64,000 nt of DNA, taken from the NCBI RefSeq assembly GCF_902652985.1, contig NC_047023.1:21204001-21268000 (forward strand). The letters are read 5' to 3'. The notes beneath the pieces were generated by a model. It was not told where the DNA came from, made no database searches, and saw only the letters and a list, made by a program, of their open reading frames with translations. The stretch is from Pecten maximus. Lineage: Eukaryota. A program made the position numbers and the translations under genes. Below, piece after piece: positions 1 through 64,000 of this stretch; positions within the stretch are counted from its first letter, which is position 1; every line of letters starts with the position of its first letter.

Positions 1-76
1 AAGAAATATTAATGTTTTCATAAAAAGCCAAGGGAATATTTTTTTACACAACAGATACAATTTTCTGTTTAGTTAC

Positions 77-165
77 CAGAAGTAGTTTCCCACTTTCGTC
101 TTGTTCTTGTAAACTACAATGCCCATCGGTGTCAGGCCGAGGAAGTATTCTGTGTTTCCTTCTCC
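77..165 (-). CDS. EPB41L4A: EPB41L4A-like exon 8 (gene continues left of window)
   Basis: [30 protein letters not shown], closely resembling the EPB41L4A FERM-C start as recalled. Confidence 0.92.
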
Positions 166-543
166 CTGTAACAACATAACAACATGTAATTAGGTTTAGT
201 AGAAACTCCGACAGTTTAAGTATATATCAGCTAAAATGGTCGACAATATACACTCGTGACGAGCTATTTTACAACTTTTTTGCATAGGCTGGCTCTGTAG
301 GAGTCAAATTATGTCAATTAATGGTGTTTGTAGCTTTATCGATGTTTTAGGAATCAATTTGAATTTTAAGACTAAAGAAGAAGTGAAAAAACATGCATTT
401 TAAAATTTTCAAAATAAATTTATACAATTTTTCTTTATATTTAATCAAAAAAGGGTAAGGTCTCACTTTAAATATCATAATATGTTTTCATCATAACAGA
501 ATTATACAAACTACATATAGAAATCTAAATCCTCATTTCTCAC

Positions 544-631
544 CATTACAGGGTGAAGGTCTACACCATACATGTCCAGCCATTTCACCTTGTCCAAGAA
601 CTTGTGCTCAGCTTGGTAAGGACGAAGACCG
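544..631 (-). CDS. EPB41L4A: EPB41L4A-like exon 7
   Basis: GLRPYQAEHKFLDKVKWLDMYGVDLHPVM|gtgag; MYGVDLH FERM signature. Confidence 0.94.
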
Positions 632-1140
632 CTATATAAGATATACAAAAAGTATTTAATTAAAACAGCTTTTAATCTCAATAAGTCATTTTTAATCATA
701 ATGTGAAATTTTCAATTCACCATCAAGTTTTTAATACAGCACAAAATTACTGCCGTCGGTACTTTTCACTATCACCAGGCTAGACATTCTACACAATGAC
801 AATTTGTCATGTATCGTTATGCTATTGTACAGTGACAACATTGACTACAATGCCTTGTACCATTCAACCATCACTTCATACAACAAATTATATTCACAGC
901 CATTCCAATGTATTTTATTATGAAACCAAGAATTCTTTAATCTGATAGAGTTCATGTATATCTAGGGTGAAGGTCCACAGCAGCACTGCTTGTGAGGATG
1001 ACTGAAACGACTGCGGGATAGATTTATATAGTATGGTCAGAGATTGGGTGGAGACGGGAGTGTTGGAGACAAGGAAATAATGCCTGATGTTATGTTTGTG
1101 TGAGGCAAATAAAGTATTATCAGGTAATGAGGAGTCAAGG

Positions 1141-1419
1141 AGCAGGGAAATCGAAGGATAACTTACCTCAGTTATACCTATATAATATCCTCTACAATGT
1201 AAAGAGGGGCAGGGACGGATTACTTACCTCAGACATTGGTGTTATACCTATATAATATCCTCTACAGTGTAAAGAGGGGCAGGGAAGGATAACTTACCAC
1301 AGTTATACCTTTATAATATCCTCTACAGTGTAAAGAGGGGCAGGGAAGGATTACTTACCACAGTTATACCTTTATAATATCCTCTACAGTGTAAAGAGGA
1401 ACAGGGAAGGTTTACTAAC
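1141..1419 (-). repeat. ~61-bp tandem repeat derived from the EPB41L4A exon 6 end plus donor
   Basis: Four units TAGAGGATATTATA...G|GTAAGT...cttccctgcccctctttacactg, homologous to exon end TAGAGGACACTATA...TG|GTTAGT. Confidence 0.8.
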
Positions 1420-1537
1420 CAAAGGCGTTTGTGTAATGCTGATATAGTGTCCTCTAGCTCCTCTGTTTGGTTGGGTACAAATCGAAACTCAGAAACATAA
1501 CCTTGTGCCAGTCGTTGGTCACAATCTCCCAGCTCAG
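1420..1537 (-). CDS. EPB41L4A: EPB41L4A-like exon 6
   Basis: SELGDCDQRLAQGYVSEFRFVPNQTEELEDTISALHKRL|gttagt. Confidence 0.92.
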
Positions 1538-1980
1538 CTACAAGAACACATTACATGAACATTTATTTCTGTTGTGAAAGATATATTCTGCTTAAACTAA
1601 GATAATTTCCTGATATGAAAATAAGGTTGAATTGTGTAAACATGCAGTATATGTGAAATTATGTCAACTACAGCAAAGTCATGTTAACACCAAGCAGTGA
1701 TGTCCTAGAACAGTACTAAGCATTCTTATCATCACAAAGAACATATGATCTGCATATCATGCATGGCCTGTCCTTCAGCTACGTCACATTTTCTACTAAT
1801 ATCATGATCAGTCTAACATATGCTGTGTACAGGGCCTATCCCAAAGCATGACACTTATTAAACCCATACAATTATATATGCTGGGTACAGGGCCTATCCC
1901 AAAGCATGACACTTATCAAACCCATACAATTATATATGCTGGGTACAGGGCCTGTCCCTCAGCAGTTTGTGTTCACTCAC

Positions 1981-2078
1981 ATTGAACGGCATAAGCGAAG
2001 AGTTCAGCAGCTTCTTCAAAGGTCACTGGGAGGCGACCTTGAACAATGTCACGTTTCACCTGCAGGTAAAACTGGTAC
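1981..2078 (-). CDS. EPB41L4A: EPB41L4A-like exon 5
   Basis: YQFYLQVKRDIVQGRLPVTFEEAAELFAYAVQ|gtgagt; FERM-M. Confidence 0.93.
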
Positions 2079-2979
2079 CTGTCCAAACAATAACAAGTCT
2101 TACCTGAGTATCAGAGAAGCTGGCATGACAGAAATAGCAGCAATACAAGCTGATAATCATAGTATAATGGAAAATTATATATAATCCATGCCTTTATAGT
2201 AAAGCAAAATTATATATAATCCATGCCTTTATAGTAAAGCAAAATTATATATATGTACCATAGTAATCCCTGTCTGTCCTCAGATTTAAACTTTTTTTTT
2301 TAAATAGGCATTTTTCACAATATGACATCTAGTAAGCACAGATTTGGAACAGTACACTAGATATTATGAGAAACACTTTATTTCAGAAAAGGATTGAAGG
2401 TATATATAAGATTTGATATATCCTTAGGGAAACAATGTTCTATTAATAGATGAGTAAAATATTGATCACTTATAATGTGAGACATGCATTATGTGTGCAT
2501 TGTGCTTTTTTATACATCAAAATGTTATGGCTGTAATTCTAAAGTCAGTAGTATGTAGCTTAGGTTACATGCAGAGATCTCTATACATACATCAATTCTG
2601 ATACATTTTGTAATACTTTTCTGTATATATCTTGGAAGTAACTTTAGTATTATGTACATGTATCACATGTACTTCAAGTATACAATGATGGCTGTTTCAA
2701 AGGCAAAAATGCACGGACAGCAATTACCAGAAAATTTTATTTATACATTTATACGTAATTACAGTTACCCAGGATTTATTATCTCCCTTTTATTAATTCT
2801 AGCTGTGTATGCATGTTTCTTTTCAATTTTTACAGTGCCTTTTTTATCAATGTATTCTTATATAACATGTATCAAAAGTTAATTAAACTAATGCAAAGTA
2901 TTATTTATAATAGAGTTTAAAGGCCTCATAATGAGGAATGTTAACTATTATGAAAAGGAGAGAGATTATGTAGTAAGGT

Positions 2980-3295
2980 AGCATATGCCCTTAACATTAC
3001 CACAGTAATGTAGTGGATGTATACACCATTTATTATATAACTTACCACAGTAAAGAAAGAATATGCTCTTAACTTATCACAGTAAGGGGTAGCATACACC
3101 CTTAACTCTACACAGCAAAATAGCATATACACCATTAACTTATACACTCTTAACTTATAACAGTAAGGTAATATATATACATCCTTAACTTAAAACAGTA
3201 AGGTAGCATACACCTTTAACTTGTCACAGTAAGGTAGCATACACCCTTAAGTTATTGCAGCAAGGCAGTATACACCCTTAACTTATCACATTAAG
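2980..3295. repeat. Degenerate ~31-bp minisatellite
   Basis: acagtaaggtagcatacacccttaacttatc units. Confidence 0.75.
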
Positions 3296-3389
3296 ACAAT
3301 ATTACACCAACAACATTTTTTAACATTGTACATACACATCTCTGCTGTATTTTTTATCTGTTACGCTCATTTTAATGGCAGTTCCTAAC

Positions 3390-3471
3390 CTTGTGATTTC
3401 TTCTTTGAGCTTACAGGGATCCACCGGATAGAACTTGACACCGAAGTACAAAAGGTAGGGTATTGAACAGC
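3390..3471 (-). CDS. EPB41L4A: EPB41L4A-like exon 4
   Basis: GCSIPYLLYFGVKFYPVDPCKLKEEITR; AG/GT flanks. Confidence 0.93.
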
Positions 3472-4501
3472 CTGTAAATACCAAGGTATGACATATTACA
3501 TACAACATCGTCCCCTAAATAATTAAATTTAAAACAGTGTGCGATGTACAGACTGTCTTCTAAATTAAACCCCGTCTTGTACACATCAACATTTATTGAT
3601 AATCATGAACTTGTTTATAAGATCCCTTTGACACATGATTTCATACCCACTGAAAGATTCACAAAGATAGAATGACTAGACATGTGAAAAACAGGTTGTT
3701 GAGAAAACATTCGATCACTTCTACAGAAATGTCTGTTCCAAAACACGTTGACAGATATCAGCATGTCGATCAAACAACAATTAGTGAAGCATAAGGACGG
3801 ATAATTTAACTTTAATTACATCAATGAGCTACAGGTATATAGGGTGTCAAGGAACAACTAACTACAATATACACTGTACATCACTTTCATCTTTGTGAAG
3901 ATATTTGTTGCACATTTATTGCTTTCACAAATGTTCCCATCATTTTCCCCATCAATGCATGTTCCATGTACATGTCTGATTCATAATAAATACAGGTTAT
4001 GTGTCATCTTTGCTAAAGATTTTGTATGCAGGTCTATAAGCATGGATTCGTGTAATAGCTTGTGTTCACACATAGGTTCTCAGGTACTCGGCCTGTCCTA
4101 GTTCCCATGTATAAGTCCTACCCCAGACCTGTAGCTGTAGGATAGGAATAGCCATGCTTTGTATAGACAACATTTAGAACACCTATATAGGTGTTGTATA
4201 GAACATCACCCAATCAATGACGTTATCATATTGTAATAGGTTGTGTTGCACTCCATCTAGCTATTGTTGAGCAGTATAGTGGTGTTTACTAATTAAAGCG
4301 ACAGAGTCAATCAGGTACACTAGATGTAAATAAAGGTAAGATTTATTATCTCGCAGTAAAAACAGGAACTTAGCTGTGAAGTCAGTGGGGAATTCTCTTA
4401 CCCTGGACAGGTGTATTGAGATTTCCTGCTTTCCACCTATAGGGTTGAGAAGGGTAGGGTTTGCTAGCCATAACAGTTGTATGACATGATGTCAACATCA
4501 G

Positions 4502-4719
4502 GTTTGTTTTTGTTTAACGTCCTATAAACAGCCAGGGTCATTTAAGGACGTGCCAGGTTTTGGAGGTGGAGGAAAGCCGGAGTACCCGGAGAAAAACCAC
4601 CGGCCTACGGTCAGTACCTGGCAACTGCCCCACGTAGGTTTCGAACTCGCAACCCAGTGGTGGAAGGCTAGTGTTAAAGTGTCCGTACACCTTAACCACT
4701 CGGCCACCGCAACCCCTAC
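4502..4719 (-). mobile_element. tRNA-derived V-domain SINE
   Basis: A box TGGCCGAGTGG, B box GTTCGAAAC, V-like core GGTTTTTCTCCGGGTACTCCGGCTTTCCTCC, AAAC tail; 10-bp TSD TCAACATCAG (4492-4501, 4720-4729). Confidence 0.88.
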
Positions 4720-4977
4720 TCAACATCAGAACAATGACATCACATCAATGCAACATAACATATACATACCTGATTACAATACATTAAAGAGCCAAACAGA
4801 TAAGACAAGAATTATTCACCAATCTAGGGACAAGATGGCCAGTAAGATCATTGCTCTGGATCTCAATCCAAGTTGGAAGATTGATTATTGAGATAAAAAA
4901 TACAAGCTTCAGACTTGATATCACTGGTGCCAAAATACCTGGTACTTATCTTAAGGTCTTATTTTCAAAAAGGTTGT

Positions 4978-5255
4978 AGGCCTTTGACCCATCACTGGGT
5001 AAACTCTTTTAAATTTGGGACTACTTTATGGATGGTAACCATGGTAACTACATAGTCCTAAGGCCTTTGACCCATCTCTGAGTAAACTCCTTTAGGACTT
5101 CTAAATTACATAGCCTAAAGCCTTTGACCCATTTCTGGGTAAACTCCTTTAGGACTACTTTAATTTATGTGTGGTAACCATGGTAACTTCATAGTCCTAA
5201 GGCTTTTGATCCATCTCTGAGTAAGCTCGTTTGGGACTACTTTATGTACCGTGGT
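4978..5255. repeat. Degenerate tandem repeat (4 units)
   Basis: ggcctttgacccatctctgggtaaactcctttaggactac repeated. Confidence 0.7.
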
Positions 5256-5342
5256 AAATTTGCTTTGCCAATATATGTAGACCATCACTATATATGGGAA
5301 CAACGCCTATGTATATTGGCTGACTCTGATATACTGACTTAC

Positions 5343-5385
5343 CTTTAAGTTGTGATGACAGACCTTTCTGGTTATCTAGCCAATG
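5343..5385 (-). CDS. EPB41L4A: EPB41L4A-like exon 3
   Basis: tttcag|HWLDNQKGLSSQLK+G|gtaagt; WLD motif; phases fit neighbouring exons. Confidence 0.9.
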
Positions 5386-7369
5386 CTGAAACAGAAAACC
5401 AACTCATGCATTAATCATGACCGCACATAACGGAGCAAAAACATGCTTAAATACAATGGTGTTATGAAGGGCAGCATGACCTTGAAATAAATTTACTGGC
5501 CCATTTTTAATCTATGGTTTTAGTTGCAACCACAGGTCATCAAAACCTTCAAAAGAAAACTAGAAATAGGATAAGATTTATTTTCTTTGCTCTATCAATA
5601 ACAACGTATATGGTGAAAGTTATTGATAGAGTCTTCAAACTTGAAAAATGATTGTTATAATTGAATACATGTGTACATACAAATCTGTCTCTGTAGGCAC
5701 TCTGGTATATACTCTTACAACATAGGAATGTCTTACTGAGTAGGCCTGTACACTTTTTTAACCTGAAGACACAGGTATACCTGCCTATTACCTCAAGTAG
5801 GTATCACTTAGACATACCTGGTGTATATTTAGATTCACCTTCTTTGGAAGATTTTTTTCTCAGGTTAAATAGTTATATAGTGATGACTCCCATTAGTGTA
5901 CATATACCGGTATGTATATATATATATATAGTTATCGTTATGCACAACCTCAATTGCTATTCATATATGGGTAAACATATGGATTTTATACTTAATTTTA
6001 TAGTAACAACCTCAATTCCTACTTTACATCTTTATACACAACATTTATACTTTATTTTTCTCAAAAATACTGGTACAAACTGTACATATATTATAAACCA
6101 AATTTTAGTAATAATTTTTCATGTATTATATATAGCTAGGAATAACAGTGTGGAATTACCTTCAATAAAATACTTCAATATTTACTTTCAAATTTTCTTT
6201 AAATTCAACTTGTCTTTGCTTGATTTATGACAAGATTTAATTTTTTGGGAATTAAAATGCCACCTATTACAGGTTTAGCTTACATGTAATAGGTAACTAA
6301 TTTAATTACACTTGTCTACAGTGAAAAGGCGGATTCAAAGATCCAAACACCTCTGACATACATGTGTGCGTGTCCTTTCTCAACCTGTCTTGTCCTCAAG
6401 TTAAACGCATACATAGGTACAGGAATTTGTGATTAGGTGATATAAGTATATCCTGTCATTCATCAGAAATCAATAAACCTATATTGTGTGATAACACCCA
6501 GCCATACATATCGGGTTCTGGCTGGTGACCTGCTATGTCAACACTTAAAATTCCATTTTCATCTTGTCTACAATCACGTTGATTACATTTTGAATCCATC
6601 AAAAAATCTCCTTAAATTGTGTAATAATTCTTTTACCTGCTTTTGTACACATTATACACTTGGAGCATAAATTACCATTTTAATGTGATTTTTTACCCCA
6701 TTTAAATACCTTAACCCAGTAACTGTTCATCGACATACACATGCATGCTATGTATTATATAACAGGTATAATCCAGACAGTATATACAGTTAGATATACC
6801 GCTTGGCTACCTGGTCTGTGATTTATGAAAATCCCTTACCAAAATGGTTGGGAGTGGGTTCATGAGGCAATTCTGAATTCTGGAAACAAATATTCCACTG
6901 GAGAATATAATTTTTTATCTGCCCTCGGAATTCGTTTAAAATTAACAAGAATCACGAAACCCAAGGAAATCACTGCTACCCAACAGCTTCAATATCAGAT
7001 TTCTTTGTCGTTTGGCATGTAAAATATTTAAGGATTGAAGCATCCATACAAACTTGTTCTATGACAAATGTAGTACCATGAAAAACCTGCAGAAATGTTC
7101 TTTGTCCTTGCAACATAGGCATAAAATCTCATGTAACTTATGCACCCTCAAATCACATTGAAACATCATAAAAACGGCCTCTTTTCCAATTTAATGTACA
7201 CACCAAAAAATGAGTAAAATCTCATGAAGTTTGTGCTGAAATTTGATAGTGTGGACAGACACATAAATTGTATTATATGCATATAACTGTTTCTATAGAA
7301 ACTCACTGGCCATGGTTGCACATTGTATCTACAACTGCATATCAGTGTATGTACTGTTATAAATGTTCC

Positions 7370-8720
7370 ACTGTCAAAAAGTTGTATCCCCACTATATAA
7401 CTGCCAAAAAGTTTATACCCACTATACAACTGTTAAAAGTTTTATCTCCACTATACAACTGTCAAAAGTTTTATCTCCACTATACAACTGTCAAAAGGTT
7501 TATCTCACTATACAACTGTCAAAAGGTTTTATCCCCACTATACAACTGTCAAAAGTTGTATCCCAACTATACAACTGTCAAAAGGTTTATCCCCACTGTA
7601 CAACTGTCAAAAGGTTTATCCCCACTATACAACTGTCAAAAGGTTTATCCCAACTATATAACTGTAAAAAGGTTTATCCCCACTGTACAACTGTCAAAAG
7701 GTTTATCCCAACTATATAACTGTCAAAAGGTTTATCCCCACTGTACAACTGTCAAAAGGTTTATCCCAACTATATAACTGTCAAAAGGTTTATCCCCACT
7801 ATACAACTGTCAAAAGGTTTATCCCCACTGTACAACTGTCAAAAGTTTTATCCCCACTATACAACTGTCAAAAGTTTTATCCCCACTGTACAACTGTCAA
7901 AAGGTTTATCCCAACTATATAACTGTCAAAAGGTTTATCCCCACTGTACAACTGTCAAAAGGTTTATCCCAACTGTATAACTGTCAAAAGGTTTATCCCC
8001 ACTGTACAACTGTCAAAAGGTTTATCCCAACTATATAACTGTCAAAAGGTTTATCCCCACTGTACAACTGTCAAAAGGTTTATCCCAACTATATAACTGT
8101 CAAAAGGTTTATCCTCACTGTACAACTGTTAAAAGTTTTATCCCCACTATACAACTGTCAAAAGTTTTATCCCCACTATACAACTGTCAAAAGTTTTATC
8201 CCCACTATATAACTGTCAAAAGTTTTATCCTCACTGTACAACTGTCAAAAGTTTTATCCTCACTGTACAACTGTCAAAAGGTTTATCCCCACTATACAAC
8301 TGTCAAAAAGTTTATCCCCACTATACAACTGTCAAAAGTTTTATCCCCACTGTACAACTGTCAAAAGGTTTATCCCCACTGCACAACTGTCAAAAGGTTT
8401 ATCCCCACTATACAACTGTCAAAAGTTTATCCCCACTATACAACTGTCAAAAAGTTTATCCCCACTATACAACTGTCAAAAGTTTTATCCCCACTGTACA
8501 ACTGTCAAAAGGTTTATCCCCACTGCACAACTGTCAAAAGGTTTATCCCCACTATACAACTGTCAAAAAGTTTATCCCCACTATACAACTGTCAAAAGTT
8601 TTATCCCCACTGTACAACTGTCAAAAGGTTTATCCCCACTGTACAACTGTCAAAAGGTTTATCCTCACTGTACAACTGTTAAAAGTTTTATCCCCACTGT
8701 TCTACTGTCAAAAAGTTTTA
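7370..8720. repeat. 29-bp minisatellite, ~46 copies
   Basis: tatacaactgtcaaaaggtttatccccac; longer derived units to ~8940. Confidence 0.95.
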
Positions 8721-10818
8721 TACAGACTGTTAAATACACATGTACGACATAAGAATATATACAACTGTCAAAATCAAAAAGTTTTATCCTGGCTGTTAAA
8801 TTATGACATCAGAATATATACAAGTTGTCAACTGTGAAAATCAAAAAGTTTTATCTTGGCTGTTAAATACGACATCAGAATATATACAAGTTGTCAACTG
8901 TCAAAATCGAAAAGTTTTATGATCCGACTGTTAAATCAGACATACAAAATATATGTAGAACTGTTTCTGCAAGAACTCCTCTTTCAGTACCAAGCTTTAT
9001 CCAATTAAAATCTGTATGTACAACTGTTTATATGTTTTAGATACATATTAAGCCACTTTTGCTGTTGGTTTTAACATAACACATCCCAAAGCTGGCATGA
9101 ACAACAATCTTAAAGGTACACAAGTTATAGAGTTATTCTAATAAATATATCATATTGCTCTGTTACGCCAGACATTTAAATCTTGCTATCTAGATGTTTA
9201 AGCTTTAAGGAGGACTACCTGGTGATTAATAGCATTTTAAATCTTTTTCCATAATACCTGAAATACTAGCTACCCTGCATCTCATTACAGCCTGGAGTCG
9301 TTTAACAGCTTTATAACACAAACCCAGCCAAGACGTGAGGACATGTCTGTTCCGATAACTGTACTTAACATCTCTCATTGTTAACTCTACACAATGCCAA
9401 ATCAGGATATATTGTGATCTATTTATGTTTTTATTCATTTCCAGAAAAAACACTGCGTGCTTAATGGTGCCTGATCATGAATAATCTGCCTTATATCATT
9501 ACGAATGTTTGGGTTTTTTTTCATCCAGCAAATATAATTCATATAAATTATTTTGTGCCTATCAATGGAAAGCTTATTGTGAAGTATTTTCTTTCTTCCA
9601 CTTTTATTTATTTTTCAGAAAAAAATCTTAAGAGAAAAAATATGACAACTGGTAATTGATGTAAATTTGTATAACAGGAGGCCATTGTGTATGTTAATGA
9701 TTTAGGTGCTATGCGCATATCGGTGACCAGATGCGGTCTACCTAAACGTCAGCTATCTATTTTCACATAATGAAGCTCTACAGCTTGATATATAGGAGGA
9801 CAGGTCACCTGGCAGAGTAAGGTCACACTATTCTCTCTAACTCACTAATGCATTGTACCCTATATAGCACCTTTACCAAACATAAGGGGTATGGTTTTCA
9901 ACAATGAGACAGAAATGGGTTTATGGTAATACCCCTAATCTCACCTTTCCCTGTACACAGTATCATAGAAAGCATGCCCACTGTTTACCCTCACTGTTTG
10001 TACAACAGGTGCTCTTATGCCTAAAGTGTTGAAAACCTTGGATTTATTTCAATTATACATTCTCGGTTTGTGATTCTAAATCTCCTTCAGATATAAATAA
10101 AGTGCCGACAAACATTTGATCCATCACCTTGTCGTCACACTGTCTTTATATACCCGACTTTGTGGGCCAAATGTCCTCGACTATGTCATTGAAACGGAGG
10201 TAAATTTTACCTACCAAAGTCTAACCCCCCCCCCCCACCTAGTGAAGCAATGTGGACAATGATACTTTAGATAATCTAGCATGGAGGTACTCTCAATATT
10301 TTGAAGGACTATACAAACAAAACGATGTGTTTCAGATTTATACAAAGTTAAACTAGTTGTAATTTTTTAAATATTTGTTCAGTAAGTATCAATGAGTACA
10401 AGATTGTATTGTGATAGCATTACAGAGTAATAGATATTATACAATTCTATTTCACTCCAGGCTTAATCTCGTTCCACAGGAGTATATAGACCTCCACTAA
10501 AGTAATTTCATGTAAGAATACATCACAAGTATGTTATGAATTGAATTTTCAATTCCACAACTACAAACCAGGTGTGTAGAAATGACTAGGTGTGATGTAA
10601 ATATACCTACAGTCCAATTATAGATACCTGAGGCAAGACGCACATTTACTGAACAATGCATTACTCAATAAAGCAATATTTGGAAAAAAACTGGTCCGAT
10701 CGATGTCAAAGCAATGTACCTAGATCTCTAGCGAAAGGAAACTTCATTTTTCATTTGGAAACACACTCACTAATATATCAGAATTTTCCCTACATTACCA
10801 ATTACCCCGGTAATGTTT

Positions 10819-10876
10819 ATATGTGACGTTTCGATGACTTGTACAGTATGTACAATGTCACCTTCATCAGACAAAT
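10819..10876 (-). ncRNA. Minimal type I hammerhead ribozyme motif (Penelope-like)
   Basis: - strand ATTTGT CTGATGA A GGTGAC A TTGTACA TAC TGTACAA GTCATC GAAA CGTC ACATAT: intact core, 13-bp stem II, palindromic ACGT stem III. Confidence 0.7.
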
Positions 10877-11174
10877 GACCATGTGCACGTTGTCTTCAAA
10901 AAATCAAAACGATGAAGGTTACAGTGTACATATATACTGTACTAGTCAATGAAATGTCACTTATAATCATTCATCGGTTACAACAGTATAACAAAATTCC
11001 TTACATAAACCATACTGTCCAACCCGAAGAAAATGTTCACAAACAATCACTAAGAGCTCTGTTTCACATTAATATAAAATTTATGTTTCAGATAGTACTA
11101 CAGTGAAATACCAATTTAGGCTGATCATGATTTGATAGATTTAAAAAAAAAATCCTTCCTAATAATACTAAGTA

Positions 11175-12078
11175 CAGTGGAACTTCGTTAACTCGAACTC
11201 GACGGGACCACGAGAAAACTTCGAGTTATCCTAGTGTTCGAATTAAGCGAGTTGTCATTTTTGGTGCAAAGTTTGGTCAATATTTGTCAACATTATATAA
11301 TCATTATAACTCCGCTCTGTCGCTCATCAGTTCAGTGTAAAGACTGGTCAATACATGTAACGGTAAATGTATATGTAATATTTCGTTCTGTCACTCGTAG
11401 TTTGGTGTAGTTTTGCCGATATACAGTCTCGATAAAGTTTCTTTCACTTAGTCACTTCAATAACGATCTGATGTTCATGTCATGTTTGCAAAAGGAATAA
11501 CGATAAAATGGAATTCAACGGAATAACAATTTATTAATGTTATATCAAATAACCTTTTAGAGATCTAAATTTAACACAGATTATATGTAAAACGTAACAG
11601 AACCATTACCTTTATATATTGGACATATAAAATACTGTTTGATAGTCCAACTTATGTTTTATCAACAACCACGCCATTTTCATATGTATTAGCACAGGAA
11701 GTTGGTACTGCGCATGTGTGTATAAAATGTTACTGTTACTGAGTTGGCGATTTATCCGATTTAATAGACAGCACTGACCGTTACAGTCGTTCTCTGTACA
11801 CCTCGGCAGTAATTACGCTATTGTTTCTGCAGTTTACTGATCGTTGTTGGACACAAACATGATACTTCTTTAGTTATTCGATCATTTTAAGTAGGATTTT
11901 TATTGTTGGGACCAAATTTTCACTTCGTATTATCCGAGTTTTTTGAGTTTTCCGAATTCGAGTTTTCCGATTTTTTTTTTTACTAGGATAAAGAGAGAAT
12001 TCGGCCGGGACTGATGAAGTACTTGGAGTTAAGCGGGGTATTCGAGTTTTCTGAGTTCGAGTTAACGAAGTTCCACTG
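11175..12078. mobile_element. Tc1/mariner-pogo-type MITE
   Basis: 26-bp TIR CAGTGGAACTTCGTTAACTCGAACTC; TA on the left flank (right flank AA). Confidence 0.85.
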
Positions 12079-12183
12079 AATTATAAGTGAGAGTCAAAGA
12101 GATGTGTAGAAAAAATGCCTAAATCGCAATTAAACCCTAATCTGATTTATCAAAAAATTAAATGTTTCAACAAGAGAACTTAC

Positions 12184-12288
12184 AGTTTGATCTGAAGAGT
12201 CGAGATATCTCAAGCCGAAGTAGTCTTTCTCAGCCAAGTTTAGGTGTTGGTATACTTCCTCCAATAGAATTGATCCCTTCGAACTTCC
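12184..12288 (-). CDS. EPB41L4A: EPB41L4A-like exon 2
   Basis: AG|GSSKGSILLEEVYQHLNLAEKDYFGLRYLDSSDQT|GTAAGT; 105 nt, phase 0-0; FERM-N EKDYFGL motif. Confidence 0.93.
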
Positions 12289-12512
12289 CTGTAACATGCA
12301 ATGTTTACATCAGTCCCTGTATATAAAAGTCACCTGGATATAAAAACGACCTCTACATTTCATATATATACTATTATAGACTACCAATAAACTACTATCC
12401 AAAAGAATACACGGGAGGTGGGAGATCCAACATCCATGTTAAAAGTTCGGTATGGTTCTGTTACCCAGCCGACGGATTCCACGAGGAATACAAGAGTCCG
12501 GTCGTAATGTTG

Positions 12513-12623
12513 AGTAGTCAAAGGATAAAGATGACCATAACAACATCGTGCTGGGTGGATCAGGTGGATCAGCTGATCCACCCAGCACGACGTTGTTATG
12601 GTCATCTTTATCCTTTGACTACT
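12513..12623. repeat. 51-bp-arm near-perfect inverted repeat
   Basis: 12513-12563 vs 12573-12623, one mismatch, 9-nt loop. Confidence 0.9.
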
Positions 12624-12942
12624 ATATCCAAAAGGTATATTTTATAGAATACCTGTCTATAAAGACCAAATCAATCAATAGTTTGCTCTCTTCTTTGCCT
12701 GACCATATATGACAGGTATATATGATACAAGCTAAGGTCCCATGCATTCTTCCATCAATCTACACAGGCAAAAGAGACTTGAGCAATTGGCATTATCCGA
12801 ATAATTAGATATCACTTGTTTCGATGGCAAAAACTTCTTCATCAATATCACTACTAAAAAAAAATAATGAAATAAAAAGGTGACCAATATACACATACAT
12901 GTTTTGTAGATTAAACATACAGTACAATATGTATACCAGTTA

Positions 12943-13072
12943 ACAGGGCCTATACAGAACTAAACAGGGCCTATACAGGACTACACACGACCTATACAGG
13001 ACTACACAAGGCCTATACAGGACTACACACTGCCTATACAGGTATACACACGACCTATACAGGACTACACAA
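12943..13072. repeat. 21-bp minisatellite, left part (split by CACTG element)
   Basis: aggactacacacggcctatac units. Confidence 0.9.
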
Positions 13073-16000
13073 CACTGGTAACTGTAAAAGTCTGAATTTT
13101 GGCGAAAAATCTGAGTTTTAAAATACATATCTGAATTTCAGCCGAAAAGTCTTAGTTTTTCAGATATACATTTTATATTCTGATAAGTTGGGGGAAACTC
13201 AGATAAGTATTATGAAATTCCGATTTGCATGCTGGAATTCAGATATGTTGGGTAAAATTCAGATGTTTTCTTATTTGTGCCCTCGGGCACCCCTTCTTGC
13301 CGGCGAGAGCAGCACGGGGTTTCACACCTCCCGCGGAGCCGGGTGTTCATGGTCCTCCGGCACCAGCTTACCTTTACATGTGCTGTATAAATCATCCGCG
13401 CCTATCCTACATCGGTCGCTGTAAACTTCAACATTACGGCCGGTAAAGTGTTTTATTTGTGATTGTCTTCGTCTGTTTTTAGTGTAATGACCAGTGTCGT
13501 TGTTCCGTGTGTTGCGTGTGTTTGATACTTTTCTACCTCCGATAAGAAAAGATCTGACTGGTGCAGTGATGCAATCGGACCGATGACGTTTTGTACAAGG
13601 GCATATCACAATCGACAACCAATATCTCTTATTTCCAATTGGTATCTAAGCTTAATTAAAATGATATTCTCAATAAATCTGTTCACGTGTTGTGATCTGT
13701 TGAAACAGTCGGTTCGTAACGTAAGTAGCCGCCCATATGTACAGTACTGTGCAGTGCGTAATTAATAAAAATCGTGTGTTGATACCGATATTCACACTGT
13801 TATCGACCTAATATTAACTATATATGCGCTGGTTAGCATACATTTAACGTAAAAAACGGACCCAATCCCACATTGTATCCTTATTTTTGTGTGTATTTTT
13901 CACCCGTTGCTTGTTGTCACATGACTAGTTATACGTCTGGCCGAACACAGCGCCAGCAGGCGGTCTATTTTAAGACCGATCAAAAGGCATACTTACGCAG
14001 TGTGTCGCCGTAAGTGTCGTGTTCTCTTTGACATTTTCATAATTGTCTTAGGGAGCAGGTTCGTTATATCATAATTGTGTTTACGTTAATATAACACTAT
14101 TGCCATTTTCTTGTTTCAGGTGTCCGAGAACTGAAAACATCAAACCAACTTTCTTACCAGTTGCCTTTCCTGTATCTAGCCCTGGCGATTCTGACTATCT
14201 TTGTTCAGTTCAAACACACTCTTAGAATTTGATCATTTTTGAATAATTTGATATGTGCATCGTGTAAAATTTTGACAAATTTCTTGATATACTGGGACGT
14301 ATATTCTAAATAAATGGTATACGTAAATATTATACCGACACATATAATGTATCATGCTAATTTTCTGAATAGTACTTGCATGTGTATCGTTTATCGTAAT
14401 GTTAATACTTTTGTGAAATGTAACAGGACGGGATATATTGTTCATCAGGATAACTTTCTATTAATAATGGGCCGTATTTTACCATATTGGGTCACATTTT
14501 GATAATTCATTAAGCAGAACAGGACGAAGCGCACAGCGTACGACTATTAGATTATTTCTCTTATATATTTATATAACAGGATATGTGTTGCATAACATTT
14601 TGACAATTTTCTTCATATACAACAATTTGATAAAGCTCCACATGCTAACGATGTAATGTAATTGGTCTCTAGGCCAATATAAAGGAATGAAAACCAAAAG
14701 ATTATTTTATGTAATGATTCGTCGATGCACAGGACTTAGAATATGCCGGTCAATTTGACAACTTCGTTAAAGCTGAAATAAATGCATCTTCCAAATCCGA
14801 AAATAATTAAGGAACGACTTAACCAAATGTTGGTATTTTTTTGTGAGTAGAGTAAACCACATCTGTATAGATTTACGGATACGAGTCGGAATGGGAACGT
14901 GTCGTCTGATAAATTAGTCGTATGGGATTTGAATATACAATAGGTTTTTGAATGTCTTTATTTATCACCGTTAGTTGTTACGTCAGTTGTTCCACGGACT
15001 TTTGATTAGATACGTGTCCGTAATAGAACATAAAACATTAGAAACACAAATTAACTTACCGAACTTGTTGAATTATTATAGTGTTCCATTTTGCAAGTAT
15101 TATATGATCGATGTCGCAAATGTCCACTTTTTTATTAGTGTGAAGGGCTTTCGTCGTAGGGGCTAATGTCCCGGGGGCTAATGTCAAGTGCGGGCTTTTG
15201 TCCGTACCCCGTTTGAGTACATAGCAGGGAGCGGTAAAACGGCTGTAAAACGTCAACATTGAATTGTCTGATATATGTGAAAATATCCCGTTTCACAAAT
15301 GATGTAAAACTAACAGAAATATGTTATTTTCGTGGTTATATAAATAACTTGCTGCAGTTACGAAAGCGCCAACGCTATCAAAAATTACATTTACATCAGG
15401 TCAGAAAAGAATGTCTACCGGACGTACCTGACACCTGCACATGGAAAAGAAAAGGTTAGAATTATTACTTCAATGCATGTGCTCATGTGTACACATACTT
15501 TTTAACATGTAATTACATAATCATAAATACATGAAACTTTGATGTAATGAATATAAAAATACACTCTCCAATCATCGTTGTTTATCAGCCGTTCCACGGT
15601 TGAACCTGTATATATATGATTTTGTGAATTATGTTAAATAATATGTCTGTACTCTAAACTGATGAGCTAATTCGCTCAAAGTCCTAAAGAACTTGAACTG
15701 GATGTACCTGACACCTGCACATGGCTAATGTGGCCACCCGTGGATAGCGCTTTGACAGGTAGGTAGAGTACCTTTCTAAAGGACGCCTCAAGTCCGTTTG
15801 ATCTGATTCGAGTACAGGTAAGGGACATAGCTTGGAGCAATCAGATAATCAAGATGCTTATTGATTAAAACAGCAGTTGTTATTGATGATACGCAGGTGA
15901 GTTAAGCAGCTCGATATCAGCATCTCGTTTTCTTCTTATGTAACATTGATCAAAATATATAATCCACACATGCATATACATGACCCCTCCCCGGGTCCTA

Positions 16001-19000
16001 GATTTCGTTTGTCGATAATTAACAGTCGATTCAATTTACGTTAAAACGTACTATTTTCAGTCAGGAGTATGGAATTTGCCACCCGACATTGTCACTTCTA
16101 ACCGCTGGCCTCAGGTTTGGCCGAGTTTTGTGGGGACTGTGGAGAAAAACAGAAACATTTGCTTCATAGCAAACTTTTTATTTGGCTATTTAGTTATATC
16201 ATTTGTACACCACCCAAGATGTTTTCTAATTAATTACAAATTACAATAGGCGAATTAATAATCGACCGAAGAGTTCATAAACATAAGCAACAATAATGTT
16301 CCGTTGTTTATCTACTAAACTTGTGTAATTATTCCGTGTTTTATGTCTATATGTCATATTTTATAATTTTAATTGTGTCAAGACAGAGACGCGTTATCTG
16401 ATATTCACGTCTCGGGTCCAGGTAAATTCGTGCAAAATACAAGTCTTCATACACGCACTCTTTCTTATTCCATCACTGTCCCTAAAAAAATGAAAGATAA
16501 TACTTAATACTGTTTAATCACTTAACAGTTCGCATTTATCTTAAGTATTTATCTCGGTTAAATACTTACTGTAGATTATCGTAACGAATGTTTGATCAAA
16601 GTATTACAATGGGTCCTTGCTATGGGAATCCACGATACATCCTTAATTTGTACCGGTTTGCATATCGGTCGTTAATCCATAATTCGTTTTACCAATTTTG
16701 CGAACTTTATTGTTAAGGTGAGGAGTTTTCATAAGCAAAACGTTCATGTACTAGATCATCGTTTCAAATATGGTGTGGTCACTGCCCTAGTCAGTTACAA
16801 TACACAACCTCTGCTAGTCCAGATGACACTGATTACAGGTCAATTATCTTGTTCACTGGACCGTTGAGAAGTCGGCGTGCCATCGACAATGTCGCGGTGT
16901 CGAGTTCTACAATAATATAAATATAGGGACAATTGTATAGGCAGGAACTCATCACACACCCATGACATATGAATGCATATTTAAACAAATTTCAAGACCA
17001 TGAGCTGTGACAAGACTACTATATTCTGTATGTATCCTGGAATCCTTCATACTGTGTTGCTTTTGGAAATGAATTGAATTACGTAATATCCTATCTCGAA
17101 GGTAAAATACAGAAGAGTCTTTGTTGAGCTACGGGGAGAAATGGGTACTTGCTGTGGCGACATCCCGTAGGGAATGGAGACCCATATTTTATCGACTAAA
17201 TCAGTATCCCAGGGTTAAGATGAAATGTTCGTTCATGTATTGTATGAATAAAAAGATAATCTACACGTAACGTTTCGGATTTTATTAGAAGATTTGATAT
17301 CGGTAAAATGATTCCGGTTATGATTTTATGAGTTTAACTTTATGAGGGTCGGGAGTAAAACACGTAAAATGAAAGCAAAATGACGCTTATAAATCCAGAT
17401 ACATTTAGAAAATTATATAAAAAAAAAACGTTATACAATTTATACGTCCCATTCTATTTAGAAAATTATAAAAAAAAAAACGTTACACAATGTATACGTC
17501 CCATTCTATTTAGAAAATTATCGAAATGTTGCAGGATATATCAAGAACAAAATCTACATGGCACACCATTTACGTCTGTCCAATTATCTTAAGAAAATGA
17601 TCAAATTTTCACCACTCTCTACCCTCGATTATATTAAAAATACAAAAAAAACCAAAAAAAAAACGCCCCGCTATAAATCACGAAGAATTATCAAAATGTT
17701 GCCAATATATATTCGTACCGATACATTAAGAAACTTTGATGCTCGAGTTCTATTCAGAACATCATCAAAATGTTACACGATATATACGTGCGATTCAGAA
17801 AATTATCGAAATATTTTTCCACGATCTAAAATATATATTTAAATGTGTATCTCTGTTGTATTCGGCAAAGTATAAAACATATTGTACGACATACATGTCG
17901 TGAAATGAGTCCTGATATGCCCCATTATTTTATAAGCAGAGACGTATATAAAGGTCACATGTATGCGATATATACGTCTACGTATTTAGGAAATTATTAA
18001 AATGCTACAGGGTAAATATGTCAAATAATGTTAACGGATATAGGTATACAGTATATATCAAAGTCAATAAATAGCAAGCATCGTTCAGGCCAGGCACAAA
18101 GAAGAAACTGCAACTGGTTCGGAATTTGGTCTATTTTTTCTGCAACCGTATTACAGCCATGGGATACCTGAAACAAGAATATAGTAACTGTGTTATATAT
18201 ACGTCAAAACAAATATACGATTAAGTTGTTCACAAAGACTAACATTTTCCAATCTCGCCAAATAATCATTAACAAAACGATGGTTCTGTAAGAAATATAA
18301 AGAACAGCAGCGACACTTACGGTAGGTGATTCTGTTTGTACTGGTAGCTAGCTGGTAGCCCATGACAGACGTACGGCTTTTGATCGGTCCTAAAATAGAC
18401 CGCCTGCTGGCACTGCGTACGGCCAGACGTATGACTATCATGCGACCACAAGCCATCGAAAGTGTGCGAACAATTTATTTGGGTCTGATTTTTCGTCAAG
18501 TGCACATAAATAATGTTTGGTCTATAACAGTGTGAATATCGGTATCAACACACGATTTTTATTAATTACGCACTGCACAGTACTGTACATATGGGCGGCT
18601 ACTTACGTTACGAACCGACTGTTTCAACAGATCACAACACGTGAACAGATTTATTGAGAATATCATTTTAATTAAGCTTAGATACCAATTGGAAATAAGA
18701 GATATTGGTTGTCGATTGTGATATGCCCTTGTACAAAACGTCGTCGGTCCGATTGCATCACCGCACCGTGCAGTCAGATCTTTTGTTATCGGAGGTAGAA
18801 AAGTATCAAACACACGCAACACACGGAATAACGACACTGGTCATTACACTAAAAACAGACGAAGATAATCACAAATTAAAACACTTTACCGGCCGTAATG
18901 TTGAAGTTTACAGCGACCGATGTAGGATAGTCTATATTGGTGACCGATCGAGTCACACGCGGATGATTTATACAGCACAGGTAAAGGTAAGCTGGTGCCG

Positions 19001-19285
19001 GAGGACCATGAACACCCGGCTCCGCGGGAGGTGTGAAACCCCGTGCTGCTCTCGCCGGCAAGAAGGGGTGCCCGAGGGCACAAATAAGAAAACATCTGAA
19101 TTTTACCCAACATATCTGAATTCCAGCATGCAAATCGGAATTTCATAATACTTATCTGAGTTTCCCCCAACTTATCAGAATATAAAATGTATATCTGAAA
19201 AACAAAGACTTTTCGGCTGAAATTCAGATATGTAATTTAAAACTCAGATTTTTCGCCAAAATTCAGACTTTTACAGTTACCAGTG
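13073..19285 (+). mobile_element. Non-autonomous CACTA/CMC-EnSpm-like DNA transposon, copy 1 (6213 bp)
   Basis: CACTG...CAGTG ends; TIRs 13073-13808 and 18519-19285; 3-bp TSD CAA; subterminal ATCTGAATT-like repeats; no transposase ORF seen. Confidence 0.9.
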
Positions 19286-19900
19286 CAAGGCCTATACAGG
19301 ACTACAGACGGCCTATACAGGACTACACACGGCCTATACAGGACTACACACGACCTATACAGGACTACACAAGGCCTATACAGGACTACACACGGCCTAT
19401 ACAGGTCTACACACGGCCTATACAGGACTACACTAGGCCTATACAGGACTACACACGACCTATACAGGACTACACACGGCCTATACAGGACTACACACGG
19501 CCTATACAGGACTACACACGGCCTATACACAGCCTATACAGGACTACACACGACCTATACAGGACTACACACGTCCTATACAGGACTACACACGACCTAT
19601 ACAGGACTACACACGACATATACAGGACTACATACAGGGCCTACCGGGGTATATAGGAATACACTGGGACAATACTAGTACTGGGCCCATACAGGACTGC
19701 ACATGTACACGTTCTGCCAATAAAGGACTATACACTATATATATACCAGTACAGGACTACATACAGGGCTACACACTACCAATACAGGACTACACACAGG
19801 GCCTTCCGGGGTATAGAGGACTACACTGGGACAATATATACAAGTACAACACATGCCCATACAGGACTACACACACTACCAGTACAGGCCTACAGACGAC
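19286..19900. repeat. 21-bp minisatellite, right part
   Basis: Same unit resumes in register after the TSD. Confidence 0.9.
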
Positions 19901-22900
19901 CAAGACAAAAGTCCAGTCAATACAGTACAAACTGAGTCAATATCGAAAATGGTTTCAATCAAATGCAATGCACCACCTGCTCATCTGGAACATTTTAGTA
20001 TGCACGACTGACAAATAACCCTACAATAAATCAAAGTCATGTACATAACTCTTCATATTAATGTCTGAATAAATTATGATAGAGCTTGTATTAATCAGTA
20101 ATTTATGGATGATTAAATACATGATCAGTACCTGAATATGTAATAAAGATATCATACTAATTATACTACCAGTACATCTTCATCATACTTATACATGTAC
20201 TGTCATGAATAGGGTCATGAATTCATTTCATAGATACAGCTAGGACATCCACTATTAATTGTCTTAAATTTACAAGATTTGGATTGTTGACATTATTATA
20301 TAGTTTTATTTTGTTGTCACAAACTCTGATAATTTGAAGGCTCTTCTTATAATGTGAGGCCAAATTCAGTTCCGTCATTAACATTTTTTATATCAAACTG
20401 AATATACCCAGTTACTTTGAATATCAGTATTATATTCATGATATCTCAATGTTTTTTCATGGCATGACCCCAATGACTTAAGATAACAGGGTTCAGACTG
20501 TATAATGAATCATATACACAAACAATGTACGTATATACAATGTATAATAATTACTGGTAGATGTCTCAGTAGCCATGATACTGATGGATAATAGTTTTGG
20601 GTATAGAGATGAGGCCACTCCATCTCAATTTGGGGGAAAATTTGTGAATTGTCTTTATTATAAAGAAAGTATTCAGGAATAAATTACAAATTAAGGGAAT
20701 TTAACTTTAATATGATTTTTTTTTAAATTGGAATGGGGCAGCTCATTATTCTCCCCCCCCCCCCCCCCCCCCCCCCCCAAAGTCTTTGTATCACATAACA
20801 TGGACAGTATATAGTCTATAAGTTTATACAATGTACATTTTTTACCATATAATACATGGACAGTTGTACATGTAATTTATATATATATATATATTACCAC
20901 ATGATACATGGACAGTAGTTTCTATACGTTTATATACATGATTTGTATATATTACCACATAATACATAGTGGACAGTGTAGTTTAATTTCTATGTGTATA
21001 TATATATATACCACCTAATAGATGGAGTATAAGGCAGAATGAGTAATATGGTGCACTTTGTAAAAAGGGAATGTGTCACGCGAATATCGGATATTAAATG
21101 CCATCATGAGAATTTTATAACTCTATGTCTGTATGACGTTTGTATTTTGTTTAGATCTGAATCATTTTGAGCGACATTTTGATTATAATTCCACACAATT
21201 ATTTTCCTTATCACCAATATCATAGACATGTTAAATAGTTGATAGTATACATCAACACACCAGTAATGCAAACATGGATCAGATAATCATTGTGATAAAA
21301 TATTCAAGCATACATCTTTGTCATAGAAGTGGTTATATTGTGAAAAATCACTTGAATGGTTCATCACATATGACAGTTTTACCTGTGGGAAAATCTATTT
21401 TGTCACAGAACTATGCATTTAACAAACAAAAAAGAGCAAACATTTAAGAGTAAATATGATCAACCAGACCTGATCATATTTAAAGAAACACTTTGATCAT
21501 ATATAGAATGGCCTTAGTAAATATGTCGTATATGGAAATCACTAAATGTACAAGGGGTAGGAAAGGCTTGGTGGAATACTTAAGACAGGATATAGATACA
21601 CAATACATACTTTGAGCTCTAAATTAATGTTCCATTAAAGTAAAATGTACTATCGAGGTAAGGATATATAAAGGATATATATATTATGCTGTATAAACTC
21701 AAACCTAATTACGTTGCAGCCACTTAGGTACATGTCAGGAAACAAATACAAATGGTCTCACTCAACAACAATAATAACAAAACACTTTGCACATTTCATG
21801 ATTAAAACATATTTATCAAACTAATTAATTAGGCTATGCCTGAAAAATGCAGAGAATTAGAGCAGAGCAGACTAGTCTGTTAAAGTGTTAATGCATGCAC
21901 TTTAAGTATAATTGAATAAGTCATCATAAGGGTTTAATTATAGCTGTAGCCTTCAGATGAACATGATAGTATGTCTATCTAGATAACATGTATTGACCCT
22001 TTATATATAATTAGATTTCAGGGAAATGGTGATTTTGTTTTCTGAAATTGCTTCAATTAAATAACTCCTAAACACATACACACAAGATTCAGGCAAAAAT
22101 GATAAAAACATATAAAAAAAACTTCAGAACATGGTAAGGCATATGCATTTGCAATAACAACAATTTGAACCAAAACCTTAATTGTGTTACCTCGCATTGA
22201 AATTAAAGTGGATCATGTCATTAAGTTGAACTAATATAACCTGCTAGTACTTTCAAATCAAATGGTTAAATATCATGGTTCTAGTTATCTTGGCAATGGT
22301 GAGTCAGAAAATTTTGATGCATTATAGAAATTTAAATCATTTTGATGCAGTAACTTTAAAACTGTATCAAGACTGCTCACCTTAATTCTGACTCATTCGA
22401 TTCATTTCAGTTTAAAATTTCATTGTCAATCAGAGAAATGAGTTTAAAATGATCTATGACAAATAACTGACCATGACATGCTTTGTTTGTGTTGGCATGC
22501 ATGTTTCATAAACATTTGCAAAAGAAGCAGGTCTGGTGTGTGGCTCAAAGTTTGTACTCCATGTTAAATAATATGTATATGGTCTATGTCACTTAGTTGA
22601 CAAAACTTGCTTCTTTGGGTCACCAACTGGTATATAGCAGAAAATAAACCTGGTCATGGTTTAATTCCAGTTAGCTTGTTTGCAAAACTGTAATTTCCCC
22701 CCTGTTTTTTTTTTTTTTTTTTTACATTAGCCCAGGGTTGTTTTTGGTGGCAAAGTGTTTGTAAATTATGTAAAGGGGGTGGGTATTGTGTACATTGGAA
22801 AAGAATAAAATGGTAGGACGTTCGCTCAGAGAGTGAAAGGTCACCTGAGCTCAGACCCAGAAAAAAAAATGTCATACCTATTACAAATCTTGAACATTTC

Positions 22901-23302
22901 TTTACATGATAAGATTTCAATATTTTTGATAATTAATATATATATAAAATAATATAATAACTCCAAATATTGGACTGACTAAATAGAAGTTTTCAAGATG
23001 AACTTAATTTATTTGAGACATAGATTTGCTGAAGAGACAATTGAAACGAAAAATATACATGGTTATATAATAACACACTCAACTCATGTTCTTGATATCG
23101 AAATACTTTTTACAAACATAAAGTAGTAAATAATTACTTGATAAATATACATTTTTTGAATAACATTATTTTAATACCGAAATCTGGAAGATCACTGAAG
23201 ATAGAAATTGGTATATATATATATGGAAATCACTGCTTGCTTGACTAGTCTTTCAGTATAAATAATGAGTTATTGCTACTTTGATAGCTTTCTAATACTC
23301 AC

Positions 23303-23482
23303 CTTAAATGGGAGCAATATCTCGGTGTCATCCAAGAACAATATTTTACAAATATGTCCATCTTTCGGTTTGTTACCATAATATTCCCACTCAGCATTAG
23401 AATTCGATTTTCCTTTATCACTTCTTAGAAACCGCGGGAGGAGTTTTGAAAATCTAAAGGAATTTGACATACTGTTTGTCAT
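23303..23482 (-). CDS. EPB41L4A: FERM-domain (band 4.1-like 4A) gene, coding exon 1
   Basis: MTNSMSNSF...HICKILFLDDTEILLPFK then AAG|GTGAGT, phase 0; CxILFLDD is the usual FERM-N start. The ATG at 23470 is an alternative start. Confidence 0.85.
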
Positions 23483-23830
23483 GTGGAACAATTCTGACGT
23501 TAGTCTCAGCTCCCGCCTTGTACCCTCTTACTTCATACAGTCTCCTCAACGATAACTCCATTGATTCTGAAAGTTTAAAACTTTACATGCTGTACACGAG
23601 GCATAAAAAGTCGTCCACGTTTTCGTTGATCTAATTATCCATCATTATCTCTCAACACACCTGACTGCACACTTTTGTTTGTTCGTTCACCAACGTGTTT
23701 GTTTACACGTTTACACGTTTCACCTGCTTGTTTCGTCTCATGTCACTTGTCGCACCTGTCCAAGGGGATGCAACTCTGTAATATCCGGTATAGGAATTAT
23801 GGGAAATCAAATTTTTGCAACTTCCGTTAT

Positions 23831-23840
23831 TTCTCTTTCC
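23831..23840 (+). promoter_or_regulatory. TCT initiator / 5'TOP pyrimidine tract of RPS15
   Basis: ttctctttcc just upstream of ccaccATG; typical of ribosomal protein genes. Confidence 0.75.
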
Positions 23841-23856
23841 GGTCGAAATTTCCACC

Positions 23857-23859
23857 ATG
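23857..23859 (+). CDS. RPS15: 40S ribosomal protein S15 exon 1 (ATG only)
   Basis: ccaccATG|gtgagc; phase 0 joins exon 2 GCT GAC. Confidence 0.88.
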
Positions 23860-24075
23860 GTGAGCGAATAAATGATGAGTCTACTGAATCCGATAAAATC
23901 TGCCTTATTGCGACTGCTATAGAATAATCGGATTTTCCTTTCAATAAAGAATGAAATAAACTACCCATGCATTGTAGTTGTAACGCCATAAACATTGTCT
24001 AAACCCACAGAAATAAGGGTTGAACTGACACATTTTAGTTGTTTACATGATGATATCAGCTAGTTTCATTTTCAG

Positions 24076-24179
24076 GCTGACCAAGAAACACAAGATTTAT
24101 TGGAAAAGAAGAAGAAGCGTACTTTTAGAAAGTACACTTTCAGGGGTGTTGATCTTGACCAACTTTTGGACATGTCAAG
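24076..24179 (+). CDS. RPS15: RPS15 exon 2
   Basis: [34 protein letters not shown]; AG/GT flanks. Confidence 0.96.
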
Positions 24180-25666
24180 GTGTGTAATTTCGTCTTACTT
24201 TGCCTACCCACTAAACACCCCGAGTAAAAAGTTTCCTTGAAGCTAGCACTGAATCTCGATCTACGTTTAGGCCAGAGGAAATACATTACATATATCATTT
24301 CAAGATATATGATAACAACAATATTTTATTTGGAACTTATCTACAACGTAGCAAAAATTATCACCTGACCACAATAGTCACCACATACAATTGTTGAAAA
24401 TATTCTAATCATTAAATATGGTCAGAAAAGATACCATTTGAACACAGTACATCATGATGTGATTGTGAATTAACTAGATATATTCAAATATATATATATT
24501 GATTTTCTCCACGTTTCAAACAATACTATAGTAATAAATTCATATAGGCCTATATTAAAAATAAAGCAATAATAGTGCAAGATTGACAAATTTAACATTC
24601 TGCATTGACGCTTATCATTTCTTGTGAATTTGCATTATGAAAGTGCTTTGTAATTTGTTTTTGGGCATTTTTTTGCAACTATTATTGAGATATTATGGGC
24701 ATCTAAATTGAGAGGATGGGTTTGAACTTGAAATTCTTGTGCATCCCAAATGAAATGTGTATTTGTGTATGGTAGAATAACAGGAGGTAATACGTATACC
24801 TGTCCAATGAAGTACTCCCAAATCATGAAAAAAAATTTTTAAAAGGAATCCTGATGAACCAAGAACTGAACACACTTTGATTTTCAACAAACTTGAAAAT
24901 AAAAGAGATTACTTACTAACATATGACCTTTTAAAGTAACATTATTGTGATGTTGAAGTGAAGAAAAAATTAACTTCTGGCATTTTAAAAATAAAAAGTG
25001 ATTGTCTTTGAAATATAACAGGCATTGCAAATTAATGAAGAAATCCTGCTAAAAGAATGAGGGCATTAATTATATAGGTTTATGGCTTTGTGAAAATTAT
25101 TGGGGTTAGCTGATTGTCAAGCATTGATTAGTTTATAGATTTTTATATATATATACACACTATGTGTTGGTGATCTGAAGATATAGATTTGAATTTCCTG
25201 TCCTAGTAAGTTGTACTGAGAAAAATATATTTATATATATAATTTTGTAGTCAACCATAAACTTAAATGCAGACTCCAAAATTCTTACCTCTGGCCAGTT
25301 CATGGTGCAGGGATCATTTTGGAGGGGGCCATATGCATTGGCCCACAATTTTCATGAATGACCCACATGATTCAGAAAAAATCCATTAAATTGGTGTAGA
25401 AGTGTTTGCAATAACTGCAGCATATAGTGATGTATTTTGTGTACATCCATTGAGTATTAAGCGTTACAGGTCCCGTGCACTTATTAAATTGTTGATATAG
25501 ATACAGTAAATGAGTTTAAAAGCATCAAACTTACTGCGAGCTGGCACATTCCTCCGCCATTATCAGACTTGGTGTTCTCATATCTGTTACAGGTCACATG
25601 TTTCCCCCCACTGTATCAAGCAGGCAACTTTTCATTATTATACATTAAACTATTCTTTCCTTACAG

Positions 25667-25799
25667 TGAACAGTTGATGGAATTGCTCTCATCCAGAGCC
25701 CGCCGTAGGTTCACCAGGGGTCTGAAGAGGAAGCCCATGGCACTCATCAAGCGTCTTAGGAAGGCCAAAAAGGAGGCCAAACCCCTAGAAAAGCCAGAG
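25667..25799 (+). CDS. RPS15: RPS15 exon 3
   Basis: [44 protein letters not shown]. Confidence 0.96.
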
Positions 25800-26188
25800 G
25801 TAGGAGAAAGAGCAATGAGTCATACAAAAATGTAGTTTTGAGAATGTGAAGGAATGGGGATATCTGTGAGAATGGTTTCTTGATGCATTAGTTTGAATTT
25901 AAAACAGATGTACACATCTGATTCAATGAAGGAATCGTCATAAAAAAACCTGGAAAACAAAAGCTTCAGGTGGTATCTGAATGCAAGACGAGTAATAGAT
26001 TACTTCATGATATAAAATTTAAGCTTGGGATAATAGCCCTTGTTTTTGACCAATTCAAACCCTCTTCCCAGTATGAACAGATCAATTTTGTTTGAATTTG
26101 TTGAACATTGACTTATTAATGTAGAATTTTTAAAATCCTCAGATATTCACTGACATATATTCAAAGACCTTTTACTTTATTCACATAA

Positions 26189-26323
<135 letters not shown>

Positions 26324-26435
26324 TAAATTAAAAGCAAAGCTGTCTTTTAAAAAAATACCTTTATGTTGGTTACTTTAAAAATAAAAACAGTTCAATTTCA
26401 AATAAAAGAAACTAAGTGTATCGTGTGTATATTAT

Positions 26436-26850
26436 CAGTGGTGTACAATTTCCACTAGCCCGACATCCGTTGTAGTATTGGTATGTAACCGTCCGAAAGT
26501 TTTAACTCTGTTCAACCAGTACAACTAAAATCCATATTTTGTATACTCTTAATTATTTTAATATGTGTAAACTTCTTGTACTGTACAGATAATTTCTTTC
26601 ACAATAGTTATGACTACATCTTCATACAGAAACCAGATAACATAGTAAACATACTGAACAAAAAAAAATCATTCATTGTTGAATGACACAATTCTAATTG
26701 ATTCATTCTGTTTAGGAAAAGGTACATTACGGAAAACAAGATTTACTAGAATACATGTTCATGTACTGAAAAATTGCTAAAGTGCAGGGGCTAGTAGAAT
26801 TCTGATCGTGGGTAGTGGAAAAAATAGGCTACTAGCCCCTGTATATTACA
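26436..26850. mobile_element. Degenerate non-autonomous DNA transposon in RPS15 intron 4
   Basis: CAGTGGTGTACAATTTCCACTAGCCC end with inverted GGGCTAGTAGAA / GTAGTGGAAA motifs at 26788-26840. Confidence 0.4.
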
Positions 26851-26961
26851 TAAATATGTTTGATATAATAATTTCATATATGAAAATGTATACCCAGATT
26901 TCATGTAGATTATGACATAATCTTGATTATCTAAATCATTTCTCATAGTAGTATAATTTAA

Positions 26962-27210
<249 letters not shown>

Positions 27211-27226
27211 ACTGTATTTGTTGGTT

Positions 27227-27232
27227 AATAAA
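27227..27232 (+). terminator. RPS15 polyadenylation signal AATAAA
   Basis: AATAAA 16 nt after the stop codon. Confidence 0.75.
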
Positions 27233-27917
27233 TATGTGGGATTACCTCTTATCTGTGTTATAAATTACACCTTTAATCTCACAGTTCCAATTTCAAAACT
27301 CCCATCAAGTGATGATCATCAGATCAGGAGAAGGATTTCTGGAATTAAGAGACTAATTAACAGTGTCTAGGAAGGTCTTCGAAGTAATTGTGCAGTTTGC
27401 CAAAACTTTTGAATGATGGTCACTTCATAACCTTTTAGTGTTGTACTGTATTCAAAAGTAAATTGTCTAGTTTAATTTGCGGTGTCTGATTTAAATTCCC
27501 GACTTGTAGTTTAAGATCTATTGCAATATAAGATCTCGCTGTATTTCAGTTAATCATAGAAGAGAATTGAACATCTTTTAGAAATTTTCTCATTTGAAAA
27601 TAACTTGTGTAAAGAAAGTATAGAGGTATTTTAACAATAATGATTGTTTACAATACCTCCAGTTTCACGTTTAATTTAATGATAAATATGTCAGCACTGA
27701 CCTTATGCATCAGCAGTCTTGACATAATTTACTTAAAAAAATACTGTTAAAATTGTTCTTGAAAAAAATATGTATACATGGGGCTCATTTTACTCTATTC
27801 ACATTTTTATAAAAGAATGGTAACAAGGTCCCATTTTACTGTTAAATAATGAGTAGATAGTTAAACCTTGTTACCACCCACTTTTTATAGGGGGGGGGGG
27901 GGGGGGGGGGGTGACTT

Positions 27918-28737
27918 GGGTCACCTGAGATAGTCTAGAGTGATCTTTTGCAATCACATTTGTTGTCATCTGTAAACAATTTACCTTTTCGACTAATCAA
28001 TAACCAGGAGGCCCAAAGTCATGGTATTAGGCCAGTAGCATGTTGTAGTGAAAGGCTACCAGTTTTGATTAAAATCAATAATAGCATGTTTAGATGAAGG
28101 GCTACCAAGCTTGTTCAAATTAATAACTTTGACCTATTTTCAAGGTCATGGTGGTCGAGTATCTTTAAATCTTTCAACAAAGTCTCCATAACCAAGATGC
28201 CATGGGTCATGTTATTTGGCCAGTAACATGCTTGGATGAATGACCTTGGCTAAATTGAAAGGTCCATTGGGGGGTATGAAACTACCCCCGTACTACCCAA
28301 TAACCAAGAGGCTCACAGTTAGGTCAGTAGTATGCTGGGGTGGAGGGCTATTAAAGGTGTTCGAATGAATGACCTTTACCTACCTTCAAGGTCACGGGTG
28401 AAATGTGTTGAAATCTAAATGATTTCTCCAGGATCATAATATTGGGCCAGTAGTATGCTGGGATAAAAGGCTACAATTTTTCTTTAAATGAAAGGCCTTG
28501 ACCTAATGTCAATCATATGTGTTAGATTCTTAAACAACTTCTCAATAACCAAGAGGCCCAGGGTCATAATGTTAGGTCAGCAGCATGTTGGGATGAAAGG
28601 CTACCAAGTTTGTTCAAATGAATGACCTTGATCTACTTTCAAGTTACAAGGCTGAGAAGTGTTCATTGCTGGTTTAAAGAAAAAACGTTACTTATCGGTA
28701 TAAATATCCGTACTCTGGTGACCGTTAAGGGCCTCTT
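27918..28737 (+). mobile_element. Helentron-associated (HINE/pearl-like) non-autonomous element
   Basis: 5' GGTCACCTGAG, inverted GGTGACC near the 3' end followed by GTTAAGGGCCTCT; degenerate central repeats (aataaccaagaggccca...tgttcaaatgaatgaccttgacc). Confidence 0.65.
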
Positions 28738-29049
28738 TTTGACATCAAATTCTTGATATAAAAAGGGTGAATATAAAGTGAGGCAGAGATCTCGCATATA
28801 TTTTGTAATGTGAATCAACCACTGCAAATTATCGCTACCCACAAACCATTAATGAAGTTCAGAAGTTATAAAAAGGGACAGGACCATAAAATGATTGTGT
28901 AGTGCAAAACCAGACTTATGGAAAATTAGCAAAACACAGTATTTAGCTGTCAGAATCCGAAACATCAAAATTGAAGAAAAAACATGTTTTTAATTTTGAC
29001 TAGATCTACATAACATCGAAGTATTAAATCAGAATTGTAATTTGTTAAC

Positions 29050-30234
29050 AGTGAGTGGTGATACTATGCTGCCGACCATCTGATGATGGTGGGCTCGGTG
29101 TATCCTTAAGGAAGTCTACTATTTGGCAAATTCACAAAGGATCTTTCTAAAAGTGCTATTTCCAATAGTGCCCGGTTATGCATGCCATTAAACGAATTTC
29201 ACGGGTGTTTTTACCCATGATTCTTAGTTAATCTACATAGAAACCAAGGTGACAACATAAGGGAAACAACCAAACCAGCAAGTACAACTACAAAACAAAA
29301 AAAGGGACTTGTACAAAGGAAATCCATTCTTGATACGAAGTAGTTGAATAAGAGAAGAAAGTCATCGATATTGAAAAAGCAAACAACCTACTACGTAAAT
29401 ACCAAAGTCAATGAAAATGCAGTGAAGATGTAGTAGCCCATCTTCCACCACGATTTTATCACGACAATTACAACTCCAACAATGAAAACTGAGAAGATTC
29501 AAAATCTCCACTTAGAAATGAGAATCTGCCAACTAGAAACCAACCAGAATATTATACAACTACAATAACAGCGTACCCAGCCCTGGGATATGACACCACA
29601 ACAACCCTTCTATCAACCATATCATTACCAACTCTAACCACTCCAAGCTTGGACCTCAAATTTCCCTGTGCACGAGGCTCATAACCAGATACGTACCTCC
29701 TCTGGGTTCCTATACACCTCCACCGTTGTTAAGACATAAACAAATCATACAGCTCAACAGGGGATTCAAACTGAAAACCATTCACAAAGGAACAACATTT
29801 CAGTTGATAAATAGCAGACAACTCAAAACAACCACAAGAGACCACCTCATAAAATCATCATCCTCAAAACCAGACTGACTATACAAAGAAATATACCCTC
29901 TTTGCTAGATCTAGAGGTAGGAGCACCACTCAAAAGAAAACCTCCCACCCAGAACCCCAAAAAGTCTTCAAAGGCTACAAAGAAAAACCAACCCGTAATA
30001 CCAGCAACCTTACTTCACAGGAACAACCGACGAACAATAGTAACGACGGAACCCAGAGTGGCCACACAGTGGAAAAGGTAACAAAATCTGCAACATCTAC
30101 TTGGTACAACAACATGTACACTAATCTCAACCACACCGTCAGAAACAGAATGGAAAACACTACTAAGAGAGCGATAAACTGTAAAGTAGAGGAGCATTGG
30201 TCAAACGAAATAAAAACCAAACCTTCATTAAAAT
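29050..30234 (+). mobile_element. Possible decayed LINE fragment
   Basis: A/C-rich broken coding-like sequence ending EEHWSNEIKTKPSLK, resembling LINE ORF2 C-terminal regions; interrupted by a MITE. Confidence 0.3.
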
Positions 30235-30757
30235 TGGAACGCCAAATTAACATATATTCAATTAATTGAAACTTTCTTCTAATAATTGAAGATAGGTTCA
30301 ATTCAATTAGAGATAGGTACAATTCTATTAAAGATAGGTTTTAATAAGACTAATTGAACCTATCTTCAATTTATTCGAACCTATCTCTATTTGAAATGTA
30401 CCTATCTCTAATTGAATTGTACCTATCTCTAATTGAATTAAACCCATCTTCAATTACGAACAAATAGGGAAAAGGGACCGCTCCCCTTGTTCTGCCAATG
30501 AATTAAAGATAGGCGTAATTGATTAAAAGATAGGTCCAATTGAATTAAAGATATGTTGTTTTTGAAGATATGTTTAATTCAATTAGAGATAGGTTCAAAT
30601 CAATTAGAGATAGGTTCAATTCAATTAGAGATTGATAGGTAAAAATAATTGGGCCTATCTTCAATCGAATTGGACCTATCTTCAATTGAATTGAACCTAT
30701 CTTCAATTAATTGAACCTATCTTCAAATATTTGAATATATGTTAATTTGGCGTTCCA
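30235..30757. mobile_element. MITE with internal ~22-bp repeat arrays
   Basis: 27-bp TIR TGGAACGCCAAATTAACATATATTCAA; internal aattgaacctatct(t)c repeats in alternating orientation. Confidence 0.85.
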
Positions 30758-31984
30758 TACATAATGTATTCTTTATAAACGCGGAGAATTTTGAGCTGAT
30801 CAAAGCCGAAGATGGCTTGCAGACTACCGCTGTCATGGATTTTGGAGTTTGTAGTTGTTTGACATTATTTCTTAAGGTACTTGTCAAATTTATGTGTAGT
30901 TAGCTCACCTGCCATAGGGCCAAGTGAGCTTATGCTGTGGTGCGGCTCATCGCTCGTCAATCCAGTATTAAGTATATTAACCAATAGCCAAGATAACTGA
31001 GTCAATTTTTTTAAAATCACTCAAGTGAATTCTTCTGATAAACCGAAATGCATAGAATCAAGAGAGTTGACTGGTAGTTGAATAATGAATGCTACAATAA
31101 AAAGTTTGAACAAAGTTAAAACATAAAAAAGACCAGATATTTTACAGGTACAATTCTGGAATGACACTTGGCCAAGTTTGTGAAAAGAAATGACATTGAT
31201 CCAATTTTCAAGTCACTGGTCAATCTCTAGCAAAAAAACCCAACAGGCAAAGACATATAGTCTAAGTTATTTGGCTGACGTCGTTGGATACCCGCGGTCT
31301 ATTGCTACGTACTCGACATACTGTACCACGTCTTCGCTAGCCTTGGCTTGCGAAGATAACTGTACCATGAACCTAGACAACATCAATTGATCATACACTG
31401 TACATATTTTAAAAAAAAAATCTAAATCAAATCTTTTACTGGACTTGATGTAATGATACATGTATCTGAACATACATGTACTTAATTTTGTATTCTCAGC
31501 ATTTAGTTCCTATAATTGACATATTTTTTCCACATTTAGAAAAGAAAGGATAAACACTTTCAAAGATTTTCACAACTACAATTTGGACTGTTGGTAAAGT
31601 CAGCACGAAAAAAAAGTCGTAATTCAATTGTATTGCTATGTGAAATATTAGTCTGTCTCCCAACATTATAATAAGCTTATTAATTCAGAGAAACACTTTT
31701 CGGGCTTCTTTTAAAAAGTTGCTCATGAAGGCTAAGATCTTTTCGGTTCTGAATATGAAGCGGAGATATTTACATATGACGGTAAACCTGTGACCCGTCT
31801 CGCGTTATGTTCTAATATCAAAGAATCTGATACTGAACTTCCATCCCAAAGTTCACATGCATACTCAATGATAGGTAGAATAAAAGTTATAAATCCTAAG
31901 CAGTGCATCTGTTTTTAATATAAATTTTAATTTCCTTAACACATTTATCTTTTTTCACTCGTTCACATAGACGTGATCAAGTGA

Positions 31985-32452
31985 CCCCAAACCCCTCCCC
32001 TAAGCCCCACCCCCAAACCCCATCCTCCAAACCGCACTCCAATCCCCACCCCAAAACCCCATCCTCCAAACCGCACCCCAATCCCCACCCCCAAACCCCA
32101 TCCTCCAAACCGCACCCCAATCCCCACCCTCAAACCCCATCCTCCAAACCGCACCCCAATCCCACCCCAAAACCCCATCCTCCAAACCGCACCCCAATCC
32201 CCACCCTCAAACCCCATCCTCCAAACCGCACCCCAATCCCCACCCCAAAACCCCATCCTCCAAACCGCACCCCAATCCCCACCCCAAAACCCCATTCTCC
32301 AAACCGCACCCCAATCCCCACCCCCAATCCCCATCCTCCAAACCGCACCCCAATCCCCACACTCAAACCCCATCCTCCAAACCGCACCCCAATCCCCACT
32401 CCCAAACCCCATCCTCCAAACCCATCCCCCAAACCCCATCCCCTCCCCAACC
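31985..32452. repeat. 39-bp C-rich minisatellite
   Basis: ccccatcctccaaaccgcaccccaatccccaccccaaaa, ~11 copies. Confidence 0.92.
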
Positions 32453-32780
32453 CAATGATTACCACTATTCTGTACCTGTCCGTAAAATGATCGCTTATTA
32501 CATTTGAAGAACTATCCGGGGATGATGTTGGAACTTCAAATCCTCAGGGACTCCAAAATCATTATCCATATTGTTCGTGTTATGGACCGCGTGTGTTGGA
32601 AATTTAATTAAAATCCCTGTGGAAACAATGCTGAAGGAGGTACCCAAGGATGTTCGAACTTTTAAAGTCCTTCTAATCCCTGACTATATAGGGCCGTGTA
32701 CCCAAGGACTGGTCTCATTTGGTTAGTTTATATCGACGAGGTAGCAGTCTAAAGTAAACAAGACAAGCGGATTTTACAAA

Positions 32781-33733
32781 ATGGACAAAATCGGTGAAAG
32801 AGCAGTGATCAAATATTTGCATAAAAAGGTTTAACACCTAAGGATATCCATAATGATATGGTAGCAACACTAGGGAAAGATATTATGCCCCTTCATATGC
32901 TACAGTGAAAAGGTGGGTATCAGAATTGAAGCGCGGCCGACAGAGCCTTGAGGATGATCCCCGTCCTGGAAGGCCTGTCAATGTTGCAACCCCATAAATG
33001 GTCAAAAAAGTCCATGACATTGTTATGACTGACAGACAAGTCACAGAAAGATATATATAGCCAGTAGACATGGCATTTCACAGGAAAGAATACATTCCAT
33101 TCTGACCGAGGATCTTACAATGAGAAAGCTGTCGGCCGGATGGGTACCAAGACCAAACAACAATCGAAACAATGGAAGCACCCTGGCTCTCCCCGTAAAA
33201 GAAGGCAAAGCCTGTTCCATCAACTGGGAAGGTTATGACCTCGTTTTTCCGGATGCAGATGGTATTCTGCTGATAGATTATCTCCGACAGGGACAAACAA
33301 TCAATGTCACATACTATGCTTCATATCCGAGGCAGTTACGGGAAAATATTAAACTTAAGCGCCACGGAAAGCTCACTAAAGGTTTGTTATTCCATCAGGA
33401 CAATGTTCCTGTTCACAAGTATGTCATTGCCATGGCTGCCATTCACGATTATGGCTTTAAATTGATTAAGCATCCGCCTCATTCACCTGATCTCGCTAAA
33501 ATGAAAACAACTATTTCAGGCACCCACTTTCAGTTTTGGGATGACGTCATACATGCAGTGGAGGACTTTCTGAACAGCCAAGAAGGGAGTTCCTTACAAG
33601 TGGCATTGAGGCCCTTAAACACCGCTGGCAAAAGTGTAGATACTGAAGGGGATTATGTTGAAAAATAATACAATATGTCCGACAAAATTCAAATCCTTCA
33701 ATATGAGACTCACAACATATCAGTCAGCCATCG
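32781..33733 (+). pseudogene. Decayed mariner transposase with right TIR
   Basis: MDKIGERAVIKYLHKK...VKRWVSELKRGRQSLEDDPRPGRP, RKLSAGWVPR, FHQDNVPVH, HPPHSPDLA; frameshifts, stop and deletions; ends ...TCAGTCAGCCATCG|TA; left TIR not seen. Confidence 0.9.
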
Positions 33734-36267
33734 TAATTGTTATATTGGACTTAGCTTGTCACCGCAATTTTAGTATTGTTTCGTTTTCCTTCCCACTGGT
33801 TGTTAGCTCACGGAAAACAAATTCAGACATGCATGCCAAGTTTTGATGTTTGTGTCAGCACGTAATCGTCGAAATTTGTAAAAACAATTTCGAAAATCTT
33901 TTTTCGGATAAATCGTCACCAGATGGAAAGGTGATACATTTGTACAAATGTAGTTCTTTTGTATATGTTTCAGCCTAAATATATATCAAGAAACGTATTT
34001 ATTACTTAAAATGACATTTGAAGGTTATTACAAATTGCGTTGATCTGACCAGGCAGCTCAAAGCAATTTGTAGGTAATTTTAAAATGCCATCTTTCAATC
34101 TGGTGACGATTATCCGGAAAAAGAGACTCCATTTTCAGTACTATTTGTATGTGGTCTTAGATCGATGAAAACCGCGTAACAACAAACCCCGGAATACTAA
34201 TTCCATTTAGATTAGGTTTATTAATTCCATGCCTGACTGTAGACTATAATCACCAACACGAAATATAAAATGATAAGAGAAAGAAATAATTATGTTGATG
34301 TTTGACGGTATGTATCACACTGTTGATCGCATCAGAGAATTAGGAATAAGTCGGTTATTAATTAGTGTACTGGATAGTGGCTAATGTGATGATATATTCT
34401 TGATCGTTACACGACAAATATGAATCATTCAACGGACATCCAAATAGTATAAAGTTGTTTTCACATGTATTTATAGGACGTCGTGGTTTCATAACTATAT
34501 TTTGTACAGTACGTTATTAATCCCCGAGAATGCCTGATATTTATGGTTGTATCGATCATGAAAAATGCATAAATTCAAGTCGATAAGAAAAATGTAAATT
34601 CTATACGGAGAATTAATTGCGGTGTTGGCCAAACCTGCGAAGGAGTTAATGGTCTAGGATGAGAAAGCAGTCGTTGAACACCGATGGTTAAGGTAGACTG
34701 CATTCTATTTCATAAAGTTATCATATTTGTAACGACAATGACATAACGTTATGAAGGGATGAACAGTCTTAGTGTTAACAAGAATCTCGAAAAACAGTCG
34801 TCGAACCCTGAACGTCGAACGCCTCCGTTTTTAAAAAGTGACCATACTTTTAACGGCAATGATCATAAACTCCATGAAGGGGTTAACATTCTCAATGTTT
34901 AAAGAACCTCGAAAACCTTAATAAGGTGCTGTTGTGCACAAGAACACCTCCGTTTTTAAAAAGTTACCTTTGTAACGACCGTGATCATTAAAGTCACGAA
35001 GGGGTTAACAGTCTCAGTGTTAATAAGAACCTCGAAAAACAATAGTCGAATCTCGATTAAATAAATATAGAGGGAACGGAAATCTGGAGGCAAAATATAT
35101 TAATTTGAGAAAATTTTGTTATTTTCCTAATATATATAATTACATGAGCGATGACCATCCCTAAGCAAGTATTTATTTGTTTGCTACTTTTTGAGATCAA
35201 CCAGGGGTGATTTTGAGGATCTCTTTATAGCAGCTGGTGGCTACCTCACATGATATGTCAGGGAGACATGTCACTCTATGCATCCTGTTATGCTATCCAA
35301 TACAATTAGGGTGATATATCAGCTTTATGAGAAACACAAACCTCCCCGGGTAGGGATAGACCAAAACTTCTCGGTTCGTCATCTGCTCAAGGTTTTCCAA
35401 TGCCATAAAGACTGGGTAATCACAGTCCCAATGCTCAGACATAAATAGCTAATTAGTTTTGTTATCTATAGAAAATCGCCTTGACTTGGTTAAGCCTACA
35501 TGTATTACCATTGGTGGACAGCTTATTGGCACCTCCGTCTGCAACACCCTTGGCGTCAGTGTTAAATAAAGGGAAAAAACCTCTAAATTGATAGCCAACA
35601 AGATATTTTATTCTAACTCCAATGTGATAACTTAAAAATTGCAACACCTTTCATTTTTGAAAGACCATAATTGGCCGTGTTCTGTCCTTGTTAACGTCTA
35701 TACTCTGAAGTCGGTCGATGCTAAGTAGAATCTGACACACTATAGTTTTTTTTTAAACTTTCCCCACTCACGTGAAGTTGTGTTGAATGTTGAAGAAAGT
35801 TCAATCAAGACCGTACTGATTGACAACCCCTCTGATTGATTGAGCAACATATGAACTCCTGGTATGGTCCTTAGAAATGCCATAATTGATGTGGGTCCCT
35901 TTTTTTCTTTTGATATCAGGGGATGTCTCCAGTTCTGAATATAACCGTCTGGTTGAATACTAAGCTTTGCGCACATTTCTGTTGAAGAAGGACGAAATTT
36001 GATTTGCTTCGAGATTGGGTGTGTCATTGCAAAATGACGCCCAGCAAGTGTCATTGTTATCACATGATGCATCACATGACAAACACGTGACTATCCGACA
36101 TGGCTCCACATGTTCTTCGTTTAGTTGTATAGGTAAGAATACCGTGTGCGATACCTCACTTCAACGCGATGTAATTAGTTGTATTGTTCTGTTGTCGCGC
36201 ATCATATTGACTGTATTTGACGACCATGCATCATTAACGACATCATCAACAGATGTACGCGTGATCT

Positions 36268-37437
36268 TTAAAAGTTGGAAGCGAATTCATCGGATGTGAC
36301 GCTCTGGAAATACGTATTAGCGGTTTCAGTAACTGCGACATGTCTAACAGGCTTGCGTCTTTGCAGGTGTCGAGTAGTCGGTTTCTCCATTCCGAGACAG
36401 GCCAGACACTTGAAGGGATTTCCGGCAAGCGCGTGATATATCGGGAAAGTGAAGATACTGTAAATCAGGGGGAACATGGTAAACATTGCTAAGAAGGTGT
36501 TCCACGCGTCAGGACTCATTTCGGACGTGTTTTTCACGCCTATCGTTGGTAGAGTTGACGGCGCTGTGGTCAGATGGGTGATAAATTCAAAAAGTCGCTG
36601 TGGGACCAATAAAAGCACGTGCATGCACACGGCAGCCGCTAGACATTTGAAGAAGTACCTGTCCAGACGTTTCCTGACATCAATCTCTCCGTCACCATCA
36701 TGTTTGTCCTCCGGTGTTCGACGAAAATAACTCATAATTCCACTGTCGAATCTGGTCCACGCACCAAGAAAATGTGGTATTAAGCTGAGAAAGGCACATA
36801 TTGCCGGAAGAACTGTTCCAAAACAGAATTCAATTATCTCAAGATGGCTAGTGTGCCCAGCACCGATGTGACAGTAGCTGGTGGTGATAATATCCGAATT
36901 CCGACGGACTCTCCCGTTCACTACTTCCGTGAAGACCAGATACGGGATAACAAATAATGAAGACACGAGGACTATCACCCAGAACCCTATAACTACGGGT
37001 AAGGATCTACGGGTATCGGACTTCCCCGACACAAACAGTAACTTTGAGCACGTGCAGATCAAAACTAAAATATAGTTCCCAGATACAAACGAAGCATGTT
37101 TCCACCACCACATAAACTTACACGTGCCGGCGCTTTGGTGTACCCAGCCGCAGTGGCCGAGCTGGTGTAGAAATATGACTAGCGTGTTTACAAGACAGTA
37201 ACAAAGCTGGATTACTGCAAAACCGGAAATGATGTCAACGTAGTTCTTCCCAAGCTTTTTCCTCTGTAAAATGTTGGAGACGACGAGAATACCAACACTT
37301 ATAACAGCCAAACAGGCCAGTCCTATGAACGCGTAGATATAGCTGAGCACATTCGTGGAACACTTGCTAACGTCAAACAACGTATCATAGACGTCAGTGG
37401 TGTTGGTGTTCACCTTGGATGCGTCCATACTGGCCAT
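36268..37437 (-). CDS. Atypical rhodopsin-like 7TM receptor (orphan GPCR), 389 aa, single coding exon
   Basis: First ATG (MASMDASKVNTNTT) follows an upstream in-frame TGA. Seven hydrophobic segments, N-terminal NTT sequon, ECL1 W..C(K), TM4 W...P, ECL2 Cys, TM5 LP, TM6 P, TM7 FPIY. Confidence 0.85.
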   Translation of the reverse strand: MASMDASKVNTNTTDVYDTLFDVSKCSTNVLSYIYAFIGLACLAVISVGILVVSNILQRKKLGKNYVDIISGFAVIQLCYCLVNTLVIFLHQLGHCGWVHQSAGTCKFMWWWKHASFVSGNYILVLICTCSKLLFVSGKSDTRRSLPVVIGFWVIVLVSSLFVIPYLVFTEVVNGRVRRNSDIITTSYCHIGAGHTSHLEIIEFCFGTVLPAICAFLSLIPHFLGAWTRFDSGIMSYFRRTPEDKHDGDGEIDVRKRLDRYFFKCLAAAVCMHVLLLVPQRLFEFITHLTTAPSTLPTIGVKNTSEMSPDAWNTFLAMFTMFPLIYSIFTFPIYHALAGNPFKCLACLGMEKPTTRHLQRRKPVRHVAVTETANTYFQSVTSDEFASNF

Positions 37438-38064
37438 TCCGACAGGTGATAAGATGATTACAGATGGCGAACAAATGGCGGTTTTTTTTACACTCGGGTA
37501 CAAGGACGTCAGTGGATCACCTCACGGAACACGGGTGATCCCGCTGTTCCTGACGTTCCCGGACCAAGGGCGTATAATCGACTTCTTGTTTTCAGGTGAA
37601 CATCATAGACTTATTCTGCAAAGAAAAAACACATATTGACTGTAAAATATTACTATTTGTATACATGTGTGCTTTTGATGTGGTATTTTTTGCCTTCCCA
37701 TAGTCAATATATGCTACCAAGGAGGAATATTCAAACTGTACAAGTAAATACATAATGCACACACATAATTGAAATATGAATTGACCTTACCTTGATTACA
37801 CTGGGTTTGGTCCTTTTGGTGTCGTTATAAATGTCCACAGACTTCGCTACTTACTCTAGATTACCCTATAACATACTTATTGATGTTTCACAGTTTGGTG
37901 TTATTATTAGTACATGATCCTGATATCTGTCAAAAAAAACCATGTTTTTCTCATAGGTCTCCAGCAGTTTCTTTCAACATCCTGCCGAGTTACCACCCGA
38001 GTGGAATGATTATAGAAACGGTGTCGTATGTTTACAAAGGTACAAAAATACAATGATAATATGA

Positions 38065-38455
38065 AAAACCTTAACATTTGTTACTATTGGTGATTATGAA
38101 GAGTTACATGTCTTACTTCTTGTGATTGTGAAAAATAACATGTGTTACTATTTGCTATTATGTATATTTACCTGCGTTACTATTTGTAATTGTGAAGACT
38201 TACCTGTGTTATTATTAGCAACTGTGAATATTTACCTGTAAATTACTATTTGCAATCGCGAAGATTTAACATGTGTTACTATTTGTAACTGAATATTTAC
38301 CTGTGTTGCTACAATGTATTTGTAAATGTAAATATTTACCTGCGTTACTATTTGTAAATGTGAATATTTACCTGTGTTACTATTTGTAAATGTGAATATT
38401 TACCTGTGTTACTTTTTGTAATTGTGAAGAATAACCTATTGTAGTACTTTTTGTA
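38065..38455 (-). repeat. 32-bp degenerate array of splice-donor-like units
   Basis: gtgaatatttacctgtgttactatttgtaaat = CAG|GTAAAT on - strand. Confidence 0.8.
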
Positions 38456-39029
38456 GTATACATGAAAAATGTTTAACTGTATTAATATTTTTTCACCTTA
38501 TAATTATTAACTTATCCATTATAAACTATTATTTTATAGAAATTAAAATTTACGTAATTTACCACTCGCAGTTGTAATCAAGAGGATTGTTTTCTCTATT
38601 TCCTAACATTAAGACTTACCTCTGATGTAGATATTGCTATCCTCAGTTCGTTCCTCCGATATGGAGGCGGATGTTGCGGGTATACCTGTGTAGATAGCAG
38701 CTATGTCTAACAGGGATACTGTGGAAGTGAACTAGTAGCCGATGTCTTCCACACGTATGATTACAACTAATACTTTATGCGTGACTTGCAGTTATTAACC
38801 AATCAGATTGTTCGGACACTTGGTCTATATTTAGTATATGTATGTACCGGACACGTGCATCACCTGGCCGATTTATTTTCCACAGCCCCACCCATAAACT
38901 TACATGAGATGTTTATTTACTTGATTTGTACTGTTGTTATTAAGGTATTTTTGTTGTGCATTATGAAGATTTAGGTACTTTGGAGAGAAAAATAAAGCTT
39001 AGAAACATTGTCTGTTGATCCATGCCATA

Positions 39030-39995
39030 AACTTGTATTCATGTGCTGCTATTTGTATTCACTAAGACTTACCTGTACCTGTGATGCTATTTGTATTCAT
39101 TAAGACTTACATGTGGCGCTATTTGTATTTAACAAGACTAACCTGTACCTGTGATGCTATTTGTATTCACTAAGACTTACCTGTATTAACATTTGGATTC
39201 ACTAAGACTTATTTGTGTTGTAATTTAGCTCCACGAAGACTTACCTGTGCTGTTATTTGAATTCTTATGCTGTCATTAGTAATCACTAAGACTTACCTGT
39301 GGTGATATTTGTATTCACGCGCACTTACCCGTGCTGTAAATTGTATACATGCACTGCTATCTGTATGTAATAGAGCGCATGATTGATTAAACCTAAATCA
39401 CTGTCTCCGCTTGGGATCGAACCCGGGACCTCTGGCTTACTAGTATTACGCACAACCGATCGAGCTAAAGAGAAGGTCTCTCTAGCTGAGCGGTATAATG
39501 CAGCTAGTATTTAACAGGGTTACATGTATACGTTTAACCTACCTATACTGCTGTATGTATTTACTATCCCTTTCTGTGATGTTATTTATATTCACCAACA
39601 CTTACCCGTGCTGCTGATTGTGCTCATATGTTTCTATCCAAACTTGCCTGGGTTTCCATTTGGATACACTAATATTTACCCATATGCTGTTTTATGTATA
39701 CACTAAAATTTTCCGTGATTGTATTTGCATTCACGTGATGTTATCATTAATTATTAAGACTTACCCGTTTTGCTATTTGTAGTCACTTACACTTACCTGC
39801 GTTGCTTTTTGGGTCCATTAAGACTTACCTACGCTGGTGGTTGTATCCAAAATGACTTTACATGTGCTGGTGTTTGTATCCATTATGACTTACCTGTGCT
39901 GGTGTTTGTATCCATTATGACTTACCTGTGCTGGTGTTTGTATCCATTATGACTTACCTGTGCTGGTGTTTGTATCCATTATGAATTACCTGTGC
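39030..39995 (-). repeat. 32-bp array of splice-donor-like units (interrupted by the solo LTR)
   Basis: tgacttacctgtgctggtgtttgtatccatta = CAG|GTAAGT on - strand; homogeneous near 39990, degenerate distally. Confidence 0.8.
39366..39524 (-). mobile_element. Solo LTR (159 bp) of a TRIM-like element carrying a tRNA-like sequence
   Basis: TGTAA...TTACA ends; 4-bp TSD TGTA; internal tRNA-like 39404-39473 with A box TAGCTCGATCGG, CT-AGT-AA loop and B box GGTTCGATCC. Confidence 0.7.
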
Positions 39996-40030
39996 TGCAA
40001 TAATACGTACGTTGCAGGTGGCTCGGTTCA

Positions 40031-40036
40031 TTTATA
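40031..40036 (-). promoter_or_regulatory. Candidate TATA box of the GPCR transcript
   Basis: TATAAA on - strand ~40 nt upstream of a CAG|GTAATT donor at 39989; further candidate non-coding exons end at donors 38619 and 37790; acceptor ttctttgcag at ~37616. Confidence 0.45.
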
Positions 40037-40523
40037 TATGACTGTGTATATTTCTAACACGAATAATAACGATAACAGTATAGCATACGGGGTCTTTCTC
40101 TTATTAAACTGAGATTTATTATATATTGTATGTTATTATAATCTGTCTTCATTTTATCTACCATGTTTATTGTGTTACCAATCAGACATATAAAGCACCA
40201 AGTAATCTACACTGCACCACGTCTTCTTAAACCCCTGCCAGAGCCATATACCGATAGCGAAACACGCATTCAGTTACCATGACATGATAATAACTAGCTG
40301 TAAATTCGGTCGATGAAGTCACGGATACAACATAAAATCCAACTACTCAGAGATCGTGATTACAAAATTATACACGAACTGCTCTCTGATTTCTGAGAGG
40401 TAGTGTATGAATTCATAAAGTGACATTAATAATAAAAAAAAAAAACATCACGTAAAACTATTCAGGACCACCACGCCAAGGCTATAAATATCCGTCACAG
40501 GAGTGTTGGGGGTCCATCAAATA

Positions 40524-41586
40524 ACATCAAATACCACGTGGGGACATCATCTATCACTAAAGTACATCACCACCAGTATGGACCAGACATCAAATACCAC
40601 GTGGGGACATCATCCATCACTAAAGTACATCACCACCAGTATGGACCAGACATCAAATACCACGTGGGGACATCGTCAATCATTGAGGCACATCACCAAC
40701 AGTAGGGGCCAGATATCAAATACCACGTGGGGACATCATCCATCATGGAGGTTCATCACCACCAGTATGGACCAGATATCAAATACCACGTGGGGACATC
40801 ATCCATCATTGAGGTACATCACCACCAGTATGGACCAGATATCAAATACCACGTGGGGACATCATCCATCATTGAGGTTCATCACCACCAGTATGGACCA
40901 GATATCAAATACCACGTGGGGACATCATCCACCATTGAGGTACATCACCACCAGTATGGACCAGACATCAAATATCCAATTGGGACATCATCCATCATTG
41001 AGGTACATCATCAACAGTGGGGATCAGACATCAAATATCACGTGGGGACATCATCCATCATTGAGGTACATCATCAACAGTATGGACCAGACATCAAATA
41101 CCACGTGGGGACATCATCCATCATTGAGGTACATCATCAACAGTATGGACCAGACATCAAATACCACGTGGGGACATCATCCATCATTGAGGTTCATCAC
41201 CACCAGTATGGACCAGATATCAAATACCACGTGGGGACATCATCCATCATTGAGGTACATCACCACCAGTATGGACCAGATATCAAATACCACGTGGGGA
41301 CATCATCCATCATTGAGGTTCATCACCACCAGTATGGACCAGATATCAAATACCACGTGGGGACATCATCCACCATTGAGGTACATCACCACCAGTATGG
41401 ACCAGACATCAAATATCCAATTGGGACATCATCCATCATTGAGGTACATCATCAACAGTGGGGATCAGACATCAAATATCACGTGGGGACATCATCCATC
41501 ATTGAGGTACATCATCAACAGTATGGACCAGACATCAAATATCACGTGGGGACATCATCCATCATTGAGGTACATCATCAACAGTA
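40524..41586. repeat. 63-bp minisatellite, ~17 copies, 7-unit higher-order duplication; decayed copies at 42140-42435
   Basis: acatcaaataccacgtggggacatcatccatcattgaggtacatcaccaccagtatggaccag. Confidence 0.93.
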
Positions 41587-41614
41587 TATATTAATATACT
41601 GTTTTGTTTAGTAA

Positions 41615-41740
41615 TAGTTCTCTACCTTGGGAGTGTGGTAAAGAAAACCTTAACCCGAGACTTGCCATGGGTTGAACATTCATGAATTCCCCCTTGAGTT
41701 CAGATTGCTTTGTCACATTCCCTAGGAAGGGAATGATCAT
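41615..41740. mobile_element. Short hairpin MITE-like repeat; related fragment at 42441-42518
   Basis: Reverse complement of 41675-41735 aligns with ttcactgcctcaggggtgtgacaaagaaatctcaacccgagggggattcatgga at 42441. Confidence 0.5.
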
Positions 41741-43026
41741 GTTTCTCCCACTACTTCAAATGTAATTGCATATCCTATCGTGATCAAGGTCTGTTTGTAA
41801 ACAAATGCACATGGTTGGCGCATGAATATCCTCATTTGAAGAAGTATCCATCCAGCCCTCGAAAATTGCATATCAATATCATTACACAATAAAACATAGG
41901 TAGAAAATTAATTCACAGTATTCTTTTTTAAACAGGCACTTATATAAAGTATCATTGATACTGTTCTGATGAACATCATGCCATTTCATAAAAATTTTAA
42001 TAATGTCTGGAATATAGTGACGTCACTCAAAAAGTAGTTCCGCAAGTACTTCTTGTTCAAAAGGCGCGTGCAATCTGTCGTACACTAGGAGTTGACAGAG
42101 AAAACTGGAGCTAAATCGGTGAACGGAGGGAGAAAAATCATACATCAAATACCACGGTTGGACATCATCCATCATTGAGGTACACCACCATAAGTGGGAT
42201 GAATCAGACATCAAAAACCATGTGGGGACATTATCCATTATTGAGGTAATCATTATCAGTAAGGATTAGACATGTCAAGAGGGGAACATCATCCATCATT
42301 GATGTACATCACCTACAGTAGGGACCAGAAATCGACTGTTTGACACCATCGATCATTGAGGTACATCACCAACAGTAGGGATTAGACATTAAATATATGA
42401 CATCATCCATCATTGAGGTACATCACCAACAATAGAATCTTTCACTGCCTCAGGGGTGTGACAAAGAAATCTCAACCCGAGGGGGATTCATGGATGTCCA
42501 ACCCGAGGCTTGCCGAGAAGAATATGTTTGCGGGGGATACAGGCTGACGAAAAGGCCGATCTCATCTAGAAAAGTTTGATTTCGCTGTGCGATGTAAATG
42601 CCTAGTGGCTCTGTTGTCATTTTGAGGATATGACATACCTGGATTTGGCCTACATTTGTATGGTGGTATCGTCAATGACCCATAAGACGCTGAAGACGCT
42701 TATCCTACTGGAACACATGGCCTTTTCAATGATTTTCATGAATTATCCTCGTTTTGTCAACTTTGAATTATCATTTCGTTTGGATGTCGGTATTAGCTGT
42801 TTGTTTTCCTGTCTTATTCAAGCACAATGGCATCTTTGCTTCTCTCTATACCACAAAGGATTTCATTTGGACACAGAACATCATTTTCTGCTGTCTTAAA
42901 CGTCTTGTGCTTCTCTAGATTTGTTTTAATTTTTCTCCCCCCCCCCCCCCCCCCCCCCCCCCCCCTTTGGGTTTCCATGGATGTCTGGCTTAGGTTGGCC
43001 TTTTCTTAGGGTTTTAATGGGTTTCT

Positions 43027-43240
43027 GGCTCAGTGGCCGAGTGGTTAAGGTGTCCCGACACTTTATCACTAGCCCTCCACCTCTGGGTTGCGAGTTCGAA
43101 ATCTACGTGGGGCAGTTGCCAGGTACTGACTGTAGGCCGGTGGTTTTTCTCCGGGTACTCCGGCTTTCCTCCACCTACAAAACCTGGCACGTCTTTAAAT
43201 GGCCCTGGCTGTTAATAGGACGTTAAACAAAAACAAACCA
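43027..43240 (+). mobile_element. tRNA-derived V-domain SINE, second copy
   Basis: Highly similar to the reverse complement of 4502-4719. Confidence 0.87.
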
Positions 43241-44465
43241 AAGTCTTGCTCAGAAACACCGTTTCGTTTGGTTTCTATGGATGTCTGGTTCGGACACGCC
43301 TTTTCTTTTAACAAGGACTGTCTCTATTTGTGTTCATCGACATTTGTTGAGATATTCTCTACTATCTTTTTCGGACTCTTTAGGTTTCCTTCCCCTAAAG
43401 GCCAGACTGCTGATTTTGTCTCTTTCATGTTTATCCTTCATTTTTTTCTCCGTTATGTGTGTTTTCAGTAACTGAAGTGTCCTCTGGTCCTCTAAAATTT
43501 GTACATGTGATGCCTGATTTTATTTTGCATATTTCCCACAAAGGCATCATACTGGTTTTATACGCTGTTCCAGGTAATGTAATTAAGACAAGGCGAGATA
43601 TGATTTTTCGTCAGCTGGGCCTCACCCTCCTCCAAAATTCCAAGGGTTGTGTTCACGTAAATCTCTGCGCAGGAACGTAGTTCCATAGGATCTCGAAGAC
43701 TGGGTTCGTCCTATCCACTCTCGGAAAACCCTGAGGTAATACTCTCACTATTTCTTAGAAACAGTTTGTCTTAATGCCGCCATTCGTAGATTGATTGTTC
43801 CAGACTTTTCTAATCTGTTTTTCAGATTTCCTTCATGTCTTCCTAATCTACAGCTGTTTCGTTTTCTTGCTTTTTCATGAAATCGGGCATTTCCACCCCC
43901 GTAGCTCCGTACAATTCTGTGTAAGTATGGTTCGCAGTAGAGATTGGTTACTGCGTGTCGTTACTTGGTTACCAGCAGCTATACCGTATATCCCTTCTAT
44001 TTTCTCTCCGTCCGAATCCAGCATATGATGGCGTCCCTGTCAGTATGATCAACTGACATTGTTTCGTCCAGCTACACTGACCACAGGCACTCGCCTCGCC
44101 TGTCAGTGCACTAGAATGACGAGGCGAGTGCCTGTGCTCTGTCTGGATTTGGTATTGTACCAAACTTTTTTAGGGAAATCCATATCTCTGTCTCTGCATT
44201 CTGCCGGTGGCTTTTCACAATGCATACAATCGGTTCATTATACAGCTTGGTGCCAATTTCATTAATATCGGCATTATGGTTGTTGACGCCTTGCTGTCGT
44301 AATATCAGTCCAAGAATAGCTAATAACATGTCATCTTACTCGTGTCTTTCAGTGGCGTATAAAGCCCGTAGATGTCAGGATAAGACGATGAGTTCTTATA
44401 GTAGGTTTGTATTGCTATAGCAAACATTGTATATGGCTAAAGGGTATGATCGTTTCCTTGGTGTA

Positions 44466-44577
44466 ACCATAGGTGCTTAGCATGTTTATAAGTCCAAGAC
44501 GGATTATAGACCAATCTATCTCTATATATTAGTCTATAATCGATCTTGGACTTATAAACGTGCTAAGCACCTACGGT
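44466..44577. repeat. Imperfect palindrome (hairpin MITE-like), ~50-bp arms
   Basis: taggtgcttagcatgtttataagtccaaga...tcttggacttataaacgtgctaagcaccta. Confidence 0.8.
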
Positions 44578-45231
44578 GGAACACAGGACCTAGGTCCCTT
44601 GGGGGCAGGGCTAAATCCTGGACAAATGCTGACAGCATGACTGTTTTGCTTCATGACTATTTATTTGTTATTAGTAGGGATCGGAAAGAATGGGACATTG
44701 CGGTATATGGATAGAGTGGGGACCAACACGATTTCCAGATTTAAATGCATGTCGGAGAAATTAACAAATAAGCAATGTAGCCAGTAAACAATGAGCCTTA
44801 TTGTCAAACATCGTGTCCACGTCTGGAGGTATGGAACGTGGAGAATAGGTCCATATTATGAAGTATCTGCATTTCCCACTACACCCCATCCAGATACCTC
44901 AACATAACCTGCTCCATCAGAAGTACCAACTGACCAAATATTAGGACACGGGGTCTTTTAAAGCAAAGAAGCAACCACTATAAACTAAGTCCATAAGCTA
45001 TTCAAGACGCCAAATAGACCTACATATATCACTTAGCTGTTACTTAAGTGCTGACCTTCAAAGTAGGTAAAGTGAAACCAAGTATCTCTTTATAACGGAA
45101 ACATCATTGCTGGAATATTTTAAGACTTACCAAGTGACAAGTAGCAACAAATTTGACCACTAGCCTTGCGTTTGGACCGCAGCATTATTTTTACTTTAGG
45201 CTCACTGGATCTTAGTCAAAAAAATCTGAAT

Positions 45232-46010
45232 ACTACAAACGTTATAGTGCAGTCGACTCACTACAAACGTTATAGGGCTGCCGACTCACTACAAACGTTA
45301 TAGGGCTGCCGACTCACTATAAACGTTATAGGGCTGCAGACTCACTACAAACTTTGTAGGGCTGTCGATTCACCACAAACTTTGTAGGGCTGTCGACTCA
45401 CCACAAACTTTGTAGGGCTGTCGACTCACCACAAACTTTGTAGGGCTACCGACCCACTACAAACGTTATAGGGCTGCCCGCTCACTACAAACTTTATAGG
45501 CCTGCCCACTCACTACAAACGTTATAGGCCTGCCCACTCACTAGAAACGTTATAGGGCTACCGACCCACTTCAAACGTTATAGGCCTGCCCACTCACTAT
45601 AAACGTTATAGGGCTGCAGACTCACTACAAACTTTGTAGGGCTGTCGACTCACCACAAACTTTGTAGGGCTGTCGACTCACCACAAACTTTGTAGGGTTA
45701 CCGACCCACTACAAACGTTATAGGGCTGCCCGCTCACTACAAACTTTATAGGCCTGCCCACTCACTACAAACGTTATAGGCCTGCCCACTCACTAGAAAC
45801 GTTATAGGGCTACCGACCCACTACAAACTTTATAGGCCTGCCCACTCACTAGAAACATTGTAGGGCTACCGACCCACTACAAACGTTATAGGGCTGCACG
45901 CTCACTAGAAACTTTGTAGGGCTACCGACCCACTACAAACGTTATAGGCCTGCCCGCTCACTACAAACTTTGTAGGGCTGTCCGCTCACTGCAAACTTTA
46001 CAGGGCTGAC
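45232..46010. repeat. 28-bp minisatellite, ~27 copies
   Basis: ccgactcactacaaacgttatagggctg. Confidence 0.93.
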
Positions 46011-46676
46011 AGCTCCTTGTTTTTCTGAAGTTCAACATTTGAACAGGTCGACCAATGGCCATGGATATGAGCCAGGATTTATTTTAAAACTTTGCCTAAC
46101 CATAAGTCAATAGGCTACTTTCTCATCAATTATCATAACTTTAAAGTTTAAATTAATAACTTCACAACTTATTTCATTGAAATTTCACAATCACCAGTAT
46201 AATGAATCAGGATGACAAAGTAAGCTCACTAAGCAAAATCATGTACGAGGAGTAACTTTCCATTAACATGTACAGTATATAGCATTATGATTGATAAGTG
46301 GACAACAGACACAGTTTCATTTCTTAATTTTAATTGCAGACATGACAAAACACATCAGCATTATTTACACAATACAGTCACTGGCGTTTCATTGGTCACA
46401 TCTTTTGTACATCATAAACTTTCCACCCTACATTTCAATATATTCTACATGGTGTATACTTTCCAGCACCAGAGGTACACAACAAGTGTCAATTAGCCTG
46501 GGTTAACTGGAATTAACACTTTGTAATGTGCTGTTGAAAACAAAAACTCAAAGCTACATAACAGCTGATGTTTCTTCATTAATTCTGAATGTCCAAGAAT
46601 CCCAAACACACAAAAATAGATGTAGTTGTTTGACACAGTTTTTAAAAAGTTTATAGAAATCTCAGAAATGCCTGGT

Positions 46677-46774
46677 TTATTTGCGGTACCACATTTGAAA
46701 TATTCTCATTCTCTTGATTTTCTTCTGTAGTTGTAGCACTCCATATAACAAAGCTTCTGCTGTGGGTGGACATC
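46677..46774 (-). CDS. NDUFS7: NDUFS7 exon 6 (terminal)
   Basis: tttcag|[32 protein letters not shown]. Confidence 0.96.
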
Positions 46775-46873
46775 CTGAAACACAAGTACATAAACTTTAC
46801 TGACAACCGGAGCAATCCTGGTGGTAATAGGTACAATTTTTCTTACAAGGTACATTGTATAATTAAACACAAT

Positions 46874-51937
<5,064 letters not shown>

Positions 51938-52796
51938 CTAAAGAAAGAAAAATAAATGATTGTGGTTATTACATTCATAAGGTTTTCATATACTGGAATT
52001 GTCATCTGAAAAATAATCAATTGTTGTGTAATGTTCTGACAGATAAATAATTCATTTTAAATTCACAATAACACATTCCAAATATATTTTTTATTAATAT
52101 CCCTCATATAATTTTGTACCAGATTATCAAAAAGTGACAAAACCTCCAGGATTTAATGGAATTTTCAATTTCTTTAACTTCCCATCCCTTCTGAATGTAA
52201 CGGAATTGTCATTGTCTTTAACCCCCACACCCCTCACTGGGTTGTAAGAAAATTGTCAATGTCTTTAGCAATCCTCCCCTTCTCCCATTACTGGGTTGAA
52301 TTAATATATTATTTAATTAACAAGATTTTACAAAAACCTCAAAAGTAAATAGTGCCTTTCAATATGAATTTAGTGATAGATACAGTATACAGAAGAGGAA
52401 TATAAAACTGCATTGTTTAGCTGTTAAGTTTTTTCCTTTGAGAACTCTTAGTGATATGCCAGGGCCAAGGGTACACATACAAGTCCAGAAGGGAAGACAG
52501 GAAAATCGAATGGGCCTCAACCAATGCAGTTATAACTCACTAGAGAAGGGGTGATGCATCAAAAAGCTATAAACCCCATAATTTAATCAATTTTCTTTGG
52601 ATATTAGACAATTTAATACATGAATTTTGACATTCATTGTAGCCTGTAGGCAATGGCATATTGAAAATGATAAGAATAAAACCACTCACAAATGGTTTTG
52701 TTTATTTTATACATGTATTACTCAGAAAATATCACTGGATGATCAGAAAATATAGCTGGGTTTGTCAAAAATATGCATCAGTATGTCACTATCCAT

Positions 52797-53085
52797 CAGA
52801 TTTTCAAACAGATTGAAATGGTCTCTGATGAGACAATAAAGAGTTACTTCCCTTGTATGGATTAACACTGGTAAGTCAGTCCACATAATTTTTTCAGTTA
52901 TATCAAAGACTGATTCAATCAGTGCTTAGCTACTTTAAATATTCATAAACATCACATTTTCAAACAGATTGAAATGGTCTCTGATAAGACAATAAAGAGT
53001 TACTTCCCTTGTATGGATATGTCCACACAATTGTTTCCAGTTATATCAGACACAGATACAATTAGTGCCTACTTTAAATATTCCT
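52797..53085. repeat. ~155-bp tandem duplication in NDUFS7 intron 4
   Basis: ttttcaaacagattgaaatggtctctgat...cccttgtatggat occurs twice. Confidence 0.85.
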
Positions 53086-53125
53086 AATAGTATTATGTCA
53101 GTATGTTCAGGAACCACATTTATTA

Positions 53126-53344
<219 letters not shown>

Positions 53345-54362
53345 TTAGGGATTTAGGAAGTTTGTACTTTGTAGCAATAAAATAAAATTTCTTCTGACAA
53401 ATCAAAATGCTGAAAAATATACCCAATGCATATACAAATGTACATGTAATGGTATATATTTGTATTACCTAGTTTGATTTTTTCTTTTGGTCTTTCCTCT
53501 GAAAATGAATTTCCTACCAGTCTTTAAAACCAAGAGATTTTAGCTTTAAATTTCAGCATTAACCTACTCACCAACTTCAATAAGATACCCGTCCTTTTCA
53601 AAACAAAAACAAATCTTATTGAACACCCACGGCTAGTGAAATTGCCTACTCACATATTATACATATGATTTATTTTCTATTTATTTCTCATTAAGAGATT
53701 GTGAACAGTGAAAGTATCTTATATCACAACTTGAAAGTAATCAGACATTTTTCAAAATGTGCACAACATGTATATATATTCATTTAAACATTTTTCCTGG
53801 TGAAATATCAGAAATGATCAACTTAATAAAAGTTTTGTTTTTGACCAATCAGCATGGTAGTTTCTATTCACTGCAATGAAATCTGCTGATTTTTATAATT
53901 CAGACCCAGTTGAAGCATATGTAGAATAATTGGCTATTTTGCTTCCTTATAATACAATGCAGTTTTTGATAAAGTACTCCTTTTGACACAAGTTTTGTAA
54001 GCAAGATTTACCAGATTAGAGCCAGAAACACTGAAAGTGTGTTGAGCAGCCTATTCAAAATTAATAGTGCTGTCTTGTTGTGCGCAATTTCAAATGACAT
54101 TAAAGAGTATGCTAATGATTCATGTGCTTTTTCTATGTATAGGTTTTTTTCTTTTCTACCTAAAAATTAATTGAATTTAAAATTTAATGGTTTCCAGTTA
54201 AATATAACATCACTTGTAGTGCTTGTGAAAAAAATATATTGATATTCTGTATGTCATAATTGTGAAATATGTGTTATATTCAACAGGAAACCATTCAATA
54301 TCCTCTACATTAGGGCATGCCCTTGCTATCATTACAAAATTAAAGTGGTCCTATAAACAAAC

Positions 54363-54543
54363 CTTTCTTCCCCAGTTCACCAGGTCATCCAAACGAGCCA
54401 AGGCAAACTCAGCCTTGCCACTTGTTTCCAAGAAGGGAGAATACTTCTTTCGCTTCACAACTCCTGCTTCGGCACTCTCTTGTACTTCTGTACTCTCCTT
54501 CGTTTTGGCTACGTTAGTACTTTGTTCCCTGTAGGGAACCAGA
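54363..54543 (-). CDS. NDUFS7: NDUFS7 exon 3
   Basis: LVPYREQST...YSPFLETSGKAEFALARLDDLVNWGRK|gtttgt. Confidence 0.9.
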
Positions 54544-54962
54544 CTGTCAAATACAGAGAATAAGTTAAAAGATACATCATTTCATTTTACTGCACAACTT
54601 TGCTACTTTTGACACAAATTCCAATTATTACTGACCGCATTCTACATGTACTATAATGATTATCATCTTACAATTTTCTTTTGAGCAAGTTAATTCTTAG
54701 AACTGTTTTGACATATTTTATTTTGCTTTCAATAATTCAAGCAAGAAGATTTGGCTCAAGTTATGTCAACTTAATTTAGTCTTTCTGAAAACAATGGTTC
54801 TGATGTGGTTATACTTTATTACTCTAAGTTTGATATGAAATGAAATGGTGAAACCAAACCTTAAAACTTGAGAGTGTGTCTTTGATTTGCTTACAATTAC
54901 AGGTACTGGATATGACATTGATAGAAATAAATAGAACATTTGGTTATAACAGTTCTCTGTAC

Positions 54963-55086
54963 CTAGTTTGTTTAATGTCATTTGATTTCCTGTCAGTCAT
55001 GAGTTCACGACACTGACAACCTGCTGGTGCCCAAGTGCGATTGAGGAGGGTACCCAGGGTCTGAAACCTCCCAGGCAACCATAGCA
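54963..55086 (-). CDS. NDUFS7: NDUFS7 exon 2 (transit peptide region)
   Basis: LLWLPGRFQTLGTLLNRTWAPAGCQCRELMTDRKSNDIKQT; ttgcag acceptor, AG|gtacag donor, phase 1-2. Confidence 0.78.
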
Positions 55087-56045
55087 CTGCAATAAAAAAA
55101 CATACAATCAGTTGACATTCAAAATTACCTCACTTGTGATTACCAAATAATTTTTCAGTATTCTCCCAAGAATATTGATTTGATCCCAAGTGATGGAAAT
55201 AAGCTAATCATAACTGTGGTCATATCTAATTTCTTTGCTTAGTGTAAAAGCTCTTCAGATTTAGAACTCATGTTTGTTGTTGACTATGTGTATGAGTATC
55301 TAAAGTTTGACATATAATCAAATTGCATGCGAGTACATAGGATTTTATTTTCTGGGTTAGATCATTCCATCAACAGCCAGTAGTTCCAAGGTCAGGGTCT
55401 CCATGTAGTAGATGGGCTACCTCATTGACCTCACTGAACAAAGTACATGATGTACAAGAAACCTGTGTGAAGAAGGCAATTTATCCAGATTATTGTCATA
55501 TGTGTTAAATGTTTTGCCCAAGAACACAACCATCTCTATATTTAAAGAGTAATGAGTCTGATTACCTTTGCCTATTTAAAGATCATAGTCATGATAGTGG
55601 GTCACGTGCTAGGCAAAGAAAAGATATAAAATACAGCAAAAAGGAACATTACAGAGTATGGAAGTTAGAAGAGTTTGTGTAGGGACAGTTTGAAGCAGTA
55701 AGAAGATGAAGTTATAAATGGAGACAGACGATTCCATGGCCAGTTGACTATGATTTGAGGGGGAAAATGATTGTACCAGTGAGTTGTGTTCTACATGAGA
55801 GCGTTTGTTATGGCTCTCTGGTGTGGGTATCTTGTGTGGCAGGATGGAGAAATGTGTTGATCTTTTCTCACATTTGACTTTGTCAATTTGTCAAATATAC
55901 AAGGTAATTTTGTGAAGAATTTTCAGATGCATAACTCTCCTGTTGCATTTCCAGTTAAGATGTTGAAGCATGGCAGCAACATGGAAGATGTTTCTAAATT
56001 TGTAAAATTACCTAAGCTGCATCCTCATGAATACCGAAGCTGTAT

Positions 56046-59000
56046 CACTGGTAACTGTAAAAGTCTGAATTTTGGCGAAAAATCTGAGTTTTAAATTACA
56101 TATCTGAATTTCAGCCGAAAAGTCTTTGTTTTTCAGATATACATTTTATATTCTGATAAGTTGGGGGAAACTCAGATAAGTATTATGAAATTCCGATTTG
56201 CATGCTGGAATTCAGATATGTTGGGTAAAATTCAGATGTTTTCTTATTTGTGCCCTCGGGCACCCCTTCTTGCCGGCGAGAGCAGCACGGGGTTTCACAC
56301 CTCCCGCGGAGCCGGGTGTTCATGGTCCTCCGGCACCAGCTTACCTTTACCTGTGCTGTATAAATCATCCGCGTGTGACTCGATCGGTCACCAATATAGA
56401 CTATCCTACATCGGTCGCTGTAAACTTCAACATTACGGCCGGTAAAGTGTTTTAATTTGTGATTATCTTCGTCTGTTTTTAGTGTAATGACCAGTGTCGT
56501 TATTCCGTGTGTTGCGTGTGTTTGATACTTTTCTACCTCCGATAACAAAAGATCTGACTGCACGGTGCGGTGATGCAATCGGACCGACGACGTTTTGTAC
56601 AAGGGCATATCACAATCGACAACCAATATCTCTTATTTCCAATTGGTATCTAAGCTTAATTAAAATGATATTCTCAATAAATCTGTTCACGTGTTGTGAT
56701 CTGTTGAAACAGTCGGTTCGTAACGTAAGTAGCCGCCCATATGTACAGTACTGTGCAGTGCGTAATTAATAAAAATCGTGTGTTGATACCGATATTCACA
56801 CTGTTATAGACCAAACATTATTTATGTGCACTTGACGAAAAATCAGACCCAAATAAATTGTTCGCACACTTTCGATGGCTTGTGGTCGCATGATAGTCAT
56901 ACGTCTGGCCGTACGCAGTGCCAGCAGGCGGTCTATTTTAGGACCGATCAAAAGCCGTACGTCTGTCATGGGCTACCAGCTAGCTACCAGTACAAACAGA
57001 ATCACCTACCGTAAGTGTCGCTGCTGTTCTTTATATTTCTTACAGAACCATCGTTTTGTTAATGATTATTTGGCGAGATTGGAAAATGTTAGTCTTTGTG
57101 AACAACTTAATCGTATATTTGTTTTGACGTATATATAACACAGTTACTATATTCTTGTTTCAGGTATCCCATGGCTGTAATACGGTTGCAGAAAAAATAG
57201 ACCAAATTCCGAACCAGTTGCAGTTTCTTCTTTGTGCCTGGCCTGAACGATGCTTGCTATTTATTGACTTTGATATATACTGTATACCTATATCCGTTAA
57301 CATTATTTGACATATTTACCCTGTAGCATTTTAATAATTTCCTAAATACGTAGACGTATATATCGCATACATGTGACCTTTATATACGTCTCTGCTTATA
57401 AAATAATGGGGCATATCAGGACTCATTTCACGACATGTATGTCGTACAATATGTTTTATACTTTGCCGAATACAACAGAGATACACATTTAAATATATAT
57501 TTTAGATCGTGGAAAAATATTTCGATAATTTTCTGAATCGCACGTATATATCGTGTAACATTTTGATGATGTTCTGAATAGAACTCGAGCATCAAAGTTT
57601 CTTAATGTATCGGTACGAATATATATTGGCAACATTTTGATAATTCTTCGTGATTTATAGCGGGGCGTTTTTGTTTTTTTTGTTTTTTGTTTTTGTATTT
57701 TTAATATAATCGAGGGTAGAGAGTGGTGAAAATTTGATCATTTTCTTAAGATAATTGGACAGACGTAAATGGTGTGCCATGTAGATTTTGTTCTTGATAT
57801 ATCCTGCAACATTTCGATAATTTTCTAAATAGAATGGGACGTATACATTGTGTAACGTTTTTTTTTTTTTTATAATTTTCTAAATAGAATGGGACGTATA
57901 AATTGTATAACGTTTTTTTTTTATATAATTTTCTAAATGTATCTGGATTTATAAGCGTCATTTTGCTTTCATTTTACGTGTTTTACTCCCGACCCTCATA
58001 AAGTTAAACTCATAAAATCATAACCGGAATCATTTTACCGATATCAAATCTTCTAATAAAATCCGAAACGTTACGTGTAGATTATCTTTTTATTCATACA
58101 ATACATGAACGAACATTTCATCTTAACCCTGGGATACTGATTTAGTCGATAAAATATGGGTCTCCATTCCCTACGGGATGTCGCCACAGCAAGTACCCAT
58201 TTCTCCCCGTAGCTCAACAAAGACTCTTCTGTATTTTACCTTCGAGATAGGATATTACGTAATTCAATTCATTTCCAAAAGCAACACAGTATGAAGGATT
58301 CCAGGATACATACAGAATATAGTAGTCTTGTCACAGCTCATGGTCTTGAAATTTGTTTAAATATGCATTCATATGTCATGGGTGTGTGATGAGTTCCTGC
58401 CTATACAATTGTCCCTATATTTATATTATTGTAGAACTCGACACCGCGACATTGTCGATGGCACGCCGACTTCTCAACGGTCCAGTGAACAAGATAATTG
58501 ACCTGTAATCAGTGTCATCTGGACTAGCAGAGGTTGTGTATTGTAACTGACTAGGGCAGTGACCACACCATATTTGAAACGATGATCTAGTACATGAACG
58601 TTTTGCTTATGAAAACTCCTCACCTTAACAATAAAGTTCGCAAAATTGGTAAAACGAATTATGGATTAACGACCGATATGCAAACCGGTACAAATTAAGG
58701 ATGTATCGTGGATTCCCATAGCAAGGACCCATTGTAATACTTTGATCAAACATTCGTTACGATAATCTACAGTAAGTATTTAACCGAGATAAATACTTAA
58801 GATAAATGCGAACTGTTAAGTGATTAAACAGTATTAAGTATTATCTTTCATTTTTTTAGGGACAGTGATGGAATAAGAAAGAGTGCGTGTATGAAGACTT
58901 GTATTTTGCACGAATTTACCTGGACCCGAGACGTGAATATCAGATAACGCGTCTCTGTCTTGACACAATTAAAATTATAAAATATGACATATAGACATAA

Positions 59001-62000
59001 AACACGGAATAATTACACAAGTTTAGTAGATAAACAACGGAACATTATTGTTGCTTATGTTTATGAACTCTTCGGTCGATTATTAATTCGCCTATTGTAA
59101 TTTGTAATTAATTAGAAAACATCTTGGGTGGTGTACAAATGATATAACTAAATAGCCAAATAAAAAGTTTGCTATGAAGCAAATGTTTCTGTTTTTCTCC
59201 ACAGTCCCCACAAAACTCGGCCAAACCTGAGGCCAGCGGTTAGAAGTGACAATGTCGGGTGGCAAATTCCATACTCCTGACTGAAAATAGTACGTTTTAA
59301 CGTAAATTGAATCGACTGTTAATTATCGACAAACGAAATCTAGGACCCGGGGAGGGGTCATGTATATGCATGTGTGGATTATATATTTTGATCAATGTTA
59401 CATAAGAAGAAAACGAGATGCTGATATCGAGCTGCTTAACTCACCTGCGTATCATCAATAACAACTGCTGTTTTAATCAATAAGCATCTTGATTATCTGA
59501 TTGCTCCAAGCTATGTCCCTTACCTGTACTCGAATCAGATCAAACGGACTTGAGGCGTCCTTTAGAAAGGTACTCTACCTACCTGTCAAAGCGCTATCCA
59601 CGGGTGGCCACATTAGCCATGTGCAGGTGTCAGGTACATCCAGTTCAAGTTCTTTAGGACTTTGAGCGAATTAGCTCATCAGTTTAGAGTACAGACATAT
59701 TATTTAACATAATTCACAAAATCATATATATACAGGTTCAACCGTGGAACGGCTGATAAACAACGATGATTGGAGAGTGTATTTTTATATTCATTACATC
59801 AAAGTTTCATGTATTTATGATTATGTAATTACATGTTAAAAAGTATGTGTACACATGAGCACATGCATTGAAGTAATAATTCTAACCTTTTCTTTTCCAT
59901 GTGCAGGTGTCAGGTACGTCCGGTAGACATTCTTTTCTGACCTGATGTAAATGTAATTTTTGATAGCGTTGGCGCTTTCGTAACTGCAGCAAGTTATTTA
60001 TATAACCACGAAAATAACATATTTCTGTTAGTTTTACATCATTTGTGAAACGGGATATTTTCACATATATCAGACAATTCAATGTTGACGTTTTACAGCC
60101 GTTTTACCGCTCCCTGCTATGTACTCAAACGGGGTACGGACAAAAGCCCGCACTTGACATTAGCCCCCGGGACATTAGCCCCTACGACGAAAGCCCTTCA
60201 CACTAATAAAAAAGTGGACATTTGCGACATCGATCATATAATACTTGCAAAATGGAACACTATAATAATTCAACAAGTTCGGTAAGTTAATTTGTGTTTC
60301 TAATGTTTTATGTTCTATTACGGACACGTATCTAATCAAAAGTCCGTGGAACAACTGACGTAACAACTAACGGTGATAAATAAAGACATTCAAAAACCTA
60401 TTGTATATTCAAATCCCATACGACTAATTTATCAGACGACACGTTCCCATTCCGACTCGTATCCGTAAATCTATACAGATGTGGTTTACTCTACTCACAA
60501 AAAAATACCAACATTTGGTTAAGTCGTTCCTTAATTATTTTCGGATTTGGAAGATGCATTTATTTCAGCTTTAACGAAGTTGTCAAATTGACCGGCATAT
60601 TCTAAGTCCTGTGCATCGACGAATCATTACATAAAATAATCTTTTGGTTTTCATTCCTTTATATTGGCCTAGAGACCAATTACATTACATCGTTAGCATG
60701 TGGAGCTTTATCAAATTGTTGTATATGAAGAAAATTGTCAAAATGTTATGCAACACATATCCTGTTATATAAATATATAAGAGAAATAATCTAATAGTCG
60801 TACGCTGTGCGCTTCGTCCTGTTCTGCTTAATGAATTATCAAAATGTGACCCAATATGGTAAAATACGGCCCATTATTAATAGAAAGTTATCCTGATGAA
60901 CAATATATCCCGTCCTGTTACATTTCACAAAAGTATTAACATTACGATAAACGATACACATGCAAGTACTATTCAGAAAATTAGCATGATACATTATATG
61001 TGTCGGTATAATATTTACGTATACCATTTATTTAGAATATACGTCCCAGTATATCAAGAAATTTGTCAAAATTTTACACGATGCACATATCAAATTATTC
61101 AAAAATGATCAAATTCTAAGAGTGTGTTTGAACTGAACAAAGATAGTCAGAATCGCCAGGGCTAGATACAGGAAAGGCAACTGGTAAGAAAGTTGGTTTG
61201 ATGTTTTCAGTTCTCGGACACCTGAAACAAGAAAATGGCAATAGTGTTATATTAACGTAAACACAATTATGATATAACGAACCTGCTCCCTAAGACAATT
61301 ATGAAAATGTCAAAGAGAACACGACACTTACGGCGACACACTGCGTAAGTATGCCTTTTGATCGGTCTTAAAATAGACCGCCTGCTGGCGCTGTGTTCGG
61401 CCAGACGTATAACTAGTCATGTGACAACAAGCAACGGGTGAAAAATACACACAAAAATAAGGATACAATGTGGGATTGGGTCCGTTTTTTACGTTAAATG
61501 TATGCTAACCAGCGCATATATAGTTAATATTAGGTCGATAACAGTGTGAATATCGGTATCAACACACGATTTTTATTAATTACGCACTGCACAGTACTGT
61601 ACATATGGGCGGCTACTTACGTTACGAACCGACTGTTTCAACAGATCACAACACGTGAACAGATTTATTGAGAATATCATTTTAATTAAGCTTAGATACC
61701 AATTGGAAATAAGAGATATTGGTTGTCGATTGTGATATGCCCTTGTACAAAACGTCATCGGTCCGATTGCATCACTGCACCAGTCAGATCTTTTCTTATC
61801 GGAGGTAGAAAAGTATCAAACACACGCAACACACGGAACAACGACACTGGTCATTACACTAAAAACAGACGAAGACAATCACAAATAAAACACTTTACCG
61901 GCCGTAATGTTGAAGTTTACAGCGACCGATGTAGGATAGGCGCGGATGATTTATACAGCACATGTAAAGGTAAGCTGGTGCCGGAGGACCATGAACACCC

Positions 62001-62268
62001 GGCTCCGCGGGAGGTGTGAAACCCCGTGCTGCTCTCGCCGGCAAGAAGGGGTGCCCGAGGGCACAAATAAGAAAACATCTGAATTTTACCCAACATATCT
62101 GAATTCCAGCATGCAAATCGGAATTTCATAATACTTATCTGAGTTTCCCCCAACTTATCAGAATATAAAATGTATATCTGAAAAACTAAGACTTTTCGGC
62201 TGAAATTCAGATATGTATTTTAAAACTCAGATTTTTCGCCAAAATTCAGACTTTTACAGTTACCAGTG
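56046..62268 (-). mobile_element. Same CACTG element, copy 2 (6223 bp), inverted relative to copy 1
   Basis: Same ends, 3-bp TSD TAT; ORF track mirrors copy 1; visible differences only in A/T runs. Confidence 0.9.
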
Positions 62269-62843
62269 TATCCTAATCAGTACTGACTGATCATGACACA
62301 ACACTGTTTTCAAAAGCTCTATGTATACTCATGCTTAGGCCTAGCGCTCAGCATTTTGGGAGTGGGGGGATTGGTTGGCCTGTTGTCAGTATGATGTGAC
62401 CAGGTGTGTTATTAGTATTTTTTGTCTTAATTATTATTAAGTAATCCTTATGCTTTCATTTCAGCTAACTACATGTACAATATAATGGGATCATACATGT
62501 ACATAAACATATCTGAGTTAAAAAAACAAAATAGAAATCGGTAATAATTGCCAAGACGATTTAGTTTGTTCATAAAAAGTCGGCTCTTAAAAATCGAATT
62601 TTGTAATCAGCACACACATACATTTGTACATCACACATGTGCAACACACGTTTAATGTTTTGCGGACCCAACTTTTTAGTTAAAACGCGATTGCGTACTT
62701 TAAAATACAACGTAAAGCTATCACGACTCGCTGTCTAGAATGTTCATGTTACATTTTAGCACATAAAACAAACAATATTCTACTCTTCAAGGATAATACA
62801 CATGAAGGTCATATATTAGTTATTACACAAGTGCGATACGTAC

Positions 62844-62859
62844 AAGTCTTGGTCGCCAT
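62844..62859 (-). CDS. NDUFS7: NDUFS7 exon 1
   Basis: aaaATG GCG ACC AAG ACT T|gtacgt; phase 1 fits exon 2. Confidence 0.8.
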
Positions 62860-62917
62860 TTTCACGCAATTGAAAACGAGGCTATTTTTCTTTGGGCATG
62901 CGCATGAAGAAGCAACA
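62860..62917. promoter_or_regulatory. Compact bidirectional promoter with NRF-1-like site
   Basis: GCATGCGCAT between two divergent ATGGCG starts. Confidence 0.65.
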
Positions 62918-62941
62918 ATGGCGGACACCTCGGAGCTCAAG
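62918..62941 (+). CDS. Probable first coding exon of an unidentified gene (MADTSELK), GC-AG intron
   Basis: caacaATGGCGGAC strong start context; AAG|GCAAGT non-canonical donor; no downstream exon recognised in window. Confidence 0.55.
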
Positions 62942-64000
62942 GCAAGTCTTCAGTTAGAATATAGTCGAATACTTCTTATGTATGACAGTTATGAATATAT
63001 CAATGTGAAATTATCATAGAGTTAAATGGTTCCGATGCACGTCATTCATTTCATAACAATTTATAACCATTTGAACGTCGGAGCGGTGATTAAACATAGA
63101 TGAAATTGGCTCTTTTTGAGAGAAACCGTGACCTCATTTCGGGAATCAGGATGAAATGGGTCTCTCTTCAAAAAATATCGCTTCAGTATGTTTATATATG
63201 TTTATTCGTGTAGTGTTTATCGCACTCGATTGGCATAACATAAATTGGTTTTGTAAATATTGCCGTAAAGTACATTTTATGGAGGTTTAAAATTCGAAGT
63301 GGAGGCAATCTCCTCGCATTTTTTTTTGTTCGTAGAACAACCAAAGGGACTTAACTGTGCAAGGAAAGTAGGTCAACAGAATTCTTTTTGTACAGCCGCG
63401 ATATTAACGACGCACATTATATCGAACTTTGCAAAACGATAATAATTGGAACTTCTGTCTGGAATGTATTATGAAATTCTTCTTATAGGGTTATTTTCAG
63501 TTGTAGCAACTTCACCAGATAACATATAGTGTGGTAATTGATAAATTCTATAGTTAAGTTTGTGAATCATGCTTTTACATAAAGTGTGTTACGTATATGT
63601 ATATACTGTGTGTACTGAGTATGGCGATTCCCTATAATATGAACAATCAAGGTAAAAAGCTAGATTCAATGTGTAAATTGAACTTGTTCCCAATTTCTAA
63701 AATTTTTAACCTGTTTGATTTAATGAAAAATGATAGTGAAGTTCTGAATGATTAATGTAGATGGCAGTGTTGCATGGTGGCCATCTTGAATTTTGTTCCA
63801 ACTTTTGAATTTAGTCAAGCTAAATATATTACATTTCATATTCCTGAAAGGAATTTTGGAAAAATATTGTTTATAAGAAGCATTGATAAAGTTCTACAAT
63901 TCATGTCTTTTCCCTTTATATATTTTTTGCATTATTATTTGTCCAACAAATTCTGTAGAAACATTAAATCCAAATCTATCATATGGGGTTTTAAACAACC

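What the first reader, a model, noticed from the sequence alone, without database searches (positions are those of the whole stretch)
13073..19285. Young 6.2-kb CACTG element with unusually long TIRs and no transposase
Seen: CACTG ends and 3-bp TSDs (CAA; TAT in copy 2). The empty site of copy 1 can be reconstructed from the 21-bp minisatellite it splits. Established: CACT(A/G) ends with 2-3-bp TSDs mark the CMC/EnSpm superfamily, whose TIRs are usually short. Here TIRs are ~740-770 bp and decayed inverted homology continues ~1.5-1.9 kb inward, a foldback-like design. Arm-specific differences (for example a 27-bp indel near 13402) are kept in both copies, so it moves as a unit and moved recently (inference).
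Basis: partly seen in the sequence, partly recalled or inferred. Interest (0 to 1): 0.72.

Follow-up and report, generated by a model that had tools for sequence, protein, structure and literature searches.

The report
One transposon core, two end types
A 6.2-kb jumping element with no recognisable gene, present as 22 near-identical copies in a scallop genome, has 750-780-base mirror-image ends that are likely kept alike by copying one end onto the other, and it shares its interior with a second family that has unrelated ends, so one of the two likely changed the enzyme that moves it.

Summary
The element is real: 22 of 22 full copies have CACTG...CAGTG ends and a perfect 3-bp target duplication. 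It has no transposase and is young (median interior divergence 1.8%); the site of window copy 2 looks empty in two other DNA runs. The TIRs are 750-780 bp, and inverted similarity decays to about 1.5/1.9 kb. First, the arms do not keep side-specific differences. In the outer 745 bp, variants sit in both arms of the same copy or subfamily (14 carrier sets), which points to frequent arm-to-arm conversion; the 27-bp indel is private to the window pair. Second, the interior is collinear and 81% identical with that of a second young family, B (about 20 copies), whose ends are unrelated (TA|CAG...CTG|TA, TA duplication). One lineage likely acquired new ends by nested capture. No partner transposase was found: intact CACTA elements here make 3-bp duplications but have other ends. 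The core shows no sign of constraint. TIR conversion and exchange are known within Galileo and Mutator; an exchange between target-site types was not found in my searches. The scan noted a similar pattern earlier in bacterial MITEs. Repbase/Dfam could not be checked.

The parts
13073..19285 (+). Family A element, copy 1 (6,213 bp), non-autonomous, CACTG...CAGTG
   Evidence: 22 full copies in G000
13070..13072 (+). Left 3-bp target duplication CAA
   Evidence: empty site restores the minisatellite
19286..19288 (+). Right 3-bp target duplication CAA
13073..13821 (+). Left TIR, homogenised stratum (749 bp); carries a 27-bp deletion near 13402 private to the two window copies
18506..19285 (-). Right TIR, homogenised stratum (780 bp)
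13091..13263 (.). Subterminal repeats: 8 TCTGA/TCAGA motifs in both orientations in the first 190 bp (mirrored at the right end); likely binding sites for transposition proteins (inference)
   Evidence: 4+4 per 100 bp against mostly 0-1 elsewhere; self-folding z -6.0
13822..13992 (+). Second TIR stratum, no longer homogenised (fixed left/right differences); partner at 18371-18505
14039..18350 (+). Non-coding core shared collinearly with family B (7 blocks, 81% identity over 2,218 ungapped columns); its outer parts keep decayed inverted symmetry
14010..14119 (+). Intron-like stretch (GTAAGT donor, polypyrimidine-CAG acceptor) facing inward; no spliced form seen in RNA contigs
   Evidence: sequence, four-arm alignment, no GT..AG joint
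18168..18320 (-). Mirror intron-like stretch in the right arm, facing inward; donor and acceptor also kept in family B's right arm
   Evidence: no GT..AG joint
14753..14754 (.). Site of a 237-bp deletion that marks the window's subfamily (absent in 5 of 22 copies, present in 17 and in family B)
16029..16379 (+). Piece of an older, unrelated repeat inside family A only (64-71% matches at three loci)
56046..62268 (-). Family A element, copy 2 (6,223 bp), inverted, TSD TAT at 56043-56045 and 62269-62271; site likely empty in two other DNA runs
12943..13072 (+). 21-bp minisatellite, left part, split by copy 1
19289..19632 (+). 21-bp minisatellite, right part

Best explanation
This is a young DNA transposon family with no recognisable gene, CACTG ends and 3-bp target duplications, likely cut and pasted by a CACTA/EnSpm-type transposase encoded elsewhere, whose 750-780-bp inverted ends are likely kept identical by one end being copied onto the other, and whose interior is shared with a second family that likely gained unrelated, TA-targeting ends by nested capture. 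Shown: 22 dispersed copies with TSDs; no transposase inside; variants shared by both arms of a copy in the outer 745 bp with a sharp step behind; collinear homology with family B; B's TA duplication. Inferred: (1) a trans-acting CMC transposase binds the termini and the subterminal TCTGA repeats; (2) a break at or near one end (excision, or nicking of one end only) is repaired with the other arm as template, and the tract runs inward from the terminus until it meets the first block of non-matching sequence, which leaves strata of 99%, about 85% and 62-74% identity; (3) long ago (19% divergence) an A-like foldback element came to lie between the ends of a TA-targeting, likely Tc1/mariner-type element and lost its own ends, giving family B; I put B as the derived form at about 65%; (4) the core is a decayed passenger, likely the remains of promoters and 5' introns that faced inward from both arms, and still gives unspliced RNA.
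For: TSDs in 22 of 22 copies, 10 distinct trinucleotides. No Pfam match in 32 frames, no tblastn match better than E 0.038 to the transposase-length frames. Interior divergence median 1.8%, maximum 2.4% over 231 pairs. Unitigs of runs X1 and X5 run from the flank of copy 2 through 56046 into more than 5 kb that does not fit the element; X6 shows two junctions that match none of the 44 assembly flanks by eye. In this genome the 4 Transposase_21 elements with CACTACTG ends have 3-bp TSDs and the 3 with CCC ends have 2-bp TSDs. Conversion: within-copy left/right mismatch 0.4-0.8% against 0.9-7% between copies at 100-700 bp, reversing to 11-38% against 1-8% beyond 700 bp; 23 of 63 minor alleles lie in both arms of at least one copy, 78 both-arm carriers against a permutation mean of 25 (maximum 50 in 2,000); 14 carrier sets, the multi-copy ones matching clades of the interior tree. 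Shared core: 7 collinear blocks, 2,303 of 6,489 bases of A and 2,341 of 4,609 of B. B: TA on both sides in 12 of 12 copies with both ends, and a single TA at the empty site in two tandem arrays. No match between A's TIR and B's outer parts.
Against: No autonomous element with A's ends: 48 exact 17-mer hits are 44 ends plus 4 solo relics, 59 hits at 2 mismatches add only relics and chance; the intact CACTA elements share only CACT and have other subterminal repeats. Ends were found for 7 of 14 transposase regions examined, so the mobilising enzyme is unidentified. No partner for B was searched for by family. Direction of the end change is not shown: B-type relics at about 75% identity already join B's outer parts to the core (L160, L124). 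No intron is spliced in 4 RNA assemblies. 7 of the 14 both-arm sets are single copies and could be consensus errors.
Confidence: 0.7

Rival explanations
1. The core is a third, older mobile element or a host fragment that was picked up independently by a CACTG shell and by a TA shell.
For: The core has its own decayed inverted symmetry, and left/right divergence (26-38%) is as old as or older than the A/B split (16-25%). Homology to B starts close to where A's TIR ends. Core fragments lie outside full elements (L067, L068).
Against: No shared sharp terminus or TSD where the four arms stop matching. No core-less shell: 22 of 22 A copies have the core, and 12 of 12 two-ended B copies do (for L069 and L070 shown). 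The 28-mer core motif hits 63 places, nearly all in A or B. In A the symmetry is continuous from the terminus into the core.
Confidence: 0.15
2. Family B is itself a CMC-clade element with TA duplications (like fungal ESTA), so the ends changed inside one clade and no boundary between superfamilies was crossed.
For: CMCT lineages share CA..TG termini and ESTA makes TA TSDs (PMC12730594, passages). B has CAG...CTG termini and subterminal repeat arrays.
Against: ESTA was described from fungi in that paper; a fixed TA with a short TIR is the Tc1/mariner rule (PMC10741241, passage). The ends cannot be aligned while the core is 81% identical, so they were replaced, not slowly diverged, whichever enzyme moves B.
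Confidence: 0.2
3. The core is functional cargo: inward-facing promoters make a non-coding or double-stranded RNA that helps the element or its host, and both families are selected to keep it.
For: All full copies of two separately mobilised families keep several kb of it; splice-type signals survive in four arms; the interior is in RNA libraries as contigs of 2.4-2.7 kb.
Against: Longest identical run between A and B is 33 bases, expected 0.3-0.7 times at 81% identity; indels and stops throughout; no Rfam match at the gathering score; large internal deletions are tolerated (237 bp in 5 A copies; 1.6 kb in L122); no silent control was laid for the RNA.
Confidence: 0.1
4. The likeness of the two arms within a copy is an assembly or polishing artefact.
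For: Long inverted repeats can confuse read placement; 7 both-arm sets are single copies.
Against: Seven sets are shared by 2-8 copies at different sites and follow the interior tree; 39 of 63 alleles stay in one arm type; the step at about 770 bp is the same in all copies.
Confidence: 0.05

Closest known systems
CACTA/EnSpm superfamily, CMC group (PMC10741241, PMC4158355, PMC12730594: passages read)
   Same: CACTG...CAGTG termini, 3-bp TSD of varied sequence, subterminal repeats (the last feature recalled, not from a call); intact Transposase_21 elements with CACTA ends and 3-bp TSDs exist in this genome.
   Different: TIR 750-780 bp against 'mostly < 50 bp'; no transposase or second ORF; no partner with the same ends found.
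Chapaev3 group (PMC4079192: passages read)
   Same: CAC...GTG termini, 3-bp TSD, animal host.
   Different: Chapaev3 duplicates TWA between A and T; here TWA is 4 of 22.
Galileo of Drosophila mojavensis (PMC3573991: passages read)
   Same: Long TIRs (up to about 1.2 kb) in non-autonomous copies, TIR extension, conversion proposed, chimeras with an interior from another subfamily.
   Different: P superfamily with 7-bp TSD; TIR length very variable there, uniform here; chimeras there stay within one family.
Maize MuDR/Mu elements (PMC10401008: abstract, outline and passages read)
   Same: Left and right TIRs more alike than TIRs of relatives; conversion from the other arm after a one-ended break proposed; TIRs and interiors evolve separately; TIRs hold promoters for the internal genes.
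   Different: Exchange is between clades of one family moved by one transposase type; here the two shells differ in target duplication (3 bp varied against fixed TA) and the shared interior is non-coding.
Tc1/mariner non-autonomous elements, for family B (PMC10741241: passage read)
   Same: Fixed TA duplication, short TIR (38 bp, 95%).
   Different: 4.6 kb, subterminal arrays, interior shared with a CACTG family; no transposase identified.

Membership tests
CACTA/EnSpm (CMC) | Termini CACTA/CACTG ... TAGTG/CAGTG | tested here: met
   22 of 22 copies; definition in PMC10741241
CACTA/EnSpm (CMC) | 3-bp target site duplication | tested here: met
   22 of 22
CACTA/EnSpm (CMC) | Short TIR (typical, not strict: 'mostly < 50 bp') | tested here: not met
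   749/780 bp; PMC3573991 calls TIR length unreliable for classification
CACTA/EnSpm (CMC) | Subterminal repeats in both orientations (recalled feature) | tested here: met
   8 TCTGA/TCAGA motifs in the first 190 bp
CACTA/EnSpm (CMC) | Mobilised by a Transposase_21-type DDE enzyme (in the element or in a partner with the same ends) | tested here: inconclusive
   None inside; no partner with these ends; ends resolved for 7 of 14 transposase regions, none match. Membership therefore provisional.
Chapaev3 | TWA duplication flanked by A and T | tested here: not met
   4 of 22 TWA; definition in PMC4079192
Chapaev3 | Chapaev-type transposase partner | not testable with these tools
   No Chapaev query on hand; a RAG1 profile rang nowhere, controls included
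Foldback/Galileo-type | Long TIRs around a non-coding middle | tested here: met
Foldback/Galileo-type | Tandem-repeat modules in the TIR and wide variation in TIR length | tested here: not met
   No tandem array in the arms; same step at about 770 bp in all copies; one copy has a duplicated arm (L048)
Foldback/Galileo-type | 7-bp TSD (Galileo) | tested here: not met
   3 bp; 7 bp in PMC3573991
Tc1/mariner (for family B) | Fixed TA duplication | tested here: met
   12 of 12 two-ended copies; single TA at two reconstructed empty sites
Tc1/mariner (for family B) | Short TIR of about 30 bp | tested here: met
   38 bp at 95% counting the TA
Tc1/mariner (for family B) | DDE/D Tc1/mariner transposase partner with the same TIR | not tested
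   No family search was run; no transposase was evident in the printed starts of long frames of the loci fetched around B ends, which were not scanned against Pfam

The most novel reading that the evidence does not exclude
The core is a passenger module that has moved between a CACTA-type and a Tc1/mariner-type transposition system by trading ends, and both active families keep it because inward-facing promoters in its arms make an RNA (hairpin or double-stranded) that helps the element persist.
Probability: 0.1. Interest if true: 0.75.

Novelty: new variant of a known kind. Interest (0 to 1): 0.42.

Why it matters
Non-autonomous DNA transposons are classified by their ends and target duplication. 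Here two recently spread families in one animal genome share descent in the interior but would be filed in different superfamilies, which suggests that a gene-less element can outlive its transposase by taking new ends. The 22 copies also give an unusually clean, countable record of arm-to-arm copying (14 carrier sets within 2.4% divergence, a sharp tract boundary, older strata behind it), a process proposed for Galileo and Mutator that could be tested directly here. Without a function for the core or an identified transposase it remains a good example of known processes, not a new system.

Tried and rejected
Longer copies (7.0-9.8 kb) as autonomous versions: their extra DNA is nested insertions or a duplicated arm, with no long frame. 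Solo A end at L063 as a transposase or cargo gene: the 877-codon frame behind it ends in a BIR domain and is the second exon of an annotated apoptosis-inhibitor gene; the relic lies in its predicted first intron; no paralogue, no Atlas hit, no right end within about 30 kb. Other solo ends (L064, L066, L111-L113, L116): relics of 76-304 bp or one broken copy. Transposase_21 elements as partners: 20 regions fetched, none with A's ends. RAG1 profile search: uninformative, no control rang. Coding in the core: tblastx blocks are full of stops. Conserved-motif argument: the 28-mer identical in 41 loci lies in a run no longer than chance gives. Rfam: 3 weak hits, all far below gathering score. RNA: run X19 has no contig over the outer 700 bp of the TIR, but absence of cover in contigs is no finding, and the other three runs cover it. 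A>G/T>C excess in RNA contigs cannot be told from copy differences. Family-level claim that arm differences are kept: rejected. Rows left out: L048 (rearranged arm) and W2 (twin of W1) in the arm statistics; left arms of L035 and L036 cut at nested insertions; positions 328-362 skipped as one alignment-sensitive event. Literature searches found no description of this family or of a CACTG/TA pair with a shared interior; PMC10294476 and PMC12905397 (passages) added nothing specific; no supplements were read, and the library of PMC10294476 or Repbase may hold these families.
Full report
Observation. Window 13073-19285 begins CACTGGTAACTG and ends CAGTTACCAGTG between two CAA; a second copy lies inverted at 56046-62268 between two TAT. 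The two differ at 11 columns, all in or beside A-tracts. Copy 1 splits a 21-bp minisatellite whose register is restored by removing the element and one CAA. The near-perfect arms are 749 and 780 bp. Inverted similarity above 30 shuffles reaches about 1.5 kb from the left end and 1.9 kb from the right. The longest stop-to-stop frame is 149 codons, and none of 32 frames scanned passes a Pfam cut-off.

Family size and age. The genome (918 Mb; a protein record from it is named Pecten maximus by its source) holds 22 copies with both ends: the 2 in the window and 20 fetched; an interior query finds the same 22, and the exact 17-base end occurs 48 times, 44 in these copies and 4 alone. All 22 have a perfect 3-bp duplication, of 10 distinct trinucleotides, and different flanks. 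Interior divergence over 231 pairs has median 1.8% and maximum 2.4%. Copies of 7.0-9.8 kb owe their size to nested insertions or, in L048, a tandem copy of the left arm. The window's subfamily (5 of 22) lacks a 237-bp piece. In DNA runs X1 and X5 a single unitig covers the flank of copy 2 up to 56046 and goes on for over 5 kb that does not fit the element; I read this as the empty site (inference from record coordinates; the letters were not shown). X4 gave only short flank pieces. X6 shows two junctions that by eye match none of the assembly's flanks. The family is therefore likely polymorphic and recently mobile.

The arms evolve together. For 20 copies (L048 and W2 left out) the left and right arm of one copy differ by 0.4-0.8% at 100-700 bp, while the same arm differs by 0.9-7% between copies; beyond 700 bp this reverses (11-38% against 1-8%). 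The step lies at about 770 bp. In positions 1-745 there is no majority left/right difference; 23 of 63 minor alleles occur in both arms of at least one copy, with 78 both-arm carriers against 25 expected from permutation (maximum 50 in 2,000). They fall into 14 carrier sets; the 7 multi-copy sets match clades of the interior tree, which argues against a polishing artefact. I infer repeated copying of one arm onto the other, starting at the terminus and stopping at the first non-matching block, as proposed for maize Mu after a one-ended break (PMC10401008, passages) and in general terms for Galileo (PMC3573991, passages). The strata behind (about 85% to 920 bp, 62-74% to about 1.25 kb, traces beyond) are then older, abandoned TIR.

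A second family with the same interior. Weak hits of an interior query led to family B, about 20 copies (12 fetched with both ends), typically 4.2-4.6 kb, median divergence 2.1% over 190 pairs. Seven blocks align with A in the same order and direction, covering 2,303 of 6,489 bases of a typical A copy and 2,341 of 4,609 of B at 81% identity. B's ends are CAGACCC...GGGTCTG with a 38-bp TIR and arrays of a short subterminal repeat, with TA on both sides in 12 of 12 two-ended copies; in two copies that sit in tandem arrays the uninterrupted unit has one TA, so TA is the duplication. A's TIR and B's outer 1.25 kb and 0.36 kb do not align. No two-ended shell without the core was found in either family. 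In the shared inner arms, A-right and B-right are 84% alike, A-left and B-left 75%, and left against right 62-74%: the inner arms had begun to decay before A and B split. B-type relics at about 75% identity already join B's outer parts to the core (L160, L124), so the change of ends is old. I favour B as the derived form (about 65%) because A's symmetry runs unbroken from the terminus into the core while B cuts it at unequal points, but this is not shown.

What the core is. It does not code: tblastx blocks are full of stops and indels break frames. It has no Rfam match at gathering score. Both arms hold an inward-facing donor and acceptor (14010-14119 on +, 18320-18168 on -), and the acceptor is kept in all four arms of A and B. 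That recalls MuDR, whose TIRs hold the promoters of its genes. Yet the longest identical run between A and B is what 81% identity predicts, so I see no constraint. The interior is present in RNA libraries: run X19 (RNA on record) has contigs of 2,664 and 2,377 letters across it, and three runs guessed to be RNA also cover it; none of the 7 joints listed is GT..AG. No silent control was laid and contigs give no strand, so transcription is likely but not shown.

The mobilising enzyme. A Transposase_21 search gave 41 matches, many in frames of 700-990 codons (4 confirmed). Of 14 regions extended to 20-30 kb, 7 gave both ends: 4 with CACTACTG ends and 3-bp duplications, 3 with CCC ends and 2-bp duplications. 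So the lineage that makes 3-bp duplications is present and intact-looking, but it shares only CACT with A and has other subterminal repeats. End searches at 0 and 2 mismatches found relics only. Chapaev3 fits the termini but duplicates TWA (PMC4079192, passages), against 4 of 22 here. A works like a CACTA/EnSpm element; its membership is provisional. B works like a Tc1/mariner element (PMC10741241, passage), though a TA-duplicating CMC-clade lineage is known from fungi (PMC12730594, passages).

Novelty and verdict. Gene-less CACTA-type elements, long TIRs and TIR conversion are each known. Eight literature searches found no account of this family or of a CACTG family and a TA family sharing an interior; Repbase and Dfam were not available, and no supplements were read. 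The scan's own notes hold no look-alike sequence but one unchecked note of the same pattern in bacterial MITEs. I rate it a new variant of a known kind, interest 0.42. The bolder reading, a functional RNA passenger that trades transposition systems, is not excluded but has little support (0.1).

Noticed in passing
run X9, record 23 laid on window 13073-13386: A 1,098-letter contig at depth 504 (interior about 10) holds the outer 313 bases of the TIR and runs 785 letters past the element's end: likely a highly expressed host transcript that includes one end of a copy.
   Followed up: no
L063:143-315 (G000:C5:29375842): Old A-type end in the predicted first intron of an annotated 1,503-aa apoptosis-inhibitor gene (BIR, RING) whose N-terminal cysteine-rich stretch has no homologue in the search run.
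   Followed up: yes
L048 (G000:C18:23611165-23618435): Copy with a tandem duplication of its left arm (about bases 35-922), likely a trace of template switching in repair.
   Followed up: yes
L068:5960-7149 and L137 (G000:C8, about 770-777 kb): Broken B copy beside frames that match an integrase core and an A32-type packaging ATPase (Maverick/Polinton-like).
   Followed up: partly
L092/L153, L093/L154, L091, L094: Young CACTA elements of 8.8-11.8 kb with CACTACTG ends and 3-bp TSDs; three have 959-989-codon transposase frames, in L093 the frame is split; L092 and L093 are 99.6% identical.
   Followed up: partly
L096, L100, L101 (ends seen on one side also in L098, L102): Transposase_21/DUF1258-type elements of 12-15 kb with CCC...GGG ends and 2-bp TSDs.
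   Followed up: partly
L031:6365-8349, L035:6199-8037, L032:3839-5966, L034:2513-4796: Two nested element types with internal 145-bp and 155-bp tandem arrays, each inserted twice into family A copies; resemble Helitron-derived satellite-carrying elements (recalled, not tested).
   Followed up: no
L124:385-640 (G000:C1:58084884): The terminal 44 bp or so of an old B copy amplified into a six-unit minisatellite.
   Followed up: no
window 33033-33665: Mariner-type transposase remnant (Transposase_1, E 4.7e-8).
   Followed up: partly
window 46875-51850: 62-bp minisatellite of about 81 copies; many other minisatellites in the window.
   Followed up: no
window 36271-37521 (-): 416-codon open frame between the two copies with no Pfam match.
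   Followed up: partly
run X6 (coded organism B): Holds the element at about 98-99% identity under another organism label; sister species, mixed sample or mislabel cannot be told.
   Followed up: no
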